DNA of 64,000 bases, taken from assembly GCA_038087875.1 (NCBI GenBank), contig CM075977.1, positions 151,466,001-151,530,000 on the forward strand, in the 5' to 3' direction. Under the pieces are notes generated by a model. The model had not been told where the DNA came from and did not search any database. It was given only the letters and a program-made list of their open reading frames with translations. Made by a program: the position numbers and the translations under genes. The stretch is from Malacoraja senta (taxonomy: Eukaryota). The number at the start of each line of letters is the position of its first letter. The first letter of the stretch is position 1. Positions 1 to 64,000 of this stretch are shown here, piece by piece.

Positions 1-740
1 AGCTGGTGCCTGGCTTCAGCATGGTAGAGTTCAGCCTGCCAGACTACGACAGCATTACCCTTGTCCCATAACAATATTGGGATTGTTACTGAGAGGAGGG
101 CCCAGCGTTCAGAGGGGGTGAGATTGGAGTATGTAAGGTGAATGGAGAAGTTGGGACAGTCAATGCTGTAGTTGCAGTTGGAAATAAAAAGAGAGAGAGG
201 GTAGAAGGCTGGCAGATGGTGTTCAGGGGGAGGTGGAGGGGTGTGCTCGGAACTCATTGAAGTGTGGGTGCAAGTGTACAACGAAAAGGGCTCTGCTAAA
301 GACAAATTGTTTGGCATTGGAGAGGGTGAGTTCTGGGGAATTGGTGAAGACATGGCGGGTTGGGGTCAAGGGAGGGCAGGGGGAAAACTCAGGGGAGGAA
401 CTACGGAGGGAGGGAGGGGGCTGAGAGTAGTGCGGAGTGGTGTAAGAGTGGAAGGTAGGGCAAGTGGTCTGGCCAGTATAAGGATAAAGGCAACGGGAGT
501 CAGTGGTGCCGGTGTCAAAGGCACAGACTGAAGCTGGTCGGGGGAACTGTAGGACCTATCGATGTTGATGTCAAGGGTCCTGGACTGGAAGTGTCCGGGA
601 GAACTATGAACTGGCAGGTTGGTAGCCTGGTGTGGTAGAAACTGGGGGAATGTAGGAGTATGCGGCAATTCCTATCTCTGGGAGCTTGAGGAAGGGATAG
701 TCAGGAAGATGTCCAGATGTTCTCCCTGTACTTGGTGTTA
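1..740 (-). mobile_element. Degenerate Penelope-like element (N-terminal/RT region)
   Basis: Minus-strand frames give HVFTNSPELTLS...HPHFNEFRAH and LTPSERWAL...DKGNAVVVWQAELYHAEARHQL, including the DKG motif that precedes PLE RT. Many disruptions. Confidence 0.7.
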
Positions 741-742
741 CA

Positions 743-1200
743 TCAAGTCAAGTCAAGTCACTTTTATTTCTATAGCACATTTAAAAAACAACTCTCGTTG
801 ACCAAAGTGCTTTACATTGGTGGAGGTACTAACGGTATACAAAATTGGTTCATAGATTAAGTACGTACATAAATACATACATATAGCCCTCCCTCAGAGG
901 ACGTCAAGAAAGGCTTGAGAGTAAAGATGAGTTTTAAGTCTCAACTCTTTTGAGTCGGAGTGGGCAGTTCTGATGGGAAGAGGGATGCTGTTCCACAGTC
1001 TAGGAGGTGCCACCGCAAAGGCACGGTCGCCCCTGAGCTTATGCCTAGACCGCGGGATGTTCAGTAACCCCAAGTCGGCCGATCTGAGGGACCTGGAGGT
1101 GGTGTGGTGGGAAAGCAGACTTTTGATGTAGGTGGGGGCAAGCCCGTTAATGGCTTTGTAAACATAAAGAAGGATCTTGAAATTTATTCGGAACCGACTG
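743..1200 (-). mobile_element. L2-clade LINE 3' fragment
   Basis: ORF 894-1238 contains RFRINFKILLYVYKAINGLAPTYI...RSLRS...GDRAFAVAPPRLWNSIP...LKTHLY. L2-type 3' tail with (CTTGA)n. Confidence 0.9.
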
Positions 1201-1354
1201 TAACCCACATAACCCACTGTAACCAAATACATGGGCATGTTAAAGGAAATGTGCCTTTCTCCAAGTTGAGCTTGGTCTTTGATATGTTATCTTGTGCAGC
1301 TAAAATAGTCTTACATTCTTGGAACATGAAGGAACACTTGCACAGTGGTAGATG

Positions 1355-1450
1355 CAGGGCTGCCAACTCTCACGCTTTCAGCGTGAGAATCACGCCTTGG
1401 AGCAAATTCTCACGCCCTCACGCTCATGACCGAGTTCTCACGCTGAGTTC
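1355..1450. mobile_element. Isolated end of a hAT-like DNA transposon
   Basis: CAGGGCTGCCAAC terminus followed by clustered TCACGC subterminal repeats. No partner end found. Confidence 0.5.
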
Positions 1451-1734
1451 AGTCCCTGCGCAGTTTGTCCCTTTGCGCCGCATGCCAGGGGTCTGCACGG
1501 TCTGGGGAAGCTCGTCGGTTGACGGCTGTGAGTGACGTCACGTCGCGTCTCTTCTCTCTTGGTTGGATGTGCAGCCGCCGAGTGTCAGCACCTCTGTGCG
1601 CCGGCTGCGAGCTCTGTGCTGCTGGCCGCCGCTGCAGCCTCGCTCCCTCCCTCCCTCCTGCCCTTCAACTCACACGGCAGCGCCGCCAATCCACGCTACA
1701 CAGTGCCCGCCAGACTCCCCATTGGGCGGCCTGG

Positions 1735-2216
1735 GAGAGAGAGGGAGGGGGAGAGAGAGAGAGAGGGAAAGAAAAAAAGGGAGGGATGGAGGCAAAGAGA
1801 GACAAGGGGAGGGAATGTAGAAAGGGGATGAAGGAAGGAAAGGAGAAAGGGGAGAAAATGGGAGGGGGAGGAAAGAGGTATGGATGGGGGAAAGAGGGAG
1901 GATGGAGGGAGGGGGAAGGAAAGGTGTGTGTGTGTGCTTGTGTGTCTATCTCCCTGTGTGTGTCTCCCCGTGTGTGTTGTTTGTCTCCCTGTGTGTGTGT
2001 GCGTGTCTGTGTGTCTCCCTGTGTGTGTGTGTCTCCCCGTGTTTGTTGTTTGTCTCCGTGTGTGTGTGCATGTCTGTGTCTCCCTGTGTGTGTGTCTCCC
2101 TGTGTCTGTGTGTCTCCCTGTGTGTGTGTGTCTGTCTCCCTGTGTGTGTGTCTGTCTCCCTCCCTGTGTCTGTGTGTGTGTCTTCCTTTGTGTATGTGTG
2201 TCTTCCTTTCCTTCCT
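1735..2216. repeat. GA-rich tract followed by a (GT)n/GTGTCTCCCT compound microsatellite
   Basis: Directly visible low-complexity sequence. Confidence 0.9.
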
Positions 2217-2218
2217 TC

Positions 2219-2568
2219 GGGACGATAGATGGCGCAATGGGCTAAGTGTTCGGCTGGCAACCGGAAGGTAGCCGGTTCGAATCCCGCTTGGAGTGCATAC
2301 TGTCGTTGTGTCCTTGGGCAAGACACTTCACCTACCTTTGCCTGCGTGTGAATGTGTGTGAATGTGTGTGAGTGATTGGTGGTGGTCGGAGGGGCCGTAG
2401 GCGCAGATTAGCAGCCACGCTTCCGTTAGTCTGCCCCAGGGCAGCTGTGGCTACAGAAGTAGCTCACCACCACCGAGTGTGACTGAGGAGTGAATGAATA
2501 ATGCGATGTAAAGCGCCTTGAGTATTAGAAAGGCGCTATATAAATCCCATCCATTATTATTATTATTA
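2219..2568 (+). mobile_element. tRNA-derived SINE with CORE-like domain and L2-type tail (AFC-like)
   Basis: A box TGGCGCAATGG at 2230; B box GGTTCGAATCC at 2274-2284; GTGTCCTTGGGCAAGACACTTCACC; tail TGTAAAGCGCC...AGGCGCTATATAAAT followed by (ATT)n. Confidence 0.85.
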
Positions 2569-3315
2569 TAAAGGGGGCCACATTGGGAATGCCGGATGCA
2601 GTAAATAGAGGATAAAGAATATGACCAATCACAGACAATTGGGATTGGTGTAGATAGTCAATTTAGTCAGCATGGACAAGCTAGGTCAAAGAGTATGTTT
2701 TGATACTATACAACTCCATAGATCTAAGATCTACAATAGGTACCTGGAAGCACTGCTGACGTCCCTGGATGGATATGAGGGAAGAGGTATAGGAACAAGT
2801 TAGAGGACATGAATAATACATTTCAGATCAGGACCCTTCTTTACACTGATAATAGTAGGTTATGTTGAGAAGTTTATTTTTGTCATGCATATTCCACATA
2901 TCCGATCTGTTTCAATGACCACTACCAAAGAAACTCCCCGCAAAACACAAAGTGCTGGAAGAACTCAATGGGTCAAGCACTGGAATTTGTTCATAATATT
3001 CCATTGCTTGTTGATCTTTTTCTTACCCTACCTAATGTACATCTTACATCCATGATGTGGTGCAGCATCAAAACATACCCTTTGGCTTAGTTTGTGCACT
3101 TGAACCAAAGTGGCAATCTACACTAATCCCCATTGTTTATGTTTGGCTCTAAACCTTTCCTAGCCATGTACATGTCCAAATATATTGGTGTATAAAATCA
3201 AATAAATCATAAGATATCTTATGCCCATAAAGAGCAAAATGATAACCATGGACTTAATAGCATATATAGGAACCAAACGGGAATCCATCCATATATGACT
3301 ATATGGATGACTATA

Positions 3316-4160
3316 TTAGATTAGATTCGATTTTATTCTTGTCATTTGAACCTGAAAGAGGCTCAAACGAAACTTTGTTTCCACAGCCATACAAACAAAA
3401 CAATTCCTACACGACACACAAACAATTCAATTTACAGAAAAACATCCATCACAGTGAATCTCCTCCTCACTGTGATGGAAGGCAAAGTCTTTTCTCTCCC
3501 CTGCACCATTTTTCTCCCGATGTTGAAGCCCCATGCGGGCAATGTTAAGTCCCACGGCCGTTGAGGCCGCGCCGGGCGGTGTACTGCCTCGCTCCGGGCC
3601 CAAAAGTCACAAAGTTGGAGCCCCCGGCGGGCGCTGGAATGTCCCGCGGCCATTAAAGCCGTGCCGGGCGATTTTCGGCCCCGCTCCGGGTCGTTCCAAC
3701 CCCGCGACACGGGCGGGAGAAATTGCGTTGCGGGAGCTCCGGAAAGCGGTCCCTCACCCGGACCCGCGAGCTCCCGATATCACTGTCCACCGGTCTGCAG
3801 CTTGAGCCCCAGAGTCGGGCCGCAGCAGCGAGTCACCACCGCCCCTCACGCTCCGAGGACGGCCAGCCCCACGATGGTAAATCCGCAGCTCCACAGGCTC
3901 CGCGACTGGAGCCCCCAGGTCGTCCCGGTCGGAGGCCGCTCCACGGAGCTAGGCCCCAACGACAACGGAGACCCGACAGGGAAAAAGTCGGGTCTCCCGT
4001 ATAGGGAAGAGATTTTTTAAAGTTTCCCCCGCCCCCCACATATACACAGTTAAAAACAGCATAAAAAACCCCACAAACAACTACATTTAACGAGACAAAA
4101 ATAAAAAAAAGACAAACGGACTGCAGTCGCACCGCTGCCATTAGGCGCCGCCACACCCAC
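3316..4160 (-). mobile_element. GC-rich non-autonomous retroposon with Rex/Babar-type tail
   Basis: CpG-rich body, perfect 13-bp stem hairpin at 3445-3479, and 3' end ATGACAAGAATAAA plus (TCTAA)n on the minus strand. Confidence 0.6.
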
Positions 4161-4399
4161 ACCCAAATATATAGTAATATATTTCATATTCATGTGTGAA
4201 TATGAAATTCATATTCATATTGCTGATATAAGTATTAAATAATGGAGAAAAAACAGAATCCCAGAAATCTGCTATAAAAACTCAGAATGGTGTAAATTCA
4301 CACAAGTCAAACAACATCTGTGGAAAGAGAAACATTTAACATTTCAGATCCAAGACCCATTGCCAGAACTGGGAACCACACTGTTCCCTATTGCATTCT

Positions 4400-4800
4400 T
4401 GTTACTCCTCACTGCTTCCTGTACCAGGGTGCCGTGGTCGGTTGCACTTCCTCCCAACAGATCCTGCACTTGTTCCCGTGGGTTGTAAGAATCTCAAATC
4501 TATTGGATATGTGAGGGACTGATATATCTGAAATAGCACTCCCAGACCCCATACGTGCCTCACTATCAGTCACACCCATCTGTCCCTTCTGTCCCACAAG
4601 CAAATGTTAAAGTATTTAATCCAAAGGGTGTGGTGCGTCCTGGAACAAAAGGCACAGCTGCTTTCTCCCTCCCTGATGTTTCACAATGTTTGCAGCTGCG
4701 ATTCCAGCTAGGAGCCAATGTCCTTCAAGCTGCAAACATGTACATCTTGGACAAAAATATCTGCAAACTGCCTCATATTGCAGCAGCAACATATCTCCTG
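4400..4800 (-). mobile_element. Degenerate CR1 ORF1 remnant
   Basis: VPHISNRFEIL motif and Cys-rich N-terminal remnants. Confidence 0.45.
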
Positions 4801-4970
4801 TCCTATCACTTTATTTATTTCAATAATCAGTTGAGTGATAATAACTTATTTACTTCCACATTATTTTTAAATTAGTTAAATTCAATTTTTAAAAATAATT
4901 TAAATGCTATAGAAAACTTACCTGCCTTACCTGTAACAACAAACTGCAATTATCAACACACTGCAATTAT

Positions 4971-5062
4971 CTGAAGAAGGGTCTCGACCTGAAACGTCAC
5001 CTATTCCTTTGCTCTATAGATGCTGCCTCACCCGCTGAGTTTCTCCAGCATTTTTCTCTACC
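4971..5062 (+). mobile_element. Penelope terminal-repeat fragment with minimal hammerhead motif
   Basis: CTGAAGA-AGGGTC-TC-GACCT-GAAA-CGTC, same family as the pLTR at 51700-51828. Flanked by CTGCAATTATC / CTGTAATTATC. Confidence 0.75.
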
Positions 5063-5295
5063 TGTAATTATCATTATGCAGCTTTCAAATTGCTCGGCGG
5101 CATTCTCTTTTTCTTTATTTTGATGCTCTCTCGATTCCTGCTCTTTTCAACTCTAGATATATAGATACAGAAAAAATGAAAGTTTTAAACTGCAGGAAGA
5201 TATAGATGGTCTGATACATTGAATGGTAAATCTAAAAATGAAATTTAGAGTCTACAGCAAAGAAACAGACTCTATTGTCCATCATGTCCATGACA

Positions 5296-5608
5296 GTTTA
5301 GTTTAGTATCAAGATACAGCGCGGAAACAGGCTCTTCGGCCCAGCAAGTCCGCACCAACCAGCGATCCCCGCACATTAACACTATCCTACACACACTGGG
5401 GATAATTTACACTTATACCAAGCCAATTCAACTACAAACCTGTACATCTTTGGAGTATGGGAGGAAACCGAAGATCGTGGAGTAAACACACATGGTCACA
5501 GGCAGAACGTACAAACTCCGTACGGACCACCCATAGTCGGGTTTGAACCCGGGTCTCCGGTGCTGCAAGCACTGCAAGATAGCAACTCTACCACTGCGCC
5601 ACCGTGCC
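5296..5608 (-). mobile_element. HE1-like tRNA-derived SINE (V-SINE type)
   Basis: Minus strand reads GGCACGGTGGCGCAGTGG (A box), GGTTCAAACCC (B box), V-domain GGTTTCCTCCCA..TCCAAAGA, CR1-like tail and (CTAAA)n. Confidence 0.85.
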
Positions 5609-5609
5609 G

Positions 5610-6240
5610 TACCTGTTGTACCTATCTACACTAATTTGCCAGCATTGTGTCTGTAGCTTCCTATGCCTTTGTTATCTCTGAAGCATTGTGTTTGTATCTG
5701 CCCCATAACGTCCCCAGGCAGCTTGTTCCAGATATCAACCACTTTCTGTTGAAAAACGTTATCCGCTGAATCCCTTCTAAATCTCTTTCCCCTCACTCCT
5801 GGACTCACATTTAGACAGCCCACTGTGGGAATGGCACATTCTTAGTCACGTGTATGATCAAAAATATGAAAAATTGTGGAATGATTAGAATTATAGAACA
5901 TAGAACAGCACACGAACAGGCACTTTGGCCCACAATATATGTGCCAAATATGATGCCAAGACCATCCCTTCATTCTACGCATATCTATCCACGCATATGT
6001 CTATCCAAAAGTCTCTTAAATGCCACTATAGTATTTGCCTCAACCAACCCTGGCAGCGCGTTCCAGGTACTCACTATTCTCAGTGCACATAACTTGCCTG
6101 GCACATCTCATTTAAACTTTGCCTCTCTCAACTTAAAGCAGTGCCCTCTAGCATTTGATTTTTCTATTCAGAGAAAAAGGTTCTGATTATCTTTCCTATC
6201 TAGTCCTCATAAATTTATATACTTCTATCAGGTCTCTCGG
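5610..6240 (-). mobile_element. CR1/HER1-like LINE 3' fragments
   Basis: VFQQKVVDIWNKLPGDV motif and CR1 3' UTR remnants. Confidence 0.65.
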
Positions 6241-6662
6241 GAACATGGGCACTGACTTCCCCACCATTGAAAGGATCTACAGGAATCGCTGCCTCAAATA
6301 GGCAGCCAGCATCATCAGAGATCCACATCACCTGGGCCACGCTCTCATTTCATTCTTGCCATCGGGAAGAAGTTATAGGAGCCTGAAAATTGCAACATCC
6401 AGGTTCCTGAGGACATCGTGAGATAATCCTGAGGACATCGTCAGGACCAGAAAAATGTAACTATAAGAAAAGATTTGATAAGCTCTGGATCAAGAGTCAA
6501 GAGTGTTTTATTGTCATGTCCCAGAAGGGAGAATGAAATTCTTACTTGCAGCAGCACAACAGAATATGTGAATATGTAAACATAGTACAGTATGGGGGAA
6601 GAGAAAAAGTTCAATAAATAACAAATATAGTTAAATAACAGAGGCTGAGAGGAGATGAAACC

Positions 6663-6866
6663 TGTAGATGGTTTATGCATGCAACCAATCATATAGCTAC
6701 CTCACCACTACTAACCCCGCCTTAGGTATCATTTATAATAATGCCTGCTTCTCCTTCTGAGCAGTACAGTAGCAGACTGGAGTCAGTGACTACTCATGTA
6801 TCGTTTAACTCTGTATCCTTATTAAAGACTATTATAAAGTTACACGTGTGTAATGATTCATTTACA
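6663..6866 (+). repeat. 5' LTR
   Basis: Direct repeat of 11083-11286; I count 4 substitutions over 204 bp. Confidence 0.97.
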
Positions 6867-6946
6867 TGGTGTCGGCTAGAGACAACTCGCGTCTCCTGTT
6901 TACCGTTTTTTATTTCTTTTGCTAAGTTTTTATTTTCATTTTGACG

Positions 6947-7747
6947 ATGGCTTCCTCTTGCCGAAAGCCTGCTCAGCTCGTCTTCGATTCGGACATCGCG
7001 GAGTGCTGGGCTACGTTCGAACTGGACTACCGCCACTACATGAATATCGCACATCGGAACGATCCCGATGAAGTCAAAGCCTCCCTTCTTCTCAACCTTG
7101 CCGGCCCCGACGCCATGAGAAGAGCGAGAACTTTCAGTTACGCCCCAGCGGTCCTGGGTGCCGACGATCAGGTACTGATACCCATAGAAACAGCCGACGA
7201 CCCGCATGTCCTGATACGCAAATTCAGGGAGATTTGCGACCTGCCCTCTAATCGTATTTTAGAAAGGGCGCGATTTTTTACTCTCAAGCAGTTGCCCGCT
7301 GAGTGCTTCATCGCTGATTTATGTTACCTAGCCCAGAGGTGCCGGTTCGTAGCGATGACAGACCAGCTAACTAGAGACATTTTGGTGACAGGGATGCTCG
7401 ATCAGAAACTGAGATCAGAGCTCCTCCGCAAACCCGATCTGACCTTAAATGAAGCCATGCATGCCTGCAGAATGGCTGAGGTCATTGACCCGCCAGACAG
7501 TCAGCGTGATTCGGACACTAAATCTATCAACCTGACTGGGTTCAATAGACCGCAACCTCGAAGGGATAACACAAAATTTGTGCCTCGGGCCAGCCCCGCA
7601 TCTGGCTGTGAACCCCCCAAATGCCCGAACTGTAATTATATGCATCACAGGCAGTCGCCATGCCCTGCCTACGGTAAAGCCTGCAACTATTGCAAGAAGT
7701 TAAACCATTTCTCTGCTGCCTGTCGTTCTCATGGGAAAGTACCATGA
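6947..7747 (+). CDS. gag: Gypsy gag with two zinc knuckles
   Basis: CPNCNYMHHRQSPC followed by PAYGKACNYCKKLNHFSAAC, the paired-knuckle arrangement typical of the Mag clade. Confidence 0.85.
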   Translation: MASSCRKPAQLVFDSDIAECWATFELDYRHYMNIAHRNDPDEVKASLLLNLAGPDAMRRARTFSYAPAVLGADDQVLIPIETADDPHVLIRKFREICDLPSNRILERARFFTLKQLPAECFIADLCYLAQRCRFVAMTDQLTRDILVTGMLDQKLRSELLRKPDLTLNEAMHACRMAEVIDPPDSQRDSDTKSINLTGFNRPQPRRDNTKFVPRASPASGCEPPKCPNCNYMHHRQSPCPAYGKACNYCKKLNHFSAACRSHGKVP

Positions 7748-7807
7748 GCTTCCAGACCTAACCTAAACATGCTGATGCAAGTTGATAACAATTAATGCTC
7801 TCCGTCC

Positions 7808-10800
7808 TTGCTCGACGCTGCCCACGTTGCCGATCCAATTAATTCGCAAGGGGAGGCAAGTGTATACTCACTCCTTCATGCACCTGGCCGGCTACCCGAT
7901 CCAACTGTTCTGATAACTGTCAACAATTCCGACTTTCACGCTAAGCTCGACACGGGGGCGAAGGTGAATGTAATGTCAATAAGCCTTTTCAAGAAGATAA
8001 GGAATAATGAGCTACTGATTGCAGTCCACTCTGCATGCTTACGGGGGCGAGGTGCTGAGACCGCTGGGAAAAGCTACTTTCACTTGTGTGCTGAAAAAGA
8101 CAACGCGTGCCTTGACCTTTTATGTTTTGAACTCTGACTGTGTGACTCTGTTGGGCAACCAGGCATGCCAGGATCTGGGATTGGTGTCGTTCGACAGAAC
8201 GGTCCACAAGGTGATGATATCGGTGGACCCGGTAAAGGAATACCCTGACCTGTTTAATGACGAACTGGGCAAGCTGCCTATTACCTACAAAATTGCTACT
8301 GATCCAAAGGTGTAACCTGTAATTCGTGCACCGCACAGAGTGTCTCACGCCATGAAGGACAAAGTCGAGTCCATGTTGAACGACATGGTCACCATGGGGG
8401 TGCTAGAAGCGGTCAGTGAGCCCACCGAGTGGGTGTCCACCATGGTTGCCACGTTAAAAAAGGACAAGAATGAAATCCGTGTGTGTATCAACCCTAAAGA
8501 CTTGAACCCTTGCCATCAGGCGCCCCCACTACCCCATGAGGACTGTTGAGGATGTTGCAGCTCAGGTCGGACAGGTCACCGTCTTCTCTGTCCTCGACGC
8601 AAAGAGCTCGTTTTGGCAGATACCGCTGGACAAGGGGTCATCGGATCTGACCACGTTTTCAACACCGTTCGGCAGATTCAAATGACATTCGGCATCAACT
8701 CTGCCAGCGAGGTGTTCCAGAGGACCATGGATCAGCTGTTCGCTGGCATGCCATGCGCCATCATTGTTGATGACATCCTGGTCTACGGGAAAGACGTGGT
8801 GGAGCACGACCAGAACCTACACTGTGTCCTGGAGCGGGCACGACTGATCAACCTCAAGCTTAACCCCAAGAAGTGCAGATTCCGGGTCTCCGAGGTCACT
8901 TACGTTGGCCATGTATTCACTCCTGCCGGACTCAAGCCCGATCCTTTGAAAGCTGCCGCTATCACTGAGAACCCGGCCCCCACCGACGTGCTCGGTCTAC
9001 AGAGTTTCCTGGGTATGGTGAACTATCTTGGGAAATTTATTCCCAACCTCAGCGAACTGAGCTCGTCCCTGCAACAACTGACTAGAAAAGACACCGCCTG
9101 GTCCTGGTTCCCGCAGCACCAGCAGGCTTTCGTTACTTTAAAGTCTAAGCTGATCAGCACTCCTACTCTGACGTTTCTCGACCTGAAGCGCCCCATCACC
9201 GTCACCTGTGATGCCTCGCGATTCGGGCTCGGTGCAGCCTGCCTACAGTCCTCTGCAGATGGCTCCCTGCTCCCGGTCTCCTATGCCTCCCGTACCATGA
9301 CCGACACCGAACAACGCTACGCACAGATCGAAAAGGAGCTGCTTGCTGTCGTTTTCGCCTGCTCTAAGTTCAAAGACTTTCTTTCCGGGAATTCTTTCGC
9401 AGTTGAGACTGACCACCAGCCATTGGTGACTATCCTGAATAAGCCGATCCATGTCGCACCTGCCAGGCTGCAACGTATGATGGTGCAGCTCCAGCGTTTC
9501 GACTTCACCATTGTCTACAAGAAGGGTACTGAAATGCACGTTGCGGACACTCTCTCTCGCGCCCCTCGCGCTACCTGCGATCGCCACCCATATGAACGGG
9601 AAGACCTCCTGGTGCTCGCCATTGACTTTGTCCCCACTAAGCAGCTTCAGTGCCTAGCCGAGCATACTGCCGCCGACCCCACTCTGCAGCGACTTTCTTC
9701 AGTGATAAAAGGGGGTTGGCCGAGCAAGCGCGCCAGCGCGCCCGCAGAGACACAGCCTTTTTTCCTGGTTCGCGACGAACTGGTCATCCAAGACGGCGTT
9801 ATTGTTAAGGGCCACAAGGTCGTGATCCCCTCCTCCCTGTATGACAAGTACTACAGCGTGGCCCACAGCGGGCACCCGGGCATTGATGCCACGATCGCCC
9901 ACGCACAGTGCCAATTTTACTGGCCTGGAATGGCAAAGTACATCCTGCAACAGCCTTGCGTCCCACCAGTAAAGGCAGCCCCTTTTGCAACAACCCGCGC
10001 CTGGCCTGGACCTCGGTGGCCGCTGACATTTTCGAGTGGCGTGGTAAATACTACCTTGTCCTGGCTGACTCATACTCGAACTGGTTCGAGGTTGACCTTC
10101 TGACCTCCCTCACATCCGAGATGGTCATCCGCAAGCTGAGGAAACATTTTTCCACTATCGGCTCGCCTGTCCGTCTGCAGGCCGACAACAGCAGGCAGTT
10201 TACCAGCCAGGAATTCAAGCACTTTGCCAACAAATGGAACTTCCTCCACTTCACGAGCAGCCCTGAGTACCCGCAGAGTAACGGGCTTGCTGAGCGGGCT
10301 GTCCGGAGTGCCAAACTACTAATGGAGCAAGCGCGCCTGGCGAATTCCGACTTTTACCTCGACCTCCTGAACCTAAGGAACATTTCCAGGGATGCAACCC
10401 TGGGCTCACCTGCCCAGCGGCTGATGTCCAGAACGACGAGACCACCGATTCCGATTGCTCAACACAAGCTGCTACCTCGGGTGCTGGAGCCTGCCTCCGT
10501 CCAGACGCGCATTCAGGAAAAGCACGACATCCAAAGACGGTCACATGATAGATCGTGCAAACCACTCAAGCCTCTGCTGCCTGGACAGGCCGTTCGTCTA
10601 CATACTGCTAGCGGATATTCCCATCTGGCCACCGTGGTTGGCATTGCCGACGCGCTTCGTTCGTACCTTGTGGACTTTGAAGGGACTGTTTACTGCAGGA
10701 GTCGTCAACACCTGCTTGCAGTACAGGAGCCGCTCCCGCAGGCAGCGGGACCCTACGCTCCGTCGCTGCAGTTCCAGCCATCCGCTGCTGATCCCGTTAC

Positions 10801-11035
10801 CGGCCCCTGCATGTCTCAGTCCCCTCGCGTGTTTTGTTCACCTCCGCGTGGGATGCCCATTGCTAACCGGTTTTCCACCCCTCCTGCACGTTTGTCTCCC
10901 CTGATGCTTTCTGTTTCCCCTACGGCTTCGTCGCCTCCGGGTTTGGGTCTTTCTGGTGAGGGGGGGGAAGGGTTGGACCGTACGCGCTCGGGCCGTGTCA
11001 GCAAGCCGCCTGTTCGGTATGGTGATTTTGTTTAA
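7808..11035 (+). pseudogene. pol: Gypsy pol (protease, RT, RNase H, integrase), frameshifted
   Basis: KLDTGA protease; IIVDDILV RT; TCDASRFGLGA...YAQIEKELLA RNase H; ADIF...ADN...YPQSNGLAERAV integrase. Split across several ORFs, with an in-frame stop at 8313-8315. Confidence 0.92.
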
Positions 11036-11082
11036 TTCGTTGCCATGGTTATCCACCATGTTTAATCTTCTAAGGGGAAGGA

Positions 11083-11286
11083 TGTAGATGGTTTATGCAT
11101 GCAACCAATCATATAGCTAACTCACCACTGCTAACCCCGCCTTAGGTATCATTTATAATAACGCCTGCTTCTCCTTCTGCGCAGTACAGTAGCAGACTGG
11201 AGTCAGTGACTACTCATGTATCGTTTAACTCTGTATCCTTATTAAAGACTATTATAAAGTTACACGTGTGTAATGATTCATTTACA
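11083..11286 (+). repeat. 3' LTR
   Basis: Direct repeat of 6663-6866, preceded by the PPT. Confidence 0.97.
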
Positions 11287-12756
11287 AAACCGGTACATAA
11301 AATTATGCAGCTGAAATTGAGTAAATGGAAAAGATCTATTTTATTTCGAAGTCATGTGAGTGACTACGTGAAGAGCCCGCCAGCCCGCATGTGCGTCAAT
11401 TCGTCTAGCGCATGGCGCTACTCGGAGTAGTTTCAAACTGCTCTGACCAGGTAAGTCAATTTTCACCGGGCCGCTCTATAGCATGCCCAAAGTAGCTATG
11501 GATGCGGCTGGGGGTTTGGGCCGCCATGGAAGCTCCATAGGAGCTAGAGTAAGTAGAATTTCTGCGCCGCAGTTTGAGCTCTCCACGGGAGCAGGTGGCT
11601 GAAATTGTAGGGCTCCGTGGGAGCTGGATTTGCGGCTGTTGCCGTTATAGTCTGCACGGCAGCAGGTGGCCGAAATGGGAGACCGCCGGCTAGGATATGT
11701 TATTACAGCTGCTGCCATAAGAGCTCCATTTGGGAGCAAGCAGCCAGAGTTGGAGGCAGCGTGGGGCTCCGTAAGGAGCTAGAATTCATAAATTGTGGCT
11801 GCCGGCAGCCAGGTCTATTATCGCTGCATGAGGTTTCCAGCAGCAGGTGAGTTTAAAAAATTTAACCGCGGCCAAGAGCTACCGCTTAGGTATGCTCAGC
11901 TGCCGTAGCACCGAACAATTTTAACATAGTTACTACTACAGCTATGCTGCAGCAGCATATAGTGTATACTTTAATTTTGGGCGGCTATAATAGAGTTGGC
12001 ATTAATAACAGTTGACACTCGGTCACGTTTGTGACTATCGTAGCCGATAGCATTCTAAAGCCATGTTTTATTCTTGGCAATATAACAAATATGTCTTATC
12101 ATGCCAATAAAAGTTTATGTTTAAAAAAAAAAAAAGATAATTACAAAGGACATTTATTATCACTTACACCAATGGTGTAGTGGTATTGGACTTGCCGTTG
12201 CAGTCCAGAGCTCCTGGCTTAGGAAACCTTGTTTGAGCTGTGCCTATCAGACACCTGTGGGAGCTACACCTGGTGGCGTCATGGTATTTCCGCTCATTAG
12301 AGGGGACTGTTGAAGATTCTTTTATAAGAGACTCCAACTATATGCATATCAATAAAGTAGTCGAATCTCTGATTTAATAGGGATAGGCTTCTTTTAATCA
12401 TAATAAACGTAATTGCCTATGACAACACCTGGCAGGTTTGCAGTATTTCTCCCACTCTGGCGTATGGGGTCCTTCCCTGTAATACTCCGTTGGCTCCAGA
12501 AGGGAGCAAGGACTCGGAGTCACTACCAGGTGCAATCTGTTTGGTAAATGATGATACCAACAGAGCACCGATCTGCAGCTAGTCTCAGTTCGGCTGCTAA
12601 AGGAAGCAGCCTGACAACCCCAAGTCGGGGTAAAGTCATAGCCAAGTCTTGGGACATCTATGGCAGATGTGATTGGGCGTTTGTCTCAATTAGAACATCT
12701 GATGAATCAAATTATAACACAAGGAATGCTCCATGTTACGAAGGCATGTCAGGCAA

Positions 12757-13220
12757 CAGCTCCTGGTTCAGGGTTGCAATTTTCCTCCCACTCGGATGAA
12801 AGGAGTGGTGGAGATGGTGCCAAAGTATATGCACATATGCCTGAACCAGCTCCTGGTTCAGGGTTGCAATCTTCCTCCCACTCGGATGAACGGAGTGATG
12901 GAGATGGTGCCAAAGTATATGCGCACATGCCTGAGGCAGCTCCTGGTTCAGGGTTGCATAAGTCCACCCACTCGGATGAATGAAGTGATGGAGATGGTGC
13001 CAAATATTATGCTCCGTATTACGGAAGCATGCACAGGCAGTTCATCAAATGCCTATAGCTACCCCTGGTTTCAGGGTTGGAATATTCCTCCCACCCAAAA
13101 GACTATCAGAGATGGTGTCACAAAATATGCTCGGTGTTATGGAAGCATGCACAGACAGTCCGAGGCATACGCATATGGCAACGCCTGGTTCAGGGTGCAA
13201 ACATTTTTTCTCCCACTCTA
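12757..13220 (+). repeat. 90-bp tandem repeat inside the DIRS ORF1 region (3 near-perfect units plus 2 longer diverged units)
   Basis: CAGCTCCTGGTTCAGGGTTGCA at 12757, 12847 and 12937. In-frame 30-aa repeat APGSGLQxSSHSDERSxGDGAKVYAHMPE. Confidence 0.9.
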
Positions 13221-14986
13221 AGAGAGTGTCAGAGATCAGTATGGACTGACTCCAATCATGACCCCGAACATGACTATGTGCCGGGATCCCATGCTTTAAT
13301 GCATGATGTGCGACAATCGCATTGCCTCTAAAATTGCTGTTCCCTCATGGACGGACAAGCCACTACTAGAGAAGTTGACCAGCGGCATCAGCTATCTAAC
13401 AGGAATGACAAGCATGATAGACAGGGTCTGCAAATGGAACTTCGCTGAAGATGCAACAAAGAAAATCGACCCAGGGTTAGAGACGCTGGTAATTAAGGTC
13501 TCGTTATTAACCTCCGTAAACTCTGAAATGGAGCAGTCTGTTGGCCCAGGTTGGGTTTACTGCCAGCATGGGCTGTCTAGTCATTTTCACTGTTTCTGGG
13601 ATAGATCAGGTTGATGTAGAGACATTGGCAAGGTGCCTTGCATAGTAACCTCTGTAGTTCCAAGTAGGAACAGTTTGGATATCCTGGATCAGGGTAGACC
13701 ATCATGGAACTGGCTGGCCATAGGAGCCATAGTGACCAGGGAAGCACTGCTTCATCGTCTGTGATTGAGGTTATCAGACTGCTTAATAGAATAAGTAGTT
13801 GAAGTTTTTCTCAACATATGCTTTATTTCTCCTCAGTTAGTAGAGTTCCTGGTTCATTGGAATCATCATTGCCATCCTTTCTGGGACAGGTAGTTACCAG
13901 CAGGAAGCTCGTTTGGCATATAATAAAACTTTATCTGACCTGCAGGTTAATGTTGTTAATCAACAATGTATTTATAATAATCCATAGGCTCTCAATACCA
14001 GTATTCCTGATGGAGTGGCGGGTCGAAGAGATTGTGTTGTACACTCTGGCGACTTAGACATGTGGTTTCAGTCAAAGGACTGTGAGATAATTCCTGATTC
14101 AGCCTTGCATTATACTAATCTCCACTCTGAAGGAAAATGCTGAGTATTCATGGTGACTCTTAGCCAAGAGTTGACAGGGAACTCGTATTCCCACATCTAA
14201 GGGAGACTGTGGTTTCAGCTCTAGTCATTAGCTGCTTTATATAAATTATCAGCGATATGTATGAATAACTAGATAATGCATCTTCCGCGGGTAGGAAAGC
14301 CAAAAAAGTTTCCGTCCGTAGGATCAATAGAGGAACAGCGGTTCCGAGTGCAATCAGTGACAGCTCATCCGAGGATGAGTGGTCTGGCCAAGGACTAGAG
14401 GGGTATATTTCTGATACTTCTCAAGATTACAGAAATATGGTGCAGGCCGAATCGGGTTAGCATTAGTCTAATCGGATTATGGGTTTACTTACCCAGTTTA
14501 AGATGGCTGATTGGGTTTCTGCAATTTAACTGACTCAGAGAATCGACCTTGTAGTTGCATACTCTGTCATATCTACACACATAAGGCACAGATTCTGCTA
14601 TTTTGATAACAAAGCTAGTGGTGAAAGCCTATGCTGCCCTTCTCAGATTAAAGGGCATTATGTGATCAAGTTTAAGGTAATATGCAAAATTGCAGCTGAT
14701 AAAGCTTATGGGTTGTCGGTGGATATCTTTTGCGATATTACAAATGAGGCAACATGAAATTTAACAGTACCAATTTGCCTATTCAATCACGCCATGGTAG
14801 GCGACTGAAGCAACTCTTATTTACTCAGTCACGAGTGACGGCTGGGACAGCCTGTCGTTTCGGGCAGCTAGCTCTGCACGATTGTATGAGAAGCTTGTGA
14901 ACAACATATGTGACTCAATTTTAATGGCAGTAACAGAGGTTCGTATGGCTTCCAGTTTGAGCCTAAAGAAGCTTTTATGTGATAGT

Positions 14987-15640
14987 AAGTAAGTAAGTAA
15001 GTAAATTTATTTATTTTGCACTTTTCAATCGATTTCAATCAAAAGCCAAAGTGCTTTACAGAGAAAATTATCCGTATAAATAATAAAAAGAGGTAGAAAA
15101 AAAAATGACACAACACACTATAAGAGATTCAACACGAACACCCCCCCCACAGTAGAATCTACACTCTCCACTGTGAGGGAAGGCACTAAAATGTCCAGTC
15201 CTCCTCCTCCTCCTCCTCCTAATCCACCCGAGGTCGGGGCCAGTTTGAGGCCACCGCAGCCAGTCGCCGCAACGGCAGCCCGATGATTATAGGCCCCACC
15301 CACATTGGGTGGAATAGTCCTCAGCAGCTTGGAAGTGTCTGGAGCGGCCGCTCCTTCCCCGGAGATTGCGACGCCCATGGACTTCAGGCCGCGCCGGTTG
15401 GAGCTTCGACTCCGCGGTGTTTTTGATCCAGCGCTGCCCGCCCGCGGCGGGACGCCCTCAGACCGCAGACCGTGGCTGCTCGATGTTGGTGGTCGGCGGT
15501 CACAGCACTCCGGAGCGGCGACCCGGCAAGGCATTGCCCGCTCCTTGTTAGTGTTCCAGCGCTGTGCCGCCGAAGCTGTGGTCCCGGCAGGAAACGCCGC
15601 TCCAGACTGATGGAAGGCCGCATGGGGAGACCGGAGACAG
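14987..15640 (-). mobile_element. GC-rich non-autonomous retroposon with L2-type tail, nested in the DIRS element
   Basis: (TTAC)n tail; TGTAAAGCACTTTGG L2 tail motif shared with the L2 at 743-815; hairpin at 15144-15180. Confidence 0.65.
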
Positions 15641-16983
15641 CTTTTACTCAATCTCTGGCTTAGTCTCTACGTCATGCTGACATTAGGGTAGCTTGTTATA
15701 GAAATAATCTCATAAGCAAATGAGCAGGATTGCGTACATTTGAGATTGACAGCATACCCACCAGAGCAGAGATCAGGGATGTCATTAGGTATACAAGTGC
15801 ACTCAGATGCTAGTGCCTATGAAATGGAAGATAGTTCTTTTGTTATTCAAGATATTGCTGATGGCTTATTAGCAGCCAATAGAATGGATTTCCCTTTCAT
15901 CATACAGCATGAGATTTACATAGTGCAGGTTAATAAACTATAAAATTTGGTGGAATATGTCTGGATATTTGCAGATAATATTATGCACAGTGTTACATGA
16001 GTTATTGTCTAACTCAATAATCTATTGGGACTACAGTCCAGTTAAGAACAATGGCCATGTATGCAAGTTAGCATCATGATATTAATAACTCATGTTTTTT
16101 CCTACCATTAATGGTTTATCTGTTTAAGTGTTTCACACACAGATTGTGTCACTGCATGAAACCACAGATCTTTGAAATCTTCACGTAGTTACTCACGTGA
16201 CTTCGAAATAAAATAGAAAGATTAAACGAGAATTTACCATTTGAAATTTGATTATTTTATCAGAAGTTGAAGTGAGGGATTACGTGCCCTCCACGCCCAA
16301 CCCTATTCTCATAAAGATCATTCGGTAGTTCTAGCCCTTTAATCTTCCTATCGCTTAGGTCAACAACTATTCTGTGGTTTCATACAGCTACTTTGAAGAT
16401 TGACGCGCATGCGGGCTGGCGTGCTCTTCACGTAATCCCTCACTTCAACTTCTCATAAAATAAAGATCAAACTTCAAACGGTAAGTTCTCGTTTAATCTT
16501 TCTATTTCCCTTTGCAGAGGCATCAAAAATCAGGGATAATGATTTAGAGAGGAATAATTAGAGGGTAGATGAGGAAGTATTTTATTTTAACAAGCCGATA
16601 TTTGGGAGTCTAGAAGGCATTGCCTGAAAGGGTGGTGGATGCATAAATCCTTATCGCTAGAGCCAGGATTTTGCCATAAATGCTATGTGCCTTTTAATGC
16701 CTATTTTGATGATTTCACCAGGATAATGCCTTTTTCACGATCGAGTGCCTAATTCAGCCTTTTTTTGCCGTTTTGCTAAAAGGGCGTGCTATTTTCTCGA
16801 GTTGTACCGTGATTACAATGACGTTTTCTATGTTAATGCATTAATATGAATGTTATTAGTAACGTGTTAACATAGTATAACTTACAAGAAAACTTTCACT
16901 ACCAGGGCGAAACCCAGGGTGCCACCGTCGGCCGTTCATTCGTTCGTGCCGCTGCCTGCTGGTTCAGTTTTTTCCAACATCTA

Positions 16984-17270
16984 TTTAAGAAAGAAATGCA
17001 GATGCTGGAAAAATTGAAGGGAGACAAAAAAATGCTGGAGAAACTCAGCGGGTGAGGCAGCATCTATGGAGAGAAGCAATAGGCGACGTTTCGGGCAGAG
17101 ACCCTTCTTCAGACTGATGTGGGGGAGAGGCGGGAAAAAGAAAGGAAGAGTAGATCTGGAAGGAGAGCTGGGAATGGGGAGGAGGAGTAGGGAGAAGACA
17201 TGGGCTATCTAAAATTAGAGGTCAATGTTGATACCGCTGGGGTGTAGACGACCCAAGCGAAATACCCAAG
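16984..17270 (-). mobile_element. Penelope 3' fragment (GIY-YIG C-terminus plus pLTR) nested in the hAT
   Basis: FRLGRLHPSGINIDL and a pLTR with a hammerhead-like motif at 17084-17116. Confidence 0.85.
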
Positions 17271-17299
17271 CTTGTCTCCTCACTACATTTTCTGGCGGC

Positions 17300-18229
17300 T
17301 CCAGTCGCAAATTTGAGTTTTCAGGTGATTTGTGCATGGCATTCATTGATGCTGGAATTCCACTGTGGAAATTTGAAAACAATCTCTGAGGTTTTTTAGA
17401 GAAATACACAGAGCAACCTATACTGAGCGAGTCATCATTATGGAAAAAATATGTTGTGCAGAAAATTAGACATTGTTGTGCAGAAAATTAGAGATGAAGT
17501 TACATGCAACAAAATATGGATCCCAATAGGCGAGACAACCGATGTTGTGGGGAGATATGTTGTCAATGTGGTCATTGGTACACTGGAGGCAGGTCAACCA
17601 TCAAAGGAGTATTTGTTGACATCGGAAGTATTGGGGAAGTCAAACAGCTCAACTATTGCTCAGTTGTTTACATCTTCACTTGCTGTACTTTGGCCAGAAG
17701 GTATAAAACACGAGAATGTACTTCTGTTTGTGACTTAAAGTTTTATTCCCCAAAATGTTGCATTTGACATGCTTAGCTCAAGGACTTCATAGAATTGCCA
17801 AGCACAGACGTAGCTTGTTTCCAAATGTCGATCACCTAGTTTCCAATGTCAAGAAAATCTTCCTCAAAGTGCCGTCAGTGTGTAGTTGTTCAAGGAAATG
17901 GCACCTGAGATTCTGCTACGACCTCAGCCCGTTTTGACTAGATGGGGTACATGGCTCTCTGCTGTACTCTACTGTGCTGCAAATTTTGAAAAGGTAAAAG
18001 AAATCATCAACTGTTTTGAAGAAGAATCTGCTGCAGTCAGGATCGTCAGTGAAATCATGCAGAAAAAGTCACTCCACCGCGATCTTGTGTTTATTGCTTC
18101 CAATTTTGCAAACTTCCCACAAGCTATCACTTCTCTTGAAAAACGTGGCAAAACATTAGTGAATAACTTGCAGGTTTTCAACAAAGTAACTGTCAATATT
18201 CGTAAAGTTCTTGGCGATGTAGGTAAAGA
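17300..18229 (+). pseudogene. hAT transposase remnant
   Basis: ORFs 17451-17738, 17755-17937 and 17886-18248 are frameshifted pieces. The reading resumes after the LINE near 19605 and after the MITE at 20841. Confidence 0.8.
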
Positions 18230-19605
18230 CTGTGGGTGTATTTATTGATTTATGTAAAGCATTTGATACAATTGATCATTCCTTACTTTTTGCAGAAATT
18301 GGAACGTTATGGTATAAAAGGTGTCACAAAAAATTGGTTGGGAAGTTATTTAAGTAATAGGTTTCAGTATGTAAAAATTAATAATACTGAATCACAGCTT
18401 AGAAGAGTATCTGTGGTGTTCCACAAGGTTCGGTACTGGGTCCTAAGTTATTTATACTTTATTTAAATGATATTTGTAAAGTACCCAATACGTTGAAGTT
18501 TGTTATGTTTGCGGATGATACAAATGTATTTTGTTCAGGGAATGATATAAAAGAACTATTGAAAACAGCAGAAAGAGAATTGATAGTGCTAAAAAAATGG
18601 TTTGATATTAATAAATTATCCCTAAATGAAAATAAAACAAAATTTATGGTGTTTGGTGGTGACAGGGTTAATTGTGAAATAAAATTGAATTTAAATGGAG
18701 TTGAAATTGAAAGAATATATCAAACAAAATTCCTGGGAGTGATTATAGATCATAAACTTTGTTGGAAGCCACATATAGAATACACTAAACGGAAATTATC
18801 TAAATCCATTGCCATTCATTCCAAAACAAAGGATCTGTTGAATAAGAAGTGTTTGTATATATTGTATTGCTCGCTTATAATGCCATATATGTCATATTAT
18901 GTCGAAGTTTGGGGAAATGTATATAAAACAAATATAGACCCTAAAATTAAACTCCAGAAAAGAGCTATTAGAATAAAGCTTCTTACCGTGAAACTACAAA
19001 TCCATTATTCATAAAGTCCGGTACCTTAAAATCTTTGGATATTGTGCATGTAAAGACATTAGAAATACTTTTCCGAGTTAAGAATAAAAGCCTTCCTGTT
19101 AGTATTTAAAAAAAAAAAAAATTAAGAGGAGGACATTATAATTTAAGAGGGTTGTGTATTTTTGAAACATGTAAAGTGAGAACCAATGTAAAATATAGAT
19201 GTGTCTCAGTTTTGGGAGTCAAATTATGGAATGGGCTTAGTGATGAGTTGAAAATTTGTAGCTCTCTGTTGAGTTTCAAAAAAGCCTTAAAATGTAAAAT
19301 AATTAAGGATTATAATGTAAAATGATTAAAATGTAAAATAAGTAAGGATTACAATTTAGAGTAAATTTTATTTTTTTCTTTCCTTTGTAATGCTGATATT
19401 CTGGGTTATCTTATGGATTGTATCAGATAGGCAAAAATAAGCGTTGTGGCTTCAGCCTATTCCTTTTTCGGTCATTGATTATGTGAACGTTGTGTGAAAT
19501 GGATACAGTGTTGGTTCATATTCACACAGATTGTAAAGTTTTGTTCTTTTTAATGTATGACTGAAATAAACTATTCATTCATTCATTCATTCATTCATTC
19601 ATTCA
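18230..19605 (+). mobile_element. 5'-truncated AT-rich CR1/L2-group LINE (Crack/Daphne-like) nested in the hAT
   Basis: FIDLCKAFDTIDH, GVPQGSVLGP and FADDTN RT motifs; AATAAA followed by a (TTCA)n tail. Confidence 0.88.
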
Positions 19606-19795
19606 TACAAGGAAAATGTGAGAGTGATTTCAGCTAACAAAGATCTTGAAGAAATACAAAACATAACTAAAGTTCTCAAAGGTAGTTGTAATGCACAAGA
19701 TATCGATATGAATATAGATATCTGTAGCTTGTTTCGGGTATGCACGAGTGACCTCAGCTGGGGTAGAAAGAAGTTTTCACAACTGAAGCATATTC

Positions 19796-20840
19796 TAGGT
19801 ATGTTACAAAATTTACCTTCAGCGGCGCTGCAGTTCTGTCACTGCCCGTGTGCGCAACTTTGGCGCCTTTGAGCGGGGGGCGGGTTTAAAATGCAGTATT
19901 TCTCCAGCCTATTCAAATCGATTTTGAACAGGCTGTTTAGATGCTGAAGAAAAATCGCTTCGACATTGGTTTTATTAAATTTATTTTAAACTGCACTGGA
20001 TAATTTAATAGCAGGAGTAAATTAAAAAGCATCTTCTAAAGCCGTCAACGCCGACAACGGGGACGGATTTCACGTACGGGACAGGTAAAAAAAAGCCGTT
20101 TATTTTACATATAAACTTGCTTCTTAGGATGCCTTTAATCAACATTTTCCATTGCGAAAAGGTGATTATGTAAATATACGAACCGGCAGTGTTTTTCCTG
20201 CCGATATGGGGTTTAAATGCACCGCAACCGCAACGTTTCAAACGATCGCGTTCCACAAAATCCCACTCGCAAGATGATTAAAATGGCCATTCATTTACGG
20301 GAATTAAACACTAAATTCCTTCCATTTCGCCTATAAATTCATGACAATGAGATTTAAAAATCATGTTATATTGTGAATTCTTGTGTGAATGTTATTTGGA
20401 CACTTAGGCTATTTAAAAATGTTATATCTTTTCTTAAGAAATTGATAGATGTTTAGATCTAGTAATTGAATTTTGTAATTAGCTACAATTAGGTAACTAA
20501 CTAATTATATGCTTTAATTTCAGGTCATCCAAGTAAGATTGTTTCATATTTGTTTCAGAATGCTTCAATTTATAATAACTGAAAATTTCATTCAGTTCTC
20601 TTAATTTTTAAGAAAGTTATGGGCTTTTGACTGTCCTCGATCACAGCTTTTGAGTTAAGTCAATGGAAAAGCAATCGGGAACAAGATGCTAATTTCCGAG
20701 TATGAAAATGGCCATAACATTTTTAATACTGAAGATATGAAAGTGAATTAGGTGTCAAATTAAACTTCTTTTTATGCTTTATCTGAAGGGATAAATTGCA
20801 GACTTGATTTTTAAAATCTCAAAATTTTGTAACATTGCTA
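19796..20840 (+). mobile_element. Non-autonomous DNA transposon with TAG termini and 7-bp TSD (hATw-like), copy 1
   Basis: Imperfect TIR TAGGTATGTTACAAAATTT / AAATTTTGTAACATTGCTA; TSD CATATTC at 19789-19795 and 20841-20847. Confidence 0.9.
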
Positions 20841-22219
20841 CATATTCTGTCTGACAGACAGCATATTTTAACACCAGATTATTTGGAAAAATAATTATGT
20901 GCAACCAGGCAACTTTGGTCATTTAATGTAGTATACCTTAAAATATTATTATTTTTAACCATATTTTGGTAGTGGAAATAAATGCCTTTTATGCCTTTTT
21001 TGTAATTTTATTATGCCTTTTTGCCTGCCTATTTCAGATTTTTTTTAGTGCCTAAACATCCTGGCTCTACTTACATTTAAACAGCACAAGTATGTGTATT
21101 TGATGACCCAGGGCCTCCAGGGTCTGGCACTGCTTTAAAATGTGATCAGGTTGAGGTTAAATGGCACAAATATGAGACCCTGAATGATTTACATCTGTGC
21201 CATAAATTTCTTATGATTTGATTATTTATTAATCTGTGCAAAATTAAAGACATACATTTGAAGTAGTCTCATTACATATAGATATTGCCAGGAATGAATG
21301 ATATTTTGTTCTGCAGTGAATTGCATGTGAAAATAAAGTATTACATTTATTTGGCATCTTACTTATTCATTTCTAGACACCTCAAGGTCATTTATAGTCA
21401 ATTAAGTAATTGTAAAGTGGTGATGCCATAAAGACACTAGCCAATTTGCACATAGCGACGTTCCACAAACAATGATTGATACTGACCGGATAATTATTTT
21501 AGTGAGGCAGAAGACTGAAGAAAGGTCTCAATCCTTAATGTCACCTATTCCTTCTCACCAGAGATGCTGCCTGACCCGTTGAGTTACTCCAGCATTTTGT
21601 GCCTGTCTATTAGTGTCTATTTTAGTGAATTTGAATGAGTGACACATGTTGGGACCAGGACCATCTCCTCTGCTCCTCTTTGTTAAAATTGTCATGGATT
21701 ATTTTATGTCCACGTGAGACGGCTCAATTTCATATCTTACGCAAAAGACTGTAATGGAGTATGAGCCAACCATTTTGTGCTTAAGTTTCTGAAGTAAGTT
21801 TTAAACCCACAACACTTTGAATCAGTGTTGCCAACTGAGCTACAGCTGTGGTACTTAAACATCTGCTCAAGGTATTGTGTTTTATCATGTATAGAGATGA
21901 TCTTGGATGACCTGTCCTGGGCCCAGTTCATAGAATTAACTCCAAAGGTGCATGCCAGCACCTATACTTTCTAGAATTTGAAGAGGTTTATTTATATCTC
22001 TGAATGTTCTAACAAACATCTAGAGATATTCTGTAGAAGGTATCCTGACTGGTTGCATCATGACCTACTTTGATAATTACAAAGACAATTCTTACATTAA
22101 TGTAAGAATCTGAAGGTGCACAGTCCCACCTTCCATCCATAGCTTCGACGTGAAGTGCTGCCTCTAAAGGCAGTATCTGTCATCAAGGATCCCCACACCT
22201 AGGTCTTGCCCTGGTACAC

Positions 22220-22830
22220 TTGCCTTCATTTGCCAGGGCATTGAGTATAAGAGTCAGGAAGACATGTTGCAGCTTTATAGTATATTGGTTAGGACGCATT
22301 TGGAGAATTGCATGCAGTTCTGGTCGCCCCACTACTGGAAGGATGTAGAAGGTGTAAAAGGATGCAGAGGAGGTTTAGTTTAGTTTTTAGGTTTAGCAGA
22401 ATGATGTCTGGATTAGGAGCCTGTTAGCTACAGGGAAAGGTAGGATAGGCTTGGACTGTTTTCTCTGGAATGCTGGAGGTTGTGGAAAGACCTGATAAAA
22501 GTATGTAAAATTAAGAAACAGAGATAGGGAAGACAGTCATAATCTTTTTCCAAGGATAGAAATATCAAATATGAGAGGGCATAACTTTAACACAAGAGGG
22601 GTAGGTTTAAAGGAGATTTGCAGGGTATTTTTTTAATACAAAGAGAGGTGAGTGCCTGGAATGCATTGCTGGGGTGGTGGAGGTGCCAGATATGATAGTG
22701 GCATTTAAGAGAGTTTTGAATTGGCAATGGAAATGTAGGGAATGGAGGTATATGAATCATATTCAGGCAGATAAGAGTTGGTCATTGCATCAAGTTTAGC
22801 ACAGACATTGTGGGCGAAGAGCCTGTTCCT
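22220..22830 (+). mobile_element. Degenerate CR1 LINE 3' part
   Basis: Remnants GIEYKSQE.MLQLYSILVRTHLENCMQFWSPH and a CR1 3' UTR. Confidence 0.75.
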
Positions 22831-23646
22831 GTGTTCCAGGTTCTTCCTGCTTCCTGCTGCAGAACCTTGAAGTTGCACATTATCAAGTTCAACAACAGCT
22901 AATTTCCTATAACTATCATGTACTTGAACCAACCTGCACAACCCTAATCCTACCTTGCAATGGTACAGTTCATCTCGGACTTTTTTTTCCTATTTATGTT
23001 CTTTTGCACCAATGTCTTGTTTTTCCACAGCCTTTGTTTAAGAAATTGTGTATTAAATTTTAGCATAATTTATGTTTCACAGAGAAGGTGGTTAAGATTA
23101 AGAATGACAATGATCAAGGACTGATGGCAAGTTCGATTGAAATACTAGGAATCAATAGCAGTTCCTTACTATGTCTGGAGATGAGCAGCCATATTTCTTG
23201 CAAGTTCTTGCTCTTCTAATTGTTGTGCTCAATGCACAGTTCTGAGTATTTTGTTAGAACTAGAAACTACATTTGTCTTTATATCATAAATAATCTTGCC
23301 GATCAAAGGAAGCTGGAATTCATCTGAAAACCTTTTTTTTTATCATTTCGATATTAATCATAAATATTATAAAAAGCAAGATACCCAATAGTGAGCCCTG
23401 TAGAATCTCTTGTAACAGTTTACCAGGCACAAACACATCCAACTATAGCCCATTACCTCATGCACTTAATTTGAGTTAGTAAGTTGGCAGGATTTATGTT
23501 TTTTTTAATGGACTGCATTCATGGACTGCATTCATTGCACTGCTTCTAATAGCCCTCTTTATTATCTCATTAAAACATTAAATCTAGTTCAAAAGGTATA
23601 ATATCCCCATAACAAATCTACATTGACTATCCCTGATTTATCTGTG

Positions 23647-25534
23647 TAGGAATGTTACAGAATTTTGAGATTTTAAAAATCAAGCCTGTAATTTATCCCA
23701 TCAGATAAACCATAAAAATAACTTTAATTTGATACCTAATTCACTTTCATATCTTCACTATTACAAAAGTTATGGTCATTTTCATATTCGGAAATTAGCA
23801 TCTTGTCCCCATTTGCTTTTCCATTGACTTAACACAAAAGCTGTGATCGAGGACAGTCAATTGACATAAAAGCCCATAACTTTCTTAAAAATTAAGAGAA
23901 CTGAATGAAAGTTTCAGTTATTATAGATTGAAGCATTCTGAAACAAATATGAAACATCTTACTTGGATGACCTGAAATTAAAGCAAATAATTAGTTAGTT
24001 ACCTAATTGTAGCTAATTACAAAATTGACTGTTGTGACAGAAAGAGTAATAAACGCCTTGAAAATTCAAAAATGTGATATTCTCAAGATCAGAACTTTAA
24101 TATTATTGTATTATATGCTGTAAGTCCGTAACAGACAGGTAAAGAAATAACAATTTTTAGCGAAAGACCAAGTCTTTATGGAGAAGATCAGCTGCTAGCT
24201 GGTACATTGGCATATCATAATCAGTAGCATCATCATACTCCTCAGATTGTAACCAATAAGCAACTCTGTACACCTTGTTTTTCCTCAACTTTTCAATTTT
24301 GGCATTGTAAACTACAAGTTTTTGCTCTTCAAACCACACATGACATGCCTTTCTGCCCACTACATTCCCATTAAGAATGTCCTGTAGATCATCACATTTG
24401 GAGTAGTCCAAATTCGGATAATCTCTGCGAATGCTGTCTAAATCAGTCTCTTTTGCTGGGCATTTTGATTGACAATTTTGTATTTCTTCTTCGGAGACAT
24501 CTGTTTAAAATGTAAAGAAAAAAAAACACTGAACAGCATTAACAGAAACAAGTTATTATTTGCAGATTTAGAAAAAAGAAGTAGAAATGATAAAGTTAAA
24601 CGTTAAAACAAATAGTAAATAACCAACAAAAAATTCATATTCATCAGTTCCATCAAATCAATTAAATTCATCTAATCAATTCAATTCATCTAAATTCAAT
24701 TACTAGATCTAAACATCTATCCATTTCTTAAGAAAAGGCTAAAAATTTTAAATAGCCAAAGTATCCAAATAACAAATAACAAACTGATCCCATTCACTCA
24801 ATAATTCACAATATAACATGATTTTAAAATCTCACTTTGTCATGAATTTATATGCCAAATGGAAGGAATGTTTAATGTTTAATTCCCATAAATGAATCCA
24901 GAAACATCCACTCTCAAGATAATCAAAATCATTATTTTTTTGCACAATACATCTGACTAAAGCTGTACTGTGGATATTTGGTATGAAAATATTGATCATT
25001 GATAGACAATAACACAAAATATAGATGATTTCGATGTTCTTATGACATGATTGTGCAAAAAAATAATGAATTTGATTATCTTGAGAGTGGATGTTTCTGG
25101 ATTGTGATCGATTGGATTGTGGCCGCTGCCATGATTTAAGCCCCTATCGGCAGGCAAGACACAGCCGATTCGTATTGGGGCCTAAATAACATTTTTCGCA
25201 TCATAAGATTAAAATGAAGCCACACCAAAAAGCAAGATAATATGTTAAATAAACGACATACCTTTTGTTTTGTCCTGCACTTGCGATCCGTGATGTTGAA
25301 GGCATTGAAGGCGTTAGAACTTCAATTCAGCGATGCAATCGACCAGCAACTTTAAAAAAAAACGGGAGCGGGATCGCAGAACGGATTTTCGTCATCAGCT
25401 AACAACCCGAGCAAACTCCTCTCTGACGACCAATACAAACCTGCATTTTAATCCCCCCCCCCCCCCCCCCCAAAGCCTCCGGAACCGCACGCACAGGCAG
25501 CAGGCAGATCTGGAGCACTATTGTAGCAAAGCTA
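23647..25534 (-). mobile_element. Same 7-bp-TSD DNA transposon family, copy 2 (longer, retains a coding remnant)
   Basis: Termini TAGGAATGTTACA and TGTAGCAAAGCTA; TSD ATCTGTG at 23640-23646 and 25535-25541; homologous to copies 1 and 3. Confidence 0.9.
24157..24500 (-). pseudogene. Transposon-borne coding remnant with Spin/Ssty (spindlin Tudor)-like C-terminus
   Basis: Open frame from an AG acceptor at 24502-24501 to TAA. Contains NVVGRKACHVWFE...YRVAY...MYQLAADLLHKDLVF. Domain call is by recalled similarity only. Confidence 0.55.
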
Positions 25535-25771
25535 ATCTGTGCCATTCCAAATGGAGTTTTATAATAACCCTTAGAATGGATTCCAATAGTTTGTCTATCA
25601 CCAAATTTAAATGAATGTAAATTTAGCATCCATGTAATATATGCTAACATGTATACATCTTTAGCATTCGGAACCATTTTGCTGGCAGCGTAGCATATTT
25701 TTATGTGATTTATGAGGTTGTAGGAGGAGACCAGTGGTACATAATTATTTTATTTCGCTATTTACATACAT

Positions 25772-25960
25772 ACATAGATACATAGAAAATAGGTGCAGGA
25801 GTAGGCCATTCGGCCCTTCGAGCCTGCACCGCCATTCAATATGATCATGGCTGATCATCCAACTCAGTATCCCGTACCTGCCTTCTCTCCATACCCCCTG
25901 ATCCCTTTAGCCACAAGGGCCACATCTAACTCCCTCTTAAATATAGCCAATGAACTGGCG
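25772..25960 (-). mobile_element. CR1/HER1 3' end, low divergence
   Basis: CR1 3' UTR GGCTCGAAGGGCCGAATGGCCTACTCCTGCACCTATTTTCTATG on the minus strand. Confidence 0.85.
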
Positions 25961-26397
25961 TAAACGGACACATTTAGTTTTACTTTATGTGATATTCAGG
26001 TTTCAATGAACAAGTTTGTATTTACATTTCCTGAGAACACTGCAGTTTCTCATGTTTAATTCACTAATAATAAGTGGGAGATACCTGAGAAAGATTACTG
26101 TGCAAATGCCTAACAAGATCTGACATGTTTACAGTGAAGTTAAAAAAAAAAGTTTCAAACTTGGAAATTAAATAAAATATCTTAATATTACATTCTAATC
26201 ATTTTATTTCATGATCAATTCTCCATAACATGGATAAAGGTACATGTATCATTGTCATTAAGATATTGTTGACAAAGAATATTAATTAATTATATATTAA
26301 TAATTAATGTTTCAATGTTGCAGATTTTATGACTAATGAACATTATATCTTTTGTTTGAATAATTCAAGGTGTAAAACACAAGAGTCTCAGCAGTTG

Positions 26398-27920
26398 AGG
26401 GGCGGCCCAGTGTCGCAGTTGCATCAGAGACCCGGATTCAATCCTAACTCATGTGTGGACGGGACGTCGAAGGACGAGAAGCCGAAGACAAGAAGTGGAA
26501 GCCAGGATACCGAACTGACCCGATGCCGAAAGGATACGAAGCCGAACGGACACAACGCCAAAAGGATACAAAGCCAAACGGACACAAACCTGAATAGACA
26601 CCACGCCGCAAAGACAAGACGCAGAACGGACATGATGTTGAAAAGTCGCCAAACGGACATGATGTCTCCGGGAATGGGATTGGTCCTAGACCTTGTCAAC
26701 GATTGGTAAAGACCCCCGCATCCATCACATCACTGGCTGGGGGGAGACGGGAAGGTATGGGGAGCTTGAGCTTGCGTTTGTACAATGGTGGCAGTGACTC
26801 CAAGCTGCTGTATTGCCACAGAGGCAGTGATGTGATGGACGCCGCGGAGGTCTGGATCAATCGCTGACCATTGTCGATGACTGACAAGGTGTCGGACCAA
26901 TCCCGTCCCTGGAGACGTACAAGGTACAATTTAACTATTTAAAAATGTAACAAGGTACAACAATTCTTGCAGCAAATATAGATTTTTTAAAGTGTTTCAG
27001 TGCTTCATGCCTATTTATCATTTCGGCTTCATGTGCGTTCGGCGTCAGATTGTTTTTCGGTTTAAACCTGACGGGAAACGAACATGACGTCAAAAAGCCT
27101 CTGTGGTAATCGCAGCAGCTTGGAGTCATTGCCACCATTTTACAAACGCAAGCTCAAGCTCCCCCCCCCCCCCCCCAACCCTCCCGTCGCCTCCTGGCCA
27201 GTGATGTGATGGACGCGGGGGGGGTTTGGACCAATCGCTGACTGAAGTGGGAACATGTGCACATGTGCGGGGCTTTTCCAGAGTGTGCGCATGTGCGGGG
27301 TTTTCGGGTGGGAAAGGCCTGCGGAATCAGCCATGTTTTTCCAGACGTTTTGAAGTTATGTATTACAGAAATAAGTTGCTTAAAGCTTAAATAAAGTTAA
27401 AGTAAATTACGAGTAGTTTAAAGTTTCATTTGCCTCACAACACTGACCTTTGTCGATGACAGACAAGGTGTTGGACCAATCCCGTCCCCAGAGACGTCAT
27501 GTCTGTTTGGCGGCTTTTCGACATCATGTCCGTTCTGCGTCTTGTCTTTGCGGCGTGGTGTCCATTCAGGTTCGTATCCTTTCGGTGTGATGCACTTTCG
27601 GCTTTGTGTCCTTTCGGTGTGATGTACCTTCGGTATCTTGGCTTTTCGGCGTGATGAACTTTCGGTATATTGGCTTTTCGGCGTGATGTACTTTCGGTAT
27701 ATTGGCTTCCACTTCTTGGCTTCGGCTTCTCGTCCTTCGACGTCCCATCCGGGTACCTCCTGACTATGGGTGTTGTCTGTATGAAGTTTGTACGCTCTTG
27801 CTGTAATTGCGTGTGGTTTCTGCTTCCGTAAGGTTAATCGGCTTCTGTAAATTGTAAATTGTCCCTATAGACCGGTGGGCCAAAGGGCATGTTTCCATGC
27901 TTTATCTCTAAAGTCTAAAG
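26398..27920 (+). mobile_element. HE1-like SINE split by a foldback insertion
   Basis: Head at 26398-26449 and body/tail at 27758-27920 join into the same SINE type as 5296-5608. Confidence 0.7.
26450..27757. mobile_element. Foldback-type (Mutator/Rehavkus-like) non-autonomous element with long modular TIRs
   Basis: About 240-290 bp inverted arms (26457-26697 and 27461-27750) containing ~15-bp periodic CCGAA/TTCGG units. TSD-like TCCTAACT / TCCTGACT (26442-26449, 27758-27765). Confidence 0.75.
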
Positions 27921-29128
27921 TCCCATGACTTTAACTCAAACCAATTTTATAGCATCAAATAAAAAGTTTGGGTTTATAACAATCAATCATTATGCCACAT
28001 CGACATTGCATATGATTTAATAAATTAGATTAGATTAAATTTATGTTATGCTTTACCTGCCCAGGCATGCCCAACTTGAAGTATATGGATTGATTGAAAA
28101 TTAGGCAAACCATCCTTCATTCCAATTAATTACTGTATATAAAGTATATCTAAGTATAAAAATGAAAGTCACACAGAATTTCAAATTTTACGGGACTCCA
28201 GCGCTCCAACCCCCCCTCCCCCCCCCGCCCGCTCGCCCACCAATTCCTATAATGTTTACATTAATATTTCCAGCACAATAGATCAGTGAATAAATGCACC
28301 ACCCAGATACTCAAACTGAGGAGGAGAAAAATATTTCCAGATTTAATTCCAAGGTGCAAGGTTCATTGGTCTCAATCTAGCAGTAATTACATAAATCCTT
28401 CTGGATTAGAAGATTGGGTGGGCATTCATTCTTAAATTCTGTGACAGGATTCTTGCTGGAAAATATATATTAGGTACAGTTGTGATGTTTCCTCCACAGA
28501 CCGTGCAGAAAATAAACCAAGGTGTGGTGAAAGAGCTTTGTTGTTCCTTGGAACTGTTATCAAATAAAAGTTAGCAATCCTCTCATGTACACAGTGTTTG
28601 CTCAGCTTTAACACTGAAGCTGAGCAAACAATGTCAAAAGGCATTGTTTAGACATCATTACTCAAAATTGTAGTTTGCAGTACCGAGTTAGATATTGCAT
28701 ACTGAAGCCGGGTTTAATCATACGATTAAGGTCTGTTTTGGAGGTAGACAAAAATGCTGGAGAAACTCAGGAGGTGAGGCAGCATCTATGGAGCACTGCA
28801 GTATCTGCAGTGGTCTGTTTTGGAATTACTTAAGGAGGGGTGAATCTTGCCTGAGCTGCTGGCAGGTAGTGCATGCCTCCATCTTCTTCAAGGTAGATTC
28901 TTCCCTGTAATTACTATTACTCTTTCCCCATGTTGCCAATGTCCTCAGGCACTGCATCACACTCTCATCCTCTCAGTGACAACCACCTGATTGTTTCTTT
29001 AAATTATCTTTTACCACCCCCTCCTCCAAGAAAGTGGTAGCAATTCAGGCAGATAATATTCCATCAAATAAATGCTTTAGAGATTTAAGTTTATGACTTT
29101 GATTTTTAAAAATCAAATTGTTATTTTC

Positions 29129-30226
29129 TATTGAATGGAACACGTCCCTGTACATCAACTTCATCGACTTTGAGAAAGCGTTTGACAGCTTAGACAGGAC
29201 AACACTATGGCGCCTAATGGACCACTATGGAATTCCCACCATCATAAACTTAATCAAGAACTCGTATGATTGAACCTCATGCAAAGTTATGCATGCAGGC
29301 CAGCTCTCTCAGAGCTTTAGTGTCAGGGCGGGCGTCAAGCAGGGATGTCTATTGTCACCATTCCTGTTCCCCCTGGCAATTGACTGGATCATGATGGAAA
29401 CAACTGAAGGGAAAAGAAATGGAATTCAGTGGACAATGTGGGAGCAGCTAGATGATCTTGACTTTGCAGACGACATAGCTCTCCTTTCACACACACAGGT
29501 TAAAATGCAGGAGACGACAGACAGACTCTCACAAGCTGCAACAAAACTTGGTCTTACACCCAACACAGCAAAGACACAGGTGATGAGGATCCACTCCAAA
29601 ACCAGCAACCCTATCCTTTTGCACAGCACTGCTCTAGAGGAGGTAGAAACATTCACATACCTAGGCAGAGTTGTGGACATCACCAGAGGGGCAGAGGCAG
29701 ACTTAAAAAGGAGAATCAATAAGGCCAGGGTGGTGTTTAACATGCTCAGGAAGATCTGGAGCTCAAAACACATCTCAATCAACACCAAAATACCCATCTT
29801 TATCTCAAATGTGAAACAGGTGATGCTGTATGGATCAGAGACATGGAAAACAACAAAACACACGACAAACAGGCTGCAAACATTCATTAACACCTGCCTT
29901 AGGAGAATACTTAACATCTGGTGGAGAGACAAAGTAAGTAATGTGGACCTGTGGAAAAGAACAAGCCAGGAGCCCATTCAAAGGAGAAAATTGAGTTGGA
30001 TTGGACACACGCTCAGGAAACCTGCCACAAATATCACCCGGCAAGCCCTGAAATGGAACCCCCAAAAAGGAAAAGAGGAACAGCTGGAGAAGAGGTGTCC
30101 AGACAGAAATGTCTGAGAGTGGGCCCAACTGGGGAGATCGTGAAAGAACTACCAACAACCGAGTGAGGTGGAGGACATTTGTCAATGGCCTATGCTCCCG
30201 AGAGGTACAAAGGGCTTAAGAAGACG
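29129..30226 (+). mobile_element. 5'-truncated RTE-clade LINE
   Basis: YINFIDFEKAFDS, GVKQGCLLSP, LDFADDIALL and LYGSETW motifs; 12-bp TSD ATTGTTATTTTC at 29117-29128 and 30227-30238. Confidence 0.93.
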
Positions 30227-31529
30227 ATTGTTATTTTCAATTGTTTTCTATACCCCCATTTTGACCAGGGATTTAGAATAGTGTGAAAAGGAGAGAACTT
30301 TAGAGTGCATTCTCCAGAAAGGCACAATTCCATTCCTCTTGAATTGTTCTTCAGCATGAATAGAGGGAAAGCACATTGGAAGAAGCATAAGGCACAAGGA
30401 GTTGATGCATTATCAAGAACTGGCCATTGAAACCAAACTCCATTGTGATTCTGATTCTTACCCACACAACTGTGGTTGTATAGGTTTGTGGTAATATAGA
30501 TTTGTGGTAATATAGGTTTGTGGTGATGTCTTGATGGAACTTAACCCCAGGATTTCTTGCCCATTGGCATCATAATTAACAGACCCTGTCCTTTGAGAGC
30601 ATATTAGTGTACTGAGGGGTGAGCAGATTTGTGAGCAAAGGGAAATTAATTATAGTGGGCTCCTGGTTGTGGAATAATTCAGATCACAAGCTGCTGGAAC
30701 TGGGTTATGGGGAATCCAAGTGTCCAAATTGCACACTGTGATAATGATAGTGGAAATGATGTGAGGTTTATGGAGCAGCTGCATGAGCTCAGATGAAGAA
30801 CTCCTCAAGCTCCTTCTAGGAAGCTATTTTCATACGAATGAAATGAATTCTGTCAACCTGTTTTGCCTGCTTCAAATGCTAAGATTCCTGAAGCTTGGGA
30901 AGCTGGATATTTGTGATTAAACATGTTGTTTATGTACTGGATACTATATGTACCTTAGATCTTCTCAAAGTGGGACCTGGTCAAAATGCAAGGCACATGT
31001 AAAAGTAGGAATGAAATGAGTACTGTAATTAAGATTACAACCATGAATTTAACAAAGATTATTGGGATCTGGGTTCCTGAAATGTAATCATTTATATCTA
31101 TATAATTAAAAGTCTCATCTTCAACACTTCCTGTCTGCGCTGTCTATTGATTTTAGAAAAAACGCTACCATATATCGCTATGATTTGTGGGCACCTTACT
31201 CACAGTCCTCCTCCGCTGAGGCAGCCCCGAGAATTTTTCCGATCGATGAAAAATAAAAAAGTTCTAAATGTTTTAAAAATCTTTAGATCAGCTGATTGGT
31301 CCTCGCGCCTGTCAATCACCATGATGAAGGTAACGCCCCTTCCGGGGGTGGGGGGGTGGGGGACAGGACTATTAAACCCCGGATGCCTGGACGTGAGTCA
31401 GTCACTCTGGAAGATCGCAAAGGAGAGGCTACAACTGTGATTCTGCTGTGAGTCAACTGAACTGAGTCTACTGAACTGTGAGTCTGCAATGTACTTGCAA
31501 TAAATGATTTGTTAGCCCGTAATTAAACT

Positions 31530-31792
31530 AAAATGAGTTGTTTCGCCTGCCCTGTGCATGAAAATGAAATGGAAATGGAAATTAATTGAAATTAAAATGA
31601 GATGAGTTGTTTGGCCTGCCCTGTGCTTGAAACTGAAATGGCAATGGAAATGAAATGAAATGAAAATGAGATGAGTTCTTTAGCCTGCCCCGTGCTTGAA
31701 ACTGAAATGGCAATGGAAATGAACTGAAATGAAAATGAGATGAATTGTTTGGCCTGCCCTGTGCTTGAAACTGAAATGGCAATGGAAATGAA
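31530..31792. repeat. Minisatellite of about 60-70 bp units (TTTGGCCTGCCCTGTGCTTGAAACTGAAATGG...), resuming at 32735-32810
   Basis: About four visible units, interrupted by the CR1 insertion. Confidence 0.85.
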
Positions 31793-32734
31793 ATAGACAA
31801 TAGACAATAGGTGCAGGAGTAGGCCATTCGGCCCTTCGAGCCAGCACGGCCATTCAATGTGATCATGGCTGATCATCCCCAATCAGTACCCCATTCCTGC
31901 CTTCTCCCCATATCCCCTGACTCCGCTATTTTTAAGAGCCCTATCTAGCTCTCTCTTGAAAGTATCCAGGGAACTGGCCTCCACCGCCCTCTGAGGCAGA
32001 GAATTCCACAGACTCACAACTCTTTGTGAAAAAAAGTGTTTCCTCATCTCCGTTCTAAATGGCTTACTCCTTATTCTTAAACTGTGGCCTGGTTCTGGAC
32101 TCCCCCAACATCGGGAACATGTTTCTGCCTCTATCGTGTCCAAACCCTTAACAATCTTATATGTTTCAATAAGATTCCCTCTCATCCTTCTAAACTCCAG
32201 AGTGTACAAGCCCAGCTGCTCCATTCTCTCAGCATATGACAGTCCCACCATCCCGGGAATTAACCTTGTAAACCTACACTGCACTCCATCAATAGCAAGA
32301 ATGTCCTTCCTCAAATTAGGGGACCAAAACTGCACACAATACTCCAGGTGTGGTCTCACTAGGGCTCTGTACAACTGTAGAAAGACCTCTTTGCTCCTAT
32401 ATTCAATTCCTCTTGTTATGAAGGCCAACATGCCATTCGCTTTCTTCACTGCCTGCTGTACCTGTATGCTTATTTTCATAGACTGATGTACAAGGACCCC
32501 CAGATCCCGTTGTACTTCCCCTTTTCCCAACTTGACACCATTTAGATAGTAATGTGCCCTCCTGTTTTTGCTACCAAAGTGGATAACCTCACATTTATCC
32601 ACATTAAACTTCATCTGCCATGCATCTGCCCACTCCCCCAACCTGTCCAAGTCACCCTGCATTCTCATAGCATCTTCCTCACAGTTCACACTGCCACCCA
32701 GCTTTGTGTCATCTGCAAATTTGCTAATGTTACT
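31793..32734 (-). mobile_element. Young 5'-truncated CR1/HER1 LINE
   Basis: ORF 31883-32815 contains ISKFADDTKLGG...LVRPHLEYCVQFWSP...FFSQRVVSLWNSLP; (TCTATTG)n tail. Confidence 0.95.
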
Positions 32735-33104
32735 AATGAGTTGTTTGGCCTGCCCTGTGCTTGAAATTGAAATGGAAATGAAATGAAATGAGTTGTTTGG
32801 CCTGCCTGAAACCACTCATTTCGGCCCACAAGGCCCCTATTAGCCGAGAAACCAGTCCCTTTTGCCCAAAATGCCCGTATTAGCCCACCAAGAGCATTTT
32901 GGCCCCAAAGGCCCGTGCCAGGCCAGAAAAAGTGCCTTTCACTGAGATTTTACTCTTATAAAGTCCCTTCAGCCCATCAGGCCTGTACTATCCCAGGAGG
33001 GGTCCCTTCGGCCCATCAGTAAGTATTCCCCTTGCAAGTATTAAACCTCACCCCAGTATTTTTCTCCCTCCCTTCATTGGCTCCCTGTGAGATCCAGGCC
33101 AGGA

Positions 33105-33995
33105 TAGACTTTCCTTTTTGCCTTGGCGATGAACATGATCATCAAGTCAGGAATGCGCCAACCACCAATCAGAGCCTTCATGGACGACCTGACTGTCACC
33201 ACTGAGTCAGTACCAGGAGGCAGGTGGATCCTGCAGGGGTTGGAGAAACTGATTGGATGGGCAAGGATGAGGTTTAAGCCAGGAAAATCAAGGTCACTGG
33301 TGCTGAAGAAGGGCAAAGTCATGGACAGGTTCCGCTTCAGCATCGAAGGGACACCAATCCCAACCGTCTCCGAAAGGCCAGTGAAGAGTCTTGGCAAGGT
33401 GTTTAACAGCAGCCTGAAGGATACAGCATCTGTCCAGGCAACCTGTCAGGAGCTGGAGAGTTGGTTGCGAGCAGTGGACCGGTTGGGACTTCCCGGCAAG
33501 TTCAAGGCATGGATCTACCAGCATGGAATCCTGCCACTGCTTGTCTATGGTCGCAATATCCATCGTTGAGAGATTGGAGAGGAAAGTCAGCAGCTTTCTC
33601 AGGAGGTGGCTGGGACTGCCCAGGAGCCTTAGCAGCATCTCCCTATACAGAAATAACACCAAGCTCCAGCTGCCCCTGAAGTCCCTGGTGGAGGAGTTTA
33701 AGGTGACTCGGGCCAGAGAGGTGATGTTGTACAGCGGCCCCAAGGTGGCTCAGGCAGGGGTGGAGGTGAAAACTGAGAGGAAGTGGAGAGCCGGCGAAGC
33801 CGTGCTGCAAGCGGAGTCTCGGATACGCCACAGAGTCCTGGTGGGAGCAGTGACTCGGGGAAGAGCTGGCCTGGGAATCTTCCCATCTCCCCAGTTTGAC
33901 AAGGCCAAGGGGAAGGAGAGACCCGAAACACCCAATGACCCCAGGTTACATCACTGATGTTGTGTTCAGGAGCATCTATAGATGTATTTGTATCA
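33105..33995 (+). mobile_element. Internally deleted R2/Hero-like non-LTR retrotransposon fragment
   Basis: RQPPIRAFMDDLTVTT, WARMRFKPGKSRSLVLKKG, LRRWLGLP and LVEEFKV, then a jump to a 3' UTR. Confidence 0.8.
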
Positions 33996-34109
33996 ATCCT
34001 CCTTCATTGCTGTGATCTGTAGAAATAGATGAAAAATGTCTAAAATTGATTCTCCCCCTTCTCTCTCACAGTCTCTCACCTGTTTTGGGCAGAATTTCTG
34101 GCAGTTTCA

Positions 34110-34393
34110 GAGCTGCCGGCCCACCAGCCCTGAGTGACTGAGCTGCCAGCCCACCAGGCCTGAGTGACTTAGCTGCCAGCCCACCAGGCCTGAGTGACTG
34201 AGCTGCCACCCCACCAGGCCTGAGTGACTGAGCTGCCACCCCACCAGGCCTGAGTGACTGAGCTGCCAGCCCACCAGGCCTGAGTGACTGAGCTGCCAGC
34301 CCAACAGGCCTGAGTGACTGAGCTGCCCGCCCACCACGCCTGAGTGACCGAGCTGCCAGCCCAACAGGCCTGAGTGACTGAGCTGCCAGCCCA
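34110..34393. repeat. 30-bp minisatellite GAGCTGCCAGCCCACCAGGCCTGAGTGACT, about 9.5 copies
   Basis: Contiguous near-identical units with no spacers. Confidence 0.95.
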
Positions 34394-34655
34394 AGAATCC
34401 ATTCGGCCCGCAATGTCCATACTAGCCCTCTGGAAACCAGTCCCTTCAGCCCACAACACCCATACCCCCTCCCACTGGCCACCAATATAGGAATTGGTGA
34501 AGAGGTGAAATACTGCATTGGGGGACCAGCCCTCCTGTGTGAAAACGGGTCCCACTTAGTCTAGTGAGTCATATCAGTACTGCAGGACATCACAATAAAA
34601 CACCTGGGAGCATTAATAACTAATTTATCCAACTAAAAAAAAAAAAAATCAGATT

Positions 34656-34674
34656 TTTATTAAAATAGTTTATT
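34656..34674 (-). promoter_or_regulatory. Tandem AATAAA polyadenylation signals of the SLC27A6-like gene
   Basis: TTTATT on + at 34656-34661 and 34669-34674, about 220 nt past the stop, followed on the minus strand by a U-rich tract (A-run near 34636-34648). Confidence 0.55.
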
Positions 34675-34892
34675 AACTATTTTTTAAATGTATTTAATAT
34701 CAAGAATGCAGTTTGTTACTGAACCACACATTAAACTTATGTACAAGTTTAAAAAATCCTGCAAAATTACATCTTATGATAAAATGTTGATAAAATACAA
34801 CCTATTAAAATTAATGTTACAAGATTATTTGCTGATCAAATGAATTGATTTCTGTGATCATAATATCAAAATTTGCCAAATTTGAATACGGC

Positions 34893-35069
34893 TCATAATT
34901 TTATTTTGAATGACAAAATATTGTTGTATATTTCTTCCGTCATAGAAATGTAAGATTTCTCAGAAGTATCCAGGAAATACAATGCGTCACTTATTATTTT
35001 ATGATTAAATGCTTCTTCTACCAAATTGATTTTTGTCCTCTTGAATGTTCCAGTCATCTCCATGGTTTT
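34893..35069 (-). CDS. slc27a6: SLC27A6-like terminal coding exon (177 bp including TGA)
   Basis: AG acceptor at 35071-35070. Translates KTMEMTGTFKRTKINLVEEAFNHKIISDALYFLDTSEKSYISMTEEIYNNILSFKIKL*. The C-terminal IKL matches SLC27A6 as recalled. Not in the ORF track. Confidence 0.9.
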   Translation of the reverse strand, partial: KTMEMTGTFKRTKINLVEEAFNHKIISDALYFLDTSEKSYISMTEEIYNNILSFKIKL

Positions 35070-35199
35070 CTAAATTGTAGTAAAACAAATAGAACCAGGT
35101 TACAATTTGAATTTTTTCCCACCAAAAAATCATCTACTTTAATTGCAGTGCCCATTCTACCTTTATCTACAGTTATCAAAAGGTTTCAATGGCTCAGGG

Positions 35200-35630
35200 T
35201 CATTGGGTCATACTGCATGGAAACAGGTCCTTCAACCTAACTTACCCATGCCAGGATACCCCATCTACGCTAGTCACATCTGTTCACGTTTGATACAGAT
35301 CCTGCTAAATGCTCCCTATCCATGTATCTGTCCAAATGTCTTTTAAATGTTGTTATAGTACCTGCCTCAATCACCTGCTCTGGCAGTTTGCTGCATATAC
35401 CCACCACCCTCTGTGAAAATGTTGCCCAGCAGGTTCTTACTAAATCGTTCCCCTCTTACCTTGAACTCTCCAGTAATTCTTGATTCCCTTACTCTGGGTA
35501 AAATGCTCTGTGCATTCACCCTATCTATTCCCCTTATGATTTTATGCAACTCTATAAAATCACCCCTGTGCCTCCTACACTACAAGGAATAAAGTCCTAG
35601 CCTGCCCAACCTCTCCCTATAGTTCGGGGT
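35200..35630 (-). mobile_element. CR1 3' fragment (intronic)
   Basis: HKIIRGIDRVNAQSILPRV motif and CR1 tail. Confidence 0.75.
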
Positions 35631-37229
35631 CTCTGTGAATATGGGTCAAACTCCGCATTGCAGCCATCAGTCTTTGTTGGGAACTGACATAATTATAGAA
35701 GATTGGAGCACAAAATCTATTTGTACCTAATACCGATTCAAATAGTCCATTAGCTTATCTTGTTATGTTATGGGACAAGGCGTTACTGGTGGACACAGCA
35801 TTCTGGGATAGTCCTGATCATGGGGTGCCAAACCAAGATCATGGTACAGTGATTAATCCAAATCACAAGGAATCTGGGTGTCCAGTTCATGTAGCTCAAG
35901 TGTGATGGTAAACAGGATCGGGGATGGTTGGGTTGGAAAAATAATAGATTACTATCCTATCATTTTTCTGGGACTATTCAAAATAGTTTCCATTATCTTC
36001 TTGCCAAAGACGCATAAAATGTGTACTTCATATGTACTTTTGATAGGCTTTAATGACAACTTGTCCATTTTAGAAATGCAATTTCAATCCCTGTTGATTA
36101 TGAAAGATGTTTTCAACAAATGCCTCTAAATTATTTGTCAATTATTCCCAAATGACACATAACTTCAATGAATATTTACAATAGTATTAGCATTTGGATT
36201 ATGGATTACTAACTATAGATACATTTTCTTCCATTACAAAGTGATTAAAAAAAAACTCCTTTTAGCACATTTCCTTCTTCCATCCACATTTCCAACACAG
36301 AGTGCTAGGAGGTTACAAACATTTTCATTTCAAAACTTTCTGCCCATCTTCGATTTGCCCCTATCTCAGAAACTACTCACCTTTTAAATTACCTTTAGGG
36401 CAGTAGCCTTCATCATTTAAAATGACCCCATCAGTCATATCTCAATTATTTACATTCAACTTTACATTCCATTCCACGAAACATAATTTCTTAAGATAAA
36501 AGTATCAACTTATCCATGTATGCTATAATCAATATCATTTTTGCCTGCTTTTTCGCTCACACAGTAATACCAAAATAGTCCTGATTAAGTCACAAATAAC
36601 ATCTTTAGTTGCTTGGAAAAGAGATGCCCATCTGTGTCAGCAATTCAGCAGTTTCCACATCATTCATCAGTCAAGCAGTCCATACACATTCACAGTACTT
36701 TTCCAAACTCTACATCCATCAGCTCTTCTCCTCAGTTCATTTAATTTAAATCTATTCAACAAAATAGCCTCTCCACTTTTGTGGTAGAGGATTCCACAGA
36801 TTCACCAAAATGAGAGTGAAAAAAAAATCACCTCCACTCAGTCGTGACTGTCTAACTCCATATCCTGAATGGGTGATTCTATTGTTCTAAATTCCCCAGC
36901 CTAGCCCAGACCCAAAACATTAGCTGTTTCGCTTTCCACAGATGCTAGACGTAAAATTCCTATTCATTATGTGTTTTTCCAATCATAGCTGAATAGATGA
37001 AGCGAGACACAAATTGGTAAGTCGCCTTACTTCATAGCTGGTCAGTTAACAGTCATAACCAGATTCAATTAAATAGAAAATAGTAATAATCTGTTACATA
37101 TTCGCTATCTGATCTGCTAAGTGTTTCTTGTGTTATAGTACATAATAAATGTACAGCACAGTAACAGGCCCTGTCGGTAACACCAAACATAATGCTAGAA
37201 TAAACTAATCTCATCTGCCTAAACTGGAT

Positions 37230-37464
37230 GTTTAAGAAGGAACGGCAGATGCTGGAAAAATCAAAGGTAGATAAAAATGCTGGAGAAACTCAGCGGGTGA
37301 GGCAGCATCTATGGAGCGAATGAATAGGTGACGTTTCGGGTCGAGACCCTTCTTCTTCCCGCCCCACCCCCACATCAGTCTGAAGAAGTGACTCAACCCG
37401 AAACGTCACCTATTCCTTCGCTCGAGAGATGCTGCCTCACCCACTGAGTTTCTCCAGCATTTTT
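37230..37464. mobile_element. Palindromic Penelope pLTR-derived insertion
   Basis: Two inverted pLTR arms; 17-bp flanking direct repeat ATCTGCCTAAACTGGAT at 37213-37229 and 37465-37481. Confidence 0.85.
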
Positions 37465-38223
37465 ATCTGCCTAAACTGGATCTTCTTTTACTTTAAATTT
37501 CTTGTTGATTGTTTTTAGCCAATGGATTCTCATTCAGCCCTTGCACAGCTTATCAGAACAGTTCAATCTTCCATACTTAGTTCTTTCTGCTCTTCATTTG
37601 AACCACACTCCTCATCGCATCAGCTTTCACAAATACAAACATTTGGTTTCATTCTAATGCTGCAATGCTTAGTTCTATAACTATCACTGTTGCCGTTAGA
37701 TCACTCGTCTATCAATTCCTGGCTGAGTCTGTGCTTTCTCCAACTGAATTCTGACTTAGAGAAAATCATTTTGTTTGTCTCTGTTTATGCCTATTATGAA
37801 TTTGGATTTGAGCCAGACTTCTTTGTTAGCAAAAATAATTGCAAGTCACTGCAAGTGAATACCACTGCATTATACCAAACAATATTACCTCAATGATTTA
37901 GGGTGTAACAATAGTACATACTAGATCTGAACTGGACATTTGTATCTATCATTACTTACTTCAATAACTTTTGTAGGTAAGACTGCATAGATCAGGCTGA
38001 CACACATTGCTAAGTTGCCTTTCTTTATAGATAGTCAGTTTTCAGTCGTGATCATTCAATTCAATATAAAACAGTAAAAATTATATAAATGTTAACCAAT
38101 CCCTATAAGTGAGTTGTCTTGCTTAACTCCGAACCATCCTCCTGCATACTTCACTCAGTGGCTGGACAAATTGTGGCCTTTATTTTTTTGTTTTGTTTTA
38201 AAAGTCAACTGATTATGTTATTC

Positions 38224-38401
38224 AAAGTACAAAGTTCTGGAGGAATTTCTGGCAGCATTTGTGGAGGGTATGCACAGGTGACGTTTTGGGCCGGGACCTT
38301 TCTTAAGACCCCTTTTCTGCACAGTTCCTGTAAGACCTGTTGAGTTACTCCAGCACTCAGTGTTTTGCTCAAGATCCCAGCATTTGCAGTTCCTTGTGGC
38401 T
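38224..38401. mobile_element. Older palindromic Penelope pLTR-derived insertion
   Basis: Diverged inverted arms; 14-bp direct repeat TGATTATGTTATTC at 38210-38223 and 38402-38415. Confidence 0.75.
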
Positions 38402-38638
38402 TGATTATGTTATTCCTTGTTTTTATTATTCCCTTGATTTAAAAAAAAATATCTTAATTGTTTTTTATATGTCACTTTAAAGCAACAGCATTTTGGGATT
38501 GAAGATGAAAGCCCTCCTGTGATATTCAGCTATGACCAAATATATCCTATTCATATTTGGTTGAATGAGTGACCCTTTGAGTGTGAAATCAAACTTCCTT
38601 AATGTGCTAAACTGATTAAAGTATCTGTAAGCATTGAC

Positions 38639-38769
38639 CTGGATCCTTAGGAAGCGCGGGTAAGCATAGATTGGCAGATATTTCACCACATGGTTATATA
38701 CTTTATTCCCGTCAAACTTTTGATCTTGTTTCAGGATAATTGCTGCCATTCCTATCCTGCCTTCATATC
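38639..38769 (-). CDS. slc27a6: SLC27A6-like coding exon (131 bp)
   Basis: AG/GTCAA boundaries. Translates (G)YEGRIGMAAIILKQDQKFDGNKVYNHVVKYLPIYAYPRFLRIQ. Confidence 0.92.
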
Positions 38770-39819
38770 CTGTGAGAAGGAAATGAAATGGTTAATTAAA
38801 ATTTGGCCAACCAAGTTAAAAATAAGAAAAAAATCAAATGAATCATTTATCCCATACCTAATTTAAATATACATTCTGAGTTCTTCAAATCTCTCATTTG
38901 GTATAAATTTAAATGCATCACTTTTCATTATTTATTCCCCAAATTCCATAAGTTGTAATCTAGCAAAAAGCTTTCATGCCTTAACAGTTTTTCCATTTCA
39001 CCCCTTTACGATGAGAATGATTTCCTGTATAAAATATTAATTTCCTATCATGCAATGACCTATGCTACTCCCTTGTGTCCCCCTAACTCCTATCACGCCA
39101 TGACTTAAGAAGCCTAAACCAAGTCTCCAATGTGATTATAAACGCCTTCCCAAAAACTTCAGCTGTCGTTTATTCTTAAGGAATACAGTTTTTGCCCTCT
39201 ATGATGAATTTCCAAAGATAATTCTTAAGCCAGTAACTTTTCCCTCTCAATTATATGATTGACCACTTTGAACATTTGAAATTGCAAAAGAATTAGTTTC
39301 AAAATAACAATAACCACAAATTAGGGGATAAAAGTGAAAACACAGTTGACAAAGAGAAGAAAACAAAATGATATGATTTAAAAAAAGCTAAGTTTCCTAT
39401 ATAACAGGGTTAAGAAAGATTGGATTTGGAGCCGAATCATTAAAAATAGTGACAGGGAGATGTAACAAGAGGATAAAGGATGAGCAACATACATTAATTA
39501 TAATTTAATAATAAAGTAAGTAAAAGTGCTGAAGGATAGAGGACAAACAATACTAAGAAATAGATTCCTCTGCAGATTTCTGCAAGCCACTTCTCAAAAC
39601 CATTCACTATTTTTCTTTGGTTCCTGTGAATCTTTTGTTAAAGTTATGGTAAATAACAAGCACAGGTTTTCTTTGAAACAACTCTTTTTTTCTAAGGAAA
39701 ATAAATCACTAAATTGCCACTGTGTTTTCAAAAGCAAATAAAAACACTTCAACTCTGTGATGCCTTCCACCCTTCACTGGTACCCATTATTTTTTCATCC
39801 ATTGTATACTTTGAGTCAG

Positions 39820-40140
39820 AGGTAGGGCACAGAAGTAGTGTTTTGGTTCACTAGGCCCGCACCAACCATTAATCATCTATTTACATCAATCCCACTTCTT
39901 AGTCTTCCCACATTCTCATCAATTATCCGCTAGATGTACACACTTGGGAGAATTTACAGTAGCTAGTTAATTTATCAATGCATACATCTTTGGAATGTGG
40001 GCGGAAATTGAAGCACCCAGAGGAAATGCATGTGGTGAAGGAGAGAATGTGAAAACCGCACAGAGCCAGCACCCGAGGTCGGGATTAAACTGTCACTATT
40101 GTCAGTAGATCTGCTAGCTGTACTTCTCTGCTGCCTGAGG
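39820..40140 (-). mobile_element. Diverged HE1-like SINE
   Basis: V-domain remnant TTTCCGCCCACATTCCAAAGATG on the minus strand. Confidence 0.6.
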
Positions 40141-40238
40141 TTGTTGGGAAATACACCAATAGATGATTCGTAAGACCTGACTGCTACAATTAGCAAAATA
40201 ATTAAATCAAAGCCTATTTTTATGCAGTCATTCTTCAC

Positions 40239-40336
40239 CTGTAATAACTATGCCATACACATTGGCTTCTTCCACCAAGTCCAGCATTTCAATTACTTCA
40301 GCCACTTCTGTGGTTGCAACATTTTCCCCTTTCCAT
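40239..40336 (-). CDS. slc27a6: SLC27A6-like coding exon (98 bp)
   Basis: AG/GTGAA boundaries. Translates (R)[32 protein letters not shown](G), completing the FATP signature [15 protein letters not shown]. Confidence 0.92.
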
Positions 40337-40589
40337 CTGAAAAAGAATGACATTCAGGAAGTAGAGCTATTTTTTGACCAATTAGGTCCAATATTTTATG
40401 GTTCATGCATTTACATTTAGCAAACTTTTTTTTAAATGTGAAACTGGATCCATGTTCCCATGTTTAATTCATGGAGTATATAAAAGCCGTTATTCCCAGA
40501 TCACGCATCTTCAGGGATCATTTCCAGATTAATCAGTTACCATCAAGAAACAAACCGGGCTAATGTTTTTGAGCATCAGTTGCACAGCA

Positions 40590-41700
40590 ACAACATCATA
40601 GGTTGGGAAGCACATCTGTCCCCTGCTGAGGAGGAACTTGGATTGGGGGTGGGAGAAGGGGAAGCCATAATCCATGCACATACCAACGATAAAGGTACGA
40701 TCGATACAAAGGTTTGGTTGAAGGCGTTTGAGCAGCTAGAATCCAAATTTAAAAGCAGAAGCACAGGAGATAATAATTTTAAATTATCAACACATTGGTA
40801 GGATCGTGGAGGTGAATATGCGGTTTGTGGTTTAAACGATTGGTGTTGGAGACAAGGGTTTTGTAACATTAGTCATTGGCATTAGTACTGAGGAAACAGA
40901 AAAACATTTTAAATTGCAACCATGGCTTACAAAAACATAGATTCAAAGTGGATCCATGTAGATTTGTTAGAAAAGTATTGGTATCAGAATTACGATCAGT
41001 TCAGAATTCAGCGAAAATTATAGATCCCATGAAGCCAGAAATAATAGACTTTGATAGAACAAAGACACAACAGAACTAATACTTTGGTTCTATCTTCATG
41101 GAAGAATATGGAACAGTACAACACAGGAACATGCCCTTTGGCTTATGATGTATGTGTCGACCATGATGCCAAAATGGAGAATATAAATAACTTCCCAGAG
41201 ATATAAGGGAATCAAAGAGCTACTGAATATGAGGAATTAAATGAAATTGGTATTAATTAAAAAAAATAATGGAGAAATCAATGGCACTGTATGCTGCTAA
41301 ATCCCCTGGGACTGATAACAAAGGATGAGTGATTACCTGTGATCATGCTAGTCACAAAATTCAACGATGACTTAGATAAGGAAAGGAAAATAATGGTCCT
41401 AAATTTGCCAATGACACAAAACTTAGTGGGAATGTTAATTGTGAGGAGAATGCAAAATACTTGTTCGATTTAGACATTTTATGTGCATAGGCAAGGCTGC
41501 AGTGGACATAGTATAAGATGGGTAAATACAAAGGTATCAACTTTGGTAGGAATAGCAGAAAGGCATTTTATTTCAATGATAATAGATAGGAACATATTAA
41601 TGTACAAAGAGATCGAGTCTCCTTGTATACCATTACTGAAAGCAAACACACAGCAGCAAGTAGTTAAGAACATAAAGTAAGAGATTGTGAATGTAGGAGA
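40590..41700 (+). mobile_element. Ancient CR1 remnants (ORF1 esterase and RT pieces)
   Basis: GEGEAIIHAHTND...KFKSRS (SGNH esterase-like) and KFANDTKLSG-like sequence near 41400. Confidence 0.5.
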
Positions 41701-42362
41701 AAGGATATAAAGTAGCATTGCTTTTCTTTTTACAAATTTTGCTAAATGTCTTGATTTTTGTCAGAATAGAGTGGGGGTTAGCTCGATAGACAGCATATCA
41801 TTAGCATACCAAAATAGAGCAAACTCCCATTTTTGCAGGGATATTTCTCTGAATGAGTGGTATACGTCATTCTTTAGATTACATTAATTCTTTGTTGAAA
41901 TAAGGTACAGTTTTGAAAAAAAAAAACGTGAAGTTTTTTCTCCCTGTGAATGAATGAATAAGTTTATTGGCCAAGTATTTACATTCAAGGAATATGCAAT
42001 GAAAGCAGATTTTCATTCTGGAGGTACGCAATTTCTGTTGTGGGCTTTTGATATGACATCTATTGCACTTATTCTGGACCAGTGAATGACTGAAGTTCTT
42101 TCATGCATATTGAATTTCACATTGTTTAAGATATCAAGTGATTTGACAGTGCAGTTAGCTAGTGTGAAAATCAATGCTCTCATAACATGAAGTAAAATAA
42201 ACACAATTTTATCCCAATTCAACAATATGATCTTTCCAATTTTAGTAGAGTAGTAATAAAAAGTTGCTCTCTTAGCCTCTAGCTATTAACTTAAATGAAT
42301 AATATTTTTCCTCCTTGGCTGAATAAATTATTTAAGATGTTCCACAGTTTATAATCTTTTAC

Positions 42363-42561
42363 CTAAAGGTGTCCCCAATCCGATCATGAAAGTAAATATA
42401 GCCATCTTCGCTCTCAGACAACAGGTCTCCAGAATTCAAGTACATGTCACCCTTTGCAAATACATCTCTGAAGAGCTTCTGTTCTGAAAACTTCTTGTTT
42501 CCAGCATAACCACTGAATGGATTCCACTTAGTCACCGAAGATATGAGGAGTCCAGTCTCAC
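42363..42561 (-). CDS. slc27a6: SLC27A6-like coding exon (199 bp)
   Basis: AG/GTAAA boundaries. Translates (G)ETGLLISSVTKWNPFSGYAGNKKFSEQKLFRDVFAKGDMYLNSGDLLSESEDGYIYFHDRIGDTF(R), the first half of the FATP signature. Confidence 0.92.
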
Positions 42562-43650
42562 CTACCATGGGGGAGAACGGGTTGATTTAAACACTTTGCG
42601 AGAGGAACACAATAAAAATGCAATTTAATTGGAATACAGTGCCCCGTACATGGGCACGACTCCAACTACATCTGGCAGTTCAATACTTGTATTTATCTAT
42701 TTATGTCCACTAAAGTATTATTTGATTGTTTCGGCTGTTGTGTTGCATGTTGTAATATGATAGCAGATTTCCAGAAAAACAAGAAGATTTCAGAATGGGA
42801 ATGGAAAAGTCAGCCCCAACTTGCTGCACCGTCAAGTTTGCTTCCAGTGAGGTTGTACAAGGACACCCAGGTCCCTTGGTATCAGCAAGTTTCAACAGCA
42901 ACAAGACAAAGGCAGTGAGTGAAGAACCAAAGTCTACAGGGCATCAGTGCTGTGTGTGATGTCAGCATGTGTAGGTGATTGGTGGGTATTTATTTCCAGT
43001 CTCTTCTTATCGGCCAAGAAATTTAAATCATGGGACATTACTGAAGCTAAGGAGTGCAGGTTTAAAATAATTAATCCAAACTAATTAATTAAATGGAACA
43101 GATATGGCTAGACAGACAATGTGACATAGCTACAACATATGAGCACTGGTGAAAAGCAGAACTACAGAGACAATAACCTCAGATTATTATCTGAGCCACA
43201 TGCAAATTGACAGAGAGTAATTGAGATCAGCGTAGTAAACGTTTGTCTCAAAGATAGGTGCAGGAGGAATTGTTTCATGGAATACTGGTGACAGACCTGG
43301 TGGAAGAGTGCTGTTCCATTGAGATGGGTTTCATTTGTTTAGTTTAGAGATACAAATGGGCCAGTGTTCAGGCAGATTGCATAGCCAAGAATATATGCAA
43401 GGAAGAACATTAATTAAAGGAGGAAATGGTTCAAGGAATAAGAAGTTTAATAAATCAAAAGCAATCAGAAAACAGTGGTACAGGGTAGTGAGGGGGCAAA
43501 TGAAATTCAAAGCGTGACATGAGGGAAGAAAGAAAACATATAGGTATGAAGCGGATATTGGAATTAAAGTAAACAACAACCGTAAAAGGTCAAATGTTAA
43601 GGCAAAAAATATCAATGCAAGCAGCTTTTCTAACAAGGTATAGGAGTTGA

Positions 43651-43971
43651 TATATGTAGGAAGGAACTGCAGATGCTGGTTTACACCGAAGATAGACACA
43701 AAATGTTGGAGTAACTCAGTGGGACAGGCAGCATCTCTGGAGAGAAGGAATGTGTGACGTTTCGGGTCGAGGCACTTCTTCAGACTGAGAGTATATTTCG
43801 TCTGCTTCACTGCGAAATCTCCTCAAGGTATGCCAACTTGGAAGAAGTTCTCTTCCTCTCTCCGATGAGAATTATTCTCAGTCTGAAGAAGGTCTCGACC
43901 CGAAACGTCACCCATTCCTTCTCTCCAGAATTGCTGCCTGTCCCGCTGTTACTCCAGCATTTTGTGTCTAT
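43651..43971. mobile_element. Palindromic Penelope pLTR-derived insertion
   Basis: Inverted arms with hammerhead-like motifs near 43755-43787 (-) and 43880-43912 (+); 12-bp direct repeat TATAGGAGTTGA at 43639-43650 and 43972-43983. Confidence 0.85.
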
Positions 43972-45097
43972 TATAGGAGTTGACGGCACACATGGAAATA
44001 AATAATTAAGATAGTTATTACAGAGAGATATGGTTTTAGGGTGACCAGAACTACGAACTCAATATTTCAAGTTTTTAGGCAAAAAGGGAAAGGCGGTGGA
44101 GTAAAGTTGTATCACAAAAGTATCAGAGAGCAATGATATAAATGAAGTGGTTCATAATGTGGGACTTGTCCGGGTGGAAATAAGGAATAGCAGAGAAATG
44201 AAGACCAAGGTAGAAGTCCGCCATGCAACCCTGAAGTCTAACAGATGGGCGAAGCATGAAAGGAGAAATGTCATAGGCCTATTGGAAGGGAAATGCAATT
44301 ATCGAGGGGAGTTATTATCCACAAATTAATTGGATTAATCACTGTGCAAGGAAATTTGTGGAGAGCGTCAGTATAGTTTCTTAGAGCAATACAGTAAATA
44401 TGTGGGCAAGCTATTGTAGATTTGGTCATGTGAAATGTGGTACAATTAATGTCAAATCTGGTATTTAAGGATCCTTCAGAGATCAGTGGTCATAACTTGG
44501 TAGAAGTCCAGATAAATTTGAGAGGCAAAACATTTTTTTTTTGTCCAAATCCAGTGTCCTCCACTTAAATGAGAGCAATTACAAAGATATGAAGAAAGAG
44601 TTGTCTGCAGTGGAATTGGAAAATAGGATGAAGGGAAGGTCGATGGAGCAGAAAAGGCTGATATTTAAGCAAATAGAAACATTGAAACATAGAAAATAGG
44701 TGCAGGAGTAGGCCATTCGGCCCTTCGGCCCTTCGGCCATTCAATATGATCATGGCTGATCATCCAACTCGGTATCCCGTAATATTTCATAATGCTCATT
44801 AATTTAAAGAAATTTATCCAGAAAGGTCATTGAAGCTGTCATGAAAAATATTACATCAAAAATGGAAGCATCAAAAGCAGTTAAAACTAGTGGTAAATAG
44901 AAAGTGAGAATTCTTCAGGAAGCAACAGAGAGAAGCACAGGTACTCACTGACAGTAAAGAACATGTCATAGGCTCCCGGATATGAAAGTGATTTTATATA
45001 CTTCCTTTAAAAAAAAAAGTTACACATCTGTGCAATATTATGAGTATTGAAGGAATTTAATAAATTGCCATGCTTTAGATTTTAAATGTAAACATAC

Positions 45098-45188
45098 CTT
45101 TGTTAACGATTTCACATCTTCCTTGATCATTCCTTATGGGCTTTTCATTCTGAACATCATATTTCACCAGTTTATAAGATAGAAATGT
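45098..45188 (-). CDS. slc27a6: SLC27A6-like coding exon (91 bp)
   Basis: AG/GTATG boundaries. Translates TFLSYKLVKYDVQNEKPIRNDQGRCEIVNK(G). Phase 0 in, phase 1 out, compatible with both neighbours. Not in the ORF track. Confidence 0.88.
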
Positions 45189-47564
45189 CTGAACAAAATG
45201 ATTGGAAGAATTTATTTTCATATTATTACACCACACGCAGGATAAGAGTAGCTATTCCAGATTAAATATTTAGTTCTACAGCATCATAAAAATCTTTAAA
45301 AATAATGCATTTGTAGTAAACATTTAAATTATCCTTAAGCACGGATATGATCTCAATGTTAAGGCCAGCTGACCGCACAGCCTTACAAAACACTAGCTGC
45401 TTTAAACTGTTGTCAACACAATCATAGTTAGTGAACCTGTGCACTTTGTTCTAAGTGCTTTCAATATGACCATAATAATGCCTTCTTTATTAAAATAATA
45501 ACATAGATAGATATAGCCTCAAACCTGCAAGTGTTTGTGGCAATGTTATAAAAGCTCTAATTAATGAATGAGAAACAAGAGATCAACTAATATCAGATTC
45601 AGAACTTCATTAACAGAGCAACAACTGGACATAGAATTACGGTCTTGAATATAGGAATACCAATATAACAAGATGTATACATCTGATGAGAAAATACTAG
45701 GCAAACATTAACAGCAAAACCAACTCTCCTTTACCTTGTTAAAATATCAGTGATAGTCTTTATTTATAATATTTTTATTGTCCACTGTTATTTTTAAATA
45801 AGTTATGTGAATATGTAACAATGGTTTCATTGTACATTTGATGTAATCAAACACACAGTTGGTCTTCGCTAAAGAGTCAGCACATGTTCTGAAGCCCCTG
45901 GACTTTATGTATTACCTATTCAAACAGCTCTGCAATAGTGAGTGCACACCACTTCTCAATGCATTGCAATCGCCATAGGAATTTCTTCCTGTCCGATCTG
46001 TGGATAGCTATCACTCTGAAGTGGTTGACAGAATCCGAATAAGCAATGGTTTCAAGTCAGGATATCTGATATCTGCACTCTGAACTTTTACCTCACAATA
46101 AGTCTGTGTGATGAAGATTCCTTTTACAATGTTATTCAAGTTCCTGGTACTATAAAGTGGAGGGTTTGTTGATTTAGTTTAGCTCTCTCAGTTGGCATCC
46201 AGATAAATGGTGAAGTACTACATTATGTTTGATTATACATCTATGGGTGAGGACATTGCTTCCAGTTGTACCTTTCACTGGAAATCTGATATTAAGCCAT
46301 ATCACATCAAACTGTTTACATTTAATCACGTGAGACAAGCTATTTCTTGCTTGCAGAATTCCAGTGCAAAGTGCAACTGAAAGCAACAGCCATATCCATC
46401 AAAATATTTACATCAATCATCAGTACACTACTGGCAAATTTTGATAAAAAGGAACCATACATATTTGAAAGAAGAAATAGTGGTATTGATATCAATATAG
46501 CCATAAATGTTCCCATGCTCAGTAATGCTCTTTTAATTTTGATATCTAACATTTGCTAAGTAGATCAGTGGCAAATCAAAATTACCCTTTTCTTATTTTA
46601 TGATTACCAATACAATGATTACTTGTTTACCTGGCAATGCACAGCTATATTGGAATTTACCATTTTCTTATCGAGGACCAATTGATATTGGGAATCATAC
46701 TTATTCAGTCAGTTCGACATTACCCTTCCAGCTACATATGTATGCCATTAAAAATGACCACAAGAAAGATAACAAGGCAGAAATATTCAAGATCAATTTC
46801 TGTTCTCACTAGTGGATTTCCTCATCATTATAATATCAGCCCACTATACTGTTGCATTGTGGGCTGTTATAGGAAACCTGCTTATGAAACATGAAAAGCC
46901 ATATCATCTTATACTGTTGGTTCCAAGCAACTGATGCAACTAATTAGCAATCTTTACCAGAAAATGATCGGACACCGAGTATTACCTTACAGTTCAACAC
47001 ACTTTTTTTGTTAAGGTATCCATATGTTGGAATTACCTTTCACAGCCAATTGGACAAAATATCATTATCCATAGAAATGTAAGGAGTGGTAACAGTGATT
47101 TTTCTTGATAAGATGGTCAGTCACTCCAAGATAATTAGAGACATCTCAATTCAGATTATTTCAATGAAGAACTGTAATCCTCAGTTGTCAGAATCAATGC
47201 TATGGCAAGAAAATACAGCTTTGATACTTAAATCCCACTTATTCATTCATTCATTTATTCAAAAGATCTGACTATTCAGCATGAAGTTGTTCCGGAAAGT
47301 AAAATGTCTTTCTCTAGAACAAGCAGATTTTACAGATTTCCTATGAACAATATTGAAGTGCTTGTTAGGCAACATCCATTAACAACCCTATATCAGTAAG
47401 CTATGGCAAGAAAATAAAAATAGAGTACTCTTCCCCATAATTGCTTGCAAATTAGGATATACATTGCTATAAATTCTGGACAAATGAAATAAACAATAAA
47501 CAATCAGTAAATAAACAATGAAGTAGTAGTTTCTTACAGTGGGCGTACATTGGAATACCCATTT

Positions 47565-49921
47565 CAGGGCTCGAAATTAGCGGTTGCCTGGGTGCCAATG
47601 GCAATCTAGTCCCGCTGGGCAACCTAAAAGCCATGCCATTTTGCCCGGCTTGGCAAGCACCCGGGACACCTATCATTTAATTCTGAGCGGGCCCCCTCTC
47701 TATCTCTCTCTCTCTCTGTCACTCTCCGTCTCCGCCCGCCATCCGTGTCCGGGTCTCGGCTCTTGGGTCTCGGGTATCCGCTCGGCAAGGCAGGCCGCCT
47801 TACACATGCGCACTGCCAGGGCCTGCACAACCTCCCACTGCACATGCGCACAACCAGGGCCAGCACATCATCGGCCGTAGTTGTGCCCATGTGCCGCCCT
47901 GCACATGTGCACTGCCACTGCAACTGGTTAGCGTCGGCTACTTTCTCCCTCCCTTTGCATTGTGGGCGATCTGGCCGCCATTGCTGTCCGGTTGCTGCCT
48001 CACCGCGACCGCTGAAAACCAACGCTGAATCACTGCCTGGAGCTGGAGTAACTCCCTGGAGTAACTCTTGCTTCTTGGTTTCCTGGCCCTCCAAAAATAT
48101 TCGAAATGGAATTTAAACTGGTGGACCCACCACCACCAAACTCCAAACTCTGAAAAATAAGAGCCTATTGCATTTTATCTGTTTATTTATTGTGTATATA
48201 TATGGTCTATGGTTATATAGACACACTGAACTTTTATCTCCTGTTCTGTATTATGTTTACATATTCAGTTGTGCTGCAGCAAGCAAGAATTTCATTGCCC
48301 TATCTGGGACACATGACAATAAAACTCTCTTGATTCTTGACTTGGACTTAAGCAAAAAAGGGTTCTTGGGAAAAAAGAGCCACCTTAAATTTAGTTGCGT
48401 CTGGTTGGGTACCTATGGTAGGGTGAAGACTATTCCATGCTTTAATTGTGCGGGGGAACTCCATGGAGCAGCCAGCATCTCTCGATAGAAGAAATTGGGT
48501 GACGTTTCGGGTAGACACCCTTCTTTAGATTTCCTCTGGTTTTAGTGTTTTTAGTTTAATTTAAAGATACAGTGTGGAAACAGGCCCTTCGGCCCACCGA
48601 GTCCACGCCGACCACCGATCACCCGTACACTAGTTCTATCCCACACATTAGCGATGTAAGTCAAGAGTCAAGAGTGTGTTATTCTCTCACGTCCCAGTTT
48701 GAACAATGAAATCCTTACTTGCAGCAGCACAACAGAATATGTAAACATAGTACTCTGTAAACAATGTTATAAACGAGAAAACAAAACTCCATACAGACAG
48801 CACCCATATTGAAGATCAATTCCGGATCTCTGGCAATTTTAGGCTGCAACTTTAAGGCCAATGTACTGCCCCATAGTCTTGAACTGAATTAAAACATGCA
48901 GTAGCTGTAAAGGGGGACATAGCGTAATTTAGAGATTTAAGACTGAAAATGGATAGTTTCTTTTTTTTAGTAACCAAAGTTATCAACGTATAATTTTTTG
49001 TGTGTTGGAAAATAAAATATAGTGACACAGCTGGTGGACTTGCTGCCTCACATGCCAGAGATCTGAGTTCGATCCTGTTCTCGGGCACTGTGTTGAATTT
49101 GCACATTCTCCCTGCAAGCATGTGGGTTTCCTCCCACATCCCAAAGACGCATTGGCTTTGTAGGTTAACTTGTCCGTTTTCGGTCGAGACCCTTCTTCAG
49201 ACTGATGTCGGGAGGGGTGGGGGGCGGGAAAAAGGAAGAGGCGGAGACAGTAGGCTGTGGGAGAGCTGGGAATGGGAGGGGAAGGAGGGAGAAAGGAAGG
49301 ACTACCTGAAATTGGAGAAGCCAATGTTCATACCACTGGGGTGCAAACTACCCAAGCAAAATATGAGGTGCTATTCCTCCAATTTGCGGTGGGCCTCACT
49401 CTGGCCATGGAGGAGGCCCAGGACAGAAAGGTCGGATTCAGAATGGGAGGGGGAGTTGAAGTGCTGAGCCACCGGGAGATCAGGTTGTTGCGAACTGAGA
49501 GGAGGTGCTGTGCGAAGCGATCGCCAAGCCTGCACTTGATCTCACCGAGGTTGATCATACGCTGAATAATCCAACCAGATTTTTGTTTGGAAGTGGAAAG
49601 AGATAATAGAAATTGCATTAATTGCAACGTGTAAAAAGAGTTGAGATACTGTATTATAATTTTGCTGCATGTCATTGTGTTATATATCATGTCTTGATTG
49701 GTGAATATGTTTAGTTTGCGAGTTTATTTGAAGCAGAAATAATATGTGAATGCTTCATTGACCATAATTCCGACTGGTAACTACGCACTTCGTCCGAGCA
49801 CATTATCGCAAGCGTCATACAAGCCGTCTTAAATGACCACCTAAACTGTCATTTGGCAACCTAAAAAGCTGCCAAGGTTGCCCGGCTGGCAACAGGGAAA
49901 AAAAGTTAAGTGAGAGCCCTG
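47565..49921. mobile_element. hAT5-like non-autonomous DNA transposon with nested SINE and Penelope pieces
   Basis: TIR CAGGGCTC / GAGCCCTG; GGCAAC subterminal repeats at both ends; 5-bp TSD CATTT at 47560-47564 and 49922-49926. Confidence 0.8.
49172..49550 (-). mobile_element. Penelope GIY-YIG C-terminal fragment plus pLTR
   Basis: LGEIKCRLGDRFAQHLLSVRNN; homologous to 51330-51730. Confidence 0.85.
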
Positions 49922-50604
49922 CATTTGCCTGTAAAGATGAATGTTAAGCTGGTCATTGGATCTGTTGACATAGTATACAAGAATCTACCGTGTTGGGATT
50001 GGAGGTGATCGTAGCTTTGGGATTGCTGTGGAGCTGAGAGGAACACATTCTCTCCAATGGCCCAACTTAATATGAATACCCTACAATTAGCCCACGTGTA
50101 AACTGTAAAACAGGTTAATTAATTCTAATGATTACAGCCACATTATTATTGCATGCAAACTATAAATATTCAATAGTTCTGGGATTTAGTAAGGACAGTT
50201 TCATTCAGAAATTGCATTGCAGTAATTCAACACATGAATTGATTTCAGAATTCATTAATGCAACATCACAAAACATTAAAGCTGCAAATAAACTGGAGCA
50301 TAATGATTGTATTTTAATTTATGGCTCCTATTGTGCCGAAGATGAAAGACTGTCTGTTTCTGTCTCTCTGGGAAATGGAATAGTAGACAAAAAAGATTAA
50401 AGCAAACACAGGCCTTCTTTATGTGAAAATAAATTCAGCTTTATTTTCCACAAGGCTTTGTGTTAAGCTTAGTCATTCCAGCATCAAACATAGAGATACC
50501 AATATCTTGTTTTAACAAATGCATTGCCAAAGTTAATTTTGGTGTCCGAATTTAGAAGTTCCTAATTTTAATAGTTGGGAAACTCTAATCCCCTCATAAA
50601 CAAT

Positions 50605-51828
50605 CCGGCACTCAAATACACCTGGACCATTTCCCGACACTTCCCTATCATTCCTTGACCTCACTATCTCCATCGCAGGTGATAGACTTCTTACCGACAT
50701 CCACTACAAACCTACCGACTCCCATGGCTATCTGGATTACACTTCTTCCCACCCCTGCTTCCTGTAAGGACTCCATCCCCCACTCTCAATTCCTCCGTCT
50801 ACGCCGCATCTGCTCCCAGGATGAGGCGTTCCACACCAGGGCATCCGAAATTTCCTCATTCTTCAGAGAACGAGGGTTCCCCTCCTCCACCATAGATGAG
50901 GCTCGCACCAGGGTCTCTGCCATACCCCGCAACACTGCTCTCTCTCCCCATCCCCCCACTCACAACAAGGGCAGAGTCCCCCTAGTCCTCACCTTTCACC
51001 CCACCAGCCGTCACATACAAGTGATCCTCCGTCAGTTTCGCCACCTCCAACGTGACCCCACCACTCGCCACATCTTCCCATCTCCCCCCATGCTGCCTTC
51101 CGCAAAGACCGCTCCCTCCGTAACTCCCTTGTCAATTCTTCCCTTCCCACCCGTACCACCCCCTCCCCGGGTACTTTCCCTTGCAACCGCAAGAGATGCA
51201 ACACTTGTCCCTTCAACTCCCCCCTCGACTCCATTCAAGGACCTAAGCAGTCGTTCCAGGTGCGACAGAGGTTCACCTGCATCTCCTCCAACCTCATCTA
51301 TTGCATCCGCTGCTCTAGATGCCAGCTGATCTACATCGGTGAGACCAAGCGGAGGCTTGGCGATCGTTTCGCCGAACACCTCCGGTCGGTCCGCAATAAC
51401 TAACCTGACCTCCCGGTGGCTCAGCACTTCAACTCCCCCTCCCATTCCGTATCTGACCTTTCTGTCCTGGGTCTCCTCCATGGCCACAGCGAGCAACACC
51501 GGAAATTGGAGGAAATGCACCTCATATTCCGCTTGGGCAGTCTACATCCTGGGGGCTTGAACATTGAATTCTCCCAATTCTGCTAGCCCTTGCTGTCCCC
51601 TCCCCTTCATCCGCCCTCTGGTTGTCCCCTCCCCTCCCCCAGCCCTCGGGCTCCTCCTGCGCCTTTTTTCCTTTTTTCCTTTCTTCTCCCCACCCCCTAT
51701 CAGTCTGAAGAAGGGTTTTGGCCTGAAACGTTGCCTATTTCCTTCGCTCCATAGATGCTGCTGCACCCGCTGAGTTTCTCCAGCATTTTTGTGTACCTTC
51801 GATTTTCCAGCATCTGCAGTTCCTTCTT
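50605..51828 (+). mobile_element. 5'-truncated Penelope-like element (RT thumb, GIY-YIG endonuclease, pLTR)
   Basis: FLDL, YKPTDSHGYLDYTSS, SIPHSQFLRLRRICS, CNRKRCNTC and NLIYCIRCSRCQLIYIGETKRRLGDRFAEH; frameshifts and a stop; pLTR at 51700-51828. Confidence 0.95.
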
Positions 51829-53458
51829 TAAAACTTTAACTGTTTCTCTTTTTACGTATCCTTCCTGACCTGCTGAGTGTTTCCAATTTTTTCTGCTTTA
51901 TATAAGATTGCCAGCATCAGAGTTATTTTTATTTTTATTACATGGCTCTAACCACTTTAAAAGTGGGTCTTAATTTGAGTTGTTTCATCCACCATTTTCT
52001 TGACATAGGAAGTGGCAATGCAGTGATAGCTGATGGGTAGGAGCAGGAATTGTACTGGGCTACTCTCATGCCCTATTGAATAGGGGTGGTATTCATGGGG
52101 ATGTGATTATGTGGTATTGTAGGCAGGTGTTAAATAGTTGCATGATACCAACAATTATTGTTACATTTATCTTAGAAAAGTTAGATCATTTGCAGCTTGC
52201 TTGTAGTTTTGCATCAGGTGCTGTTGTTTGAGATGTTTTATAAGCACGAAAGCTAATAATGTGCAAGCAAATAAAGGGGGTAGGTTTCTAGAAGACAGAT
52301 TCAGTGGGGCAAATTTTAATTCTGTTAGTGATGCAAAGCAGTTCATTAAAGGTGCACCAATAATTAAATTAATATGTGTAATATTCAAATTCACCCCATG
52401 ACCAAGTCATAGATAGCCTACATGATGTAACAGATTTAAAATAATTTTAAGCTCTGCATTTTCAATCACAAGATTATCATATCCCTATGTTTGATGAATC
52501 TGCCAATACTTAATTTCTAACTGGTTGCAAAGCAAAAGAATGGACCACAATTGGCACTGATCACATGCAATCCCTCTTCCTACCTACTCGGGTTATAACT
52601 TGGAATCAGGATCTGTATGAAGGTGACAACTCAATTGGGAACTTCGCTCAGAGCTGATCTGAACTTGAAAATTCCCAAGTCAATACCAAATAGGAGAGTG
52701 CAATCTAGAGCAAACCAAGAGATTGCTTTATGAACACCAATCGTGATGTTTAGAAAAGTTTCCCTGGAGAATATATTCCTGAATTAGTTAGGTATGAACA
52801 TTTCTCCCTGAATCGACTCAATTGATAAGTCTTTTCATGGGATAACAAAAATTAAGAATTCCTCAACATCTTAGAGGCCGGCACTCAATCCTCTAACTGC
52901 ATTTCTCTTCTCACTTCCAATTCTCAGATCCTAGAGTAGGCCCTTTTTTTTTTAACATAATCCCTCTTAAATATTTTTCTAGTTTGCACTTCAATATCTA
53001 ACAACAACTTAATCAAAAACACTTAGATTTTCCAGTGGAGATCCTCACTCTCCAATCTTTCATTTGTGCATTAATGGAAACAATACTTAGCCATTGTTTA
53101 TTGCAAAATTGCAGGTTTTATTCAAGCCTATAGTTACTCATCTTTCAGTGTCGTCCCATATTGCCAATGTTACAGCCAGTTTCCCAAGGATTATTGGGCA
53201 CTATTATCATTGCATTCTCTCTTTGGTCCTTCCATCTAAGCCTCAATGCCCTCACCTCCAACCTCCAAATCTGGTCAATAGATTCCCCTTTCCTCAGAGA
53301 CTCCATCTCCTACCCTTACTCTCTAATCTTTCCAAACCACTCAGGCTCCATATACCCCATTTGTTCCTTCTCCATCCCCCCCCCCCCCCCCCCAAGTCAT
53401 GATCCCTTCTTCTCAATCTCTCCAGCTCATTATTGTGCTCTTTCCTTAATGATGCAAA

Positions 53459-53791
53459 TCTCCTTCTCCCTGCCTGTTCACCCTGACATCACATCTCTGT
53501 TGCTTTCTGTCCTCCTTTCTTCACCAAGCAAACACATTTCTTCAACAGTCGGCATATTTTATGGTCAGTGAAAAACGACATCCTGATATTAGGCTCTGAC
53601 AAGAGAGAATTCCTCTGGATGTGTGCACGTAGGCACCCAACCTTAATTATGATTCACCAGCCAGTTCCAAGGTATATTCTCACTGACCATAAAATATGAC
53701 ATATGGTGAAGAAATGTTCTTGGGTGGTGAAGAAAGCAGGAGGGAAAGCAACAGAGATGTGATGTCAGGGTGAACAGGCAGGTGAAGGAGA
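53459..53791. repeat. Imperfect inverted repeat, arms about 115 bp, spacer about 100 bp
   Basis: 53459-53574 versus 53677-53791, including a perfect CCTGCCTGTTCACCCTGACATCACATCTCTGTTGCTTTC block. Confidence 0.85.
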
Positions 53792-54500
53792 CTTGTATGA
53801 TTCTTTTGGGTGGAGAGAGGACTGGGATGTTTAAATGTCAAAATAGTCCCTGAACTTTCGCCTCCACCCGGACCACCCGAAGTAAACAAATTGATCCAGA
53901 TCATTGTGATTTTTTAACCTGAAAACAATATTTTCTTTAACAACCAAGCCAAAAGCAGTATGTATTGCAAAAATTGAAGGAGGCAGCTGTAAACAATAAC
54001 CACTTTCTAATGTCCTACTATCAGACACAAGTCACGCCGAGCTGGAAAATGAAAATGTGCAACATTTTCTTGTCACAAGTTGACTGAACCAACCTAGATT
54101 TATCCATTGAAAATAAATATATTGAAGTTGCTTCATTGAATTTTTCATTAAGCTAAAAATTATGAAGTTGCCTTGACAAAGCAAATAGATACACTGTAAT
54201 TGTTTAACCCCTTAAATAAAGCTCCATGAACTAAATACATTGGAGAGATGTTAAGTCAGTTAACATGAAAAACTAAGCACAAAATATCTAATGAACTTTG
54301 TCCCTGTTGGATTTATAACTTAAAATCGTTTCCAAGTACATAACAAAATTTCATTTTGGCAATTTACTGTGACAGGAAATACACAAAGTTAAATAGTTAT
54401 GATTGGAATTTTTGGCATTCATCAGAGAATAGAATTTTCTGCTAAATTAATATAAATTGTGCAGTGCTTTGGAGTTCATTTGTACATGTACTTTGTATGT

Positions 54501-54725
54501 GGACACAAAATGCTGGAGTAACTCAGCAGGACAGGCAGCATCTCTGGAGAGAAGGAATGGGTGACTTTTTGGGTCGAGACCCTTCTTCAGATAGAAGAAG
54601 GGCCTCGTCCTGAAACATCACCCATTCCTTTTCTCCAGAGATGCTGCCAGTCTCGCTAGTTTACTCCAGCATTTTGTATCTACCTTCGATTTAAACCAGC
54701 ATCTGCAGTTCTTTCCTACACATCC
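54501..54725. mobile_element. Palindromic Penelope pLTR-derived insertion
   Basis: Inverted arms; 14-bp direct repeat TGTACTTTGTATGT at 54487-54500 and 54726-54739. Confidence 0.85.
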
Positions 54726-55189
54726 TGTACTTTGTATGTTCCTGGTGAAATTTTACACTGCTACTCATGAACCAAACAGGGGGCTAGTAATGATAAAAAA
54801 TCTGGAGTGAGAAGCTTGGTGGATGAGAAAAGTTTACATTAATTATCGGATTTATGTAGCAATCAATGCATCACTTTTGCAAATATTTAAACATTGATAT
54901 TGCTAATAGTAATTTTTTAGGAAGCAGACTGTGGTTACCTCTGAAGTATTCCAGTCAGATTCAATTTATCCAGTATGAAATGTTACATGATATTGCAGGA
55001 ATTTTAACTATTTCCACCCGACAGAAACTTGGTGTGAAGGCAATGAAAATATACAAGGAAACAGGAATAACGGAGGATATGGGGGAAATTACAATTTAAG
55101 CAAGTCCACCATCTAAAAAAGGAGAGAAAAGTCTGGATTGAGGAAAAAACTAGGGAAAATAAAACAAATAAAACATAATTTTAAAAATA

Positions 55190-56270
55190 TATAGATCATA
55201 GAATCATAGAGACCTACTGGATGGAAACTGGCCTTTTCGGCTATCTCATCCATGCCCACTGTGGTGCCTATCACACTAATCCCATTTGCTTTTTTAGGTC
55301 CATATCCCTCTAACCCTTTCCTATCTAAGTACCTGTCCAAATCACTTTTAATATTGTAATTATATCTACTTCCCCATATATTCACCAAAATTCTGTGTGG
55401 ACAAATGTACTAAACAGATCTCCTTTACATTGCTCCTCTTTTACCTTGAACCCGTGCACTCTAGTTCTAGACTCCTCTGCCCTGGGAAAATGATTCTATG
55501 CACCTCACAATTTTATAAATCTCAATATAGTCACTATACAACCTCCTGCTTCCAATGATAGTTAACCCCGTCGATCCAGTCTCTCCTTATAACTTAAGCC
55601 CTCCACTCCAGGCAACATCTTGATGACTCTCTTCTATACTCTCTATTGCTATGACATCCTTTCTATTGTATGGGGATTTGAACTGTAAGTAACATTCCAA
55701 ATACAGCCTAACCAATATTAGGTATAACTGCAACATGATGTCCCAATTATTATATTCAATAGCTGAGCCAAAGAAGGCAAGCATACAAATTCCCTTTTCA
55801 CTATTCTATCCACCTGTGTCACCACTCTCAGGGAGTTATGTAGCACCCCAAAGTCTCTTTCTACATCAACTCTCTCTCGTAAGGTTCATGTCATTTGTTT
55901 TCTATCTTTCCTGCCAAAATGTGATCTCTCAACATGCATTATCTCACACTTGGCTGGATTAAATTCCACCTGACACCACTCCAATTCATTTTCCAACTAA
56001 TCTATGCCCCACTATGTCTTTGTGTACGAGTCCACCAATTTTCATGACATTTGCAAAATAACTAATCATATACATTTTCGCCCAACTCATTTATATGTAT
56101 TGCACATAACAAAGGTCCCAGCACTGATCCCTGTGATACACCACTTGCTATAGAACTCCAGTCAGAAAAACAACCATCCACAACTATCCTCTGCTTCCAG
56201 TCATCCAGCTGATTTTTGATCCAGTTTGCCAACATATCTGAAGATTCTTTGTGTCCTAAATTTCAGGACA
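55190..56270 (-). mobile_element. Degenerate CR1 LINE
   Basis: AIEYNNWDIMLQLYLILVRLYLECYLQFKSP, a GVSQGSVLGPL-like motif near 56110-56142, and a CR1 tail. Confidence 0.75.
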
Positions 56271-57705
56271 AGCTTAATATTGTACGATCAATGTTTTACT
56301 TTTCAGGCTGAGAAACTAATACCATTCAGTTTCAAATGTTTACCTTTTGGATTGAAAAGGGTGATTGGCATGGGTGGAATAAAAGGTCTGCATAGTAACT
56401 GGATCACCCATGGTGTTAAATATCCACATCAATTTATTGTGAGAGTTCAATTCTAAATAAATACACAAATATAGCAATGCTTTACATGCACAACAGGTTG
56501 AAATCAGCACCCATTTTCCGGAGGATAACAGTGGAGTAAAACAAGTAGTCTAGCAGTTTGTCATAATCTGCAAATCAAAGGGTATTGTTTTCTCACGATG
56601 TAGGATAAGGTTGCTATTTCTTCGCCAGCAGATTCTGGCTTTAAAAGCACAGATTATGACTGACCTGGAAGACAGATTCATGCACAAGATGGACAGATAG
56701 AATACACCTGGAGTTTATAAATAAGTAAAATATGGTCAGTCTCAATAACTAAATGAGATATTGAATAATTGAAAGGATAACTAATTGCTGAACAGAATAC
56801 TTCCTGAACAGTGGACAACATTTAATTATCTTCCTGCTGCATCAGACAATGACTGTCTGGGTTCCTTTCTTGCATCCTATCAGTAACTCATTCCTGTTCT
56901 GTCACTGGTCTCCAGGGACCTCACTGTTTTCGCAGGCTGTCAGTCAATCCAAGACCCTGTCATGACTACAAACTCAATATGTCACATCTCTGCATTGCCC
57001 TCAGCAAAACCACTCCATTCTTTCGAGCAAGTTTACTTTCCTCATGTTTTTCATATTTTCCTACTTCAGATATCTTCCTCCAGGAACGTTAATAAAATTC
57101 ACTTATTCAGTACAATTTAAATCCATTTTACTCATTATGGTTTTCTGACAACAATCAAATTAAGTTAAGCAAAATATTCAACATTTATCTGAATATACAT
57201 TTTACATGGAAAAATTCTTAATCTGAAAATATATATATTAAGCTTCTAATTTTGAATCAACCATAAGCATTTATTTTCCTCTAGTAGGTCTTGTTGGAAA
57301 CTATTATCCCCCTGGCAAATGCTCATGGCATTTTCAGTTACTATTTGATCAATTACCGCTTGCCTACACAAGAGTAGAGATTACATTTGAAAGTATATGT
57401 GTTGTTCACAAAGCATGTTGACATGGTAAATCTTCTATCAATACTACATTCCTTGTTTTCTTGCACAAATAAAGTGAGCAATAAGTAGTCCAAAAACATA
57501 TGTAAGCAAATTCATTTTTTATTTTGAAAAGAATTGGGACAAAACCCCCATGACTAAATGCAAAACGTTAATTTCTCCTCCATACATGGACATATTACAA
57601 TTGCCATTTACTCTGACTTTCTACCACTCCTAGCTATTCACTCCCAATTTCTCCAGCAATATTTTAGTTTCCTTTTCAGCTTTGCATTACTCAATAAAAC
57701 ATATA

Positions 57706-58803
57706 CAGTGGCTTGCAAAAGTTTTCATACCCCTTGAACTTTTCCACATTTTGTCACGTTACAACCACAAACGTAAATGTATTTTATTGGGATTTTATGT
57801 GATAGACCAACACAAAGTGGTGAATAATTGTGAAGTGGAACGAAAATGATACATGGTTTTCAAATTGTTTTACAAATAAAAAACTGAAAAGTGTCACGTG
57901 CAAAAGTATTCAGCCCCCCGAGTCAATACTTTGTAGAACCACCTTTTGCTGCAATTACAGCTGCAAGTCTTTTGGGGTATGTCTCTACCAGCTTTGCACA
58001 TCTAGAGTGAAAATTGTGCCCATTCTTCTTTGCAAAATAGCTCAAGCTCAGTCAGATTGGATGGAGAGCGTCTGTGAACAGCAATTGTCAAGTCTTGCCA
58101 GAGATTCTCAATTGGATTTAGGTCTGGACTTTGACTGGGCCATTCTAACACATGAATATGCTTTGATCTAAACCATTCCATTGTAGCTCTGGCTGTATGT
58201 TTAGGGTCGTTGTCCTGCTGGAATGTGAACCTCCGCCCCAGTCTCAAGTATTTTGCAGACTCTAACAGGTTTTCTTCCAAGATTGCCCTGTATTTGGCTC
58301 CATCCATCTTCCCATCAACTCTGACCAGCTTCCCTGTCCCTGCTGAAGAAAAGCATCCCCACAGCATGATGCTGCCACCACCATGTTTCACAGTGGGGAT
58401 GGTGTGTTCAGGGTGATGTGCAGTGTTAGGTTTCCGCCACACATAGCGTTTTGCATTTAGGCCAAAAACTTCAATTTTGGTCTCATCTGACCAGAGCACC
58501 TTCCTCCACAAGCTTGGGATATTTGTTTATAACCTAACCCTGCTTTAAACTTCTCCACAACTTTATCCCTGACCTGTCTGGTGTGTTCCTTGGGCATCAT
58601 GATGCTGTTTGTTCACTAATGTTCTCTAACAAACCTCTGAGGCCTTCACAGAACAGCTGTATTTATACTGAGATTAGATTACACACAAGTGGACTCTATT
58701 TACTAATTAGGTGACTTCTGAAGGCAATTGGTTGCACTGGATTTATTTAGGGGTATCAGAGTAAAGGGGGCTGAATACTTTTACACGTGACACTTTTCAG
58801 TTT
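57706..58803 (-). mobile_element. Tc1-like (DD34E, IR/DR type) transposon, internally deleted and truncated
   Basis: TA|CAGTGGCTTGCAAAAG terminus; inner repeat CAAAAGTATTCA at 57901 with its inverse near 58772. ORF 58002-58511 contains VLWSDETKIE, FQQDNDPKH and SPDLNPIENLW. Confidence 0.93.
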
Positions 58804-60286
58804 GGGGGGGGCAGGAATAAACTGCCGTTTTCTCCTGCCTGTCGGAGGCGGACTTCCTCGGGCTGCTAGCTGCAGAAGAATAATCGATCCGACTTCCATT
58901 CCCGATTTTTTAATTTTTTAATCACGAGACAATTTAATAATTTGATTAAAATAAAAAGCGACTTCTAACGCCCTCAACGCCCACAACGTGACGGATCGCA
59001 AGAACGGGACAACACAAAGGGTAAGTTGATTATTTTACATATAATCTTGCTTCTTGCGGTGGCTTTAATCTAATTTTTCGTTGCGAAAATGTGATTTGGC
59101 CCCATACGAACCGGCCCCATACGAATCCTGCCGATATGGGGTTCAAATTCACTGCAAATGCAAAGTTCCAATCGATCGCGTTCCAGAAAAACCCACTCGC
59201 AAGATGATTTAAATGCTCTTTTTTTATGGACAATCATGTCATAACAGCATCTAAATCGTCTATATTTTGTGTTATTGTCTACCCATAGTCAATATTTTTA
59301 TACTAAATATCAGTTTTAGTCCCATGTATTGTGCAAAAAAATTAAAATGTTGATTATATTGAGTGGATGTTTCTAGATTAATTTATGGGAATTAAACATT
59401 AAATTCCTTCCATCTGGCATATGAATTCATGACAGTGAGATTTAGAATTCATGTTATATTGTGAATTCTTGTGTGAATGGGATTAGTTTGTTATTTGGAT
59501 ACTTAGGCTATTTAAAAAAAAAAACATTTTCTTAAGAAATGGAATCTACAGGACATTCTTAATGGGAAAGTAGTGGGCAGAAAGGCATATCATGCGTTGT
59601 TTGAAGAGTAAAAACTTGTAGTTTACAATGCCAAAATTGAAAAGTTGAGGAAAAACAAGGTGTACAGAGTTGCTTATTGGTTACAATCTGAGGAGTATGA
59701 TGATGCTACTGATTATGATATGCCAATGTACCAGCTAGCAGCTGATCTTCTCCATAAAGACTTGGTCTTTCGCTAAAAATTGTTATTTCTTTACCTGTCT
59801 GTTACGGACTTACAGCATATAATACAATAATATTAAAGTTCTGATCTTGAGAATATCACATTTTTTAATTTTCAAGGCAGTCTGGGTGTTTATTACTCTT
59901 TCTGTCACAACAGTCAATTTTGTAATTAGCTACAATTAGGTAACTAACTAATTATTTGCTTTAATTTCAGGTCATCCAAGTAAGATGTTTCATATTTGTT
60001 TCAGAATGCTTCAATCTATAATAACTGAAAATTTCATTCAGATCTCTTAATTTTTAAGAAAGTTATGGGCTTTTGACTGTCCTCGATCAAAGTTTTTGTG
60101 TTAAGTCAATGCAAAAGCAATAGGGAACAAGATGCTAGTTTCCGAGTATGAAAACGGCCATAACTTTTTTAATACTGAAGACATGAAAGTGAATTAGGTG
60201 TCAAATTAAACTTCTTTTTATGCTTTATCTGATGGGATAAATTGCAGACTTGATTTGTTAAATCTCAAAATTTTGTAACTTTGCTA
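58804..60286 (+). mobile_element. Same 7-bp-TSD DNA transposon family, copy 3 (left end missing)
   Basis: Right TIR AAATTTTGTAACTTTGCTA. Spin/Ssty-like coding remnant at 59546-59775 with a CAA to TAA stop. Confidence 0.88.
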
Positions 60287-61520
60287 TCCAAGATCCCTCT
60301 GCATAACACTCCCCAGAGCCCTAACATTCACTGTGAAGGTTCTGCCCTGGTTTGACTTCCCAAAATGCAAACACCTCACACTTATCTGCAATAAACTCTA
60401 TTAACCATTCCTCAGCCCATTTGCCCAACTGATCAAGATTCTGCTCTAATTTTTGATAATCATGTTCGCTATCTACGACGCCACCCACATTAGTGTCATC
60501 TGCAAACTTACTAATCGTGCCATGTGCATTTTCATCCATAAAACACTAGCAGCAATCCCTGAGTCACACCACTAGTCACACGCCTCCAGTGATGTTTCAT
60601 ATATCTCAGCCAGGACGCCTGCAACTTCTTCTCTAGCTTCTTATAGTGTCCACAGATATATCTGATCAGGGCTGCGAGATTAGACTACTGTCATATGCCC
60701 TTGGACATTCAGCACCACCTGACCATAATACTGACTGTCCTCTAGACACTTCCACTATATGTCTCACGTTCCCCCATCTTCATGTCTTTCTCCACAGTAA
60801 AAACAGGAGAAATACTCATTGAGGACCTTGTCCATCTTTTGCAGCTCCACACAGATATGACCGTCTTGGTCTCTAAGGGCCACTATTCTCTCTCTAGTCA
60901 TCCTCTTTCCCTTAAAGTATTTACAAAATCTCTTTGGATTTCCCTTTACATTATCTGCCAGAGCTATTACCTGCTCCACCCCCCCCCCTTTTGCCCTGCT
61001 GATTCCCTTCTTAACTATGCACCTCAGCTCCCGAAATTCCTCCAAGGATACATTTAATCCGGCTGCCTATACCTCTCATACCTCTTATTTTCCTGACCAG
61101 CTTCTCGATTCCTCTCATTATCCAAGCTTCCTTGTGCCCAAGATAGACACAAAATGCTGGAGCAACTGAGCGGGTCAGGTAGCTCTCTACAGAAAGTGGA
61201 TAGGTGATGTTTCTGGTTGGGACCCTTCTTCCTTATGCCTACCTGCCTTGCCCTTCGTTCTAACACAAACAAAGCATTCCACTTTCAGGACGTTCCTTTG
61301 CCCTACTCCAATCATCTTGAGGAAGTTCCATCAAAGTTGGCCTTGCCCCAATTCAGAATTTTAACTTGCGGGGCGGACCAGTCTTTATCCATAACTGTCT
61401 TAAAGCTAATAGAACAGTGATTGCTGGTCCTAAAAGTCTCACCCACAAACACATTAGTTACTTGCCCGTGCCAATTTCCAAAGTAGATTTAAGCTTTACC
61501 CTCTCACACATTGGGCCCTC
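60287..61520 (-). mobile_element. Degenerate CR1 LINE pieces
   Basis: ISKFADDTNVGGVVDS and KGNPKRFCKYFKGKRMTRERI. Confidence 0.8.
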
Positions 61521-61673
61521 TACATACACTACATTAAATGTGGCAAATGATCACCACAGTAACATTTACTCCCAAAATAATAATTTTAAATAGTCCATCT
61601 TAAATGCAGATGTCAGACGGAATCATCCAAATAATATTCAGCCTTCATATCCAAGAACTAAATTTTGGCTCAC

Positions 61674-61868
61674 CTTATGAAGGAATGTGCTTCGTCCCAC
61701 AGCTCCCACTTTGCCTGTGTAATTCATAAAAAATATATTTCCTTCTGTTGCTCCATAAAACTCACAGATCTTAATGTTGCCAAAACGATTGAGAAATTCT
61801 TTCCAGACATCAGTCCTTATACCATTTCCAATAGCCATGCGCACTCTGTGTTTTTTTTCCCCTTCTGA
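61674..61868 (-). CDS. slc27a6: SLC27A6-like fatty acid transport protein, coding exon (195 bp; equivalent to exon 5 of SLC27A2/A6)
   Basis: Polypyrimidine tract plus AG acceptor at 61870-61869 and GTGAG donor. Translates SEGEKKHRVRMAIGNGIRTDVWKEFLNRFGNIKICEFYGATEGNIFFMNYTGKVGAVGRSTFLHK. By recalled sequence it is closer to SLC27A6 than SLC27A2; paralog identity is not certain. Confidence 0.9.
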
Positions 61869-62286
61869 CTGTAAAAAGAAAGGGAAAAGGGTGGCTCACT
61901 GAAACAAATGAAAATGAAACAGATAGAATTTGTGAATTCGACATTAATGTGCTCTTATGGGACTACTGAATAAAGTAACCACTGCAGGCTGAAACCAAGT
62001 GCCCACAAAGCTGATACCTATCTGCATTTGGGGTTTTTTCAGTGTAGAAATAACATTGTGGATAGCAAATGCAGAATACTAAATTAAAAGAGCTAAAGTC
62101 AGTCTGAAGAAGTCTCGACCCGATACGTCACCCATTCCTTCTCTCCAGAGATGCTGCCTGTCCTACTAATTTACTCCAGCATTTTGTGTCTATCTTCAGA
62201 TCAAATGAATCACTGCTTTACTTGAAAGATCTGTTTGGATCCCTGAATGTGGGGAAGGGAAGAGCTAAAAAGACAGTTGGTTCATC

Positions 62287-62493
62287 TTTTTTAAGAAGGA
62301 ACTGCAGATGCTGGAAAATCAAAGATAGACAAAAATGCTGGAGAAACTCAGCGGGTGAGGCAGCATCTATGGAGCGAAGGAAATAAAGATGAAACCCGTC
62401 TGAAGAAGGGTTTCGACCCGAAACGTTGCCTATTTCCTTCGCTCCATAGATGCTGCCTCACCCACTGAGATTCTCCAGCATTTTTGTCTACCA
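62287..62493. mobile_element. Palindromic Penelope pLTR-derived insertion with an intact hammerhead-like core on +
   Basis: CTGAAGA-A-GGGT-TTCG-ACCC-GAAA-CG-TT at 62400-62427; 10-bp direct repeat TTGGTTCATC at 62277-62286 and 62494-62503. Confidence 0.85.
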
Positions 62494-62702
62494 TTGGTTC
62501 ATCATCTATCATTGCATGGAAAAAATGCAGAAAGATGAAAGAACACAATAGAGAGTCACGAGGAGAGGATAATTTCCCTAATTTATCCCTGTGGGAATCT
62601 TGCCACCCATCAGAAACATAACTTTGGTCCTATCCACCACTCTTGCATCTTCTTTGCAGCATAAAGCTAACTTACTTTCTCTTTTTCCCAGTTTTGATTA
62701 AA

Positions 62703-62920
62703 GGTTTTGACGTCCATCTTCAAATTCACCAACGACATCACTGTTGCTGGACGAATTAGGGATGATGATGAGTCAGAGTACAGGGGGAAGATCAATGGAC
62801 TGACCGAATCATGCAAGAACAACAACTTTGCTCTCAATGTCACTAAAACCAAGGAACTGATTTGTTGACTTTAGAAGAGAAAGGCCAAGGATTCACAGAT
62901 CTGTCTTCATCGACAGGACG
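62703..62920 (+). mobile_element. Rex1/Babar LINE RT fragment
   Basis: IFKFTNDITVAGRIRDDDESEYR...NNFALNVTKTKELI.DFRR. Confidence 0.75.
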
Positions 62921-62922
62921 GG

Positions 62923-64000
62923 ATCTGTATCAGTATCTTGACGTACAATCACCATCACTAGTTGTCGCATACATTAGGAGGGTCATGTGCAAAGTCGCAA
63001 TTAAATATTAAAGTGGGCCTTAGAAGTCAGCGTCTTAATATCGATTGTTTCCACCTTGGTCTTGAAGGTCTTGACATTGGATGCAGTGCGAATGTCATGG
63101 TGGAGATGATTCCATTCGCGAATTGCCTTTGGGTACAGTGAATACCTATAACAGTCTTTATATGTTTGGATAATGTTGTATTTGAAAATCCCCGATTGCC
63201 TGGTATTTGGTTTACTGGATGAATTTGTAGATTGAAGATGACTCTTGATGTTGCTTGGAATAAACCCGTGCGTTTCTTTATAGATGGTCGTCAGGCGTAA
63301 TTTGGTCCTACGGTCCAGAAGAGTTTCCCACTCTAGATCAGCAAGGATTTTAGTGATACTGGCCTTCCTGCTGTAATCACCAATGGTAAACCTTGCAGCT
63401 CCATTTTGAATTCTTTCTAACATGTCCCCAACTATTTTGTGTTGTGGATCCCAGAGCAATACTCAAGTTTGGGTCTTATAGGAGTCTTGTAGGCCATAGA
63501 CTTGGTTCTGTTGTTGCAATAATAAATATTTCTCTTCAGCAATCCCAGCATTATGTTAGCCTTGATGGTTGTTTGGTTGATGTGAGTAGACCATTTCAAA
63601 TCACTGCTAAGTTCCACTCCCAGGTAGAGATGATGTTTCACCTCTTCCAGGGTGGAGTGTCCTATCTTGTACTGCATGGTAACCGGGTCCCTCCTGTGAG
63701 TAACTCTCATACTGAAGCACTTAGAAGAATTGAAAGACATCTGCCAATATCCTTCCCATTTGAAACTGGTCTATAGTTTCCGGAGTTACTTCTATCGCCT
63801 TTCTTGTAAAGCGGAGTTACGTTAGCCTCACGCCAAGCATCCGGGAAACAGCCAGAATTAAATGATTTCTGAAAAATCTTAGTTAACACTGGAGCAATTG
63901 AGGAGGCACATTCTTTCAGGATCTTCGCAGGAATAGCATCAGGACCTGAAGCTTTATTTAGATTCACATCTTGCAATAGCTTCTCAACACCCTGCTTGTT
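62923..64000 (-). mobile_element. CR1/L2-group LINE ORF2 3' part with the RT core deleted
   Basis: KASGPDAIP...NVTPLYKKGDRSNSGNYRPVS joins directly to WQMSFNSSKC...RPKLEYC...LERIQNGAARF...YPKAIREWNHL. Runs off the window. Confidence 0.85.

What the first reader, a model, noticed from the sequence alone, without database searches (positions are those of the whole stretch)
23647..25534. DNA transposon family whose coding remnant resembles a spindlin-type (Spin/Ssty) Tudor domain
Seen: three related copies (19796-20840, 23647-25534, 58804-60286). Copies 2 and 3 keep a C-terminal coding stretch NVVGRKACHVWFEE...VYRVAY...MYQLAADLLHKDLVFR*. Recalled: spindlin repeats read NIVGCRIQHGWKE...YLIKY and ...MYQLLDDYKEGDLRI, and spindlins are methyl-histone (H3K4me3) readers also involved in germline transposon silencing. 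Inference: the autonomous parent encodes a transposase, or accessory protein, with a chromatin-reader module. That could guide target choice or interfere with silencing, and could link spindlin genes to transposons. The domain call rests on by-eye similarity and no catalytic domain survives here.
Basis: partly seen in the sequence, partly recalled or inferred. Interest (0 to 1): 0.8.

Follow-up and report, generated by a model that had tools for sequence, protein, structure and literature searches.

The report
Dead transposon copies keeping Tudor tail
Three broken copies of a cut-and-paste jumping gene lie here, and two still carry the tail of its cutting enzyme, which is predicted to fold like the histone-mark-reading module of Spindlin proteins, so the family may choose landing sites by reading chromatin, though nobody has tested this.

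Summary
There are three related copies. [quoted passage not shown] Copy 2 keeps an open tail-coding frame and copy 3 a decayed one.

All three are non-autonomous internal-deletion derivatives. Copy 2 keeps the native start (MSPKKKYK...) fused out of frame at 24453/24454 to the last 98 codons, so it cannot make the domain.

The tail has 239 relatives (E<=1e-3). It sits at the extreme C-terminus of ~850-1000-aa animal proteins, sponge to fish, that have no Pfam match. Of 93 full-core proteins, 78 carry it.

- **Tail:** the AlphaFold2 model (pLDDT 93) is a Tudor-type barrel. Its best solved matches are Spindlin repeat 2, the H3K4me3 pocket (Z up to 8.6). Aromatic residues are conserved at three of the four cage positions.
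- **Core:** the model (pLDDT 91.5) matches the Hermes hAT transposase (Z 15.5-18.6) and has D, D, CxxH and E motifs.

Histone binding and target choice remain untested.

Pfam's Spin-Ssty model does not match. In a Foldseek-independent search an RDM15 Tudor scores as well as Spindlin.

This scan has already reported the same family, including intact copies, on other DNA of this genome. Transposons carrying chromatin readers are known, so this is a new variant of a known kind.

The parts
23647..25534 (-). Copy 2: complete non-autonomous element of 1888 bp; the transposase sense strand is the minus strand
   Evidence: TIR motif at 23647. Termini and flanks. Alignment with copies 1 and 3. RNA reads end at 23646/23647 and run into many different flanks.
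23640..23646 (.). Copy 2 target-site duplication ATCTGTG, left copy; the right copy is at 25535-25541
   Evidence: Flank comparison.
23647..23666 (+). Terminal inverted repeat at the 3' end of the gene (TAGGAATGTTACA...)
24157..24159 (-). Native stop codon of the transposase frame
   Evidence: The family proteins end at the same place.
24160..24453 (-). Last 98 codons of the transposase: end of the basic linker plus the Spindlin-like Tudor barrel, still open
   Evidence: tblastn matches to six family proteins start at 24408-24453, exactly at 24453 for P0003, P0075 and P0117. AlphaFold2 model pLDDT 93.3. Fold matches.
24453..24454 (.). Internal-deletion junction that joins N-terminal codons to the tail out of frame
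   Evidence: Homology to family proteins stops at 24453. Contigs of related copies leave the window sequence here and read RKRKKLGTKL in the tail frame.
24454..24500 (-). Native start codon (24498-24500) and the first ~15 codons, MSPKKKYKIVNQNAQ; this frame stops after 20 codons
   Evidence: Aligns with the MPPKKK[FRK]K N-termini of full-length family proteins. The frame offset follows from the coordinates.
24501..25263 (-). 5'-UTR intron (GT..AG on the minus strand), ending directly before the ATG
   Evidence: Donor AAAAG|GTATGT and acceptor AAACAG|ATG. The joint 24501->25264 with ends CT..AC is seen in contigs of runs X15 and X16. X16 may be DNA.
24895..25103 (.). 209-bp palindrome inside the intron (54-nt arms, 98% complementary)
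   Evidence: pair I5. It is less symmetrical in copy 3.
25264..25534 (-). 5' end of the element: non-coding first exon or promoter region with a poly-C tract and a degenerate TIR
   Evidence: The transcription start site is not determined.
19796..20840 (+). Copy 1: complete 1045-bp MITE-like derivative without any coding remnant; TSD CATATTC at 19789-19795 and 20841-20847
   Evidence: The same deletion joint (24021->24692) is seen in many contigs and 55 RNA reads.
58811..60286 (+). Copy 3: truncated derivative that lacks its 5' terminus and abuts a Tc1-like remnant
   Evidence: Its deletion joint (24389->24720) recurs in other copies.
59546..59776 (+). Copy 3 tail remnant: 76 codons plus the stop, with an in-frame stop at 59609-59611

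Best explanation
**What is here.** The three repeats are non-autonomous internal-deletion derivatives of one cut-and-paste DNA transposon family. The family has a TIR of TAGGnATGTTACAAAATTT and a 7-bp TSD.

**The autonomous parent (not in this window).** It encodes a protein of roughly 850-1000 aa made of these parts:
- a basic MPPKKK N-terminus,
- a coiled coil,
- a Hermes (hAT)-like DDE core: an RNase-H fold with a large all-helical insertion domain and a CxxH motif,
- a ~35-aa Lys/Arg-rich linker,
- a single C-terminal Tudor barrel most like Spindlin repeat 2.

**State of the copies.**
- Copy 2 keeps the 5'-UTR exon, the intron, the start codon, about 15 N-terminal codons and, after an out-of-frame deletion junction, the last 98 codons.
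- Copy 3 keeps 76 decayed tail codons.
- Copy 1 keeps no coding sequence.

The tail remnants here are passengers without function. The copies moved in trans, using only their ends.

**Inferred, not shown.** In the intact enzyme the barrel, on its flexible basic linker, tethers the transpososome to nucleosomes that carry a methyl-lysine mark, H3K4me-like. This would bias integration, as chromodomains do for chromoviral integrases.
For: - **Copies, TIRs, TSDs, deletions:**
- **Deletion forms are multi-copy, and the terminus is flanked by many different sequences:**
- **Native start retained:**
- **Related copies continue in frame from the tail into the linker at 24453:**
- **Coding sequence under purifying selection between lineages:** dN/dS about 0.04.
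- **Family size and domain position:** 239 relatives, with the domain almost always at the extreme C-terminus. Of 93 full-core proteins, 78 have it, 14 are cut short and 1 lacks it. The family occurs in sponge, Hydra, molluscs, echinoderms, a priapulid, a sea spider and fishes, always unnamed.
- **Tail fold:** pLDDT 93.3. Spindlins top Foldseek and VIA-align, aligned to SPIN1 123-193.
- **Cage positions:** the profile alignment puts W39, Y48 and Y65 at the positions of F141, W151 and Y170. These are aromatic in 72, 76 and 75 of 76 members. The cage residues themselves are documented in PMC3967050.
- **Core fold:** pLDDT 91.5 with the strand order of an RNase-H fold. Hermes scores Z 15.5-18.6 over 333-354 residues, against about 10.5 for integrase cores. 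D69, D146, C171xxH174 and E443 are invariant or nearly so.
- **Expression:** sense-strand polyA RNA over the coding part, 45-96 against 3-13 reads.
Against: - No full-length copy with these TIRs was recovered here, so the link between TIR and transposase rests on the element's internal anatomy and on short contigs.
- Pfam finds nothing in the tail or the core: no Spin-Ssty and no hAT, P, MULE or KDZ model.
- The TSD is 7 bp, not the 8 bp typical of hAT.
- The margins for the tail fold are small. VIA-align gives Z 8.6 against 7.2 for an RDM15 Tudor and 6.8 for SH3-like barrels. Without Foldseek pre-selection RDM15 ties with Spindlin-4, and no Z reaches 8.
- The fourth cage residue (Y177) has no clear counterpart.
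- The C-terminal half alone finds no spindlin.
- No binding or integration data exist.
Confidence: 0.7

Rival explanations
1. The C-terminal barrel is not a histone reader. It is a generic SH3/Tudor-like module that binds DNA or mediates multimerisation, like the SH3-like C-terminal domain of retroviral integrases or the N-terminal barrel of Tn7 TnsB.
For: TnsB (Z 6.8) and the TraI barrel (Z 6.8) score close to the Tudors. The tool's own note says Z under 8 can reflect only a common arrangement. The domain sits at the C-terminus of a DDE enzyme, behind a basic linker, which is where integrases carry their DNA-binding barrel.
Against: Sequence profiles, not only shape, pick out spindlins. Aromatic residues are almost invariant at three cage positions, and acidic residues are conserved in the last helix. 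The nearest solved folds (Spindlin, RDM15, BAHCC1) are all methyl-lysine readers.
Confidence: 0.2
2. The barrel binds methyl-arginine, for example symmetric dimethyl-arginine on PIWI proteins. It would then serve the transposon by interfering with piRNA silencing rather than by choosing targets.
For: SMN-type Tudors appear in the fold lists at Z 5.3 and 24% identity. Spindlin repeat 1 reads methyl-arginine (PMC3967050).
Against: SMN-type Tudors score well below Spindlin repeat 2 and RDM15. The extended-Tudor (SN-like) flank typical of PIWI binders is absent. Nothing here bears directly on the idea.
Confidence: 0.05
3. The tail exon is a host gene fragment captured by a MITE-like element (transduplication), and the long proteins are unrelated host genes.
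For: No catalytic sequence lies in the window. No TIR/TSD pair was found around full-length genes in the Hydra, Scleropages and Asterias loci.
Against: The same element copy holds the family's N-terminal start and its C-terminal tail. The tail is a constant part of a Hermes-like enzyme. Many paralogues exist per genome, for example in Hydra. Contigs of related copies run from the tail into the linker.
Confidence: 0.05

Closest known systems
Hermes / hAT superfamily transposases
   Same: Both have an RNase-H-like DDE core split by a large all-helical insertion domain, a CxxH motif after the second Asp, and the Glu on a late helix. The structural match is Z 15.5-18.6 over ~340 residues. TIRs are short and begin TAG. 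Internally deleted non-autonomous derivatives occur.
   Different: No Pfam hAT model matches (Dimer_Tnp_hAT, DUF659, DUF4371, BED). The TSD is 7 bp, not 8. No BED zinc finger was detected. A coiled coil lies before the core and a Tudor barrel lies after it.
Spindlin (Spin/Ssty) repeat 2, the H3K4me3 pocket of SPIN1
   Same: The barrel topology is the same, 1.8-3.0 A over 63-68 residues. The motif VG..I.H.W...Y.G is shared, and aromatic residues sit at the F141, W151 and Y170 positions. The ending has a conserved Asp...GDL pattern like that of SPIN1; this last point is read by eye.
   Different: It is a single domain, not three interlocked repeats. Two extra N-terminal helices are present. An 8-residue acidic insert (E.YDDA.DY) lies before the last helix. 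It falls below Pfam's threshold. It is fused to a transposase.
Chromodomain-bearing integrases (chromoviruses such as MAGGY) and hAT-Chromo or PHD transposon fusions
   Same: In both, a mobile-element enzyme carries its own methyl-lysine reader at one end. Such fusions are catalogued in bioRxiv 10.1101/2021.11.30.470311.
   Different: Both halves are invisible to Pfam, so domain-based surveys would miss the family. Any targeting is unproven.
P superfamily (P element, Galileo)
   Same: 7-bp TSDs occur in Galileo (PMC2775673). A coiled coil precedes the core. The core is an RNase-H fold with an insertion domain. P element transposase is the second-best Foldseek hit, E 6e-3.
   Different: No THAP domain is present. 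The structural match is much weaker than to Hermes; P element is absent from the VIA-align top 50, so Z is below 9.8.

Membership tests
hAT superfamily | DDE RNase-H-like core interrupted by an all-alpha insertion domain, as in Hermes | tested here: met
   AlphaFold2 model at pLDDT 91.5. Hermes scores Z 15.5-18.6 with 333-354 aligned residues, far above integrase cores. Foldseek E is 6e-6.
hAT superfamily | CxxH motif shortly after the second catalytic Asp | tested here: met
   C171 and H174 are invariant in 70 cores and lie 25 residues after D146.
hAT superfamily | 8-bp target-site duplication | tested here: not met
   Two complete copies both show 7 bp, CATATTC and ATCTGTG. There are only two observations.
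hAT superfamily | Sequence match to hAT profile models (hAT dimerisation domain, DUF659/DUF4371, BED finger) | tested here: not met
   Ten full-length proteins give no Pfam hit at E<=0.01. Seventy cores give only noise at E<=1. Proteins named DUF659, DUF4371 and BED appear only as distant structural neighbours, E about 1e-9.
hAT superfamily | Short TIRs beginning YARNG | tested here: inconclusive
   The termini read TAGGA, TAGGT and TAGCA, which is 3-4 of the 5 positions. The consensus itself is recalled from general knowledge.
Spin/Ssty (Spindlin) family | Tudor-like five-strand barrel of a Spin/Ssty repeat | tested here: met
   Residues 19-97 align to SPIN1 123-193. An ESM Atlas Spin-Ssty cluster aligns at 1.6 A over 59 residues.
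Spin/Ssty (Spindlin) family | Match to Pfam PF02513 above the gathering score | tested here: not met
   The window frame gives no hit. One of 76 family members hits at E=0.018.
Spin/Ssty (Spindlin) family | Three tandem repeats forming one globule | tested here: not met
   There is one domain per protein, at the C-terminus.
Spin/Ssty (Spindlin) family | Aromatic cage F141/W151/Y170/Y177 and acidic D184/D189 (PMC3967050) | tested here: inconclusive
   Three cage positions are aligned by HMMER and are aromatic in 72-76 of 76 members. Y177 has no clear counterpart. The correspondences D88~D184 and D93~D189 rest only on the alignment ranges and on reading by eye. The model's coordinates could not be inspected.
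Dada superfamily | No TIRs; insertion into snRNA or tRNA genes; CCCC and CCHC zinc fingers; 6-7-bp TSD | tested here: not met
   Only the TSD length fits. The copies have clear TIRs, the flanks are not small-RNA genes, and the protein ends in a Tudor barrel rather than a zinc finger.
P superfamily | N-terminal THAP domain and closest fold to P element transposase | tested here: not met
   No THAP hit. P element scores Foldseek E 6e-3 against 6e-6 for Hermes, and is not in the VIA-align top 50.

The most novel reading that the evidence does not exclude
An unannotated, animal-wide lineage of Hermes-like transposases carries its own methyl-lysine reader, a Spindlin-type Tudor. That would make it the first cut-and-paste transposase with a built-in Tudor targeting module. 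The animal Spindlin gene family and this transposase tail may also share a direct origin, by domestication in one direction or the other.
Probability: 0.25. Interest if true: 0.8.

Novelty: new variant of a known kind. Interest (0 to 1): 0.5.

Why it matters
If the tail reads histone methylation, this family would be a natural case of chromatin-guided DNA transposition by a single protein. Three uses would follow.
- It would help explain insertion biases.
- It would give a template for targeted gene-delivery vectors.
- It would allow a test of whether chromatin readers such as spindlins were exchanged between transposons and hosts.

The result also shows that a widespread transposase family, present from sponges to fishes, is invisible to Pfam in both its catalytic and its reader parts. 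Domain-based surveys of transposon-chromatin fusions therefore undercount such cases.

For this window itself the practical result is annotation: three dead non-autonomous copies, with no functional gene.

Tried and rejected
- **Pfam scans.** Scans of the window frame, P0001, the upstream frame of L001, ten full-length proteins, nine mid-length proteins, 76 tails and 70 cores gave nothing above threshold.
- **phmmer of the tail against PDB sequences.** Only noise.
- **Profile of full-length proteins against PDB sequences.** Only coiled-coil noise.
- **Profile of the C-terminal half of the tail against PDB.**
- **Dada superfamily.** Considered because of the 6-7-bp TSD, and rejected.
- **Splicing of exon 1 into the tail frame.** The idea that copy 2's frame is a terminal exon spliced to the upstream exon in frame was rejected. 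The acceptor is followed directly by the native ATG in another frame.
- **TIR+TSD scan around full-length genes.** Loci from Hydra, Scleropages and Asterias (L006-L008) gave only low-complexity or weak pairs. The scan also missed copy 2's own degenerate TIR, so it is uninformative.
- **Nucleotide similarity of L001-L005 to the window.** Confined to the tail coding region, so these loci gave no termini.
- **Literature searches.** Searches for transposase with spindlin or Tudor found no description of this fusion.
- **P0081.** Its 12 partial matches belong to a repetitive protein that hits CesT. I judged it unrelated and set it aside.

Full report
**Observation.** The three copies are real.
- blastn of 23401-25800 against the window finds copy 3 (to 60286). 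It is 93% identical over 23647-24389, lacks 24390-24719, and is 79% identical over 24720-25319.
- The same search finds copy 1 (19796-20840). It is 92% identical over 23645-24026 and 82% over 24692-24897, with the middle missing.
- The terminal motif occurs three times against 0.09 expected by chance.
- Copy 1 has 17/20 matching termini and a 7-bp duplication, CATATTC.
- Copy 2 has a degenerate second terminus and a 7-bp duplication, ATCTGTG.
- Copy 3 lacks its second terminus and abuts a Tc1-like remnant.
- The quoted minus-strand frame is present.
- The copy 3 version has five residue changes, one of them a stop, and no synonymous change.

**Anatomy of copy 2.** Sense is the minus strand. 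From the 5' end the parts are:
- a degenerate TIR at 25534;
- a non-coding first exon ending at the donor AAAAG|GTATGT (25264/25263);
- an intron, 25263-24501;
- the acceptor AAACAG, followed directly by ATG at 24500-24498.

The peptide from this ATG, MSPKKKYKIVNQNAQ, aligns with the MPPKKK[FRK]K N-termini of the full-length family proteins.

Homology to the family's C-termini begins at 24408-24453 in tblastn with six proteins, exactly at 24453 for the three that reach furthest. It lies in a different frame from the ATG.

Copy 2 is therefore an internal-deletion derivative. About 15 N-terminal codons are joined out of frame, at 24453/24454, to the last 98 codons. The native frame stops after 20 codons. 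No catalytic sequence survives anywhere in the window.

**Reads.** Four public runs were laid on 23600-25600.
- The copy 1-type deletion (24021->24692) appears in several contigs and 55 RNA reads.
- The copy 3-type deletion (24389->24720) appears in a contig and 6 reads. Both deletion forms are therefore propagated subfamilies.
- A joint 24501->25264 with ends CT..AC (GT..AG on the sense strand) removes exactly the predicted intron in contigs of two runs. One of those runs may be DNA, so this fits splicing but does not prove it.
- At 24453, contigs of related copies leave the window sequence. Joined to the window's tail, they read RKRKKLGTKL-KETDLDSIRRD. This matches the ERKKLEKKLKE linker of P0001-P0003. 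The parent ORF therefore runs from the linker into the tail.
- In a stranded polyA library, depth over 24203-24870 is 45-96 against 3-13 in the direction expected for sense RNA. The terminal ~350 bp is covered on both strands.
- Reads ending at 23646/23647 continue into unrelated sequences, which confirms the terminus.

**Protein family.**
- The word-indexed search found one relative, P0001, at 77% identity. Its contig has, upstream and one frame off, the motif SARSHNIDAEE.MGMFS.
- Against that relative the tail shows pS 0.74 and pN 0.13, so dN/dS is about 0.04. This is a real coding domain under selection.
- An exhaustive profile search gave 239 proteins at E<=1e-3 and 86 at E<=1e-10. The domain is almost always at the extreme C-terminus.
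- Ten proteins of 729-990 aa align end to end. Their conserved blocks are LGFDATTQEG.H.N, TMTDR..VNHA, ELNCHLHPLD, PRYRGNRLH, LLTGPWM and SAR.HNIDAE..MGMFS.
- A second search with the core found 147 proteins. They come from a sponge, Hydra (many paralogues), molluscs, echinoderms, a priapulid, a sea spider and fishes. All are unnamed.
- Of 93 proteins with a complete core, 78 carry the tail. Fourteen end within 90 residues of the core. One has a long tail without the domain.

**The tail.**
- Pfam does not recognise it.
- A 76-sequence profile searched against PDB sequences puts Spindlin-4, -3 and -1 on top, E 0.01-0.5, and 17 of the 25 hits are spindlins. The shared motif is VG..I.H.W...Y.G...Y.V.Y.
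- The AlphaFold2 model has pLDDT 93.3: two helices, then four strands, a helix and a fifth strand.
- Foldseek on PDB gives mostly spindlins: probability about 1, rmsd 2.1-3.3 A.
- AlphaFold DB Swiss-Prot gives spindlins and Ssty1, aligned to SPIN1 128-193, which is repeat 2.
- VIA-align gives Z 7.3-8.6 for 24 spindlin entries, then RDM15 Tudor 7.2, BAHCC1 7.0 and SH3-like barrels 6.8.
- A search that does not rely on Foldseek ranks RDM15 (7.2) and Spindlin-4 (7.0) together, and no Z reaches 8.
- An ESM Atlas Spin-Ssty cluster aligns at 1.6 A over 59 residues.

Repeat 2 of SPIN1 holds the H3K4me3 cage F141/W151/Y170/Y177 and the acidic D184/D189 (PMC3967050). The HMMER alignment places W39, Y48 and Y65 at the first three cage positions. 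These are aromatic in 72, 76 and 75 of 76 members. D88 is present in 75 of 76. The fourth cage residue and the acidic pair could not be aligned by a tool.

I read this as a Tudor barrel whose nearest solved relatives are methyl-lysine readers, most like Spindlin repeat 2. It is not a member of Pfam's Spin-Ssty family as that family is defined.

**The core.**
- The model of P0075:285-790 (70-sequence alignment) has pLDDT 91.5. Its order of elements is strand-strand-strand-helix-strand-helix-strand, then a ~230-residue helical region, then a late helix.
- D69, D146, C171xxH174 and E443 are invariant or nearly so.
- Foldseek ranks Hermes first (E 6e-6 to 2e-3), then P element transposase (6e-3).
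- VIA-align gives Hermes Z 15.5-18.6 over 333-354 residues, against about 10.5 for integrase cores. P element is not in the top 50.
- In AlphaFold DB clusters the nearest neighbours are unnamed animal and fungal proteins. Clusters named DUF659, DUF4371 and BED appear only at about 1e-9.
- No Pfam transposase model is matched, even weakly.

**Classification.** The enzyme works like a hAT transposase and has its architecture. It fails two membership features, the 8-bp TSD and any profile match. I therefore call it hAT-like rather than hAT.
- Dada shares only the TSD length.
- Galileo of the P superfamily also makes 7-bp TSDs. However, there is no THAP domain and the fold match to P is weak.

**Mechanism.**
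- *Shown:* the anatomy of the copies, the ownership of the tail by a Hermes-like enzyme, and the predicted folds.
- *Inferred:* the transposase binds the TIRs, cuts and pastes with a 7-bp stagger, and uses the barrel on its basic linker to hold on to methyl-lysine-marked nucleosomes, which would bias integration.
- *Probabilities:* I put the anatomy and family assignment at about 0.85-0.9 and the histone-reader function at about 0.4. The main rival is a DNA-binding or multimerisation barrel, as in integrase C-terminal domains.

**Novelty.** Transposon-borne Chromo and PHD readers, including hAT-Chromo fusions, are known (bioRxiv 10.1101/2021.11.30.470311). I found no paper on a transposase with a spindlin-type Tudor.

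This scan has already reported the same family on other DNA of this genome, including intact copies and another dead copy. My tests were run independently of those notes and agree with them.

This window adds only dead copies, so I score interest as moderate.

Noticed in passing
window 8613-11035 (+): Two overlapping long frames carry reverse transcriptase, RNase H, integrase zinc-binding and integrase core domains. This is an LTR-retrotransposon pol, Gypsy-like by domain order.
   Followed up: partly
window 29289-30116 (+) and 18493-19014 (+): Non-LTR-type reverse transcriptase fragments. The first also carries DUF6451. The second lies just upstream of copy 1.
   Followed up: partly
window 58005-58511 (-): A Tc1/mariner DDE_3 transposase remnant next to the truncated end of copy 3. 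The Tc1-like insertion probably removed or displaced the missing terminus of copy 3.
   Followed up: partly
window 24895-25103: A 209-bp near-perfect palindrome (54-nt arms, 98% complementary) inside the intron of copy 2. The matching region of copy 3 is much less symmetrical, which suggests a copy-specific conversion or repair event.
   Followed up: no
P0005 (139 aa, cluster representative): In another genome an internal deletion joins the MPPKKK N-terminus in frame to the Tudor tail, which predicts a mini-protein without a catalytic core. Such products could compete with the full transposase for chromatin, but this is untested.
   Followed up: no
window 25448-25463: A poly-C tract in the 5' region of copy 2. 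Its length differs among the three copies.
   Followed up: no
P0153 (Nymphon striatum): This family member is annotated 'Protein bric-a-brac 2' and carries a BTB domain (PF00651). It is probably a gene-model chimera of a host gene with a transposon copy.
   Followed up: no
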